DNA of 64,000 nt from Antechinus flavipes. Taxonomy: Eukaryota. The notes beneath the pieces are model-generated. The model was not told the DNA's origin. It made no database searches and worked only from the letters and a program-made list of their open reading frames with translations. This document shows, piece by piece, positions 1-64,000 of this stretch. Numbering within the stretch: the first letter of the stretch is position 1; every line of letters starts with the position of its first letter. A program made the position numbers and the translations under genes. The DNA lies in assembly GCF_016432865.1 (NCBI RefSeq), contig NC_067403.1:254014001-254078000 (forward strand), written 5' to 3'.

Positions 1-560
1 GAGACAGTAGAGAGCCCCTGGGGTTTGAGGGGGCGAGGAGATGGAGTGATCATCCCGTGCTTTAAGAGTCTCACTCTGATGGCAGTGAGGAATGGACTTT
101 CTGGGGAGAGACTGGAGGCAGGCAACCCGCCACAGCTCCTGCCATAGTCCAGGGGTGGGGTCCTGAGGGCCTGGGCCAGGGAGGGGTCGGTGCCCGAGGA
201 GGGGAGGGGGCTTCCTCGAGAGATGCTGCAGGGGTGGAATTGTCGGGCCCACCGCCATATTGGATCTGGGAGATGAGCCATGGTGAGGAGGACTGGGAAG
301 AGAGAGATGCTCTCTATGGTCGCAGGGAAAGTAGGAGGGTGGGAAGGTTTCGGGGAGAAGGGGAATGAGCTCAGTCCTGGGCGGTTTAAGAAGTCGGGGG
401 GAGTCCAGAGTGAGGAGTACTGGAAGTGCAAGGTTGGGGGTCAGCAGAGAGGTCAAAGGTAGATTGAGAAGATAATTGAGAGGGAGCAGTGTTGCTGGAA
501 TGGTAAGGTCAGAAGCCAATGGTAGGGGGTGAGGAAGGGAAAGTGAAGGCCCCGTGGTAG
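1..560 (-). mobile_element. Degraded L2 LINE fragment
   Basis: Purine-rich text such as 'ggggagagactggaggcaggcaacccgccacagctcctgccatagtccagg' resembles the antisense strand of mammalian/marsupial L2. Boundaries approximate; recognised by eye. Confidence 0.5.
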
Positions 561-1527
561 GAAGGCCAGGTCTCATAAGGGCTAATAGATGGAAGGAGGG
601 GTAAAGGAAAAGCCTGGAGATCCAGGGAAGCTGGTTGCCCGTGGAACGGGCATCCCAGAGGGCACCGGGGATGGGCTGGGAGGAGTTGGGAGGGGGAAGG
701 CTGGGGAAAATGGGAATGAGGAATCGAGTCGGGCGGGGGATGAGGGTTGGAGGACGGCGATCAGTAACTGGGGTGTGAAGAACATGCCAGTGAGAATGCT
801 CGTTGGTGAGGAGATGGGAGGCCGCTCTTCTGAGCTCTGGCTGCTCCCCACATCCTGGGGGGGCCTGGGCGGGCAGCAGGAGGCCCTCGTGCAGGTACTT
901 TGGGGCCGGCGTTCCTCGGGGAGCGTGCTGGGCCCCTGCTGGGGAGAGATAGGACTCGGGGCAGCAGGGCGCCCTGGAGAAGCCGTGGGGGCAGTGGCCA
1001 GGACCCTAATCTCCACTTCTGCCCCGACACTGGCCGTGATGGCCCAATGACGTGGTGGTGGAAGGGCTGCTGAGATGCTCCTTGGAGGAAGGTTCTCCAG
1101 TTAGATGAAATCACAGACCCCGACCCTTCCTCCTCCTCTGGAAAACATTCCAGCCCTCTTGTCCGGCGCTGGGGACACTCTGTCGGATAAAACGGCCCTG
1201 ACCTCGGGGAGCACGTGTTTAAGTAAAAATCTAATTTTTTCACATTCCCACCCATGAGAGCCAGAGAAAGGTCAGGAGGCATCCCAGCCCATTGGCCGCG
1301 GCCTCTCCCCTCTGTCCTCCTCGGCCCTCTGGGCCCTGCCCGGCTCTGACTTGCAGCTCTCCAGGGCTTCCTCTCGCCGCCTTGTCGCCCTTGTCATGTG
1401 CCCTCCTGCTTGGGTTTCTCTGCTTCGGGGCCCACGAGTTTCCCAGACTTCCGAGTTGTTCCCTGGCCCCCACATTTGTGTCTGGGCTTTGTCCGTCTGT
1501 CCCCTGGGTTTCCAGCTCTTTGCCGCC

Positions 1528-4500
1528 ATGAGCGCTTTTGTACAGATTGCCCTTCTCTTCCTTGTGCGCCCTCTCTGGGGCTCGGGCCTGGGGGGCCGCA
1601 GGAGGATCTTTCCGGCTCCCAAGGGGAGCCCCTCAGTCCCGGCTGCTCCTCTGTGGCCCACAGCCCTTCCGGGGCCCCTGCGCGGGCCGGCTCCTGCTCC
1701 CTGCCCTCTTCCTGCTGCTCCTGGGATTGGCCATCGTGGGATTCTGGACGTCCGTGTTGCCGTGGCCCCCTTGGGAGGCCGAGGCCGAGCCAGCGGCCGG
1801 GGACAGCCCTGCGGACTGCAGGTGAGAAGCCCCTTGGGGAGGGGGGATTTACTTCAAAAGCCTCACTGGAGTACCTGCTAAAGGGGCCGCTTCCTGCCTC
1901 TGGGGACTCACAGACGATTGGGGGAGCGGAGGGAGCCATCCATGGGGGCTGATTTTTTAAAGTAGAACGTGATGGGAACCAGGGAAAGTTCCAGAGAAGA
2001 TGATCTAGGAGAAGGAAGGGAACAAGCATTTATTAAGCACCTGCTGTGTGGCAGGCATTGTGCCGAGCACTTTACAAATATTGCCTCACTGGATCCTTCC
2101 AACAGCCCAGAGGCAGGTGCCGGAATTATTCCCATTTTATAGCCGGGGACACTGAGGCAAAGCTTGAGTGGCCCATCACTATTGCGCCCAGCGCAGCACA
2201 AACGGGCTGGGGGCGGTTGGAGAGGAGGAGACGGGGCTCACCGAGAGGAGTCCTGCGGCTTCCGGGGATTGCCGCCGGGTGTTGCTCTGGGAGCATCCAC
2301 TGGGACGCTCCCAGGGACGCCATCGTGCCCCAGTAATTGTGGGGACCTCCCGGCCTCCTGACTTCCAGCTTAAATGCGCCTCTATTAGTCTTGGGAGGAG
2401 GGAGCATCCCGTTACCGGAGCCTCCAGGCGCCAGGAAGGGTCTGAGGCTGATTTTGAACCTGGCGCTTCCTGCTTCCAGGCTCTCTCTGTCCCCAAGTAG
2501 CGGAATGAATCCCGCCTGGGACACAAACCCTCTCCTCTGGGACCGTTTCCTCGCCCGTAAAACGAAGGGGCTGTGGTCAGGTGGCGGACGGCCCCCGGGT
2601 GCGAAGGGCTGTGGGGGGCGATGGTCCCTCCGGGCAGAGGGTGACAAGCAGCCCACTGTGGCCGTCACACGGGGGCATGAGGCCGTCGGCGGGAGAGAGG
2701 GCCAGCTGCCGGGGAAGAAGGAAGACTCGGCCAGGCAGTGCAGGGGGGAAGGCAGAGTGGGGGCGGGGAGAGGGGGAGCCTTCTCTTGTCCCCCTCCCCA
2801 TCCTGGCCCTCCCCCCGCAGCCTGGTGCTGGCTGAGAGCATCCCAGAGGGCATGAGCTTCGGGCCCGGAGGCCCCCGGCATCTCTCCACCCACCGGGCCT
2901 GGCTGCAGCTGATCCACAGAGCCCAGAGCCGAGTTGACATCGCGGCCTACAACTTCACTCTGCGGTCCAGAGCCACCGGCAGCGCCCACCCCTCGGGCTG
3001 GCAGGTGAGGAGTCGTCCGAAGAGAGCGGGGGCAGAAGGGCTGTGTCCGAGTGGGCCGGGAGGGAGGCCGGGCTGGGAGAGCGGCTCTGGAGGGCACCGC
3101 CTCCTCCTGCCAGCTCGGGCTTTGCTGCCAGCCGCCTGCCCCGGCCCTGCCCGCTCTGCTTGCCCAGCGCTCCTTCCCAGCTCGCTCTTCCCCCCTTCCG
3201 GGGTTCGGGTCCCCTCGCGCTCCCCCCTCCAGGATGCAGCCCCCCCGCCTCCTGCTCCGCGGCTGGTCCCTGCCCGTTCTCCCTCCTCCTCCCCTGGAAG
3301 ACACTCGGTTTTTTTCTGAACTCGCCCTCCCCCTGCCCACTCCTTCCCCACTGAGACCTTTCCTCTAGGCTGGCTCAGGGGAGAGCCTGGTCAGGGAGGC
3401 TTCCCGTCCTCCCCCTTAGGAGGCGAGTGTCAGACAGAGACACCGGGCACACGGTAGCCACTTAATAAATGCTTTTCCCTTCTCTTTTCTCTTGTCAAAG
3501 GTTGAAGGTCTAATAGGTGGCAGCCAGTACCAGAACTCACACCACTGACTGAAGGAAAGGAGCAAGGGGGAGAGGGGAAGGAGGGGAGGGGAAAGGGAGG
3601 GACTTTGCCTCTGCCCGACTTAACACAGTAATAGCCCCCCTCCCTGAGAGTTGTTGCGGGCACTAAATGAAGCATTTGCGCCTGGCACATAGTGGGTACT
3701 ACATAAGTTCTTGTTTCTTTTCTCCCCCCCTCCCCCTCTCCCCCTTCCTCCCTTTCTCTCCAATGCGACAGGACGGGAGTGTGGGGCTGCCCTCCCCTCC
3801 CCACCATTTTGGGCCCCTCCTTCCTGAGCACTGAGGGTGCTCCCTCTGACTCTTGCCCCCTGCCCTCAGGAGGACCAGGGGCTGCCCGCTGTCTCCATTC
3901 CTCATCGCCTTCGCCTTCTCCCCTACCAGAGCTGCCCGTCGCGCGCCCCGGTTTCTCCCTTTCCACCGCAGGCTCTGAGGGAGGCCGTGCTCCCCCTGGC
4001 AGCCCCCCTTCTCCCTGGGGCCCCCTCGCCCATGACTTGCTGTGGCATAAAACCACCAAGTGGCGGCTCCCGGGGCAGCCTGTGTGGCTCCGAGTCCGGC
4101 CTGGCCAGGAACTGCTCTGGCCCCTGCGGCGGCGGCTGCCTCGCTCTCTGAGCCGTTGCCTAAGGCCGGGGGGCGGCCGTCCCGGTGGGAGGAGGGCCCT
4201 GGGACTCTTGGAGGGGCTGCGGCCCAGCAGGCGTGAGATGAGGCCGCGCAGGAGCCCCGGCACGCTCCGGGAGGCCCGGCTCTCTGAACCCCGCTTTCTC
4301 TGTCCCGGGCCGCAGGGCCACGAGATCCTGGACCGCCTGCTGTCCCTGCCCGGCCGAGGGGTTCGGTTACACGTCGCCATGAACAGTCCCCAGCCCTCGG
4401 ACATGGACGCGGATGAGCTGGGCAGGCGCGGTGAGCCGGGGGGAGGGGCCGGCCCTGGAGAAGGGGGCAGAGAGACCGCGGGAGCTGAGCGCCCCCTCCC

Positions 4501-7500
4501 TTTGTGCAGGAGCCACGGTGACCCCAGTGCACATGGAGCAGCTGACCGGAGGCATCGTCCACTCCAAGTTCTGGGTGGTGGACGGCCGGGATGTCTACGT
4601 GGGCAGCGCCAATTTGGATTGGCGGGCTCTCACCCAGGTAGGGGGCGGCGAGAAGGGGCCAGGAGATTGGAAGGGGACAGCGAGAAGGGGAGGGGGCGGC
4701 AGCCAGTCTGGAGGCCTCGGGCACAGTGCCCCCATCTCCCATTCAGATCAAGGAGCTAGGAGCCGTCCTGTACAACTGCAGCCCTGTAGCCCGGGACCTG
4801 CTCTCCATCTTCAACATGTACCAGGCCCTGGGAGGGCCCGGGGCCATCCTGCCCACCGCCTGGCCCCCTCGCTTCTCTGCCGGCTCCAGCCTCCAGAAGC
4901 CCATCCGCCTGCACCTCGATGGTCACCCAGCTGACGTGTACCTCTCGGTGAGACCCCCCCCAGCCATACTGGGAGGCCGGTCCTGTCCTGCAGTCACTGG
5001 CGGAGGGCCCCAGGGAGCTCTGGAAACCCCTCCCGCACTTAACCCCCCGGGGCCTCCTGGGCAGGTCGTTGCCTCTGCGCAGGCCTCAGGGTTTTCATCT
5101 GCAGAAGGAGGGGTTGGACCCCAAGGCCTCAGGGTCCCCGGGGCTGAGGCAACGAAAGGGATATGGCGAGGTCGCAGCGGGGATTCCTGGTCTGAAGTAC
5201 TGGACACGAAGGGCAAAGCACACGTGGAGAAGCCGCCGGGACAAGAGGCTTTAGACCAAATGAAGCCGTAGAATAGGCCCCAGCGTGGGGGAGATGAAAC
5301 GGGTTTGGGAGAGCACAAAAGGGGCCGGGAAGGGGGTTTTAACAGTTAACAAGGGAGAGGCGAGTCCCTTCGTGGCGCTCCCACCGTAGCCATTAAGGGA
5401 ATGGGCCACGAGGCAGGCTCTGATTGGCTGCATCCATAGAGGAGCTTAATCCCCTCCCCAAAAGTTACCCATAACAAGGAGAGACTCAGGCAGAGCAGCA
5501 CGATGGGCGAACCCACCAGGGAGTCTGCTGAGACGGTGAGGCCGGGGGCAGACCCATAGGCCCAAAATGGGCGTCGGACACAGGCAGGCGGGCTTCCCGG
5601 GGTGGGCCTGCGGCTGAGCTGACCCCACCCGGGCCCTGCCTCTTGCCTCAGGAAGTGGGGTCAGCACAGCAGGATCCCCTCAGGCAGTCGTCCCCCCTTC
5701 CTCCATCCGGCCCCGCCCCTTCTCATGCTCCTTCCCTCTTGCCAACATCTGTGGGTTCTCAGGGGCCTCAGTCATTCCCATTTCTGCCAGAGGAAGGAGC
5801 AAAAGGCCTCTGAGAGGGGCGGAGAGGCAGGGGAGGAGGGGGAGCACCCAGGCGGCTGGAACAGCCAGAACAAATGCCTGGAGGCTGGACTTTGAGTCTC
5901 CTGCAGCTTGGCCCCTGGGCTGGAGCACAGAGTTGTGGGGGATCCCCCGCTAATCAGCCTGAGCAGGGACCAGCAGAGCAGCCAGCTTCTCCCCCAGACA
6001 GCCATGGGGGACCAGCAGTGAGCGAGTGGTCAGTGTGGCAGCCGTAGGGAGGGAGGGATGGAGAGGGGAGAGCTGGGAGAATAGTTAGGAGGGCGATGGG
6101 GACCAGGGCTACCTTGGGCCAGCCAGCGGTGGAGCGGGGAAGAATTAGCAACAGCCTCCAGAGAACCTTCAGGGTTTACAAAACACTTCTATAACAGGCC
6201 CTCAGAACAAGCCTGTGGGGCAGGCAATTTTACAGATGGGGAAACTGAAGCTGGGAGGGTCAATGACTTATCCAGGATCACACAGCTAACAAGTGTCCCA
6301 GGCAGAATGTGACAAGCCAGTGTGGGCAGGGCATTGGCCAGCCGGGGTCGTTGGGCATCACCAGGAGCCTCTGCCCCAAGCCCTTCCTCCGCCTCGGCCC
6401 TTCCTCAGCCTCGGCCCGGGCCCTGCCTCCGCCTCAGCCCGGGCTCTGCCTCCGCCTCGGCCTGCAGCTTCAGGGGGAAAGTGGGAAGCGGGGTGGCTGC
6501 CCTTGTCCAAGGTTGGGGGCTGGAAAGGGATCAGCAGGGAGAGGTCCCGGCAAGGATCCCTGGAGGGGTGAGGCCGGGGAAGGGAGCCAGAGAACCCAGG
6601 TAGGAGGGGCTGGGGGCCCCTGGCAGGGCAAAGGGGAAGATGGGAGTTTTGCCTGTGGACCATCTGGCATGTCTGAGGGAGAGCAGTATATATGGGAATC
6701 CTTTACTATGAGGGCAAGCATGGGGGGGGGGGCAGGGAATGACCCGGGGGCTGGTGACAAACAGTTTGCAGGCACCTGAGGCTGGTCCCTCACGGAGGAG
6801 GTGTCCCTGAGTGAAGGCGAAGCCAGAGCATGCTGGCTCCTAGTGCCGCCTCCCTTGCCCTTGCTTTCTCTTCTCCCCAGTCCTTTCGGCATCCCCTGAG
6901 CTCACGGGCTGTACCCAACCTTTGTGGCTACAGAGCTCCCCGCCAGCCCTGTGTGCCCCCGGCCGCACGTCGGACCTCCAGGCCATCCTCAGCACCCTAA
7001 GCCAGGCTCGCAAGTTCGTCAAGGTCTCCGTCATGGATCTGATGCCTCAGTGCATGTTCTGCCAGCCCAAGAGGTGAGGAGACCCGGCCTGGAGCCGCCC
7101 TTTTCACATGGGCCTCCCTGGCCTGAGATCTTAGTCCGTCCTGAGCCCGCTGCTCCCGCAGCTGCTGGGGCCTCTGCCCTGTCATTGCTCCTCTGCCACC
7201 CCCAGAAAGCACGCCTCTGTGCTTTGTCCTTGGACCGGTGGGGTCTGGGAACTCCCGGTCTCGAGGCTTCTCCTGAGACCTGCAGCGACGACCCCGTGTC
7301 CCTCCCAGATTCTGGCCGGAGCTGGACTCGGCCCTGCGGGCCGCGGCCTGTGACCGGCGGCTTCCTATCCAGCTGCTGATCAGCTGCTGGCGTCACTCGG
7401 ATCCTAATATGTTCATCTTCCTGGAGGCCCTGAGCATCCTGGCCCAGCCGCCTCTGTCCTGCCCTCTCCACGTGGTGAGTTTCCTTTGCAGAAGCGCTTT

Positions 7501-9455
7501 GCGGACTTGTCAGCCCCCCAAACTCCGGGAGGAAGGGGCCCACTTGGCCAGTAAGTGAGTTTCAAGGCCGGGCAGTCCCATAAAAGCCTTTAAGTGCCCA
7601 CTGTGTCCCAGCTGGGAAGCTCCGGGGCTCCGCAGTGGGCAAAGGGCCAGGCCTGGAGTCGGGAAGACTCTCCTTCAGAATTCAAATGCAGCCTCAGACA
7701 CTTCCTGGCTGTGTGACCCTGGGCGAGTCCCTTCACCCTGTTTGTCTTAGTTTCCCCATCTGTCAAATGAGCTGGAAAAGGAAAGGGCAGAATCTCTGCC
7801 AAGGAAACCCCACAGGGGGTCACAGGGAGAGTTGGGCCAGACTGAAAACAACTGAAGAAAAAAAAAAGCACTGGGGATGCAAAAGGAGGCAAAGGCAGCC
7901 CCTGCCTCGGGGAGGTTCAGTGGGACTGGGGAAGAGAACCGGTGAAAGGCGACTGAGGCACAGAGCGGGAGTAAACCCTCTGACTGCACAGCAGTCCAGC
8001 CAAAGGAATTCCTGCGTTGTCCATGGACGGGCAGGTCTCCTTCTGCATGTTCGGTCCATAGTCTCCTTCATCTTTAGACTTTTGGTTTATCTCAGCACTG
8101 CTCACAGCTCTAAAGCTACTCCAAGTTTCAACCAGCATCTATTAAGTACCTACTATTTGTGGCATAGGAACCCAGAACATAAATCTCTGGGAGAGGGGCC
8201 TGGGTTTTTGGGGGGGGGCGGGGGAGCAAGAACGGGTGATGTCACCTCTCCCGGCCCCAGGGAGCCCTCGTGCTTGGTGAAGGAGCCGCTCTGATCTGAA
8301 TCGGGAACGGATTTTCACAAGGGGTGGGCCCGGCACTGAAGATCTTCCCCCCAAGATGGAAAGCTCTCGCTTGGCTCCTTCAGGCTGGTTTAATAGGGAG
8401 GGCTCAGAGGCGCTTTGGAGCTCCCTTTGTAACAACGGGGTCTCCAGAAACAGCGTCAGTTATATCGGCCGAAAACCCCGGGCTGTGTGCCTGGGCACGA
8501 TCGAGAAGCAGTGCCAGCGGGCAGCTAGTGGTGCGGGGGTTAGAGCACCAGCCCCAAAGCCAGGAGGACCCGAGCTCAAATCTGCCCTCAGAACTTACCC
8601 GTCCTAGCTGTGTGACCCTGGGCAAGTCACGTAACCCCACTGCCTAAGGGAAAAAAGAGCCAGCCCGGAGGGAGTTTCCTTTCTATTAGAGGAAAGCCAC
8701 AGAGCAAAGGCCAGGTGATTTCATGGTGGAGGCACAAGCACTGAGGGGAGGGGTGATGGAACAGCCGGTCCGGAAGCATTGATTAAGCGCTTGCTGTGTG
8801 CCAGACTTTGTGAAAGGGCTGCCGGGCCGGTGCGTGGGGGAGAGCCTGGAACACCTGACTTGAGCCCCCCGCGTCAGATGATGGTCCGTGGGTCCCCCAG
8901 AAAGCCGGGCATCCCCACACTATTCCCACTCGCCCCGCGTTCCCCCTTTCCTGCAGAAGCTGTTTTCGGTGCCCGTGAGTGGGGACCAGTGGCAGATCCC
9001 TTATGCCCGGATGAATCACAACAAGTACATGGTCACTGACCAGGCCGCCTACATCGGTGAGTGGGGGAGGGCGCGCCCCGCGTGCCGGGATCCTCGGGGA
9101 CACTTGCCGCGCTGCGCCCTCCTGGGATCCGGCTGGAGCCAGGCAGAGCCTGGGCGCGGGAGCCCGCGGCCGGCTCAGCCAGCGCAGGTGTGGGGAGCCC
9201 TGCCGGGACCCTCCGCGGAAGCGCCTCGGCCTCAGCCCGCTCTCTTCCCCTGCAGGTACCTCCAACTGGTCCCACGATTACTTCCTCCGCACCACGGGCG
9301 TGGCGCTGGTGATCACGCGGCCCCGAGGGGCCCAGATGCTCCCGGTGCAGAGAGAGCTTGGGGCGGTCTTTGAGCGAGACTGGACCTCTCCCTACGCCCT
9401 GCCCCTGAGCCCCCACCCCCCCTGCGCTGCCCGGGGCCCAGAAGGGACCGGCTAG
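1528..9455 (+). CDS. PLD3/PLD4-like type II membrane phospholipase D-family protein (candidate lysosomal 5'-3' exonuclease), 9 exons, about 508 aa if the exon-1 frameshift is corrected
   Basis: Exons 1528(1538)-1821, 2821-3004, 4316-4430, 4510-4637, 4747-4947, 6934-7073, 7309-7474, 8957-9056, 9256-9455. All introns are GT-AG with consistent phases. Translation gives the TM segment [19 protein letters not shown], then [65 protein letters not shown] (HKD1), [74 protein letters not shown] (HKD2), [11 protein letters not shown]. These blocks are collinear with human PLD3. The ATG at 1528 (gccgccATG) is 1 nt out of frame with the TM-coding frame. Confidence 0.9.
7650..7770 (+). mobile_element. MIR/marsupial SINE fragment
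   Basis: 'ttcaaatgcagcctcagacacttcctggctgtgtgaccctgggcgagtc...agtttccccatctgtcaaatg' is the MIR core. Similar fragments occur near 6200-6300 (-), 51170-51240, 57215-57320, 61770-61860 (-) and 62265-62340 (-). Confidence 0.7.
8519..8657 (+). mobile_element. Marsupial tRNA-derived SINE (WSINE1/SINE1-like)
   Basis: gggcagctag..agagcaccagcc..aggaggacccgagctcaaat..tagctgtgtgaccctgggcaagtcac..aaccccactgcct followed by an A-rich tail. Confidence 0.8.
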
Positions 9456-9589
9456 CTGGGGCTTGGCCAGCCTGCTTTTAGCCTGGAGCTGGGGGGAGGG
9501 AAGTGCCGGACATACAGCCCCAGCAGGACGGCTCCGGTCCTCAGGACGCTCCCCTTCCAAGCTGGGAAAGCGACAGTTACGTTTCGGTC

Positions 9590-9595
9590 AATAAA
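9590..9595 (+). terminator. Polyadenylation signal of the PLD-like gene
   Basis: AATAAA 135 nt after the TAG at 9453-9455. Confidence 0.7.
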
Positions 9596-10159
9596 GATGA
9601 CGTTCGGCGGGCTGGATGCAGAGGAATGGGGGCGCCCCCAGCTGGCTCTGGGGTGGGAGAGGGGATGGGGGGGGAGAAGGAAGGGGGAGAGGGGAGGGGA
9701 GCTGCAGCGCCGGGCTGAAGTTTGCAGGGATAGCACGGACCCAAGCCCTTCGGGTACAGCCTCCCCCGGGGGTTAACTCGGCCGAGAGCCGTGTAGAACC
9801 CTGGGAAGACGGGCTGACAGAGCGAGGGGGAAATGGAAAGACTTGGGCTTGGCCAATAATGAAAACTCTTGCTTGACCGCGTATTTGTGATGGAAGTTTT
9901 GTTTTTTCTTCTTCTGTGGGTGGGACATAGAGAAAACACAAAACGAGTCCTGGAAGACTAGCGGGCTGAGAAGTTTTTAGATTTAATCCCAAAAGTAAGA
10001 GGGAGGTGCGGAAGTTTTCAGAACGGGCATCTAGCCCTGGGCCTGGGGATTGGACGACTGGCCTAACGGGCGGCTCAAGGCACACGCCCCGCCCATCGGT
10101 CCGGTTTCTTTAGACAGACTTCTCCCACCGAAGTCCCCATAATCACCCAAACAATCCAG

Positions 10160-13355
<3,196 letters not shown>

Positions 13356-13567
13356 ACGGACACGTGCTCTTCCTTGTTTATTTGTGGTCTTCGGCAAGAC
13401 GTGAAGGCTGGCTCTCGGCGCCCCCGGCTGGGCCCTGCCGCTCTCTGGAGGCCTCGGGGAACAAGGTTCCTTTCTCTGGTAGTCCCCCGGCCTTTCCTGA
13501 CTTAGATAAGGGCTCTTGGTTCTTAGAGCAGCCCAGCGCCCGTCACCCTGGGTGGTAACGGGCACTT

Positions 13568-13573
13568 AATAAA
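13568..13573 (+). terminator. Probable POLR2G polyadenylation signal
   Basis: AATAAA about 210 nt after the stop codon, inside an L2-tail-like context (ggcacttaataaac). Confidence 0.6.
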
Positions 13574-14904
13574 CGTTGTCAGATTCTGTGGACTCTCTCA
13601 GTCATTGTCTCTCGTGCTGTCCCCCCGCCCCCTCCCGTGGGGAATTCTCTGGGGCTGTGACCCCCAGTGATCGGGGACACTAGGGAGGCTGGGGATACTT
13701 GGACTCCGGGGAAATCTGCAGGTGACAGAGCCAGGAGAGGCAGCCAAGTGCTGACGGCAGAGTCGGGATCCCAGGCTATCTTGGCGGGCTTGACTCTTGG
13801 ACTGAATCAGATCACGTTTAGTCGTGATAAATGCACATCCCCTTTCCAGTACAAGCTGGGGGAGGCACGGACAGGCAGTTCTGGAGATGGTCTGGCGGCC
13901 TTAGCGGACTACAAGTTCAGGGTAAGTCAGGCAGATGCCCTGATTCCGCCTTATTATCAGCCTTCCTCATGTGAGGAGCCAGAGCTCGGGGTCCCAGCAC
14001 TGCAGGCCTTCCATCTCTGGCTGAGTGTAGCATGTCGCTGTAGAAGGGCAACACGGGGCCTGGCCAGGCATCTTCTACCTTCCCCAGGGCGGTGTTCACA
14101 CCAGCACATCCTGCCTGCCCAGAATCCCAGATGGGCCACAGAGAGGGCCCAGGCAAAGAAGGGCCACCCTCCCTCCCACCTTTGACCTCCTGTCTCTTGC
14201 TCTGCCCGTCCTGTGAAGGAACAGGAGTGGTGTCCTCCATACACCTGATTACACTGGTCACATCAACCCTCCGACCCCAGTCTGCACCATCTCCCCTGAC
14301 CCGATTCCTCCTCCCCCCATTTCCCTCGATCCTTTCATGTCAAAGGCTTATCCTACTGCTAGCAGCCCATCCAGGTGCCTTCTGGAATGCTCAAAGGCAA
14401 CAAACTTCCCCCTTTTGTTTCTGTCTTTTCCTCCCTCCTTCCATCTTCTAGTTCTTTGTCTACCTTGCCTTTCACAGTCTCGGTACTGGTGGTACCTTTG
14501 CTCATTTTACTTGGCTCACGGTCAAGATGTCCCTTAAGTTCTTCTAAATTGCTGTTGTGTTAATTATTCGCTTGGGTCTGTTCACAGCATTGCACACGTC
14601 CGTACAAATAAATGTTCCTGAGTTTCTCTTATAGATTCCCTCCATCACCTCTGCCCATTCAGCATCCCTCTTGGCGATTCAGCCACGCCCTTTCATTTGC
14701 CTTACCCGGTTTAGCTCCCATCCAGTGGAAGGCGTTTCCTCAATTCCCCAGTTTTTGCCACTACAAAAAGAGCTGTAGTTGATAAGTTTGTGTAACAACA
14801 GTGGGTCCTTTTTGTTTTTTTGGATATCTTGGGGGCTGTTGGCCTCCAAAAGACTTAGCATCTTTCAAAGGATTCTGTGAGAATTCGGTAAGAAAGACGA
14901 ATCT

Positions 14905-15340
14905 TAGCTTTTTATTTTTAAAACATATGCATAGTTTTCAACGTTCCCTTGCAAAAGCTTGCATTTCAAATTTTTTTTCTCCCTCTCTTCCCCCCCCCCC
15001 TTCCTTAGATAGCAAGTAATTCAATATAGGCTAAATGTGCAGTTTTTCTATACTTATTTCCACAATTACCATGCTGCACAAGAAAAATCAGATCTAAAAA
15101 AAAAAAAAATGAGCGAAAACAAAATGCAAGCCAACGACAGCAAAAAAAGTGAAAATGCTCTGCTCTGATCCACACTCAGTCCCCATAGTCCTCTGTCTGG
15201 AAGTCCATGGCTCTCTCCATTGGGACTGGCCCAAGTTACCTCACTGATTAAAAGAACCCCGTCTGTCAGAATTGATCGTTGTATAATTTTTTGCCACGTA
15301 CGATGTTCTCTTGGTTCTGCTCACTTCATTCAGTTACATT
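14905..15340 (-). mobile_element. L1 3' UTR fragment (marsupial type)
   Basis: 'agcaagtaattcaatataggctaaatgtgc...catgctgcacaagaaaaatcagatc' is the reverse complement of the L1 3' UTR text also seen on + at 44100-44200. Confidence 0.65.
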
Positions 15341-16519
15341 TACACAGGTTCGTGGCCTAAGAAAGACAAATCTTGAGTCAAGAATGGTTTTATTCTAAGG
15401 GTCTGAAGAGAGAAAAGAAAGGGAGAGTAAAGGAAGGGATTCACTCAGAAGATTCACTGCTTTAGTTGGGGGGCAGTGAGAAGACATAACAGTGAGTGGG
15501 TATCAGATGAACCTCTACAGTGTGTTTGTTCTGTGAGCTACATTTTGTTACTTGGAAAGATTTAAAATGCAACCAGCAAGAGAAAAAACAAACAAAAAAA
15601 CCCCTTCTATGCTGGAGTTAGAATGCTGGGAAAATTTCTTAAAAAGCCTAACTTTTTTTCCTGTGGACTTCAGCTCTGGCCAAGCTGGGGCTACACCAAA
15701 AAATTAGCTAATTACAATTAAAATCACATCTTTCTAGATTCTCCAGAGTTTTAAGAGCAAAACATCTTAGCAAATTCTCAAAACTGGAGAAGTTTGGCAA
15801 GTAATAAGATGGACAAAAAAAAAAAAAATCCTGAAACATTGGGACTAGTTTCCGTTCTGAAAGGGAAAAAACCCAAACCAGGTAATTAGCAACTTTGCAC
15901 TAACTCTTCCTTGATTTCCGTCTTGTCTGAAGCCCCCCTCTCTCCCCCCTCCCCCCCGTCTGCTTTGTTGGGAAAGCATCCCAGAAGGTCCTAAGGGACC
16001 CTCTCTGCTGCACTCCCCGAAGTGGCCCTGAGTGTATCTCAGTTGTGGGGATTGCTAGCCAAGGCCCTCTGTTTGCTAAGCCCCCTTATCTCAGAGATTA
16101 AAATTCAAATTCTGCTCACCCGGAGAAATAGGGTGTTACCCAAATAACTCCCCCCGCCAGCTAGGGGGGATGGGATGGAGTCGGGGTCAGGGTCCACAGT
16201 CAGCATTCCCTGAGCCCTGGCACCTGAAACTACCATCAGCATCCGGGCACCCTAGCTGCTTCCGTCCAGGAAGATTTGGGTACCCCGGCAGCACCCAGAG
16301 AGCCGGTCCGCCTCTGCATTTGGTAAGAGCCCTGTTCTGTCTCAATGATATTAGCTATGAAGTTTGTGGCTCTCTTTTTTTCTCTCTGCCAATTTTCTGA
16401 TTTGTCAAGAGAAATAATAGGTGTTGTGAGGATCACGGGACTGCAAGAGTACTTAGCACAGAACATGCTGTACGAATGTTAACTGCTTTACTGGATATCG
16501 TTGCTTCATAGTTGAAAAC

Positions 16520-16677
16520 TTTATAGGTTGTTTTGTTTTGTTTATTGCTGAGGCAGTTGGGGTTAAGTGACTTGCCCAGGGTCACACAGCCAGCAAGTGC
16601 TAAATGTCTGAGGTCAAATTCGAACTCAGGTCCTCCTGACTTCAGGTGCTCTAGCCACTGCGCCCCCTAGCTGCCCC
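16520..16677 (-). mobile_element. Marsupial SINE, reverse orientation
   Basis: 'gaggcagttggggttaagtgacttgcccagggtcacacagc...tgcgccccctagctgcccc' with a T-rich left flank. Confidence 0.8.
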
Positions 16678-17058
16678 CTCAGAGTTTTACAATTGGGGAA
16701 AGGAATGAGAGAGAACATCTACACCGACTCCAAATATGCTTTCACATTTGCATGCTCAGGGGCTATAGGGAAAGAAAGGGGCCTCTGACAGCAAAACATA
16801 CGTGGGGGGGGGAGGGGAGGGGAAAGAACAGGTTTGTGGGTCCGGCTGCCTGAGCTGCTGCCTGTTTACCCCTGACCATGGCACCTTTACTTCCCCAGAT
16901 GAGGGGAAAAGGGGCTGCATCTGTTCTCTTTCTGGCTGGTTTCTAATCCCAGAGACAAGCCAGCAGGAACTTCTTCCAGCCCCCAGCTCTTGGCAGAGCC
17001 CGGCCTTCACTCCCCAAATAACTCAAAAGGTAGCTGAGACCCTTAAGATTAAATCTCT

Positions 17059-17591
17059 NNNNNNNNNNNNNNNNNNNNNNNNNNNNNNNNNNNNNNNNNN
17101 NNNNNNNNNNNNNNNNNNNNNNNNNNNNNNNNNNNNNNNNNNNNNNNNNNNNNNNNNNNNNNNNNNNNNNNNNNNNNNNNNNNNNNNNNNNNNNNNNNNN
17201 NNNNNNNNNNNNNNNNNNNNNNNNNNNNNNNNNNNNNNNNNNNNNNNNNNNNNNNNNNNNNNNNNNNNNNNNNNNNNNNNNNNNNNNNNNNNNNNNNNNN
17301 NNNNNNNNNNNNNNNNNNNNNNNNNNNNNNNNNNNNNNNNNNNNNNNNNNNNNNNNNNNNNNNNNNNNNNNNNNNNNNNNNNNNNNNNNNNNNNNNNNNN
17401 NNNNNNNNNNNNNNNNNNNNNNNNNNNNNNNNNNNNNNNNNNNNNNNNNNNNNNNNNNNNNNNNNNNNNNNNNNNNNNNNNNNNNNNNNNNNNNNNNNNN
17501 NNNNNNNNNNNNNNNNNNNNNNNNNNNNNNNNNNNNNNNNNNNNNNNNNNNNNNNNNNNNNNNNNNNNNNNNNNNNNNNNNNNNNNNNNNN
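17059..17591. other. Assembly gap (533 N)
   Basis: Run of n characters. Confidence 1.
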
Positions 17592-18187
17592 TGCTTTCTT
17601 TCTTTCTTGTTATTTCCCACTTTTCCCGGCTGGAACCACACTCCAAGGATGAGAGCTCGCTCCCGGTACTTTCTTTCCGGCTCTGTGGGTGTCGCTCCGT
17701 GGCCCTGCCAGGGAGGCGCTAACTCCTTGTCTTTAGTCTGGCCGGGGAGCCCCGTGGGCAGTGGGGCCTTCAGGATTGCCGGCTGTGCCTCCGGCGCCCC
17801 CACGTGGGACAGCATCGGCGAAGGCCCCATTCTGAACGTCACCATCCCCGCCCAGGCTGCCCCCCGTTTGTACTAGCCCCGCCCCCGGGAACAGCTGTCA
17901 CCTCCCTCCTGTTCTCTTGCCAGAAGGGGCCTCTTACCCACATAATCACTGGAGGACAAACACTCCAGGATTCACTCCTAACGCTCCCCCACCACCTGCC
18001 CCAGAGCTTCTTCATAACCTGAGGAGCCAAAGTGCAGAGCGCAGAATGCAACTTTATACAGACCCTAACCAGACGCCCCGCCCCCCTTCCCTATTGGCTG
18101 GGGAGTTCTAATTTACCAGAGCCCAGAAACGAGCACACTCTTTACTGTCTTAAATACTTAAGTGCTGATGAAAAGGAGTGGGGGGGA

Positions 18188-18346
18188 GGGGCCGCTAGGT
18201 GGCGCAGTGGATGGATGGGGCACCAGCCCTGGACTCAGGAGGACCTGAATTCAAATCCGACCTAAACACTGAACACTTAACACTTCCTGGCTGTGTGACC
18301 CTGGGCAAGTCACTTAACCCCCATTATCTCAGGGGGAAAAAAAAAG
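18188..18346 (+). mobile_element. Marsupial SINE
   Basis: ggggccgctaggtggcgcagtggat..aggaggacctgaattcaaatcc..ctggctgtgtgaccctgggcaagtcacttaacccc followed by an A-run. Confidence 0.85.
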
Positions 18347-19676
18347 GGTGTGTGTGGAGACTGGAGGAAATGTTTACCTAAGATAATGGAACACCCGCAG
18401 CTTTTAACCAGGACTCAACTTGTTACTGCAAAGTCTCAAGTCCCAACCAGGGCCTGGGGGAGGCCGTGTCCTTGTGAGAGGTCTTCACTCAGTTTATCCC
18501 GTTTAGGAAAGACCCCATGAGGGGCGGGGCGCCAGGGGGCGGGACCCAGAGGTGCTCAGCGTCAATGGCCAGAGCCACATGCTGATTTATAGGGAAAACT
18601 GAGCCTGAGAGACTTGCCATGACTGGGATCCCGGACTGGATTAACCCCCTCCTCCCCCTCCCCCAGGCTGGGACCGACGCACTAAACTGATCCGTCAGCG
18701 CCTTCTTGCCCCTGCCCCAGGGAACACTTTTGTCAATGCCCAGGTTGTCTCCGGGCACCTTTCTGGGCCCCATCCGTGCCACCGCCTTGCTTAGCTGTGT
18801 TTGCTCGAGCCCCTGAGGTTATTTTCAAGTAAAATCAAATCAAAGCTCTCTGTAAGCTGTGGTGGATGCTTCAGGTCGAATGAATTAGAACCAAATCTTA
18901 CTCTATTTAAAAAAAATAGAACGTTCTTGACAATTAGGCTGATGTTCCCTGTCCTGGTCGCCTTTTCCCACTTGGCAGCCTCCGCTGACCAAATGTTAGT
19001 TCTTCTCTGCTGGATTCTTATCCCACTGCCCTGCGAGAGCGCCATGCTGGGAGAATCCTGCTTCCAACGGGATTCCCACATGTTCCACCCAAGGATGAAG
19101 ACTTAGAGAAAGGCCTGACCCGGTGACTTGTACAGAGCAAGATACGGAGCCACTGATCCAAGCACCAGGTCGAGAACAGGGTGAAAGGGACTAATGAGTT
19201 AGTTAATATGAACTCCCCAAAGGAGGGATTTTCCGCCATTTTTTGTCCGGGGGGGGGGGAAGGGGGGGACGAGGAACATGTGATAGGCGGACCACAAAGT
19301 CTGTGCCCTTTGTTGTCATCAGTGCGTGTTATCCATGGGGGTGAAACTGCTTGTCGTGATTCCCTGGGGTGGGTTTTTTGCAGATGGAAGGATTCAAGGA
19401 CACTTTCTTCTTCAAGGAGTTTCTACTCATGGCCCTCCTCAAGTCAGAGACAGAGTTTCGGGGAAGTCCCACCCCAGGGGCAGACCCTCAGCCCCCCGAC
19501 TCCTAGACTGCCGCAGTAGTCATGCAGGTGGAGGTGTGTGTGGGGGTGCTCCAGCCTTCAAAGGAATCTTCCTAAACCCCAGGGGTGCTCACTCCCCTGC
19601 TCAATAAACTCCAGTGGCTCCCTAGTCCCTCCGGGAAGGTGCCTCATGCATTAGCTGCAACCCAGGGCTCAGACCT

Positions 19677-20101
19677 TGTTAGGATTCTTACAAGGCTCTG
19701 AGTAAGTGGAATCGAGACAATGGCTAAATCTGGTTTAGCAGTGATTGAATCCGACAACAAATAATGGTTCCCTAGTGATAGAATGATTGGTTTGGACTCA
19801 GCGCGGGACACATAAGGAGGAGCTCTCAGGGCCAGAAGAGACAGATGCACTAGAAGCTCTCGGAGCCTCAGCCAGGATTCAGTCGAGGACATTCAGAAGC
19901 CAAAAAAGGCAGCTTAAGCTCTGGGAACCAAGGCTACAGAAGGCCGCTAAGAAAAAGGAGCTGAGCCCCAAGTGAAGGAGGCAATAAAGGATTTGGACTT
20001 TAACTCCTGGCTGCCTTGGGGGTGATTACACTGAACTGAACCGAAGGCTGCCTCCAGAAGCCCCCAAGAAACCTGCTCCCAGAGATTACATTTTAGAGAA
20101 T
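19677..20101 (+). mobile_element. Solo LTR-like element (same family as 45146-45610)
   Basis: Starts TGTTAGG. Shares a 32-nt identical block (aataaaggatttggactttaactcctggctgc) and the downstream aggctgcctccagaa..ccccaagaaacctg..ttttagaga with the 45 kb copy. Possible TSD agacct at 19671-19676 and 20102-20107. Confidence 0.6.
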
Positions 20102-20113
20102 AGACCTCATCTT

Positions 20114-20238
20114 GGGGCAGCTAGGGGGCGCAGTGGACAGAGCACCAGCCGTGAAGTCAGGAGGACCCGAGTTCAAATCGGGCCTCAGACACTTAACACT
20201 TCCTGGCTGTGTGACTCTGGGCAAGTCACTTAAAAAAA
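20114..20238 (+). mobile_element. Marsupial SINE
   Basis: ggggcagctagggggcgcagtggacagagcaccagcc..gtcaggaggacccgagttcaaat..gcaagtcactt followed by A7. Confidence 0.85.
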
Positions 20239-20659
20239 GACTTCTTTTCCGGCTCTGGGAATACGTGCCTTAGTGTCAAACTGAGAAAACATCCCATCAG
20301 TCCCATTCACGGGGGTTTGGCATAACTTGGATTTTTGATTGGAGACCTCCCCGGGGGATGGAGGGGAGGGGGCATGGGGTGTGGAGGTGGGGGTGGGGCC
20401 ACGAAGTTAAACTCATCTGCCCTGGGCGGGGGGAGGGGGGAGTCCATTCTTTAGTTTCTCGGTCCCCCGCCCCATTCAGGACCTCATCAACCCCACCTCC
20501 AAGCTGGAGCCAAGGATTTCACAATCATTGGAAGTACCCCTGCTCTCCTGTTCCCACCCCAGGGGCAGACCCTCAGCCCCCACTCCTAGACTGCCGCAGT
20601 AGTCATGCAGGCGGAGGTGTGTGGGGTGCTCCAGCCTTCAAAGAAATCTTCCTAAAACC

Positions 20660-21060
20660 CAGGGGTGATCACTCCCCTGCTCAATAAACTCCAGTGGCTC
20701 CCTAGTCCCTCCAGGAGCACATACAAGATGCGGTGTGACCCAGAGCCCTTCATAGCTGCCCTTTCCGAAGACTTACACCGGACCCCGCGGCCCCCTCCCA
20801 TTCAGTCGGCCCATTCTCTTGGAAGCAATGATCACGCTCTGCTTCCTTACTTTCCACTGACCTTGGCTCCCTCGAGTCCCAACCAAACCCCCACTTCCTA
20901 CAAGAAGCCTCCGGTGCTTAATCGGGGCTAATGATCCCGTGTCCCGCCTACAGCCAGAGCGCTTTGCATTTGTGCGCATGCGGTCTTCCCTCATCGAGGA
21001 CGCGCGTCCCGAGCGCTGAGCGGGGCCGGGCACACAATAGGAACTTAATAAACGTCCTAC
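20660..21060 (+). mobile_element. Degraded L2 3' fragment
   Basis: Begins tcactcccctgctcaataaactccagtggctccct and ends gggcacacaataggaacttaataaac, both typical of L2. Confidence 0.55.
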
Positions 21061-21229
21061 TGCATTGCATGGGATCGAAGGGGCAGCTCCCAGGATGGGG
21101 AAGGCGCGCAAAGACAAGCGATAGGAACAGCATCCCAAAAAGTGCTCCTAAATGCGGGCGGGTGGAGGATGGGGGAGCTGGAGGAACACCGGGGGGACAA
21201 AAGGAGGTCCGAGGGGAGAGGCGGGAGGA

Positions 21230-21456
21230 AAACCCCGGGGCTCCTTTAAGGGGCTGGCGTCACGTGACGCCTCCCGACATCATGGCTCCCCCAGTGTCTG
21301 TCCACGTGACCCACGGTCTGGGCGGGGTTTCGAGCTACGTTCGCGGATTGGTCGGGAGTCGGGAGAAGGCGGGGTCAGCCTCAGTGAGAGGGAATTGAGA
21401 CCGGGCAAGGCAGCCGGAGCTGGAGTTGCCGCCGCCGTCGCCGCCGCCAACCTCGG
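21230..21456 (+). promoter_or_regulatory. TAF6L promoter and non-coding exon 1
   Basis: CpG-rich. Perfect 16-bp palindrome GGCGTCACGTGACGCC at 21256-21271, second CACGTGAC at ~21303, (GCC)n leader and donor CGG|GTAAGT at 21456/21457. Confidence 0.7.
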
Positions 21457-24400
21457 GTAAGTCCCGCTGCGGACCGCGCCGCGCTCCACGCGTGGTCTCC
21501 GAACTTCGTCGGGCCAGGGGTCTCACCATTTCCCCCTCCCCATCGCCGGGGACCCCCGGGCCGTGGGCATCCTGACTTCGCCTGGCCCCGCCTCCTCGCC
21601 CTGGGGTCAGAGGCCGATGCCTTTCATAGGCTCAAGCTTGAGCGTTGGGCGGGATCTCAGAGGTCATCATCTTCTCGCCTCTTATTTTACTGGTCGGGAA
21701 ACTGAGGTCCTCGCAGTTGAAGAGACTCCCCAGTGGCCGCCAGGGGGCACCACTATCACCGAGCTCCTTACCGGGAGTTTGCAAGAACTGAGTTCGAACT
21801 CAGCCTCGGACTCTGGCAAAACCCTTCATTCACCCCTGCCTCAGTTTCTTCGCTTGTGAAATGGGGATTCTGGGAGCTGCCGCTGGGAGCAACGGATAGA
21901 GTCTAACCCAGGCCTTTGCAGCCCGAGGGTGGGTCGGGGTGCCCCGGGGGACCCCACGCTTTCTAGGAGTTTGGTCCGGTGGGAGGGGTCCCAGCCTGAG
22001 TCAGATCCCAGGCGGGGCGGGAGAGAAGGGAAAGGGTGGCAGGTCCTGCGTGGGCGGGAGCCTCCTTTCCCGCTTCCTGTGGGGTCCCAGCCTTGAAGGG
22101 AGGGGCGGACGTGTCCAGAGCCTCTCCTGGAAAGGTTTTCCCGCGTGCGTGGGGGCGCTCCGTGGGGGCGGGGCCTTCTGTGGAGCCCAAGAAATGAAGC
22201 CACTTCCTGAGGCTGCCAGGCGGTGTGCACTTATTAAGCGCCTCCTGAATGCCAAGCTGTGCTGAGCGCGGGAGGAAAAAAGGAACAGGCCCCGCCCTCC
22301 AGGTAAATACCCGGCCGGCCTCAGCCGTCACACGACCCTAGTGCGGCCAGGAAGGTCAGAAGCGGCAGCGCCCAGGAGGAGACTGCGCAGAAAGGAGAGC
22401 CTCGGGGGCTTGGGGGCCAGTGGTCACTGGAGCAGAGGAGTGTGGGGGATGGGGGGCAGGTCACAGGCTGGAGCCCCACCCCCTCAGGTACCCCCGGCGA
22501 TGTCCGAGTAGACAAGGGGCGTCTTGGAGAGAGGCTGCAGAAGCGCGCCGGGAGGAGGCGGGTTGGGGGGCAAGCTGACGATCTCCACTGCGGACCCCGT
22601 GTGAGATGCCTTCGTCCGCTGCGGGCGTTGTGGTCTGGGGGAGAATGGGTGGGGTTCTGCTCCCCCAGAGAAGAGTGGGTCTGGGAGCGGAGGGCAGTCC
22701 GCAGTGGCCGCGAGGCCTCCGAGAAGCCTCTGGTACTTGGATCTCCCCTTCCTCGGGTGCTCCCGGCCCCCTCCCCCGCAGCCGGGGCCTGGGACAAGGC
22801 TCCTGTGTCTCACAGGCCTCCCCAGGGGCCGAACCAGATGAAAATGTAATTGGGAAATATTTTCACAAAATGGGCCCCAGTTCCCCAAAGATGCAGCGGG
22901 CCGAGCCCCTTCCTCCCGGGGTGATTGGCAGGTGCGACTTTCTGCTGGTCGTTCCATCCAGACTGAGGAGTTACTCCAGGCACTGTGACCCCCAGGGGCT
23001 TCCCAAAAGGTCAGTGACGCAGCAGGTCCACCGAAGGACTCTTACTCGCGTGGGGACCGTAACGATATGGCTGAGGCAGGACTCGCACCCAGGGCTCTCA
23101 GATTAAGTCCGGACTCCTTCCCTCTGCGAAGATGGCATTTGTAGAAATTGAATCTCTTGGGGGCCATATCTGAGGGTAAAACCCAAGTCCGGCGGGGTCC
23201 TCGCTGTCGGGGTGCCCGGAATGTTCTTCTGGGGACCAGGAGGGACCTCAGCTCCTGCCTAAATGCAGAATGAAGGAAGGAAGGAGCAGCGTCAGGGTCT
23301 CACTCGGCACGGCTGCCAGTGTGCCAGGGCCAGGGGTCTGGAGGGGGATGAGGTGCCCGTGGCCATTCCCGGGGGAAGGGCACCTCGCTTTCCCCCTGCT
23401 TCCCCCAGTGAGAACTAGAATGTGAGTGGGGGGCGGGAGCTGTCACAGCATCCCCAGGCCCACTGCTGCGGATGGGGCCCGGCACCTGGCACTCGGAGCC
23501 TCCCGGGGCTGGTCAATCCTGGCACGTGGCCCTTCGTGGGGCTTGAGGGGTGTCGATGCCCCCAGCAGAGGTCATGCCCCAGCAGCCAGAGGCAGGGGAG
23601 GGGGGGAGAGGGGGAGGGTCAGCAGTGCTCTTTGTCCTTCCTGCTCCTTTGAAGGCAGATTTGTAGCCCTGTGGAAGGCCTATAGTCGGCTGGCCTTGAA
23701 GCTGCAGAGAGTGGGGTTGTGGGAAATGGGGCCGGACTTGGAGCTTGGGGGGCTCTGGAGCAAGGCCAGTGGCTTTGATTTGACTGGTCTCTTAGTGGTT
23801 TTTATTTGATGCATCAGAGTTTCTGGACATCCTCCCACCCCGAGTGATCCCATATAACCAGAAAGAAAAACCAGAGGAAAAATCAGCTTGACTGGTCAAG
23901 GCCCTGAATAAGGCTTCTACTGAAAACTCAAAAACAAGAGCCTCTGCTCTGATGAGGTGGGCTCAGTCTGGTCTGGCTCTCCGGGACCGATGGGGGTTTC
24001 TTGGCAGAGGTCACAGGGCGGGAAACCGAGGCAGACGGTGGGAAGTGACTTGCGCAGGATCACGCAGCTAGTACGCTCGCGCTGCTCTGAACTCAATGCT
24101 CTCGACCCCAGGCCTGACGTTCGCCCGGCTGCCCTCATGGGCCTCGCCCCTTTGCAGGCTCCCCTGGGTTTGTGGGTGATGCGATCTGGACCCGGGCTTG
24201 GTGACCCCCGATCCCGGAGAGTGAGGACGGCAAGGGGCCTGCTCTCTCGGAGCCCGCTGTGCGACCTGGGCGGCTGTCACAGGCAGACCGCTTGGTCAAT
24301 AGTAGTAGCACACAGTAGGCCCTTTGTAAGTGTTTGTTCTCCCTTCTCCATCCTAGGGTTGCTGTGGGCGGCTCTGGCAAGTTGCAGAGAAAAGGCCACT

Positions 24401-24625
24401 GACCCTGCTTTGAAATCTGGCTCTCCCCTGCAGTCTCGGTATGGGCTTTGTCCTTCTCCCCTAAAACGAAGGGCCCCCTCAGCTCGGAGCTGCCACGCAG
24501 GGCCCGGGGGCTGTGCTTCTGGAGCCCCCCGCCCAGTGTGGATGTTGTGTCATTCCAGACCGGAGGCAGAGGAGCGCTTGGGAGCCCCGGGGAGGCCCTC
24601 GTGGCCGTCCCAGCCTCCCGAAGCC

Positions 24626-27600
24626 ATGTCCGAGCGAGAGGAGCGGCGCTTCGTGGAGATCCCCCGGGAGTCGGTCCGGCTCATGGCCGAAAGTGCCGGG
24701 CTGGAGCTGAGCGACGAGGTGGCCGCGCTCCTGGCCGAGGACGTCTGCTACCGGCTCAGGGAGGCCACCCAGGTGGGTCCCACGGGGCCGGGGAGGAGCC
24801 TGGCTGCCCGCAGCCCTTTCTGGGGTCCCCGGTCTGACGCTTCCTTTGTTCTAACTAACCGCAGAACAGCTCCCAGTTCATGAAGCACACCAAAAGGCGG
24901 AAGCTGACAGTCGAGGACTTCAACCGGGCCCTGAGGTGGAGCAATGTGGAGGTGAGGTCAGAACCGGGTCGGGCCAGGGGCCAGGTCTGCCATTGGAGAT
25001 CTCCTTTTCTTCCTCCTCCTCCTCCTCCTCTTCTTCTTCCTCCTCCTTCTACTTCTTCCTTCTCCTCCTCCTACTACTTCTTCTTTTTCTTCTTCCTCCT
25101 CCTCCTCCTCCTCTCAAGCTTGTAAGGAACCTTATTGTGACACAGAATCAGGAATTCCTATAATCGTGGACTCCCACTTATGGTGCAGTCAGGGAAAACT
25201 CCATGGAAAATCTAGGCCTTAGCTTTGTATACAGTAGGTGCTCCTTAAGTACCCAGTGGGGTAGAGGACACTTTGGGACTGGTTAAGGAGTAAGTGTGAG
25301 GGGAATCGTGAGAAGTGTAGGTGATGCATCGGGGGGCCCCAGGAGCCCCTGCAATCTGAGCTCCCCTGCCCAAAGCCAGTTTCTTCCTGGGACTCCCGGC
25401 CCCTGGGATCAGCTTTCGGGATGGGCTTGACGCAGACCCGGCCCTCTCCCTCCCAGGCGGTGTGTGGCTATGGCTCCCAGGAGACGCTGCCCCTGCGCCC
25501 CGCCAGGGAGGGCGACCTCTACTTCCCCGAGGACCGAGAGGTGAACCTGGTGGAGCTGGCGCTGGCCACCAACATTCCCAAGGGCTGCCCTGAGACGGCT
25601 GTGAGAGGTGGGAGCCCCGGGGCCGGCCCAGGGGAGAGGGGGACCCCGGGGGGGCAGGGGCGCGAGTGGGGCCTGCGCTGACTGCTGCCCTGGTCTTTCT
25701 CCAGTTCACGTCTCCTATCTGGACGGCAAAGGAAACGTGGAGCCTCAGGGATCGGGTAAGGGGGAGAACGCTTTGGGTTTTTGAAGATTCCTAAATACTG
25801 CGTTTGTCTTAATCAGCCACAATCCACCTCCTCGTGTCTCCAGGCCAGCCTCCCTCCCAGCAGAGGGCTCAAGAAACACAAAACCCAGGACAGAAATCCC
25901 GAGTCAGTGGGAGCTGTTTCTGCCTGGCTGGGGACCCCCCTCCCCCCAAGCTACTATGGTCAAACACTTCGTTCTTAAGCACTTCCTCTCCTCTGACCCG
26001 GGCTCTGCCCATCATTCCCCTCCTTCTCTGGCACAGACTCGAGGGGCCTTTCTGCTCAGCCTCAGTCCAGTTGGCAGGAATTCGAGCCAGAATAGAATGT
26101 CCCCCTCTCTTAAAAGATGAAGTTCTTATTAAGGAAGGTCAGGAAGTCGTCAGCCAAGAGAGAACAGTCGGCAGTACCAGGCTCTGTGATGGCACAAGAC
26201 CCCTCTGGTGGGACTAGGCCCCCCAGGCCCGACTTCTGGTCAGCTCCTGCTTTCCTCATCTGTCCCCACTTTCTGGGCCTTGTAGGAAATCCCCTCCCTA
26301 GGAGGTCTGCCAACTCAGATGGGCCTTTGCTCCTCATTCTTATCGTTCCTGTTGATTCCCCTGCAGTGCCCAGTGCCGTCTCCTCACTGACCGATGACCT
26401 GCTCAAGTACTACCAGCAAGTGACCCGAGCCGTGCTGGGGGATGACCCGCAGCTCATGAAGGTCAGGCCTGCTAGGTTTCCTTTAAGGCACTCCTCCTCC
26501 CCCCTCACAGCCCAATGTGAGGCCTGCTCAGCAGCAACCCCTCCCCCACAGCAACCCCCATTTCCCAGACTCTTTTGGACAGTGGGCATCCTCCCTGCCC
26601 CCTACAGACCTCCCCCTGTTCTGGGATGGGAACAGAGCCCCCATGCCTTCCAGCCTCCTCGGCCTCCACTACTTTATTTGGGCTCCTCTCAGTTCCCAGC
26701 TTCCTTTTGTTTTTCCTGCTTTCCTTCCCGACGCCTGCCCTTGGCCTGAGCTGCAGTAACGGGGTGTGATGTGTTCTGCCCCCTGCACCTTGAGTCCTAG
26801 GGTGTGGAGGTGGGGAGCCTGGGATGGACATGACCCAGAGTGGTCCCTTTTCTTACTGGCCTGTACCCAGGTGGGGGTGACACCTTCCCTGGCTCCCTTC
26901 ATCGAGCTTGCATCTGTCCCTGTTGCATCTCTATGGGCCTTCAGGATTGACAAGTTACTGTTGAGTCGGGTACTGGGTACTACAAGTATTATGGTACCCA
27001 CTTAACTGAGGGGAAAACGGAAACTTGCCCAGTTACACAACTAGTGTAGCTGAACTGATGCTCGGCTAAGGGGACTTTTTTTTTTTTTAAATAACTTGAC
27101 AGAACCCACGCCTGGGTAATTTTTTACATTATCCCTTATACTCACTTCGGTTCCGATTTTTCCCCTCCCTCCCTCCACCCCCTCCCCCAGATGGCAAGCA
27201 GTTAAGACTTTCCTAGTCATCCCCAGGGGGCTGTGATGGAACAGGGTGTTGCTACCAGTCCAGGCCGCTAGGCGTGTTCCTCAGTTCTTAAAGGGTTTCC
27301 TCACGACCCCCTAACAGGGCCCCTCTCTCCTGAAAAAGTCGAGGCTTGGGGTTTTGCTTAACCTCTGTAGGGGCCTGGGCTGAGGGATGCTGTTGCTGGA
27401 CCAAGGGGTGTGCTGGGGGAGGGGCAGCGGATCTAGACAGCTCTGGGGCCTTGGGCAAGGGGCCTCTGCCGCCTCCATTTTACCAGGGGAGGGGGAGCTT
27501 TGGCCATAGAAGGCTCACCTTTACCTCCTGTGCCTCCAGGTGGCCCTTCAGGACCTGCAGACAAACTCCAAGATTGCAGCCCTGTTGCCCTATTTTGTGT

Positions 27601-29857
27601 ATGTGGTCAGTGGGGTGAGTGATGAAGGAGGGAAGGGGGGGGCGGTACAGAATGGGGGGAGGAGCCTGGAGAGGGGAGAAAGTTGTTGGATCAGGGCAGA
27701 AACGTTTATTTCAGTCCATCTCTCAGCCTTCCTACCTACCCCATTACCAAGATTTGGTGTTCAGCTTCCAAGAGACCAGGCTGGCCCTCCAACACTGGCT
27801 TCCCCGGCCTTTCGGCCCGCCTGGGGTCCTTCAGGGTGGGGGCGAGCCTTTGGGTGCAGACGCTTTCCTCGTTGCCCCACCCTTCCCCTCTGAGCTTGAG
27901 ATCCCGTGGCACCCTCTTGTGTACAAGTCATCCCTGTTTCTTGGTCGTCGGCCCATCTTCTCCTAGGTCTCGGCATTGGCTGGAATGGGCACCAGGGCCT
28001 GGGAGAGCTGGGCAGGGAACTGACCTCTGCTTTCCCATGGCTGCAGCCTCCCTTTCTCCGCTTCCTCTCCTCCCAGGTGAAGTCGGTGAGCCACGATCTT
28101 GAGCAGCTGCATCGGCTGCTGCAGGTGGCCCGCAGCCTCCTGCGCAACCCTCACCTGTGCCTGGGGCCCTACGTCCGCTCCCTGGTGGGCAGCGTTCTGT
28201 ACTGTGTCCTGGAGCCACTGGCCGCCTCCATCAACCCCCTGAACGACCACTGGACGTTGCGTGATGGAGCCGCCCTCCTGCTCAGCCACATCTTTTGGTA
28301 GGGGCCCTGGAGGCTGGCTGGGTTGGGGCTGCACTGCTCCCCCCTCCCCCATTGTTGGGGGGAGGGAATCTGTGGCCAGTCTCCTCCCAATTAAGCACAT
28401 TTGAGAAATGGGGGGGGCGTGTCATATTCTGGCTAATTGCACTTTCCCTTCTGTCCCGACTCTGACAGGACTCATGGGGACCTGGTGAATGGTTTGTCCC
28501 AGCAGATCCTACTGTCCTTGCAGAAGGTGCTGGCTGACCCCGTGCGGCCTCTGTGCTCCCACTACGGGGCAGTGGTGGGGCTGCACGCTCTGGGCTGGAA
28601 GGTGAGGTCATCGAGCCCCACCCCCAGCTCCCCTCCCTGCTGGGACTAGAGGTCTGAGCATCTGGGTGCTGCCCTCGAGGCGCTTCTCTGCGGGGAAGGA
28701 GACCCCAGTGCAGGGGCCGGACCCTTTCCCAGGGGGCTCCCTGTAACTGGGCTGAGGGCCAGCAGGGGCCGGGGGGGCACTGGGAGGGTCCTCCTAGGCT
28801 GGAGGCCTGACCAGGACTCCCTCCCTCAGGCCGTGGAGCGAGTCCTGTACCCCCACCTCTCCACCTATTGGGCCAACCTGCAGGCCGTGCTGGACGATTA
28901 CTCTGTGTCCAATGCCCAGGTGAAGGCAGATGGACACAAGGTGTACGGAGCCATCCTGGTGAGTGACCGGAGGCTGGGGGAGTGAAGGTTAGGCAGAGCA
29001 GCTCGTAGTGGGGTGGGGTTAGCTCAGCCAGGGGAAGGGATCCCTCCTGAGGCCCCCCCCCACATTCTGCCTTCCCCACCCCCCTGCAGGTGGCCGTGGA
29101 GCGGCTTCTCAAGATGAAGGCGCAGGCTGCAGAGCCTGGCCGAGGCCGGAGCTGCCGGCGCCCTGAGGACCTGCCCTGGACGGGCCTCCTCCTGCACGAA
29201 GCGCCTGCCGGGGAGCCGGGCTTCGGGCCAGGGGCACCGCTGGCTCCGGGAACCCCGGGGCTGGGAAGCCCGGCCCCTCCCGTGCCCCTCGGGGACACGT
29301 ATCGGGAGCTCTACGCCTTCTTCGGGGACAGCCTGGCCACCCGCTTTGGCACCGGGCAGCCTGCGCCCGCGGCGGCCCGGCCCCCCGGCGCCAAGAAGGA
29401 GCCCGCGGCCGTGGCCGATGCCGTTCGCAAGATGCCCCAGCTCACAGCCAGCGCCACCGTCAGTCCCCGGGACGAAGAGAGCCCGCGCGGGGCGACCCCG
29501 GGAGGCCCTGCCAGCGCCCCCGCCTCAGCCCCTGCCGCCTCCGCCGAGAGTCGGCCTCTGCCCCGCGTGCACCGGCCCCGGGGAGCGCCCCGGCAGCAGG
29601 GGCTGGGAGCGGCCGCCCGCGAAGTCTTCCAAAAGAGCCGCTTCGCCCCCCGGGGCGCCCCGCACTTCCGCTTCATCATCGCCGGTCGGCAGGCAGGCCG
29701 TCGCTGCCGCGGCCGCCTCTTCCAGACGGCCTTCCCGCCGCCACAGGGGCCCAGCCCGGCCTCGCGCTACGCCCAGAAGCTGCCCATGATCGGGCGCACG
29801 GGGCGGCCGGCGCGCCGCTGGCTGCTGTCGGATTACTCGCTCTACCTCCCGCTGTGA
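24626..29857 (+). CDS. TAF6L: TAF6-like RNA polymerase II PCAF-associated factor, 10 coding exons, 618 aa
   Basis: Coding exons 24626-24772, 24865-24951, 25457-25607, 25705-25755, 26367-26461, 27540-27614, 28077-28297, 28469-28601, 28830-28958, 29090-29857 total 1857 nt. MSEREERRFVEIPRESVRLMAES...LLSDYSLYLPL*. Confidence 0.97.
25005..25112. repeat. (TCC/TTC)n pyrimidine microsatellite
   Basis: Low-complexity run in a TAF6L intron. Confidence 0.9.
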
Positions 29858-30140
29858 GGAGGCGGGGCCGGACGAAAATGAACCAATGAGCGTCTGCTGC
29901 AGGCTCCGCCCCTGTCCAGCCTTTTCGTCGATTCCCGAACTCGCTCTACCTCGCGCGGGGAGGGGGCGGGGCTAGGCAGCGAACCAATGAGCGCCTGCTG
30001 CAGGCTCCGCCCCCAGATCGGCTTTCTTTCAGGCTGTGGTACTTGCTCTACCTCTCGCTGTGAGGGGGCGGGGCGAAGAAACGAACTAATGCTGCAGACT
30101 CCGGGCTAGCTTTACCTTCCGCCGTGAGGTGGCGGAGAGC
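29837..30140 (+). repeat. Degenerate tandem repeat of about 103 bp built from the TAF6L stop region plus GC and CCAAT boxes
   Basis: Units start at 29837, 29941, 30043 and (partial) 30107, each with (t)gctctacct..g(t)gagggggcggggc..gaac(c)aatg..ctgcag.ctcc. Confidence 0.85.
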
Positions 30141-30570
30141 CAGTGGGCTGAAGTCGGAGGCTTGGCCCCCCTCAGGCCCTTCTGAGGTTCCTTCCTGTAA
30201 TTTCCATTGCCAGGCCCCGCCTAGGCCTGACTAATGAAAGGCCAGGTCAGGCGCCCCCCTGCGGTTCTGGGCGTCCGGTCTCTTGCAGTGGACGTGCTCC
30301 CCGGAGCTCCGGGGTACATGAAACCTCGGCTGAGCCACTGACCGGATGTGGGTCTGGACTCAGTTTCCTCACCTACAGTAAGCTGAAAAGGTGCGGGAGT
30401 TTGGAGCGGAACCTCTTTGATTGCCCCACCCTCTCCAGAAGGGCGGGGCGTGTGCAAATAAATCTTTGCCGGAAGCCGACGGCGTGACCGGTGTGGTATC
30501 GTAATGTGCGTGAAAGGCGGTTGGCCTACAAAAGCGCGGGTGGGTGGGGCCTGAGCCGAGCGGGGTGGCC

Positions 30571-33500
30571 ATGGCGCTCCCCAGGCTGCACCGCGCCGAG
30601 CTCGTGCTCTTCGCCGCCGCCTTCCTGGCTGGGGCCGTGGTAGCCGCCGCTGTCTTCCGGACGCAGGTGCGGGCCCTGAGGCCGGGGGCCTCAGTTTCTC
30701 CCTCTGGACAGTGAGAGGGATAGGCTCCCTGGTCTCCGGGTCACTTCTCTTTCGTGGGCCTGTTTCCCCTTCTGGACAGTGAGGGGGCTGGGTTCCCTGG
30801 ACTCGGGGGACACTTTCTTGTTGTGGGCCTCAGTTTCCTCCTCTGGATATCGAGAGGTGTGGGCTCCCTGGTCTCCAGGCTCTCTTCCCATCTGTGAGCC
30901 TCAGTTTCCTTCTCTGGTCAGTGAGAGGGATGGACTCCATGGTCTCCGGGGTCATTTCCCATCTGTGGGCCTCAGTTTCCTCCTCTGGACATCGAGAAGT
31001 GTGGGCTCCCTGGTCTCCAGGTTCTCTTTCTTCTCGTGGGCCTCTCACTTTCCACCTCTGAACAGTAAAGGTATAGACTGTAGGATCTCACTCCCTGAGG
31101 TCATTCTCAGGACTCCCCTTCCCCCCATTCTTAGCTGTCTGAGTGCACGTCTCCTGGCCTCAGTTTCCCCTTCTGGACAGGGAGAGGTGGATTATGACTA
31201 GGTCCCCAGTCACGGGGCACACGTGTTACAGCCATACTTATGTCCGGTCATTGATTCCAGCCTGTGGACAGGTACAGTTTGAAGATGACCATTGTGGGGG
31301 GTGGCTCTGATGAGCCCCTTTCCCGGCCTGGTTTCCCCTCTCTGGAGAGTCCAGGAGTGGACAGGCCGGGCTCTGCACCAAGGCTCGCCTGGGAAGAGGC
31401 TGCATCTGAACTGGTGCAGTTCTTCCTGAGGATGGGGGGGAGTTTGAGCAAAAGCAACTCAGCGCCCAAGTCTGTGTCTCTCTCTCTGCTCCCTGCAAGG
31501 GGGGCCTCCCTCTGGGGGCCAAGCTCCTCACTGCTGACTTCACTTTGCAGGGAAGCCCTTGGTCCTCATCTGTGTCTTTCTCCTTGCGCATTAGCCTGTT
31601 ACGCGCGGGCTCCGTGGCCGTCAGGGGACACCGGCCTCCACGACAGGTCCTCTGACTATTCACGTCCGGAGGACTGGGCTGTGGGATCCTGGAGCCACGG
31701 GGAGGGGCTGCAGAGATCCGTGGGCCCCGTGGGGAGTGGGGCAATGGTTCCTATAGAGGATGGTCCCCAAGCTAAGCTGGAGAACCACACGGGGCGAAGA
31801 TTTCGATTGCAGACCTTGATTTGCTGAAGGCCGGGTCGCTTGCCACAGTGGTCACTTTTAACTTGATTTCTGCCTGGGTTTAGGGCAAGAAGGAAATGAA
31901 ACAGGTCGGAGGGGAAGGAAGGGGTTGCGCCAGTGAAGGAACAAACAGTTCCCCATCTCCCGCTGGGGGAAGGAGCTCCCCGCCCTGCCCTGGCTCTCCT
32001 GGCTCCAGAAGCCTGGACTTGGATGCCCCAAAAGGCAGCTTCCTTGTTTCAGATCCCAGCCACCCCACAGGCCAGGCTTAGACAATGGTCGGGGGTGCAT
32101 TTGGGCAGAGCAGACCCCTGCCCAACCACTACCAGCACCTCCAAAAAGCCGCTTTCCCCGGTGTGTGCAGCACTGCCCGAGGAGGGGTATGGGCTGGAGT
32201 TTATTGGGGGGGCCCTTGGTGGCTCTGGGGTGGTGGAGAGAATGGAGTCTGCCCTGGGAGCCAGCACTGGGCTGGAGGCTCCCTTATGAACAGGCACCTC
32301 CCCCATGGCCCGCTAGCAAAGGAAGCCTTCAGGGGAGCTGGGGTTCTTCCCTGGGTCCCATTTGTCCAGAATCTTGGGGCCTTGTCCCATTGTCCTGACC
32401 ACTGCGGACCTTTCCTTATCTGGGCTCACGCATCCATTAGGTGCTTCCTATTTGCCCCCCTCTCCCCCAGGAGTTCAGTCTAATGGGTGAGACGACCTGC
32501 AACTTTCCAAACTCGATGTCCACAGAATAAACGGAGTCTCTTCCTAGAAACAGAGATTCAGACTCCCTTTAGGAAAATCCCTTTAACCCAGAGTGTGGAG
32601 GAGCTTGGGGGAGGGAGAAACCAGAGCTGCTTTCAGTGGTTCAGGTGTGCGATGAAGGGCCTGAGCTAGGGGCCGACGGTGCTGGAGGGAGAGAGGTCTC
32701 CCAAGTGGAAAGGACAGGTTGTGAAAAGGGACTGGCCTGGCAAGGGGGGGGGAGGGATCCGAGATGACCCCTCGGTTTCAAGCGTGGGGGACTGGTGGTG
32801 CCCTGGACCGTCAATGGGGAGAGGTGGCGTGGGAAAGACAGGACAGTGAGGCCGCCTAGGAGCCTCGGGAGCCAGAGGAGGGCCCATGGCGGCCTCGGTG
32901 AGGAGGCTGCTTGGAGCCGGGTTTCTCATTCTGCAGGTCTCCAGCCCATCCCCTTGCAGCTCGCTGCTAGCTTAAGGTCCTGAAGGGGCAGGGGGCGGCC
33001 AGGTCCTGCCACGGAGGGCTGGGGCTCTCGTTCCCAGCGTGGTTACTGCCTGGCTGCCGGGCCCCGGCTTGTCTGCGGCCATTCACTGGCCAGGATCTCC
33101 TGGTCTCACTAGCAGGGAAGAGTTCCTACTTTTGAGATGTTGGAGATCTTGGCTCCTTGGATGCCTCTAGGTGGCAGACTTCTGGGAATATCGCCTACGG
33201 CCTGGGCTGGGTCCTTGGGCCGCTCCCTGGCCAGTGCACACTGGCTTGTGTTCCAGTCTTGGGTCCTGGCAGCAGAGACAAGGCCAGGGATTTGCCCGGG
33301 GTGCCCTGCTCAGGAGGTGGCACGAGTGGGATCTGGGGGCAGCTCTTTGCCTGCTCTGCCATTTTCCCTTAAGTGACCATAAAAAATGAGGTGCTTCACC
33401 TCCCTTCTGAGTGTTCACGTCCGTCCCTACAGGCCAGCGCCTGACTGGCCCGAAGGGGCCGTGGCCGCAGGTCTGTGCTCTGGCCAGCCCCGCTGAGTCG

Positions 33501-34494
33501 GCCTCTCTTCCCAGGCCTCCTTCAGTGGCCACTGCCCCATCTATGGCGTCGCCAGCTGGAATGACTCCCTCGCCCTGACGAGCGTCTCTGCCCCGTCCCT
33601 CTGCTACTTTGTGGCTGGCGTGGCCGGCCTCCTGGCCCTCTACTGCCTCCTGCTCTTGTTCTACTGGACATACAGCAGCTTCCTGGAAGATGCCCACAGG
33701 TGATTGTGGCAGGGGTCGAGGGGCGTCTTGGCTGGGGAATGCGGACCGTTACATTCCTCGGGCTTCTTCCATTGCAGAAGTCCCCTCGGCCTGCGCGTCT
33801 CTCTGGGCTTGTCGGCCGTGGGCACCTTCCTGGTGCTGGTGTCCTCGTGCATCCTCCGGTTTGGCACCAGTTCCCTCTGTGCCTCCATCATGAGCCTTAA
33901 AATCGTGAACTGGTAATGGGCATCGAGGGGGAGGGAAATGGGCACTGCCCTGGGGAAAGACCTGGGGGAGTACCTTGGGAAGGGCCTCCTCTGGGAAACT
34001 GGGGGGCAGAAAGCTGCTCCCCAAGTAGCTGACCCCCACTGCCTTCCTGGAGGTCCACCTCAAGGGCCCAGGCAATCTTGGGACCCAAGGGCAGCCCTGG
34101 GGCTAGAGCTGTATCAGCGCCCAGTGCCCAGGAGCCCCAGCCTGGCTCATCCAGCCTCTTGCCTATGCAGCTGCTCTGATGCTCAGAAACTTCCCTGGGT
34201 GCCTCCCGGATCCGGCCTCCACTTCTACTCCTCCCTGTACAACGCAGAAGTAAGGAGGAGCCGGGGAGGCCTGGAGGGGGGCGGTGGGGTCTGCCCAGAG
34301 TCTGCCATCCTCCCCTCTGCCCTCTCCTGCAGGCTTCCTCCTGGGTGAGCCTGGTCTTGTGGTGCCTGCTGTTGGCGTTGCAGCTGCTGCAGTGGAAGTG
34401 GGAAGCCCCCCCATACCGGCCACTGGAGCGCGGGGACCCGGAGTGGAGCTCGGAAACCGACGCCCTGTTTGGGGCCCGCCCGGCCCGGCCCTGA
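30571..34494 (+). CDS. TMEM179B: Transmembrane protein 179B, 5 exons, 218 aa
   Basis: Exons 30571-30666, 33515-33699, 33778-33912, 34171-34249, 34333-34494 total 657 nt. MALPRLHRAELVLFAAAFLAG...PYRPLERGDPEWSSETDALFGARPARP*. Confidence 0.95.
30680..31075 (+). repeat. Degenerate minisatellite of about 70 bp (6 units, plus a partial copy at ~31157)
   Basis: The motif gcctcagtttc..ctctgga..gag..ggctccctggtctcc recurs at ~30688, 30758, 30827, 30898, 30969 and 31040. Confidence 0.8.
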
Positions 34495-34709
34495 AGGAGC
34501 CTGGCGTGGGAGCCTGCTAGCCAAAGAACCGATGCCCGGGTGCCCTGAGCCTGGCTCTGCCGCCACTGGGGAGAGATGCCAGCCGTCCTTGTAGTGGAAG
34601 TGGGCAGCCTTTCGTCTTAGGGGACCCTTCCCCCAATGAAAACAGGGATCGCTGGGCTTTCCTGTCTCTTTATTTATACGTCTCCACGTGGGGAACGAGG
34701 GTAGGGGGT

Positions 34710-35610
34710 TCATAGGCCCCGGTAGGCCCCCACGGTGAGGTCGAACAGCCGCATGTTGGGGAAGTGGCCGGCCTTGTCCAAGAGGAAGTAGAAGCGGTGG
34801 CCTTTGACCTTGATGGGGAGCACGGCGGGCACCTCCCCGCGGTGGGCCATGCAGGACACCTGGTGCAGGGGCACGGTCAGCTGGGCCCCCAGGCCGAAGG
34901 GGGCGTGCGTGGTCAGCGTCACTTGCTGCCCCCCTTTGCGCAGCAGCACGGAGCTCACGGAGCGCCGGGAGAAGAGCAGCCCAGCGGCCAGCACCAGCAA
35001 GCCTGCAGAGGGAGGGACGGGAGGGCGCTCAGCCCGTGGGGGGGGAGGGGAGGGCGGGGGGCGGTGCAGGAGCACTTCGGAGGCGTGGTCCGCCACTGCC
35101 CCCCTCCCCCCCATGTGCCGCAGAGGGATGCAGACCCCGAACCTCGCCCCTTCCCAGCTCCCCCACGTGGCCGGGGCATCGGGCGCCCCGCCAAGCCCTC
35201 CCGCTGGTCGTGGCCCTGAGAACAGCTGCCTGGCGCCTCAGTTTCCCCACACATGCGACCCACCCCGGGCTTCGGCTCTCACCCACAGAGGCGCAGCCTG
35301 CGGCCAGTCCGTAGCGCCAGAGTGTCGAGCCCGGGCTGGGCCGGCGCCCTGAGCCTTGAACGCCGCCCTCGGCCTCTGGGCCCTGAACGCCACCCCTGGG
35401 CCCGGCCAAGGCAGCCGCGGCCAGCGACGTCCAGAAGACGCCCTGACCGGCGCAGAAGAAGCCCAGGAAGGCGAAGAAACGGCCGCGCTTATGCTCGAAG
35501 AGCAGCACGTCCCGCTGCGGGGCCGCCTCGTGCAGCGCAGCCCGGGCCCAGGGAGCCCGAGGCGGCCCGAGGCGGTTCAGGTGCACAGCCAGCCTCGGCA
35601 GCCCCGCCAT
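34710..35610 (-). CDS. TMEM223: Transmembrane protein 223 (mitochondrial), 2 exons, 206 aa
   Basis: Exons 35610-35283 and 35002-34710 total 621 nt. ..RDVLLFEHKRGRFFAFLGFFCAGQGVFW.. and ..VRSVLLRKGG-type SVSSVLLRKGGQQVTLTTHAPFGLG..FYFLLDKAGHFPNMRLFDLTVGAYRGL*. Poly(A) signal AATAAA on minus at 34674-34669. Confidence 0.95.
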
Positions 35611-37748
35611 GGCGTGCGCCGCTTCTGGGGCGGGACTTCTGGAGGCAGGAGCACGGTTATAGGCTTTCCCGGAGCGGGACTTCCGGCCTCTGATGAGCCA
35701 GAGGGGATAAAGGGAAGTGGGCGGGGCTTGATGGGGCGGGGCTTCTGGTCAAGGTCTGCTTTGGTCCTCGGGCAGCGGCCCCGCGGTCCCTTCCCCTTTG
35801 AGTTGCTTCCTGTTCTCGGGGGTGGGAGGCTTCCCCTCTAGTGTGGTGGAGTGATCCTGGAGGGTGGGCAGAGTAAAGCGAGAGCCCCGGCTGTCCCGGG
35901 GCGGGGAGTCAATCACGGTCGTTGACGGCTCAGAGGGCTGCTCCGAGCGTCCCGATTTCGCCCTGGCCCCTCGAGGAGCCCGGACCTCAGGCTCTGCCGT
36001 GACTCAGGGGAGTCCCTGGGTTGTATAAAGCCTCCAAAGAGATGTCTCTGTGATACAACCATTAAGTGCCAACTGTATACCAAGCACTGGGCCAGGCTGG
36101 GGTTACACAGGGGCAAAGACAGTCTGACACTGGGAACAAGCTGGCCGGCCCCAGAGCGGGGCGGGGGTGGGTCTTGTTTCACTTCTCACTTGGGGATGGG
36201 AGGTCAGAGGTCAGCAGGGAGGCTGGACAAAGAAGGGAAGAAACGGAGCTTCAGAATGGGAGAGCGCATCCACGGTTGGTCTTTGTTCCTAGCCAAGCAC
36301 TTCCAGTGAAGAGCCGTATTCCAGCTTAGAAGGGTCCAGGGTCTTCATGGTGGGCCTGCTCTTGCCCCAGAGGAAGACGTTGGGGCAGATGACCCTCCGC
36401 TCTGGAGAAGACTCTGGCTCAGAAGCTTCGGGCAGAGTTCCCGTCCCTGGGGCCCTTGGGCAGCTGCTCCCAAGCCAATGGGAGACCAAACCACCAGCAG
36501 CATCGGCACAGCCAGAATAGCGGTTACCGCTTCTGGTTTAGGCGGCCGCAGTCCCAGGCAGAGGCTGGGAATTGTTCCCTCCCCTCCATTTCCCAGCTCA
36601 GACCAATTCCCCACCTAATCAAGCCTCACCCGGAGTATTCCCTGGGGGGCAGGGGTAGGGGAACAGAACTGCTCCGGAACTGTTCTGGAAGTCAGTCCGG
36701 AACCCGGCCATCAGAAAGCAGGCAAAGGATTTCTATACACGGTCTACGCCAGCTTGTGCCCATCCAGGGGCCATGGCGTGGAACACCCAAGAAGATGGTT
36801 TCATCGGGCAAACGCAGACCCAGAACACCGGGTTCTCCTGCCACTGACTTGTTTGTTCCCGGCCTTTTTTGGGGACGGGGTCAACGGGCCAGTTTTTTTA
36901 CTGCCTTGATGGGTTGTTATTCAGAAGCATGAATGAAACCGGCCCCAGTCCCTCCTGAAATGAGGAAGTGGGCCAAGGGGGACAGTGCGGCGATGGAGGC
37001 AGGGCCTTCTCCAGCCCGCCATCCCAGAAGGAAATCTGGTCCCCGGGCTTCTCATCGTAAGAGTGGGGTGGGGCGGGGCGGACGTATGTGTGTACACGTG
37101 TGCCAGGCCCACTTTCCTCAGCAGACAGTTGAGCTGTCTCTGGAGGCCCCCCCTCCCACCGTCCCCCCTTACGCCCCCCCCGCCCACCTGGGAAAAAGTC
37201 TCATTTTGTAGCTCTTATCAATATTTATTGACAAACAAACTGGAGAATTAAAAAGGGGAGACCTAGCAGTGACACAGGAATAGGGGCAAGCGAGATGAGG
37301 GAAAGAAAAGAACAGCTGAGAACAGAATAAGCTAGACCACAGGAACACTCGTGGGGCTGGGCTGGCCCAGCCGGGACCAGGAGACAGACAGGTGAGCTGG
37401 CTCCCCCACAGCAGCAGGCATCAACGGGGGGCTCCAGGAACAGGAATAAGTAACACTTCTGGCTACAGACAACACAAAATAAAACTTCACTCTTTATCAT
37501 AAAAAGGAGAACAAAGAACAAGGATCCCAAATGGCGAGAACTCGGCATCCCAGCCGGTGACAGTTAAGTGTCAGTCCTACAAAGCTTTGGCTTCCGAGAG
37601 GGCGATGGCGCCGGCGGCCCCGGCGCGGTCAAGGTGGAGACTTCCCGGACAAGGGAGACCAGGACTTTCTCAGCCCTTGTTCACAGTCTAACGCTGGCCC
37701 CAGGCCAGAGGAGGAGGAAGCAAGGGAGAGGGGCGGGGAGCGCGGGAG

Positions 37749-40700
37749 TCACTTGAGGAAGGCCACCTCGGGGATCTTGCCGCCAGCCTGCAGAGACAGG
37801 AGGGAGCAGGGGCCTGCTGAGACGCTCTGCAGAGACCCAAAGCCTCCGAGCCCACCCCCCAACCTGCCACTTGGGGCTCCCTCTGCGATGCCCGTTCTGG
37901 GGCCAGCGCAGGCGCCTCCGGCCTACCTTGAGCTGCGTGAAGACCTGCGCCGCTCTAGCGAAGTCCCAGTCGTTGTCCTGAAGGCACCTGCCGGAGGAGA
38001 AGAGCGATGCAGCGAGCCCCGGACACTGACCCAGGGCCCGCGCCCCCTGGCCCGAGCACCCACGTGACACACTCGGACCCCGCGATCGCCTCCCGGCCCA
38101 TCGCACTCACTTCTGTGACCATTCCAGGTTCATGCCAGACTGAGTCGAGAAGGTTTGTAACATCTCTTGCTGTTCTGGGGAGAGAGTGGGCACGGGGCTG
38201 GAGGAGGGGGTGGGGGCCGGCATGGCGAAGGCTCGGCGGATTTCATCGGTGGTGGCGTTGCGGATGAAGAGCTTATCGTTCACGATACAGAGCCTGAAAG
38301 ACGACAGGGCGTCGGATCCCGAGCCCTGAAGCCCCGGCCCCGGCCCCACCCCAGAGCCAGGACAGCCCGGGCCACGGCGGCCCTTACCTGGCAGCATTGT
38401 TCGAGGGGACAGCGATGAACACCCGGGAGAACGCTCGCACAGAGTCACGAGATTTCCCGTCCACTGTAGGGGAAAAAGCCAGGTTCCAATCAAGACTCTT
38501 GGAGGCCAAGGTTCAAAGGAGAAAGGTTGGGAGGGGTAAAAGCACAAAGGGCAGCTCACCTTCCTTAAAGACCCCGTGCACAGCAAAGCACAGCAGCGTT
38601 TCCTGAAAGACAGAGGGGGATGGGTGTGCAGAAAGCTGGGCTGGGGGCTCCAGTCCCTCCCTGACCACGGGGCTCAGAGGCTGCTCCCTCCTGGCACTCC
38701 CACCTCTGGGCCCGGGGGCTCACCGTCTGGGCGCAGATGTCCACCACGAAGGAGTTCACGTCATGCAGGGTCTTGGGAAGCTCGTTGAGGAAGGCCACGA
38801 CATTGAGGCGCGTGTGTTTTAGGAGCCGGAACCGCAGCGCTGAGGGCCACAGAGAGGGTGCTGCTGGAGGCCCGCCCCGCCGAACCCCGCCCCCTGCCCT
38901 CCCCACCCAGCCCCCCTCCCCCACTCACTGGGGTCCTTGAGCTTCTTCACGTTCCTACTGTCTTTGAAGTACTCGCTCATGTTGCCCCTAGGACAGGCAA
39001 GCGGAGGGGGGCTGTGACGCAGGCGGGAGCCGCACCTCCCATCCCCGCAAAGCCGCCCCGACGGGGCACTCACCGAGAGGGGTTCTGGCTGGTGAAGGGG
39101 ATGCTGAGGGAGCAGCAAGCCTGGTCGTGGTAGGCGTCCAGCAGCCCCTGCCTGTCCCCAGAGTCATACACAGAGTAATACCTGCAGAGGCAGGAAGGGC
39201 GTCAGAGCGCCCCAGCCCCCCCTCCGCTCCCCCCCGCCCCCCTGCTCCCGCCCCGACACTCACTGCTGCAGGAAGTACAGGACCATGGCCTTCAGGTTTT
39301 CTGATCCAAAGTAGCTGCCCTGCGAGGCGCCCAGAGAGAGAATGCGTGGGTGGGGCCCTGGACCCCCCATTGTCCCTCCCCGTCCCTCTCTGGCCCCTCC
39401 CCCCATCCCGTACCTTGCAGGGTGGGAGAGTAGTGGGAGCTTCCACGTCAAAGGCAATTGGGGGGGGCAACTCATGGCCGTCCTGGGGGAGGCAAGGCAA
39501 GAGTGAGGGTCTGAACTCTGGATTCTGTGGGAACGAACAGGACACAGGAGGGGAGCTGAGGGCCGGACGGAGAGTGGGGGGCTGGGGGACAGAGAGAAAG
39601 CGGGGACCAGAAGGAAGAGGAGAAGGTTCCCAGGCCCGGGGTTAGCGAGCGCAAGCGGGGAGCCCCGAAGCCGGCCCAACTCACCAGCCGCAGCAGCTTG
39701 GGGAAGTGTTCCCGGATGGCGCTGTCAAGAACGGGACAGGAGTGAGCGACACCTCAGAGCCGCCATGTCGCCAGGGCCGCTCTAGGAGCAAACACACCGA
39801 GACCCCAGGCACGGCCCGCCCTGTCCTGGGCCCTGCGGGCGGGGGACCCCGCTGCTCACGTCCCTAGCGTACGCTCGACTACCTAGCCCTGAAGCCCAGC
39901 CTCCTTGCTGACTGTCCCCCTTGCTGAGTGCGTGGGAAGCCATCGCTACTCCCAGACGAGGGGCTCCCTTCTCTTACCTTCCTCATACTCACCTGTGCAG
40001 CCCGGGGGAGGGGGAAAGGGGGTGGGAGCCCAGGGACCCAGCTGCCTCAGATGATGTCCAGCACGGCCGTGAGGCCCAGCCTGGGCCAAGACATACCAGG
40101 GGGTGGGACAGATGTCGAGGAACACAGCGAGAGGCTGGGGAGGGGGGAGGAGCAGAGCGAAGGGGGCGCGGCGGGACAGCAGGGGGGGGAGGAGGGGGAG
40201 GGGGGTCTGGTTGCCTAACACAGGCCTCTGCCGGGGCTGCCCTCTGCCCTACGGTCCAGGGGAAAGGAAGACTAAAGCTTCCGCCGCGCCTCGGCGCTGC
40301 CACCGGGCTGGGTCTCTGCCCTCTGCCTGGGTCCGAATCTGAGCCGGGCACGGGGAGTGGAGCGGCCACGGGGGTGGGAGACGCCCAAAGTCAGGCCCTG
40401 CAAAGCTGGGGGGGTGGGGGTCTCTGCCCCACCTCTGTTGGCCCCCAAATTCTCTCCTGCCGGCCCCTGTGCGACTGTGCCTGTCTTAGGTTGTTCCTCC
40501 CTTGAGGAATCTTACCCGTCTCTGGCTAACCAGCCATCTTCCGGGGCCGAGCAAGGGGTGGGACGTGTGCAAGTGAGGGAGGGTCTGCGCCCCCGAGGGG
40601 GGGGTCATCTCCCCAGTGGCCTGTGCCCCCATAGCTTCCACCCCTGGCTCCTGTCCTGGGCTCCAGGCAGCCCGCGGGCTGTGGGCCCAGCAAAGGTGAC

Positions 40701-43700
40701 AGACTGCGTGAGGGAACGGGGCCGCGTCGCGCCTCCGCGCGGGCCCGAAGGACGGGCGCGCCCAGCTAGGGAAAGTCGGCCTGTCGGAGCAGGCAGGCGT
40801 CGGCGGTACGAGCCCCAGCCCCGCCACGGGGCTCTGCTCTCGGCACCGGGTGCGTTAAGGGGACCGGGGGGCCGAGGGTCCCCAGGGCACTACAGGAAGG
40901 GGTCCCCGCTCCCTCCCCGGAGCAGAGGATGCAGAGGGAAGACACTGGAAGAGGCCATGTGCTAAAGGGGAGAAGCAACAGACGGGGGAGGGGCAGGAAA
41001 CCTTCAAGCCAACCAGACAGACACAGACGAGTACCACAGGGAGTGAGTGGGGTGGGCTCCTCGCTCAGAGGGCAGCTGAATCCGGGTCCGGGCTCCACTC
41101 TCGCAGGCTGGGCCTCCTCGGGACAAACTATCTCATCCCCCCGGGGGGGCCGGTCCCCAGGAGGGGAATCAGGGGCTGGCACTGACCTAATGTAGGAGGA
41201 CTGGTCCCGGAAAGCGTCACAGAGCGGGTTCCCTACGAGCCACAGCTCGTCCAGCTTCAGCCTCTTCACCTTGTCCAGCTCTCGCTCAGTCTTCAGCTGC
41301 AGGAGAAGCAGACGGGGGACCCTGGGGCTCTCCCAAGCCGGGCCCCAAGGCGCACCCCCCCCCCCCACCCCCCCAACTCTCCGGCTCTCACCTCATTCCC
41401 AGAAAGGTTCAGGATCTTGAGATTTGGCGCCTTCTGCACAATCTCTGAAAAATCGTCCAGCCGGTACAGCCGGTTGTTGCTCAGATTCAACGACAGCAGC
41501 TGGTGGGGGGGGAACGAGACAATCAGTGAGGGGAAGGGGGGGAGCACGGGGAGCAGGGGCCTGGCCCAGCCTCCCCCCTCCCCCCAGGGGCTGCAGGGCC
41601 CACCTCGGGGATGTTTTCCTCGATGATCCGGAGGGCAGCAGACATGCAGTTTCTTCTATTTAGGATGACGTCGATGTTCTGGGCAACCAAGTCTGTAGGT
41701 GTGGAGGACAAAGGAACAGGCATTCAAACAAGGGTTGGCCCGGAGACCCCCCAGCCACCGTGCGCCTGCCAGGGGCCATACCTGGGTCTGTGCGCAGGCC
41801 CTTCAGGTCCAGGGCCTGCTGGGAACCATCATAGCGCTTGCTCATGACAAACTGCAGGAAAGGAAAAGATGGCAGAGTCAGAGCCATAAGAAGCAAGTCT
41901 CAGACTTGGGGAGGGAGAGACTGGCACCAGGGCCGCGAAGGCGGCAGCAAGGGCAAGAGACGGGCAGGAGGAGGGGCACGATGCCTCCGGACCTCACCTT
42001 GAGCTGCTCCACCTGCTCAGGCTTGAGATCATTCTGCACCCACTGGGGAGGAGCGGATGGGTTGATTATGACTGATATCTGCAGGGAGGGCACAAAAGGG
42101 GCAGTCAGCACTCCTCTACCCTCAGTGCTCCAGGGTCCTATGGCTGGCACCCCGAAAGCCCTTCCTACCCTTCCCAGTGCTCCAGGGTCCTATGGCTGGC
42201 ACCCCAAAAGCCCTTCCTACCCTTCTGTTTTCTCGGTCCAGAATCTTGTGGTTCACGGCCTTGATGGCGGACGCTGTGCTGGCATCCTCCACAAAGAACT
42301 GGGCCCGGGTGTTCTCATAGTGAAACTGGGGAGGGGACAGGCAGAGACCAGAGTCTGACATCACTGATTCCTTCTCCAAAGTCTCTTCTCATGGCCCCCC
42401 CAACAAGACATCGGACAGAACCTCAGAATGGAGAATTCTCCAAACCCACCGAGGAAGGCGCCCTCCCACCCCAGCCCGCGGCCATTATGAATCAGCTCTA
42501 ATAGCCCCGATTGTGCCCTCTATGCCCCGACATTCCCGTCATCTGAGGCCAGAATGACTTAAGCCTCTTCCACAACTGTCATCCGGGCTGGAAGGCAGCT
42601 GCCTAGGGGTACAGGGGCGGTGTTTAATGGCTGCTCGTGCCCAAGCCCGCAGCCCGGCAGAGAGGATCCAGCGGCAGGCCCGTACCTCCACAGGATTGAA
42701 GGGGACATTGCATTTGCTCTGGATTGAGTTCAGCAGCCACGTCTTGTCATACTTCCGGCCATAAGGGATCTGGGGAGGTTTGAAGGAGAAAGAGGAATTA
42801 GGGGAGCAGAACGGGCCACTTCTGCAGGGCTCCAGGACTCTGATAAGACTTAAACAGCCAATTTAACAGCATTGCTCTTTTTATGCCCAAAGGCGCGCTC
42901 TTCCAAACTCAAGGGCCCTGGAGATCCCCCCAAGCCCAGGGGACCTTCCTGGTCGGGGAGCACAGAGACCTCGCTGGGCGGACCCCGCTCTGCACCCAGG
43001 AATGGCACTCACTGTGATCCTGAACCAGTTTTTGGAGGCTGCGTCCAGGCTGGAGCCAGGGGTGCTTCCTCTGTCCTGGCCGGGCCTGTCTCGGCGCACG
43101 GTGACATGAATCCTGTCTCGATCGTGCCAGTTGTCTCCTCCCCTCCGGTTAGGTCGTGAGTTGTAAGGTGCGCTGCGGAAAAAGGAAGGAACGAGCGGCT
43201 TAGGTGGCCCCTTTCCAGGGGCTCAGACTCTCTGCACAGCCACTGGTCGGGGACCAAGCACTGCGCAAGTGGCGGATGCTTAATCAACACCTGTTGGATG
43301 GTCAGAAGGAGCGTCACTAACTGGGGGAGGGTCAGGGCACATTCAGCAGCCTAGGACTAATTTCAGAAAGAAATGGCAACTAACCTCTCGCCCCTGGGGG
43401 AGGGGGTCAGCTAGGGGAGGAGATCTGCTTCCTCCTTCCTTCTGCTGGGAGTGGGTACTTACTACCGGGATCGGGGGCCATCCTGGGCGTCACTCATGGC
43501 CACATCGCCGTCATCCTCCTCCAGGCGTGGGGCTCGGGGACCAGGGCCGCCACGGTTCCGGGGCCGGGAATTAGTCTCACCATATTTCCATCGGAAGGGG
43601 CCCCGGCCTTTCTTCCGTCTTTGGGGGAAACTACCCCCAACGCGGTCATCGTGCTCTGGAGGGAGGAACAGAGATACAAATCAGAAACCAAAAGAAGAAC

Positions 43701-46700
43701 TCCTCAACAAAGCACTTACTGGTTGCAAACGCACTCTCTGAAGGCAGCTGAACACGCTGGAGACCAGAGGATCCACGACAATGCCATTTCTAACAGGTGT
43801 TCCACCATGAGGGGCAAAATGCTCTGACTCAAATGGAGGCTGAATTAAGGAGGAAAGACTAGAGGAGCAGGGACCGAATCCTTGGGAGGACAACACAAGA
43901 TTATGTGTTGTATCAACTGTGATGAACTCGTGTCTTCTCAGCAATGAATTCAGGATAATTCCAATAGATTTGGGATGGGAAAATGCCATCTGCAGCCAGA
44001 GAGAATGGTGGAGACTGAATGGGGATTGAAGCACAGTCTTTTCACCAATTTTTTTTGGGGGGTCCTTTTTTTGTCTACCCCTCGCCCCCCCCATCGGTCT
44101 AATTTTTCTTGCAGAACAAAACAAACACGGAAATGTGCTTAAAAGGCTTGGACGTGTATAACCTATAGCAGATTGTTTGCCGTCTTGGGGAGGAAGAAAA
44201 AAGTCGGAAGACAAAATCATCCGAAAGAACAACAGAGTAGGGCGAGAACAGAGGACAAGCTCCAGTTCTGATGAAGCGGCTGGGCCAAAGGCTAAGGAAG
44301 CTCAGCCGGAAATCCTTCTAGAGCTGAAAGTCCGATGCTGTGAGGGTCTGCAATGTAAAATCTATGAACTAAGGAAAGCTGGATGGGTCACATAGGAGGT
44401 GCCAACGATGACATCTTGGGTGTCAGAAACTTCAATGGACGGCAACGGGTGAATCTAATTCTGGTGATCAGTACGTAGATTATTGGGGGCGTGAATCCCT
44501 TAGAAGAAATGGAACAGCCCTCACATCAACAAAAGGGTGACTCCTGGGATATAATCTCCAAAACAATCTCAAACTATCTGTTTGAATCCAAGGCAAACTG
44601 TTCAACATCATAGTATTACAAATCTATGCTCCAAACACCGATGCTGAAAGAGTCAAAAGTGATCAGTTCTATGAAGACTTTACTATCTTCTAGAAATAAC
44701 GCCCCCCCCCCCCGCCCCCATTCATGTCACATTTATCACCGGGGAATTGAATGCTAAAGTAGGGAATCAAAAAATAATTGGAATAAGAGGCAAGTGTGGC
44801 CTTGGAATACAAAATGAAGCAGGGCAGAAACTAACAGTTTTATCGTGATAACTTGCTGGTCATAGCAAACATTCTTTTTCAACAACTCAAGCGCTAACTC
44901 TACACATGGACATTGCCAGATGGTCAAAACTAAAATTAAATAAGACCTGGAGCTGACTGTGGCTCATATCATAAGCGTTTTACTGAAGAATAACATTAAA
45001 GCCTTTGACTGCATGGATCACAATAAAATGTGGCAAGTCCAAAAAGATGGGAGCTTGTCTCCTGAGGAAAAGAAGCAACACTTAAAACCTGAACTTGGAA
45101 CAACAAACTGGTTTAAGATTAGGAAAAGAGTAGAGGCAAGACTACTATGGGCCAGAACTTGAAACAAGGTAGCTAAGTCACTGGAATTGATAGACACAAT
45201 GCTTATGTACTTAGTACCTATTAGAGTTCACACCTTTAAGAGAGCATATATAAGGAGGAGGAGTTCCCACAAGCCCACTCTCTCGGAAGCAGAGTCAGAT
45301 TCATTCCATTTTCCACCGTTGTGCTGGCTGGAGGCTTTGGATTCAGAGGGAGCTAGAGGCTAAAGCTGGAAGAGACAAAAGGACTAGTGGCAAGAGCTCT
45401 TGGAACCAAGGAGAGAGACAGGCCTCTAAGAAAGCTAACTGAGCCCAAGGAAGGACACGACTTGGATGGAGAAAATAAAGGATTTGGACTTTAACTCCTG
45501 GCTGCATTTGAGGCGATTATTACTCTGAACTAAAACAAAGGCTGCCTCCAGAAACTCCCCAAGAAACCTGTTCCCGGAGAACATTATATTTTAGAGAAGA
45601 AAATATTACACAAGACTATATAATATCTACTTTACTTAACTTATATGTAGAGTACATCATGCAAAACGCCAGGCTAGATGAATCAAAAGCTGGAATTAAG
45701 CTTGCTGGGAGATGTACCACTGTGATTGCAGAAAGTGAAAGGGAATTAAGAAGCCTCTTGATGAGGGGGAAAGAGGAGCGCATAAAAGCTGGCTTGAAGC
45801 CATTCTCCAATTGATAAATGGTCAAAGGATAAGAATAGACAATTTTCAGATGAAGAAATTGAAACTATTTCTAGTCATATGAAAAGATGCTTTAAATCAC
45901 TATTGATCAGAGAAATGCAAATTAAGACACCTCTGAGATACCACTACACACCTCTAAGATTGGCTAGAATGACAGGAAAAGATAATGACGAATGTTGCAG
46001 GGGATGTGGGAAAACTGGGACACTGATACATTGTTGATGGGAGTTGTGAACGTATCCAACCATTCTGGAGAACAATTTGGAACTATGCTCAAAAAGCTAT
46101 CAAACTGTGCATCCTCTTTTACCCAGTAGTGTTTCTACTGGGTTTGTATCCCAAAGAGATCTTAAAGAAGGGAAAGAGACCTGTATGTGCAAGAATGTTT
46201 GTAGCAGAAACTGGAAACTAAGTAGATGCCCATCAGTTGGAGAATGGCTGAATAAATTGTGGTATATGAATGTTATGGAATATTATTGTTCTGTAAGGAA
46301 TGACCAGCAGGATGAATACAGAGAGGCTTGGAGAGACTTACATGAACTGATGCTGGGTGAAATGAGCAGAACCAGGAGATCATTATATACTTCAACATGA
46401 TACTATATGAGGATGTATTCTGATGGAAGTGGATTTCTTTGACAAAGAGAAGATCTAACTCAGTTCCAACTGATCAAGGATGGACAGAAGCAGCTACACC
46501 CAAAGAAAGAACACTGGGATATGAATGTAAACTATTTGCATTTTTGTTTTGCTTCCCGGGTTATTTTTACCTTCTGAATCCAATTCTCCCTGGGCAACAA
46601 GAGAACTGTTCGGTTCTGCAAACATATATTGTATCTAGGATATACTGCAACATATTTAACATATATAGGACTGCTTGCCATCTAGGGGAGGGGGTGGAGG

Positions 46701-49700
46701 GAGGGGAAAAATCGGAACAGAAGCGAGTGCAAGGGATAATGTTGTAAAAAAAAAAAAATTACCCTGGCATGGGTTCTGTCAATAAAAAAGGTTATTATAA
46801 AAAAAAAATAACTTTTTTTAAAAAAAAGATTATACGATGATCAATTCTGATGGACGTGGCTCTCAAACCAGTTCCATTTGTTCAGTGATGAAGAGAGAGT
46901 CAGCTACACCCAGAGAGAGGATCGTGGGGGCTGAATGTGGAACACAACATAGCATTTTCACTCTTTCTGTTGATGTCTGCTTCCATTTTGTTTTCCTTCT
47001 CAGGTTTTTTTTCTTTCTAGATCTGATTTTTCTTGTACAACAGGATAACTGTTTAAATATGCATACATATGTTGGATTTAATATATATTTTAACATATTT
47101 AACATGTATTGGACTACCTGCCATCTGGGGGAGGGGGTGGAGGGAAGGAGGGGAAAATTTGGAACAGAAAGTTTTGCAAGGGTCAATGTTGAAAAATTAC
47201 CCATGCGTGTTTTGTAAATAAAAAGCTTTAATTAAAAAAAAAAAACTCATCAAGTTTAACATTAAAGAAAAAATAGGATCTTGACAACTGGCCCCATAAC
47301 TTCCTGGCAAATAGAAGAAAAGGAAGCAACATCCGATTTTATATTCTGGGGCTCAAGGATCACTGCAGACAGTGATTGCAGCCATGAAATTGAGAGATGC
47401 TCGCTCCTTGGAAGGAAAGCAGACTAAAGAGCAGAGACAGCACCTTATTGACAGAGGGCTGTGGAATCAAAGCTTTGGCTTTTCCAGTAGCAATGTCTGG
47501 CTGTGAGAAATGGATTAGAAGGAAAGCTGAATGCTGCAGAGAGGCCTTTGGACAAGCAGATCCGAATCGGTCGATACTTAGATTAATTCAAGCAACTCGC
47601 CGGAAGATCAAATAGTGAAGCTTTGGCCACAGAAGATGGGAGCCAATGAGCTCGGACAGACTTCTGGAGAGAGTGGAGGACAGAAGTCTGGCGAGCTGTG
47701 GCTCGTGGGTCACAAAAAGTAGGACCAAATGACTGCACGACCAAGAACTATTTCCCAAAAGATAAATGGTACAAGAACAGGCACTTTTCAAAGGAAGAGA
47801 TCCAAGCTCTTCGAAGGGATAAAACTGTCTCTTGTGCTTCTCTGTTCCCCATCATGTAGCAGAGAGTGAGGGACACAGAGCTAGGCGCTTCATAAACGCT
47901 TGCCTGACTCTCAACAAGGAACTTCTCCTGGGAGAGCACCCCCAGGGGCTTGCCACCCTAGGGGTGTGTGCTTTACCAGAACCCCAGCGGGTGAGCGCCA
48001 GCCTGGGTCTCTGCAGGGGCAGGGCACCGGTGCCCCACACCACAGTGTTCAGCCTCCCTTCCTCATCTGCCCCCAAGCAGGACTTTCCCCGCAAGGGCCT
48101 CCCAGCCAGGCTGATCCCCCTGCTTCCCAAGCATCCCGCTTTATTTTTTCCGTAGATGAGTCCCCACTCCTCACATTTCTAAAAATGCGACCTTTGCCAT
48201 CCCCTAAGAAGATGCTCCCCCGACTCGGGGAAGCCAAGCACACAAACACTCTGGTGGCAGAACCGGGAAGGAGCCCGAGCGCTCCGGACAGCGTTGGGAA
48301 TCACGCTGGAAAACCGTCTTTTACACTCCAAAGGTCAGACAGAAAGGCCCTATCCTCCAAATACTCCCAGCGGCCCTGTGAGTGCTGGAAACAGAAAGAG
48401 CTGGAACAAAGACTCTGCCCATCAATGCAGGGGTGACTAAACAAACTATGGGGAGGAAGAGAATGGAACATCATGGCACCGGGCGCAACAATGACCAGGA
48501 AGAAGCCGGAGAGGCCTGACCCACGCGCAGCAGGTTAGAGGAGGCCCTCGGGCACCCACACCACTGCACCCAGTGTAATTACAAGGACTTCAGGACCGGG
48601 GAGGAGGCGTGTCCTGCCACAATAGTGGGGAGCCACAGGGGCCAGACTCTGCCAGCACGAGCAGGAGGGAAGGCTCTGCGGGGAGCAGAGCAGAGTGTGA
48701 TGGAAAAACAAGTGTCAATTAACTTGACAAACTTGGAAAACCAATCTGCCCCTCTCACCTCCCCCCCAATCCAAAGCCAAAGCCAGACCCATCCCCCTCT
48801 CCTTCCTTGGGCCTTGTCTCAGGTGCTGCTCATCTCCTGACAGGCTTCCCAGCCCTTCTCTCTGTGCTACCCCCCCCCAAGGCCTCTGGAAGCTAACTCC
48901 CATTATAGTCACCTGGGTCCACGCTTTACCTGCACAGGTAGGCAGGGATCACTGCATCACAGACCCAGAGCTGGAAGGAAGCTCAAAAGCTATTTTACAG
49001 AAGAGGAAACAAAGACTCAGAGAAAGAATCTCAACTCAGACCCTTGACTCCAGGGGGTCGCCTTGCCAATGTACTTTGACCAGCTCCTGGGGAGCGCCCC
49101 CGGGGCCTTCTCTTTCACCCAGTCACCAGCCTCCGGTGGTCGCCGCCGTGCAGTCTCTGGGGTCCCTGATTCTCCTCTCAAATCCAAGCCCAACCAGGAT
49201 GGCGGCAATAGGAGCTGCCCTTCCTAGCTGTGAGACCCTGACCAAGTCCCTTACTTCTGACTGGAGACAACAGCGGCCCCAACTTCCTCCTTCCCCAAGC
49301 CCCGCCAGCAGCCTTTCTCTCCAGGCCCCTCTGGGGGGTCTGGGCCTTCCCTGCACAAGGGCTGCCCTTCCTCACACCTGGAGCTCTAGGGACTCCCAGG
49401 TCCTTTCCTGGCCCCTCCCCCAATACCGAGTCCCTCTGCTGCGGGCTGCTCCCCCAGACACAGAGACGACTCCTTTGGATCTCCTCTGACCGACTGGAGC
49501 AGCAGCAGTGCAGTGCCCAGCGCCCAGGGCCGGGATTCCCCGGGACAAGTGTTCTTTGACCACAGGCCCCAGACCTCAGCCCTCTCATGGGGGCCCAGCC
49601 GGGGAAGCCCTCGATCCCCCCCTTCACCCCAACCCCCTTAGCCCTTGGCTCTTTCCGCACCTGCAATTCTCAGGACCCTTTCCCTACGGACCCCCTGCCA

Positions 49701-50528
49701 AGAACTGCCGTGGGAGTCCCATCTCCCGGTGTCTGCCATCGCGGACCCCCGAGGGAGTCGTGGGGGCACCGGCCTAGGTCCGAGGGCCCTCCGCAAGACC
49801 AGCTTCTACGCCAGCTCCTCGCGGCGCTTAGCCTCCATCTCCCACAGGCGGTTTAGGCGGGTTGGGCCGCGCCGGGCCCCCTCCCCTTCCAAGCCAAGCC
49901 GCGGTCTTCTCCCCGCTGGCTGGATGCTGTGCCCCCGGACTCGGGCCCCTCGCGGAGATTCAGACCGCACCAAAGATGCGACAAGAAAACACGCACAAGA
50001 GGCCACGCGTGGCCGCCCTTCGGTGCCTTCCTGGAGGCTGGCACGCGTGCTCTCGTTTCCCTGGGGAAACTGAGTTACCGGTTTCAAGGTCACTAAGGGT
50101 GGGGTGAGCCTTAGGACACCCCCCCTTTGGGGGGCTCCCCCCCGCGGCCGCCCCTCCCCCGCCTCCCGTTCCGGGGAGAAGCGAAAAGCACCCGCGCCAG
50201 GGCCGCCCCTCCCCCAGCCCGGACGCTCCCGGTGGGAGGCACGCGGTCCCGGGGGTGGGGAGCTCGAGTCCCACGGTTATGGCGCGCCCCTGGCCTCGAG
50301 CCTGCGCGCGCGCCCCCACCCGCCGCGCGCGTCCCCGCAGCCTCAGGGGCGCCATTCGCGTCTCGAGGCGCGCCCCCGCCGCCCGCCCCCGAGCGCTCCA
50401 CCGAGCTCTTGGGCCGGGGGCCTCGGCTTCATCCCTCCCAGGCCCTGACCTCCGCCCACGGCTCGCGGCTCCCGCCTGAGGCCCGAGCCCTGGCACTCAC
50501 CGATGTACGACTTGCCCTCGTCCGCCAT
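37749..50528 (-). CDS. NXF1: Nuclear RNA export factor 1 (TAP), 21 exons, 624 aa
   Basis: Exons on minus: 50528-50501, 43655-43463, 43172-43013, 42769-42686, 42325-42221, 42078-41998, 41851-41782, 41692-41604, 41499-41392, 41296-41187, 39721-39685, 39482-39414, 39319-39264, 39181-39074, 38987-38929, 38839-38724, 38602-38560, 38463-38388, 38293-38111, 37987-37927, 37787-37749; total 1875 nt. [43 protein letters not shown]. Poly(A) signal at 37229-37224. Confidence 0.97.
40470..40545 (-). promoter_or_regulatory. Constitutive transport element (CTE), an RNA export element in NXF1 intron 10
   Basis: The minus strand reads AGCCAGAGACGGGTAAGA-TTCCTC-AAGG-GAGGAA-CAACCTAAGACAGG. It contains both signature strands of the MPMV CTE loop (GACGGGUAAGA and AACCUAAGACAGG) around a perfect 6-bp hairpin. 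A CTE in NXF1 intron 10 is established in mammals. Confidence 0.92.
42123..42225. repeat. 52-bp tandem duplication containing the NXF1 exon 5 splice donor
   Basis: cagtgctccagggtcctatggctggcacccc(g/a)aaagcccttcctacccttc at 42123 and again at 42175. Confidence 0.9.
43720..44250 (+). mobile_element. L1 3' fragment
   Basis: 'ataattccaatagatttgggatgggaaaatgccatctgcagccagagag..acgtgtataacctatagcagattgtttgccgtcttgggga' is L1 3'-end type sequence. Confidence 0.65.
45146..45610 (+). mobile_element. Solo LTR inserted in the RTE
   Basis: Runs from ta/tgtgggccagaacttgaaac to gaaaatattaca with an internal AATAAA. Flanked by caagacta(c) and caagacta(t). Related to 19677-20101. Confidence 0.7.
45801..47245 (+). 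mobile_element. 5'-truncated L1 (ORF2 C-terminus plus 3' UTR and poly(A)), followed by a second L1 3' end
   Basis: 45843 onward translates as [51 protein letters not shown], the L1 ORF2 Cys-rich region. A-tails at ~46746-46830 and ~47234-47245. Confidence 0.85.
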
Positions 50529-50900
50529 GACGAGCCGGGGGGGGAATCCGGACACCGGCTCCGCCAAACGACGAAGCCCCTCGGCCGCTCCGGAGTGCAC
50601 TGCGCCTGCGCCTCAGAGCGAGCCGCCACCGCTTCCCCCCCCCTTTCCCGACGCGCCTGCGCACGCCCCCGCCCCGTAGCCGGCCCCCCAGCTCCGTCAG
50701 ACTGGCTCGGAGCCGCGACGCCAAGCGGACGCAACAATGGAGCTGGGGGACGCCACGCCTGCGCACTCGGTACAGGAGGAGCGGCATGCGCATGCGCCCG
50801 CGCGTCCCGCCGGGAAAAGGGCTGGGCCGGCGTCGCAGCCGGCTCCTCCTCCCAGGCCCCGCCCCTCCCCCGACCGCCGGGAACCGGGATATCTCGCCCC
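50529..50900 (-). promoter_or_regulatory. NXF1 CpG-island promoter
   Basis: Multiple NRF1-like TGCGCCTGCGC/GCATGCGCATGCGC sites (~50602, ~50655, ~50758, ~50784) and GC boxes. Confidence 0.7.
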
Positions 50901-53900
50901 AAGCCGGCGAGTTAAGGCTGCGGGGGAACCAGGACAGCCGGGACAGCCTCCGGAGGCCTCTCTACCCTTTTCCTTCCTATCTTTGCCTAGGAGGGTAACC
51001 CGAACCTGTCAGTCACCTCCTGTGTGGCGAACACCCGGCTAAACGCCGGGGTTACAAAGATAAGCGTGACCCAGTGCCAGCTGTCAAGCGGCTCGCCTCG
51101 GAGGCGGCTGGGGGCGCGCTGAAGTCGGAAAGCCTTGTTCAAATCCGGGCCGCGCCAGCCTGGGCGAGCCGATTCCCTGTCTGCCTCAGTTTCCCCATCT
51201 GTGAAGCAGGGCTCGTGATTGTGAAAATCGAGTGATATTTGTGGAGCCCGCTTTCACCCTCCCACGGGGCCGGGCCGGGACTGAGAGGTGGCAAGGGGGA
51301 CCCGGAGGAGAGTCTGCGCTGGCGCTCGGGGCTCTGCCGGGGCCCCCGTTCCCCTCCGATCCCCGCGGGTCCAGCGCAGACCCCGCAGTGGGAGGCCGGG
51401 CCTTGCCAGGCTAAGGTCGCCTCCGCATCTGTGGGATTGAGGCCACGCCCATTCAGGGAATCGCGTGTCTCGTCAAAAACACAACAATCAACCTGGGAAG
51501 GGAGACCCTCGGGGTTTCTGGCCAAAACAAACAATCCTGATTTGGCTCACACTGAGCCAATCAGGACCCAGGCCGGGAGCAGCCGGGGCTTGGGCCGGAC
51601 CTATTGTTGGCCAATCCAGGCCGGTGATTGAGGGCTGAGGCGCGGTCCTAGAGAAAGCCGAGCCGCCTGTTGAGTTTCCCGCGGCATAAGTGCGCGCCTT
51701 TGGGCAGCCAGGGTGTGGGCCCCTCCCGGGAAGGGACGGAAGACGGGGCTGTGTGGCCAGTTCCACTTGGGTCCCCTGGGGGGCAGCTGCTCCTGGAGGG
51801 TGTTTCTCGAGTTGACTCGAGGCACAGGAGAGGGGGAGGCTCTGGTAGCCAACTTGGCCACACGGGAGCAGAAGGCAGGGAGGACGCGGCCGGCATCCGG
51901 CAAGGTAAGTTTGAAGCCGGATTGTGGAAGGCCGTGGGCTCCTCTTGGATCCTCCAGACAAAGGGGAGCAGCCAGGCTGGTCGGGGAGGTGACATGGTGG
52001 GATCTGCACTGGAGGAAAGTCACCGGGCCAGCCGTGGGGAGCGGGGTGGGAGAGGGCGACAGGACACCCGACCAGGAGGCTGGCAACAGCCTCGACTGGA
52101 GTCGGCCTGGCAGAATTGGCGGGATCTGGCAACTAACGGCTCTGTGGGAAGTTGGGGGGCAGTGAGGAGGTGAGGGGGACTTGGAATCTTGAGACTCTGC
52201 TTTCAAGGCTGCAGAACACGCCGTCCTCCCAGCATCTCCTGAAGGCATCACTTGCTGCCGGCCCAAGCCGAGAGCCTCAGCTCCTTGGGCCTGCCCCGAG
52301 CGGAGGGCAGGCCCTGCACTCCCTACTTCCAGTCTCCCTGTATGTTCTTTCCCTTTGGATTGGGACCTCTGCGGGTGGGGCCCAGCTTTGTTTCCTCTGT
52401 TACCCCCCCTCCCCCAGTTTAGGCCTGGCACGCAGGCATTTAATAAATAAATAATGGCTTTGATTGACCAGGAATGTTGATAGGACATAAAAACAGGACA
52501 TTTTGGAAGAGGGGCAAGTTGGGGGTGGGGCCGGGCTTCGGAATTGCTCGGAACATTTGCTGATGCTTATTAAGCAGCTGGTGGCTGGCATCGAAGCTCT
52601 GGAGAGAAACTGTGCCCTCAAATTGAGATGGACCCCTGAATAACTTCTTGTCCCCTACTTTAAGGCTAAGGAAACAGACCGACGGAGGCGGTCGTCCATC
52701 GGGTACTCGAGGCCGCTTTGATCCGTATTTCTAGGCCTGTAGCTCTATCCTTATCCCTGATGAATTACCATCAGATTAGGGAATTTCCAAGCTTCCAATC
52801 AGAGAAGTGGGGCACTTGGGAGGGGGGAGAGGGGGAGGAGTCGCTTGAATGCTGAGGGCCCCTGGCCTAAGGGCAGGAGCTGGAAGCAGAGCTGGACAGT
52901 GTCAGGTGCTGAAAGTCCTGGCAAAGGAAGAATGGGCCGAAGTGGGAACTGCAATGGGCGACAGCCACAGGGATGGGGCTGGGGCCATGGATCGGGATCC
53001 AGCTGAGGAGTCACCCAGGGGAAAGTGGGCAAAGCTAAATGTGCAACAAGGGCAATTCCAACTCCCCCCCTGCCCCAGAGAGAAGCTCAAGAGGTGGGAC
53101 GAATACCACCAAGGTGGTCAAGCATGTGGGGTCCTAACGGGGAGCTCCATTTCAGCAACAAAATGGGAGGAAGTTGAAAAGGGAGGTCCATGCAAAAGGG
53201 AAGATTAACCCTTAGAAATTGCAGCGGGCACCATGGCTGGGGATGGGGACATGGCCCAGGGCCTGGCTGCGAACCAAGGTTGGTTGGTTGGAGAGAACTG
53301 GAGCGGGCAAAGGGGCAAGAGGCTGGCCCAAGGCAGCACCCATCCAGCATCATTAGGACTGCAGAGTGGCAGTTGGGGCGGGCGCAGGAAGTGGCGGCAA
53401 CCTTATGGATGGTTGGAATTATGGTCAAACGAGGAAATGGGCCTGCAGACTTGAAGCACTGGAGAAACGTCTACTTTATTGGCTTGGTTGAGGGCACATC
53501 AGGAGCAAGTGGAGACTCAAATGCAGGTGGTCTTGTCTCTTGCCAGGACCAGTGCTCCTTCCATGATGCCTCGCTGCCTCATCCTCCCCCCACCACATCC
53601 CAGCCCTCTGAGTTCCCCCAGAACTGGTTCTGTCTTGTTGAGGTCCAAAGCCTCGGAGAGGACAGGAAGCCACTGGCCTACAGGGCTCTGCCTTCAGAGC
53701 CTGGGAACAAGATGTTGATGGTGGTCTCAAGGGTCTCCCAAGGCTGTCCAGGCAGGAAGCATTCCCCATATGCTTCCCCAGAAATCTCAACCTTTACAAA
53801 GACCAGGAGCCTTGACAAATTCTTCCTGAGGACTGGACTCCAGGATCTGCCTCCCCAGGACGCCTGTGTGCCTGGGACACTGGAAGGAACTGAGAAATGG

Positions 53901-54897
53901 GGGCCTTCACAAGGACGCCTACAGCTGCCGCCAGGACACCAGCTAGATAACCACGGGGCTCACTGGCCATGGGGGTAAGGCAAGAGAAGGCCTTGGGAGG
54001 TCTGCTGAGGAGAGGGGCCTGACTGGGGAGGGGCGGCTGCTGCGGGCCCACTGCCATCCTGGTCTGATCCAGGGGCAGAAAGCCCCAGGAGTGTCCGCAG
54101 GCCACTGAAGACAGCGGGATCCCAGCAGGGAAGGATCATGAGCCCCTTGACCTTGGCCCCCTCAAAAGCTCAAGGAGGAGCACAGCCAATGGGCAAGGGG
54201 GCTGAGACAACCCCTTCCAAGTCCACTGAGAACATCCTTGGCTCAGATTCTCTCCCTCCTCTTCCTCCCTCCGGGGAAGCGGCTCGGGGTCTCAGACTAG
54301 CTTCCCTGGCTGCTGCTGGGACGGGACCAGCAGCCTCAGCTAGGCCAGCCCCAGCCTCTCACTAGCCCAGGAGGCGCCCCGGCCAACCCCGCGACGCGCG
54401 CTCTCCCTGAAATGAGGACAAGGCCGACAGGGCTGACCGTCTGCTGTAATTCCGGCAAAATGGGGATGACAGTGCCTTTGGCAAACTGACGCAGTCCTTG
54501 GGAGCCGCCCGCCGGCGGTGCTGGGGCTCTGCCCGACACAGTGAAGACTTGGGGAAGGAGGGGAGAAGCCGCAGGGGCGCCCGCCTTCCCTTCTCCCCGT
54601 CCTTTGTGCACCTCCGCAATGGAGCCTCAGCCAGGCGCCAGGGCAGGCGCAGAGAAACTCCCCGCTGGGGCCCGGGGCCCCCTCCCCTTCCACCCTTTCA
54701 CGGCAGTCCAAACTCTGGTGAGTTTGGGTGGAAAAAAGGAAGGGCAGAGGTGGGCCCGGGGTCACAGGGCAGGGGCCGTCCTTCAGTCCCAGGAAACAGA
54801 GATGGCCTCCTGCCCTTCCCCCACCACCCCAGACAGGCGGGGCTGCAGGGCCCCTGAAGGAATGATTTCCACCGGGGGGCCTCCACACCAGGAAGCC

Positions 54898-57800
54898 TCA
54901 GGCCAGGAAGACCACGAAGATGATGAAGAAAACAATGAGGATGAGGAAGATCTTGACCATGAGCCAGCGGTTGGAGGTGACGGACTGGAAGTACTTGAGG
55001 ATCTCCGAGTGCGCGGCCTCCACGTCCAGCTGTGCCCCCAGCACGTTCTCGTCAATCCTGGGAGAGGAAGGAGACAGAACCGGGCCAGGTGAAGAACTGT
55101 GAGGCAAAAGCCTCTGCCCGGGTGCAGCCACAGGAAGCCGAGGCCACTGGGGGGCACTTGGGAGTGGGGGAGGAGAGGCCCTCGAGACTCATGGCCCAGA
55201 AGGTCCCCGAGGGGTGGCCTAGGGCGCTGATGGGGGGATAAGTGGCTGTGGGAAAAGCATCTTGGCAAAGCAAGTGTCATCGGGCAGCGTCTGCTCGGAG
55301 CCTGACCCTGACCCTCCCCAGCAGCCCCGGGTTGCTGCCCCCTCGCCCCATCACACTCGGCATTTATGCAGAGTGTGGTTTTGGGGTTCACCCAGGGATC
55401 CTCCAGGAAAGCAGGACTCATGGCACTGCCCCGCTCACAGAGAGGGAAAGCAGGGAGCTTTGGAGGCCAAAGGAGCTGGCTCCGGCCTCCCGGCCTCAGC
55501 CCAGGGGTGCCATGTGAAGGGACCGCTCCCGAGGAGGCCGCAAAGGCTTGCATCATGGCCCTTGGAGAGCACAGACCTGAACTCCTCCCCCTTTACAAAC
55601 ATGAGCCCCTGGAAGGCAGGGTGACCCTGGCACCCAACCCAGAATCTGGCATCCAGAAGGGTACAACCGGGGCCCCAGACTGACTCCAGGATTTGCCCCC
55701 CTGCTGCAGAGGGCAGCCCCCCAATCTCCACCAGCACCCAGCCTCTCCCCGCCTCTAGCACCCCCAGCCTCTTATGAATCAGCCTTCCTTCGAGGGAAGG
55801 AAGGTCTCGCATCACCAGACGCTCTCCCCTGGAACTGACCGATACCCCTCTCGGCAAAGCCCCCAGAACCAAGGCAAAGCACCTCCCTTATTCTGGGACA
55901 CCATTTCCTCGAAGGCCCTTTGAGAGACCAGCTCAGACTGGAGCAGGCCTGTCAGATGTGTTGGCGACAGACCAAGAGCTCTTAAATTGGGGTCCAAGGG
56001 GGAGAAAATACATCTTTATTTTGACTAACTTCAAACTGTGTATGGTTCTCGGGGTTGGCAGCACGGTGCCGCCACAATCTGGAAAATCCGTGTGAAAGTT
56101 TGGGGCGCTCCCTTTGTACCAGAAGAGGAGTCTGGATTTCCTCTTTTCCTTTTCTGGGGTGCTTAGGATACCTCACTGTAAATTCTGGGGTGATCTTGCA
56201 CAATCCCATATGTCTGTTTTATGCATTTCTGAGATTCTCAACTTTTCCTGTGCCATCTTCTGGCCTTCACAGGTCGCCCGTGGCTTCCTTAACATTCCCC
56301 CCAAATTCCCATTTAAATTACCTGAGCCACCCTACGACCCATCCAAACCGACTTGGGGGGTAGGAGAGGAAGCCTCGACAGCTGAATCTCCTTCACTTAC
56401 TTAAAAACCCTGCTCTGGGCTCCCCCTCGGACGGCTGGGGGTCCAAGCCATAAAATGGGGCCAGTGCTTCGTCTCAATTGAGGGGCCCTGAGCCCGCCCT
56501 CTCTCGTGATGGCCCCCGGACTGGGCATCTTACCGCTGGATGGTCTCTTCCTGTTCCTTGACCATGTGTGCCAGTTGCTGGAAGATGGAGCCCAGCTCCA
56601 CAATGGTGGACTCAATGTTCTGCATGGTGTCCGCCCTGCTCTGGATGTAGGAATCCTGCCGGGGAGAAGCAGAAGGATGCAGGTGTGAGCAGGCTTCCTG
56701 GGGGGGAGAGGGTTCTGGGGGGTGGGGGGGTGGCAGAGGCTCCCAGCTCTTTTCTTCAGGTCCCATGGGGTTTCATTGGCATGGGGGCCCTGCCCAGCTT
56801 GCCATGAGCTCCGTGCTCCCCCAGAGTCTGACCGCCTGGACCAAAGCGCCGGGCTGTTCCGATTCTGTCTCCTTCCTTTCCCGCCCCCGCCGCGGCCCAG
56901 GACCCATGAGAACGTGCTGGGAGCACAGCTGGACGTGGAAGGCTGCACGCTCAGAAACCCCTGTCCGGGGCCTACATGCCCAGGCCTGGCCCAGAGCAGG
57001 TTCCCCAGGGTCTGGACTGACCGAGATGCTTGTTGACCGCAGGCCCCGCTCCCTGGGCTCCGGCCCGGGTACCCACCCGCTCATCAATGAGCTGCAGCTG
57101 CTGGCTGGTCCGGGAGTCCATCATGTCAATGGCCACGTCCCCTGCGGCCCTCGGCTCGGCTCCCAACACCACAGCCCCACCCCCTGCGGGAAGAGAAGGA
57201 AGGTTGAGCCCCGGTCAACAAACTGTGACTCCCAGAGAGTCACTTCATGGTTGCCTTGATTTCTTCATCTGTAAAATGGGGATAACCCCAGCAGCTACTT
57301 TAAAGGGTTGTTGGGAGAAAGCCCTCAGCCCAGGACCTGGCGTCTTGCCTTCCCTTCTCCAGGCTGCACATGCCCTCAGAGGGCCCACGGTCTACTCTGG
57401 GGACCCTGAGGTCCTCCATGATGCAAGGACATGGAACGCCCTCTGACGGCCTGGGGTTCCAGGAACGAGGGCAGTCATGGAGTCTGCACGAGCGTGTCAC
57501 CGGCTAGGCACCAGGACCCCCAGGATTAGGGACTTATACTAAGCACGAGAAAATGGGGACACAGTCAGGGAGCTCACCCCGGGGCTCGAGCCACATCTGG
57601 GCCTCTAAGCCAAGGCTCCTGCCTGCCTGGGATGCCCCCTTTCCCATCCCCCCTGCCCTCCAGGGGCCCCATCCCTCAGGGCTCTGCCTGTTCTTTCCCT
57701 CCCCGGGAAGGCACCGTGCCTTCGGCTGCTTCCTCCGGCCGCTCTAAGTGGCCCTGACACGCTTACTACACGTAAGGACCCCACGAGGCCGAGGGCTCGG

Positions 57801-60800
57801 GGGCAGCCACCTTGGTGCACACAAAGCCGGGCTGATTCTCAGAGAGGAAGGGGCGAGGAGCCCCAGGGTTCCGCCTTACCCAGGTGGTTGGGGGCGAGGG
57901 GCAGAGCTGCCACAGACGGACGGGAAAACTGCTCCCGGCGGCTCCTCTGCTGCTTCAGGTTCTGGGGCGGAGGGGGATGGGGAGGAAGGGAGGTTATTTC
58001 CTGGCCCATGGCGCGCCCCAGGTCTCCCAGCCCCTCCTCCCCCCAGCCCCATGCAGAAAGGTCTCACCTCCGTCCTCACTTCCAGAACAGACTTGAAGTC
58101 GTTGGACATGGAGGCCAGCTTCGACTGGGAAAAGAGCAGGGGCCGGGTCATTCCCGCGCCGCGCCCGCCGCGCCCTCCTCTCCCCGCCCTCCCTCGGCCT
58201 CACCTGCAGGGACACCACGATGGTGTTGGAGTGGGTCTGCAGGTGCCGCCCGCTCTGGCTCCCCTTGGCCCGGACAAAGTCCTGCAGCTGGGCGATCTGC
58301 TTGTTGAGACTGTTGATGTCCTAGAGGAGGAAGCGGCGAGAGGCCGCGTGAGCGCCCGCTGCCCCGGAGGAACCAGGGAAAGGAGGAGGCCGGGCCCAGC
58401 GGGCCGGGCTCTGGGACCCACGGCCTCCGCGCCCGGGCCAAGCTTCCCCATCGGAGCCCTGAGCGAGCTGGGCCCGAGCGTGGTCACAGAGCCAGGGTCT
58501 GGACGTGACAGCGGAGACACCGACATCAAAAGGGAAGCGACCCCGCCAGGGGGCAGACACGGGGCCGGGACTCCCCCAAAAGGGACAGGAGGAGGCTGGG
58601 GAAGCGGAGCAAGCCCCAAGGGGGAAAGGGGAAGAGGAGGAGGAGGTGGGGGAGGGGAGGAAGGAGGAAAAGGAAAGAGGAGGAAAGAAGGGAGAAAAGG
58701 GGAGAGAAGGAGGAGAAAGGGAGGAAGTGCCGCTCGCACCCACAGCGCACCTGTTTGATGATGTAAGTCAGCTCCTCAATCTCCACAGCCTTGTCATCAA
58801 ACAGGGACTTCCTCTTGGCCACTGGAGAAAAGAGACCCAATGGGAGGGAGGACGGGGAGGCGGGAGCCACACCCAGAGAAAGCCCAAATGCTCTGCGGGG
58901 CTTGGCTTATTTCGGGGCCCCTGGATCCCCCAGAGCGCAGCCCCATCCCACGGCTGCCGCCCAGATCTCCCTTTCCGTCCCACCGCCTCCCTCATCTGGG
59001 CTGGGCTGCTGTGCTTAGCCTCCCTGGGGCCCGGGGTCCCCCTCTTCACTGAGGGCCGTCACCACCAAGGCCACGCTCCGCCACCTTTCTGGGCTGAGCA
59101 GCCGTTCCTCTGGGCCTCTCTGGGCCCCATCCCTTCTCCCTTCCCCTGTGGGCTCCTTCTGCCAGGGCTCTGCCCAGTACCCCCGTGTCCGGAGCTCACT
59201 TCTAGACTGCTCCCAACCTCTTGGCACAGAATGGGTCTCTTAGCACGTACGTCCTGCGTCCACTCCCCTCCCCCCACACCCACGTGTGCAGCAGCACGTG
59301 CACTGATACACACGCTCACACGTGCACGGGGACGTACCTGAACGTATATACCCCCCCCCCATGCTGGGGTCCCCCTATTTCCTCAGGGCAGGAGTCGCTC
59401 CTGGGTCTGGCCCGTTACTTCCCGGCAGAGAACCTGGGAAGCTCACTCCCTTTCGTACCGGACCTCGCCCCTGCCCCAGCCCAGCTCGTCCCATTAACGT
59501 CAGAAGGCACGTGGACCCCGACGCGAGCCTGGGCGGCTGTGGCTGACTGTTCACCGCCAGCCGAGGCCTTCAAGGCCAAGGATGCTTTGTAGCCTAAGCA
59601 CTGACCTCTTCCTGCCCTGCAGCATCTGCACCCCTGCCTCCCCGAGAGCTCTTCCCCCCATCTCTGGAGGTCCAGCCTGCCCTGCGTGATCCCCACCTGG
59701 GGACTGTCTCGCCCCCCCACCAAGCCCTCAGCCTGGCTCAGTTCCACGGGCCTTTTCGTCAATCCCATCAGGACCGGGGACCATCACTGTTCGTCCAGGT
59801 AACCTCAGCCCCCCACCCGGCAGATGCCCAATAACTCCATGTGCCAGACTGAGAGGAGGGGGCTCCCGCAGTCCCCCCGAGCTAACTCTGTGCCCACTCA
59901 CAGATGGTCAGTTTCTCCAGCTTGGCAAAAGTGTTGCTCAGGTCCTTCCCGATGCGCCTACGACAGAGGAGGGGGGGGTTAACCCAAAGAAAGGGGCTGG
60001 AGGCTGGGCCCCCCCCATCTTCAAAACTCTCTACACACAAGGCCCCAACATCCCACAGCATCTGGACTCCCCCAACTTACTTGGCCATGAGGGTGAACTC
60101 ACTGCGCTGCCGGACAGCACTGAGAGCCGTTGTCCGGTTTGTCTGGAGTCCATTCTGGAAGACACATCAGGAAGTGGGCTTCTGGAGTCTCCCCATTCCC
60201 GACCTCAGGAAGTGGGCTTCTGGAACCCCCCCTCCAATTCTAAACCTCAGGAAGCGGGCTTCTGGAGCCCCCCATTCCTGACCTCAGGAAGTGGGCTTCT
60301 GGAGCCCTCTCCCAATTCTAGACCCCAGGAAGTGGGCTTCTGGAGCCCCCTCCCAATTCTAGACCCCAGGAAGTGGGCTTCTGGAGGCCCCTCCCAATTC
60401 TAGACCTCAGGAAGTGGGCTTCTGGAGCCCCCTCCCAATTCTAGACCTCAGGAAGTGGGCTTCTGGAGCCCCCTCCCAATTCTAGACCTCAGGAAGTGGG
60501 CTTCTGGAGCCCCCTCCCAATTCTAGACCCCAGGAAGTGGGCTTCTGGAGCCCCCCCATTCCTGACCTCAGGAAGCAGGCTTCTGGAGCTCCCCTCCCAA
60601 TAATAGATCTCACTGTTTGCTGCTCCAGCTCCCTAGTAAACCACTGCTCTAATGTGGGGAACAGGGGAAGTATTCTCCTCCCCATAATCTGCAGATCTCA
60701 AAGTCTAACGCTGGCTGAGATCCAGAGGCGGCTTTATAACTTGGGCCTCGGCCCCCTCTCAGGGGCAGCGGGCACTGCAGTTGGCATGTATGCCCGCAGG

Positions 60801-61173
60801 ACCTGACCTTTACCTCAGATGGTGACAACTGCTCCCCGTCTGTGGGCCATCCGAGGGGTTCCGGGTGACCCCCTCTGAGACCCTGATTTCCAGCTCCTCC
60901 CAAGGCCCGGCGCCCACCCTTGCGAGCCCCTCCTTCCGTCGCCCTCACCTGGCGGCTCTGCAGGGACTTGCAGGCGGACAGGAACTCCTGAGTTCGGTCT
61001 CGACAGGACATGGTGTCAGGAGGGGGGCCCGGCGAAGGGGAGGAGGTGGTGGTGGGGATGCTGCCGCTGAGGCCGCTGCCAGCCGCTGCAGGGGGCAGCA
61101 CCTGTGTCTTTGAGAGACCCAGGTAGACTCCCTGATCTGTGTTCTTAGACCCGTAGCGTTTCCTCGTGTTCAT
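54898..61173 (-). CDS. STX5: Syntaxin-5, 10 coding exons, 356 aa long form; in-frame Met55 (ATG at 61011) gives the short form
   Basis: Exons on minus: 61173-60949, 60154-60081, 59957-59902, 58821-58751, 58320-58204, 58124-58068, 57961-57880, 57183-57077, 56655-56534, 55057-54898; total 1071 nt. MNTRKRYGSKNTDQGVYLG..MSCRDRTQEF..NRWLMVKIFLILIVFFIIFVVFLA*. The N-terminal RKR ER-retrieval motif is retained. Confidence 0.97.
56863..56955 (+). repeat. Inverted partial duplicate of the STX5 last-exon acceptor and exon start
   Basis: +56908-56939 matches the sense sequence of 55050-55019 at 31/32 nt. +56863-56877 (ttctgtctccttcct) is identical to the polypyrimidine tract of the real acceptor. Confidence 0.85.
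60168..60605. repeat. 41-bp VNTR, 11 copies, in STX5 intron 2
   Basis: Unit caggaagtgggcttctggagccccctcccaattctagacc(t/c), with a few shorter 37-38 bp variants. Confidence 0.95.
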
Positions 61174-61929
61174 TTAGACGCATAACCTCGGACTGTTGTG
61201 GGGGGCAAGCCATCATTCTCTGTTCTCCATCGTCCCCCATTTCCCCAGACTCCTGGCTCCTTCCTTCTCCGCTAGCCCACGATATCCCCCTCTTCCCCCT
61301 ACTTTTCATGCTGATCTGGCCGGACATTTAACTCCGGCATCACGGGGGACTGAGCAGAAGGGCCAACACTTCGAATCAATGTGGGGGAAAGCAGAGCAGT
61401 CACGAGGGGCAGGAGGGGGAAGAGTTCCCATTCTAGACTGAGAGCATTGGGAGGGAATCTCTGTACGAGGAGCAGTAGTCTTGTTTTACAGACAGGGAAA
61501 CAGAGGCTGAGACTTGACTCAGAGCAGATCACGGAGTCACAGAGGAGCCAGGACGGGAACCCATTAAATCACACGGACTCCTGAAGGGAGGAAACACTAC
61601 CTACTTTTCCCTCCCCACATTCCCCTCCAACTGGCCCAAGAAAAGGGAGGAAATCATAAGATGATGAGAAAGAACAAGATGGGGAAAAGAACAGGGAGAG
61701 TGGGCGAGGATGGAGAAGGTGGGATTAAGGAAAGGCTCAGGAAGAGGAAGCATGGATCCAGGCAGTGCAAGATCAAATCCCTTCCTTTTACAGATGAGGC
61801 AGCTGAGGCCGAAGGGGGTAAGTAACTTGCCCGGGTCACAGAGACGGCCCCTGGGAATGCCGGAGCTGTCACTCCAAGCTCAAGGTTTTTGTGCTGGACA
61901 TGCCAAAAGGAGAGTAGGAGAAAAAATCT

Positions 61930-63180
61930 GAGGAGAGAAGAAAACAAAGATAAGGAAGTGAGGAAACAGAAATAAGAAGATAAAAGTGAAGAAGAAAATG
62001 CAGAGGGGAGAAGACTAGGGGAGGAAAATCAAAATGGCAGAGAAAAGGAAAAAAGAGAATAGGAAAAAGGGAAAGGAAGGAGATGATTTTAAAAAATAAG
62101 GGGACAGAGGTAAGCGTAGGAAGGAGAGAATGGGGACAAGGGAAAAAGGAAATAAACCTTGATTAAGAGCCTATTATGTGTCTGACATGCGCTAAGTGCT
62201 TTTGAGATATCTCCTCACAACAACCCTAGAATGTAGCCAATGCTGTTTTTATCTTTGTTTACAGATCAGGGAACTGAGGCAAACAACAGTCATGTCACTT
62301 GCCCACAGTTAAGTAGGGTCTAAAGCCAAATTTTAACTCTCCATATCCCTGAACCCCCAGCTTCCTCATTGAGGGCGGGCAAAAAGGGAAGAAGGAGGAG
62401 CAATCAGGGAGAAGAAGGGAAAGGAGGGTAGAGGAGAGAAGCAAGAGAGGAGCAGAGGGCAGAAAGAGGAGACAGGAAAGAAAAGCAATGGAGGAATGAA
62501 GTAGAGAAAACAAGAAGGAAAAGAGAAAGGAAGAAGGGAACGGGGGACAGGGGAGAGAAAGAATGAGGGAAAGAAGTTAGAATGAAGAAAAAAATGGGGA
62601 GGGCAAAAATGGAGGGGGAGAGACGGAAAGGAATAAGGGCGGAAGGAGGAGCAACAAAAGAGGAGAAGGAATGGGGGGCAGAGAAGAAGGGAGGGAACGG
62701 GAAGGAGAAGAGGGAGAGAGGAGAAGGCGTGAGGCTGGAAGAGGAAGAGATGAGAGGAGAAAAGGGAGGCTGGAAGAGACAGGAAGCGAAAAAGAGGCTG
62801 GAAGAGGGGGAGATGACAGAAAAGGGACTGGAGGAGGGGGCGACGAGAAGAAAAGGGGGCTAGAGGAGGGAGAGAAAAGGGGCTGGAGGAGGGGGAAGAT
62901 GAGAGGAGGAAGGGGGGCTGGAGGGAGAAGATGAGAGGAGGAAGGGGGGCTGGAGGGAGTAGATGAGAGGAAAAGGGAGGCTGAAAGGTGGGGAGAAATG
63001 AGGAGAAAGGAGGGCTGGAGGAGGGGGAGATGAGAGGAGAAAGGGGAAAGGAGAAGGGAGGGAAATGGGGAGAATGGAGGGCTAGGGAAAAGACCGAGGG
63101 GGAGATCCAATGTGGAGCTAGAGGGAGATTGAGGAAAAGGCTTCATAAGGGCTGGAGGAAAGCTGGGGTGGAGAGAGCAG
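61930..63180. repeat. GA-rich low-complexity polypurine tract
   Basis: About 1.2 kb that is strongly G/A-biased on the + strand, interrupted by a MIR/L2 fragment. Confidence 0.85.
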
Positions 63181-63373
63181 TGGGAACTTAGTATGGGGGC
63201 TCCCGGGAGACCAGGACGTTGTTCAGGGGTACCCTCCAAAATGTTTATCCGACATCGGAAGTCCCGCCCTATAATAAACCCCGCCCTCTCCGCGGCTTCG
63301 AACAACAATTGGTTGCCGGCGCTATCCTTCACCTCATGCGGCGTTCTGATTGGGCAGGGACGGCATCGCTCAC

Positions 63374-63860
63374 CAGCGGCTGGACCGGCAGAAGTCTCCG
63401 GTCTCTCGGAGTCGGTCGTCTTCCCCCCCATCCCCGCCCCACCGAGAGACGGCCGCCCTCGGCCCCAGCGTTTTCCCAGCCTCATCCGGGTCGTCTCCTA
63501 CCTCCGCGTCGCTGTCTGCTGCCGCCGCCTCCGCCGCGCGGGCTGATACCGCTTCTTCCCCGGGGACCGAGTAAGGGAAACGCGACCAGAGACCAGAGGC
63601 TGACACGTCACCTAGGCGTGGCCCCGCCCCCAAATGACGGCAGTGCGCCGTCACGCCCACTCGCCGACGCCGGTGGCCACACCCCCGCAACAGTGAGGGC
63701 CTCGCCCACTCGCCCGAAAGGATCCTTGGCCACGCCCCCTCACATCACCAGGCCACGCCTACTCGCCGACTTAATCCCACCCATAAGCCACGCCTCCCCG
63801 TAAGGAAATCCACGGCGCCACGCCCCCTTGAGTTACATCACCGCCTCCGGAGGACCCTTA
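63374..63860 (-). promoter_or_regulatory. STX5 non-coding exon 1 (~63560-63374) and CpG promoter
   Basis: Donor CTG|GTGAGC at 63374/63373, CpG-rich, with a cluster of CACGCCC-type boxes at 63615-63830. The acceptor of the ATG-bearing exon is at 61192/61193. Confidence 0.65.
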
Positions 63861-64000
63861 AAGGGCTCGCGGAGGCTTCGGGAGTCCGTCGAACCAGAAA
63901 TCCTCCCATTTTACCCAGGGGAAACTGAAGCCCCGGCCCTCTTTCCTCCTCCCCAACCCCAGCCAAGAGTGAGGCAGGCACCATCTCTAGGCTCTAGGTC

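Follow-up and report, generated by a model that had tools for sequence, protein, structure and literature searches.

A probable functional PLD7 orthologue of the PLD3/PLD4 type beside POLR2G in the marsupial Antechinus flavipes

PLD3 and PLD4 have been intensively studied in human and mouse in connection with Alzheimer's risk, lupus, the control of TLR7/9 ligands, and BMP lipid synthesis, and this work treats them as a two-member system. PLD3 is a lysosomal 5'-3' exonuclease (8Q1K, 8V05, and 9VBG), and PLD4 is an immune-cell 5'-3' exonuclease (8V08 and 9VBJ). Most jawed vertebrate groups have a third paralogue, PLD7, which among mammals was found only in marsupials. Our analysis of a 64,000-nucleotide stretch of Antechinus flavipes DNA (the window) leads us to conclude, with good though not full confidence, that it carries coding exons 3–11 of a functional marsupial PLD7 orthologue, a PLD3/PLD4-type enzyme under purifying selection.

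An earlier note on this DNA had described nine exons with canonical splice sites and a poly(A) signal, and both were confirmed. Nine coding exons, all bounded by GT-AG and consistent in phase, occupy 1664–9455 of the + strand and join into an open reading frame of 463 amino acids, which contains the 17-residue peptide quoted in that note; an AATAAA signal (9590–9595, + strand) lies 135 nt past the stop. The exon borders of the devil and dunnart genes are identical to these, and their translated coding sequences reproduce the public protein models exactly. The exon encoding the transmembrane helix (1664–1821), with the acceptor cccacag/CCC at 1663/1664 and the donor CAG/gtgaga, is the third coding exon in the devil and dunnart models, where the matching acceptor and exon lie at L001 14106–14245 and L002 14152–14309, respectively. 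The luminal domain opens in exon 2821–3004, which bears a marsupial-specific YN(FT) change at the hPLD3 F125/Y126 position, and continues through exon 4316–4430 (GHEILDRLL...ADELGRR) to the first HKD motif in exon 4510–4637 (Pfam PLDc, 1.4e-10; PLDc_2, 2.7e-07). The PLDc_3 region opens in exon 4747–4947, which served as the library-search query, matched PLD3 and PLD4 in the PDB (E ~1e-12 to 1e-13), and is 91% identical to the dunnart protein P0001. Exon 6934–7073 carries the PLD7-type signature, and exon 7309–7474 (FWPELD...CPLHV; PLDc_3, 3.8e-07) carries W336 and H338, the counterparts of hPLD3 W367 and H369. The second motif, with Asp where PLD3 and PLD4 carry Glu, is encoded by exon 8957–9056, and the last coding exon (9256–9455; TSNWS...) ends with the stop codon TAG at 9453–9455. 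All of these exons are on the + strand.

The earlier note had also placed the start codon at 1528 and called the gene complete, and neither claim was borne out. The ATG at 1528–1530 (+ strand), despite its Kozak-like context, is intronic and outside the coding sequence; its frame differs from that of the transmembrane exon, and reading from it to the donor at 1821 and on into exon 2 of the window leads to a stop. The devil and dunnart gene models contain 11 coding exons, two of which precede the transmembrane exon. In blastn, window position 1 corresponded to position 12690 of devil L001, downstream of both devil coding exon 2 (12114–12212) and the ATG exon (from 10001), indicating that both 5' coding exons lie to the left of the window. 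When marsupial N-termini were compared with window positions 1–3000 by tblastn, the only significant matches were to the transmembrane exon and the next exon, with none to upstream exons. The same search also returned one long, stop-interrupted read-through alignment downstream. Rescue of the ATG at 1528 by a small intron would have to use weak donors (TTT/GTACAG or CTT/GTGCGC; introns of 73–124 nt) and was rejected because devil and dunnart reach the same acceptor from exons 2–4 kb upstream. Likewise, there is no need to invoke a single-base frameshift or a misassembly downstream of this ATG, since the ATG is intronic.

The encoded protein shares its layout with PLD3. The transmembrane anchor claimed earlier was recovered as one strong hydrophobic helix ahead of the catalytic domain (Kyte-Doolittle mean over 19 residues, 2.57; next-best 19-mer, 1.38), and in the devil model a helix at 64–82 precedes the luminal domain. 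These features suggest a type II arrangement, with a single N-terminal membrane helix followed by a catalytic domain that is predicted to be luminal. Both catalytic motifs were likewise located in one chain, as HxK(x)4D(x)6GSxN (H170, K172, D177, G184, S185, and N187 in core numbering) and HxK(x)4D(x)6GxSN (H385, K387, D392, G398, S400, and N401). The Pfam families matched were PLDc, PLDc_2, and PLDc_3 (PF13918); the last lies between the motifs, where exons 5 and 7 pass the cut-off but exon 6 does not, and scores 1e-29 to 1e-32 in full-length marsupial orthologues. The equivalents of hPLD3 H201, K203, D208, N218, H416, K418, and N432, whose catalytic roles have been described (PMC10783504, PMC12749308), are all retained, as is that of E229.

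The devil orthologue (P0151), with 90.6% identity to the window protein, served to assess the fold. Its AlphaFold model has a pLDDT of 83.8 over the whole chain, rising above 90 at most luminal positions, and Foldseek comparison with PLD3 and PLD4 structures gave E values of 1e-52 to 1e-59 and rmsd values of 1.6–2.0 Å over ~400–410 aligned columns, with target-normalised TM scores of 0.91–0.93 for PLD3 and 0.93–0.94 for PLD4. By its motifs, PLDc_3 region, transmembrane layout, and the fold of the devil orthologue, the window protein belongs to the PLD3/PLD4-type branch of the PLD superfamily. Compared with PLD3, it has the same His, Lys, and Asn residues for catalysis, retains E229, and agrees at most of the positions that contact ssDNA, but is a paralogue at another locus and in another clade, with 42–45% identity, Asp instead of Glu in motif 2, Asn at the Y126 equivalent, and only one of the five PLD3 N-glycosylation sites, the N236 equivalent. 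With PLD4 it shares ~45% identity and the active-site residues, whereas in the tree it stands apart from PLD4, for which only eutherian sequences were sampled.

Alongside PLD3 and PLD4, PLD7 is the third enzyme in the branch of the phospholipase D superfamily that combines PLDc_3 with a predicted type II transmembrane layout. A short cytosolic tail, mostly encoded upstream of the window, would lead into a single membrane helix, beyond which the luminal part would adopt a two-lobed PLD fold, with the two HKD motifs together forming a single active site. By analogy with PLD3 and PLD4, the enzyme would probably reside in the endolysosomal compartment and cleave phosphodiesters via a covalent phosphohistidine intermediate; its likeliest activity would be 5'-3' exonucleolytic degradation of single-stranded nucleic acid, with BMP-type transphosphatidylase activity as a possibility. 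In the marsupial lineage, the pocket predicted to grip the substrate 5' end has been altered from Tyr to Asn. Our search of the literature on PLD7, PLD3-like proteins, and PLD3/4/5 phylogeny found no study of the PLD7 paralogue and no activity, localisation, or expression data for any PLD7.

In PLD3, Y126 contacts the 5'-OH of the substrate, and W367 and H369 bind substrate phosphates (PMC12749308). The Y126 position is Asn in all five marsupials, creating an N-F-T sequon, versus Tyr in 51 of the 51 other PLD3, PLD4, and PLD7 rows. Among the other ssDNA-contact residues, the window protein retains E229, F335, W367, H369, Y411, and Y437, and has Asp at the N328 position, as is typical of most PLD7. 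Most of the cavity residues, namely E229, F335, Y411, Y437, and T441, are retained or conservatively replaced, Y411 being Phe in two marsupials. The W367 position is Ser in devil and the H369 position is Gln in dunnart, which hints at weaker constraint on the nucleic-acid contacts. Marsupial proteins are altered at 12 of 120 positions conserved across the family and read NCSP where nearly all other rows read NCSC. Their N-terminal cytosolic part is also far shorter: 85–141 residues precede the ESIP motif in the marsupial models versus 223–476 in most other full-length PLD7 rows, and the long PLD7 extension (~180–420 residues before the membrane helix) is absent from the marsupial models. This short tail is a lineage difference and no bar to orthology. 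On the basis of the pocket change and the shorter tail, marsupial PLD7 may differ in substrate preference from PLD3, PLD4, and other PLD7 proteins.

These changes could be taken further, to mean that the marsupial enzyme is functional but retooled, acting not as a PLD3-like exonuclease on 5'-OH single strands but on something else, for example a lipid or nucleic acid with a 5' phosphate. This would be a variant of our best explanation and does not contradict it. The uniform Asn at the 5'-OH pocket, the lineage-specific replacements in devil and dunnart, the shortened tail, and a long marsupial stem branch (0.78 substitutions per site) that contrasts with a dN/dS of 0.2 within marsupials all point in this direction. 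However, the catalytic residues and most of the cavity are kept or conservatively replaced, and a single pocket change need not shift specificity; we therefore consider such retooling a possibility, but an unlikely one. Slightly more doubtful is the specific proposal of a lysosomal phosphodiesterase with a substrate range absent from PLD3 and PLD4, for instance lipid head groups or nucleic acids with a 5' phosphate. It draws on the shortened tail and on the presence of Asn in a pocket that normally excludes 5'-phosphorylated ends. If true, marsupials would possess an activity, lacking any eutherian counterpart, that clears nucleic acids or lipids and possibly also controls TLR7/9-type sensing.

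A functional PLD7 under purifying selection is favored by the pattern of substitution. Maximum-likelihood dN/dS, calculated from three dasyurid-type sequences only, was 0.21–0.25 overall and 0.15–0.21 in the luminal domain, with a bootstrap upper bound of no more than 0.54; that is, about 0.2 and not 1. Identity to devil was 91–95% in exons (82% for the transmembrane exon with its flanks) versus ~78% in introns. Weighing the other way are the long marsupial stem branch, the 12 altered family-conserved positions, and the replacements at substrate-contact positions. The published Antechinus genome study includes a 520-aa "PLD3" gene that is backed by Trinity transcripts; this gene failed the reciprocal best hit and had human PLD4 as its best match at 33% identity (PMC9631953). 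This entry probably corresponds to the PLD7 gene of the window and would provide transcript support for it; the Alzheimer's-gene table of that study appears to have taken the wrong gene as PLD3. A decaying, non-functional copy, on its way to the loss presumed in eutherians, would fit the fast-evolving marsupial stem and the substrate-contact residues altered in single species, and our view of the gene is confined to the exons in the window, its 5' exons in A. flavipes lying outside. Against this stand the open frame and perfect splice sites in the window, the open public models of four other marsupials, the low dN/dS, the far better conservation of exons than of introns, and the probable transcript, so that decay seems very improbable.

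Phylogeny and synteny support the view that this gene is an ancient paralogue in its own right, with fish pld7 as its orthologue, as the earlier note had proposed. In the maximum-likelihood tree, the window protein fell within a PLD7 clade of 30 rows (UFboot 100/SH-aLRT 99), comprising four marsupial "PLD3-like" proteins, turtles, tuatara, squamates, a caecilian, coelacanth, sharks, rays, sturgeon, gar, and teleosts, the last represented by proteins that NCBI names pld7 (uncharacterized protein pld7); elsewhere in the orthogroup the names "PLD3-like" and "PLD4-like" are in use. Branching inside the clade follows the species tree, with the marsupial subclade supported at 100/100, and the members share Asp in motif 2 and the signature PQCxFCxPxRFWP. 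The PLD3 clade (24 rows, 100/100) holds platypus PLD3 and the PLD3 of bilby, possum, and devil (P0412), and excludes the window protein, as does the PLD4 clade (100/100; only eutherian PLD4 sampled). The grouping of PLD3, PLD4, and hagfish had a support of just 92/82, with eutherian PLD4 rows only. The "PLD3-like" proteins of the birds Coturnix and Alca, considered as PLD7 candidates, were placed in bird PLD3.

The neighborhood agrees with the tree. POLR2G, the neighbor named earlier, was confirmed 1.2 kb downstream of the PLD7 stop, where its start (MFYH..., 10653–10664, + strand) coincides with open reading frames at 10653 and 10679 and the devil POLR2G region aligns; in the gene calls of the devil and dunnart loci, POLR2G carries SHS2_Rpb7-N. 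ZBTB3 lies beyond the window. The order ZBTB3(-)-PLD7(+)-POLR2G(+) is common to devil, dunnart, the turtle Emydura, and the gecko Heteronotia, so that the site beside POLR2G is ancestral. A true PLD3 or PLD4 orthologue relocated to this site, as the RefSeq name "PLD3-like" and the near-equal distance from PLD3 and PLD4 (42–45% identity) might suggest, can be dismissed, given the position of the protein outside the PLD3 clade and the eutherian PLD4 clade, the separate PLD3 of devil, bilby, and possum, and the ancestral location.

PLD7 is thus present in fish, amphibians, reptiles, and marsupials, and was found in no placental among annotated proteins. Of the earlier proposal that the gene was retained in marsupials and lost in eutherians, the first part holds, and the second is presumed from this absence among annotated proteins. 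RefSeq already annotates the gene in four marsupials under misleading "PLD3-like" names; PLD7 is catalogued by automatic annotation but uncharacterised, and our result clarifies existing records without amounting to a discovery. It means that analyses of marsupial "PLD3" can select the wrong gene, and that redundancy in non-eutherian models such as zebrafish, reptiles, and opossum involves three genes, not two. The PLD7 clade further takes in a newt protein and a Logan contig. In teleosts, pld7 adjoins GPR137 and SYVN1, which in human are 11q13 genes.

Our phylogenetic analysis (IQ-TREE, LG+C20+F+G4, 62 rows, 487 columns, careful search) revealed that the protein encoded beside POLR2G belongs to PLD7, a third PLD3/PLD4-like paralogue. 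In the tree, the window protein groups with marsupial, reptile, caecilian, coelacanth, shark, and teleost PLD7-type proteins in a clade of 30 rows (UFboot 100/SH-aLRT 99), and a newt protein (P0022) also joins this clade. The internal branching, with the caecilian first, then marsupials, then (squamates, (tuatara, turtles)), is that of the species tree. PLD3 forms a separate 24-row clade (100/100) that holds bilby, possum, devil, platypus, and eutherian PLD3, and eutherian PLD4 stands apart from the PLD7 clade with support of 100/100. A relocated PLD3 or PLD4 is contradicted by the tree, which puts the window protein outside both of these groups and inside the PLD7 clade. We thus assign the gene to an ancient paralogue, of which it is the orthologue in marsupials; this supports the proposal of the earlier note that it is a separate family paralogue, possibly orthologous to fish pld7.

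The gene lies on the forward strand. Three-frame translation and boundary inspection placed the exon encoding the transmembrane (TM) helix at 1664-1821, followed by coding exons 2 (2821-3004), 3 (4316-4430), 5 (4747-4947), 6 (6934-7073), 7 (7309-7474), 8 (8957-9056), and 9, the last (9256-9455); translation and boundary inspection likewise placed exon 4, with [18 protein letters not shown], at 4510-4637. Exons 8 and 9 encode [17 protein letters not shown]. All introns are GT-AG, most with a gtgag donor, and their phases agree, so that the nine joined exons give a 463-codon frame terminating at TAG 9453-9455, with an AATAAA poly(A) signal at 9590. The first exon specifies one helix of strong hydrophobicity, with a Kyte-Doolittle score of 2.57 over 19 residues against 1.38 for the runner-up stretch. 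Single exons matched Pfam PLDc, PLDc_2, and PLDc_3, and exon 5 matched solved PLD3/PLD4 chains at E values of ~1e-12 to 1e-13. A run of 533 Ns is found at 17059-17591, within an AT-rich stretch (GC 0.40-0.45 at 14-18 kb).

The nine exons, splice sites, and poly(A) signal described previously were all recovered, but the gene is not complete in the window. The start codon formerly assigned, ATG 1528, has a good Kozak context, yet its frame differs from that of the TM exon, and reading from it to the donor at 1821 and into exon 2 leads to a stop codon. Nearest among public proteins are P0001 of dunnart, with 520 aa, and P0151 of devil, with 514 aa; each maps to 11 coding exons at its own locus, where the TM exon uses the acceptor equivalent to window 1663/1664. 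By blastn, window position 1 corresponds to position 12690 of the devil locus (L001), downstream of both the ATG exon (10001-10093) and coding exon 2 (12114-12212); therefore, the window holds coding exons 3-11. On this alignment, the predicted first two coding exons are ~0.5 and ~2.7 kb to the left of the window. In the intron 5' of the TM exon, ~237 bases at window 1245-1482 are unmatched in the devil alignment (L001 13909-13934), having been either inserted in the window species or deleted in devil.

A library search with exon 5 as query and a full-length search with P0001 found existing annotations of the gene, under the name "5'-3' exonuclease PLD3-like", in Sminthopsis, Sarcophilus, Dromiciops, and Monodelphis. 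The window protein shares 90.6% identity with the Sarcophilus (devil) protein, 87.9% with Sminthopsis (dunnart), 81.6% with Dromiciops, and 79.4% with Monodelphis. Its identity is 44-56% to PLD7-type proteins of turtle, tuatara, gecko, shark, caecilian, coelacanth, and teleosts, and 42-45% to PLD3 and PLD4. NCBI gives several teleost members of the PLD7 group the name "uncharacterized protein pld7", and a literature search found no papers on vertebrate PLD7. With RefSeq entries in four marsupials and many other vertebrates, PLD7 is a catalogued, uncharacterised member of a known family. Public names within the clade are mixed (PLD3, PLD3-like, PLD4, PLD4-like, pld7); Polypterus "PLD3" (P0040, KAG2460154.1), for example, groups here.

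The gene order is TTC9C, ZBTB3(-), PLD7(+), POLR2G(+) in devil and dunnart, and ZBTB3(-), PLD7(+), POLR2G(+) in the gecko Heteronotia. In the Emydura turtle, the same three genes are followed directly by EEF1G (L003:27909-30671). Downstream of POLR2G, the window presumably continues with the TAF6L...STX5 side, as in the order listed by the earlier note; this difference from the turtle suggests a rearrangement breakpoint adjoining POLR2G between sauropsids and mammals. In the teleost Nelusetta, pld7 adjoins GPR137 and SYVN1, which are again its neighbours in a pompano gene list (PMC12903247).

Among the best 120 matches to P0001, no eutherian, monotreme, frog, bird, or crocodilian PLD7 was found, and the eutherian matches were PLD4 only (45-50% identity). 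This supports the view that PLD7 is not annotated in eutherians, a statement on annotated proteins and not on loss at the DNA level. A PLD7-type gene is also present on a Logan contig (SRR18112698_168214; L006:2667-5221) with 68% GC and very short introns. It includes a TM exon, HKD1, and an exon with PQCxFCxPKR and shows 70% identity to turtle PLD7, and the tree places it among sauropsid PLD7. An archosaur with a PLD7 absent from annotations is a possible source, and the contig raises the possibility that other lineages with a GC-rich, poorly assembled PLD7 simply lack an annotation.

For the nine shared exons, the translated coding sequences of devil and dunnart equal the public protein models exactly. 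Pairwise ML dN/dS among three dasyurid-type sequences was 0.21-0.25 overall and 0.15-0.21 in the luminal domain (bootstrap upper limit <=0.54), values that do not fit the ratio of about 1 considered in the earlier note. Identity between the window and devil was 91-95% in exons (82% when the TM exon is taken together with its flanks) and ~78% in introns. The antechinus genome paper reports a "PLD3" gene of 520 aa (432_gene_623) with Trinity transcript support, which failed the reciprocal best hit, had PLD4 as best human match, and appears in the Alzheimer's-gene table with 33% identity to human PLD3 (PMC9631953). Since its length and reciprocal-best-hit behaviour match, this gene is probably the window PLD7 paralogue, not PLD3. 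The Trinity support is then a lead, not proof, for transcription of PLD7.

The window protein retains all the PLD3 active-site residues (H201, K203, N218, H416, K418, N432) and the structural D208 (PMC10783504), as well as the equivalent of E229, which has been proposed as the proton acceptor (PMC12749308). In the second motif, all PLD7 rows have Asp, in contrast to Glu in PLD3 and PLD4. Modelled by AlphaFold (pLDDT 83.8), the devil orthologue has a disordered N-terminus (1-62), a helix (64-82), and a confident luminal domain, and superposes on PLD3/PLD4 structures with a target-normalised TM of 0.91-0.94 and an rmsd of 1.6-2.0 A. By analogy with the PLD family, PLD7 would use a ping-pong phosphohistidine mechanism, and its chemistry would take place in the endolysosomal lumen.

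At 0.78 substitutions per site, the marsupial PLD7 stem branch is several-fold longer than sauropsid branches, and 12 of 120 positions otherwise conserved in PLD3, PLD4, and PLD7 are altered in marsupials. The most notable change is at Y126 of human PLD3, a residue whose hydroxyl touches, in a tight pocket, the 5'-OH of the substrate (PMC12749308). This position is Asn in all five marsupials, creating an N-F-T sequon, and Tyr in all 51 other rows. Together with the dN/dS of ~0.2, these and the further marsupial changes below suggest, as a hypothesis, that the function of marsupial PLD7 may have changed rather than been lost. The cytosolic N-terminus before ESIP is 85-141 residues in marsupials, whereas most other full-length PLD7 rows have 223-476. 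In the region homologous to window 7309-7474, the W367 position is Ser in devil (ISCSRHSD, L001 ~20156-20321; old and new assemblies agree) and the H369 position is Gln in dunnart (CWRQSD, L002 ~19797-19962), while the window species keeps Trp and His.
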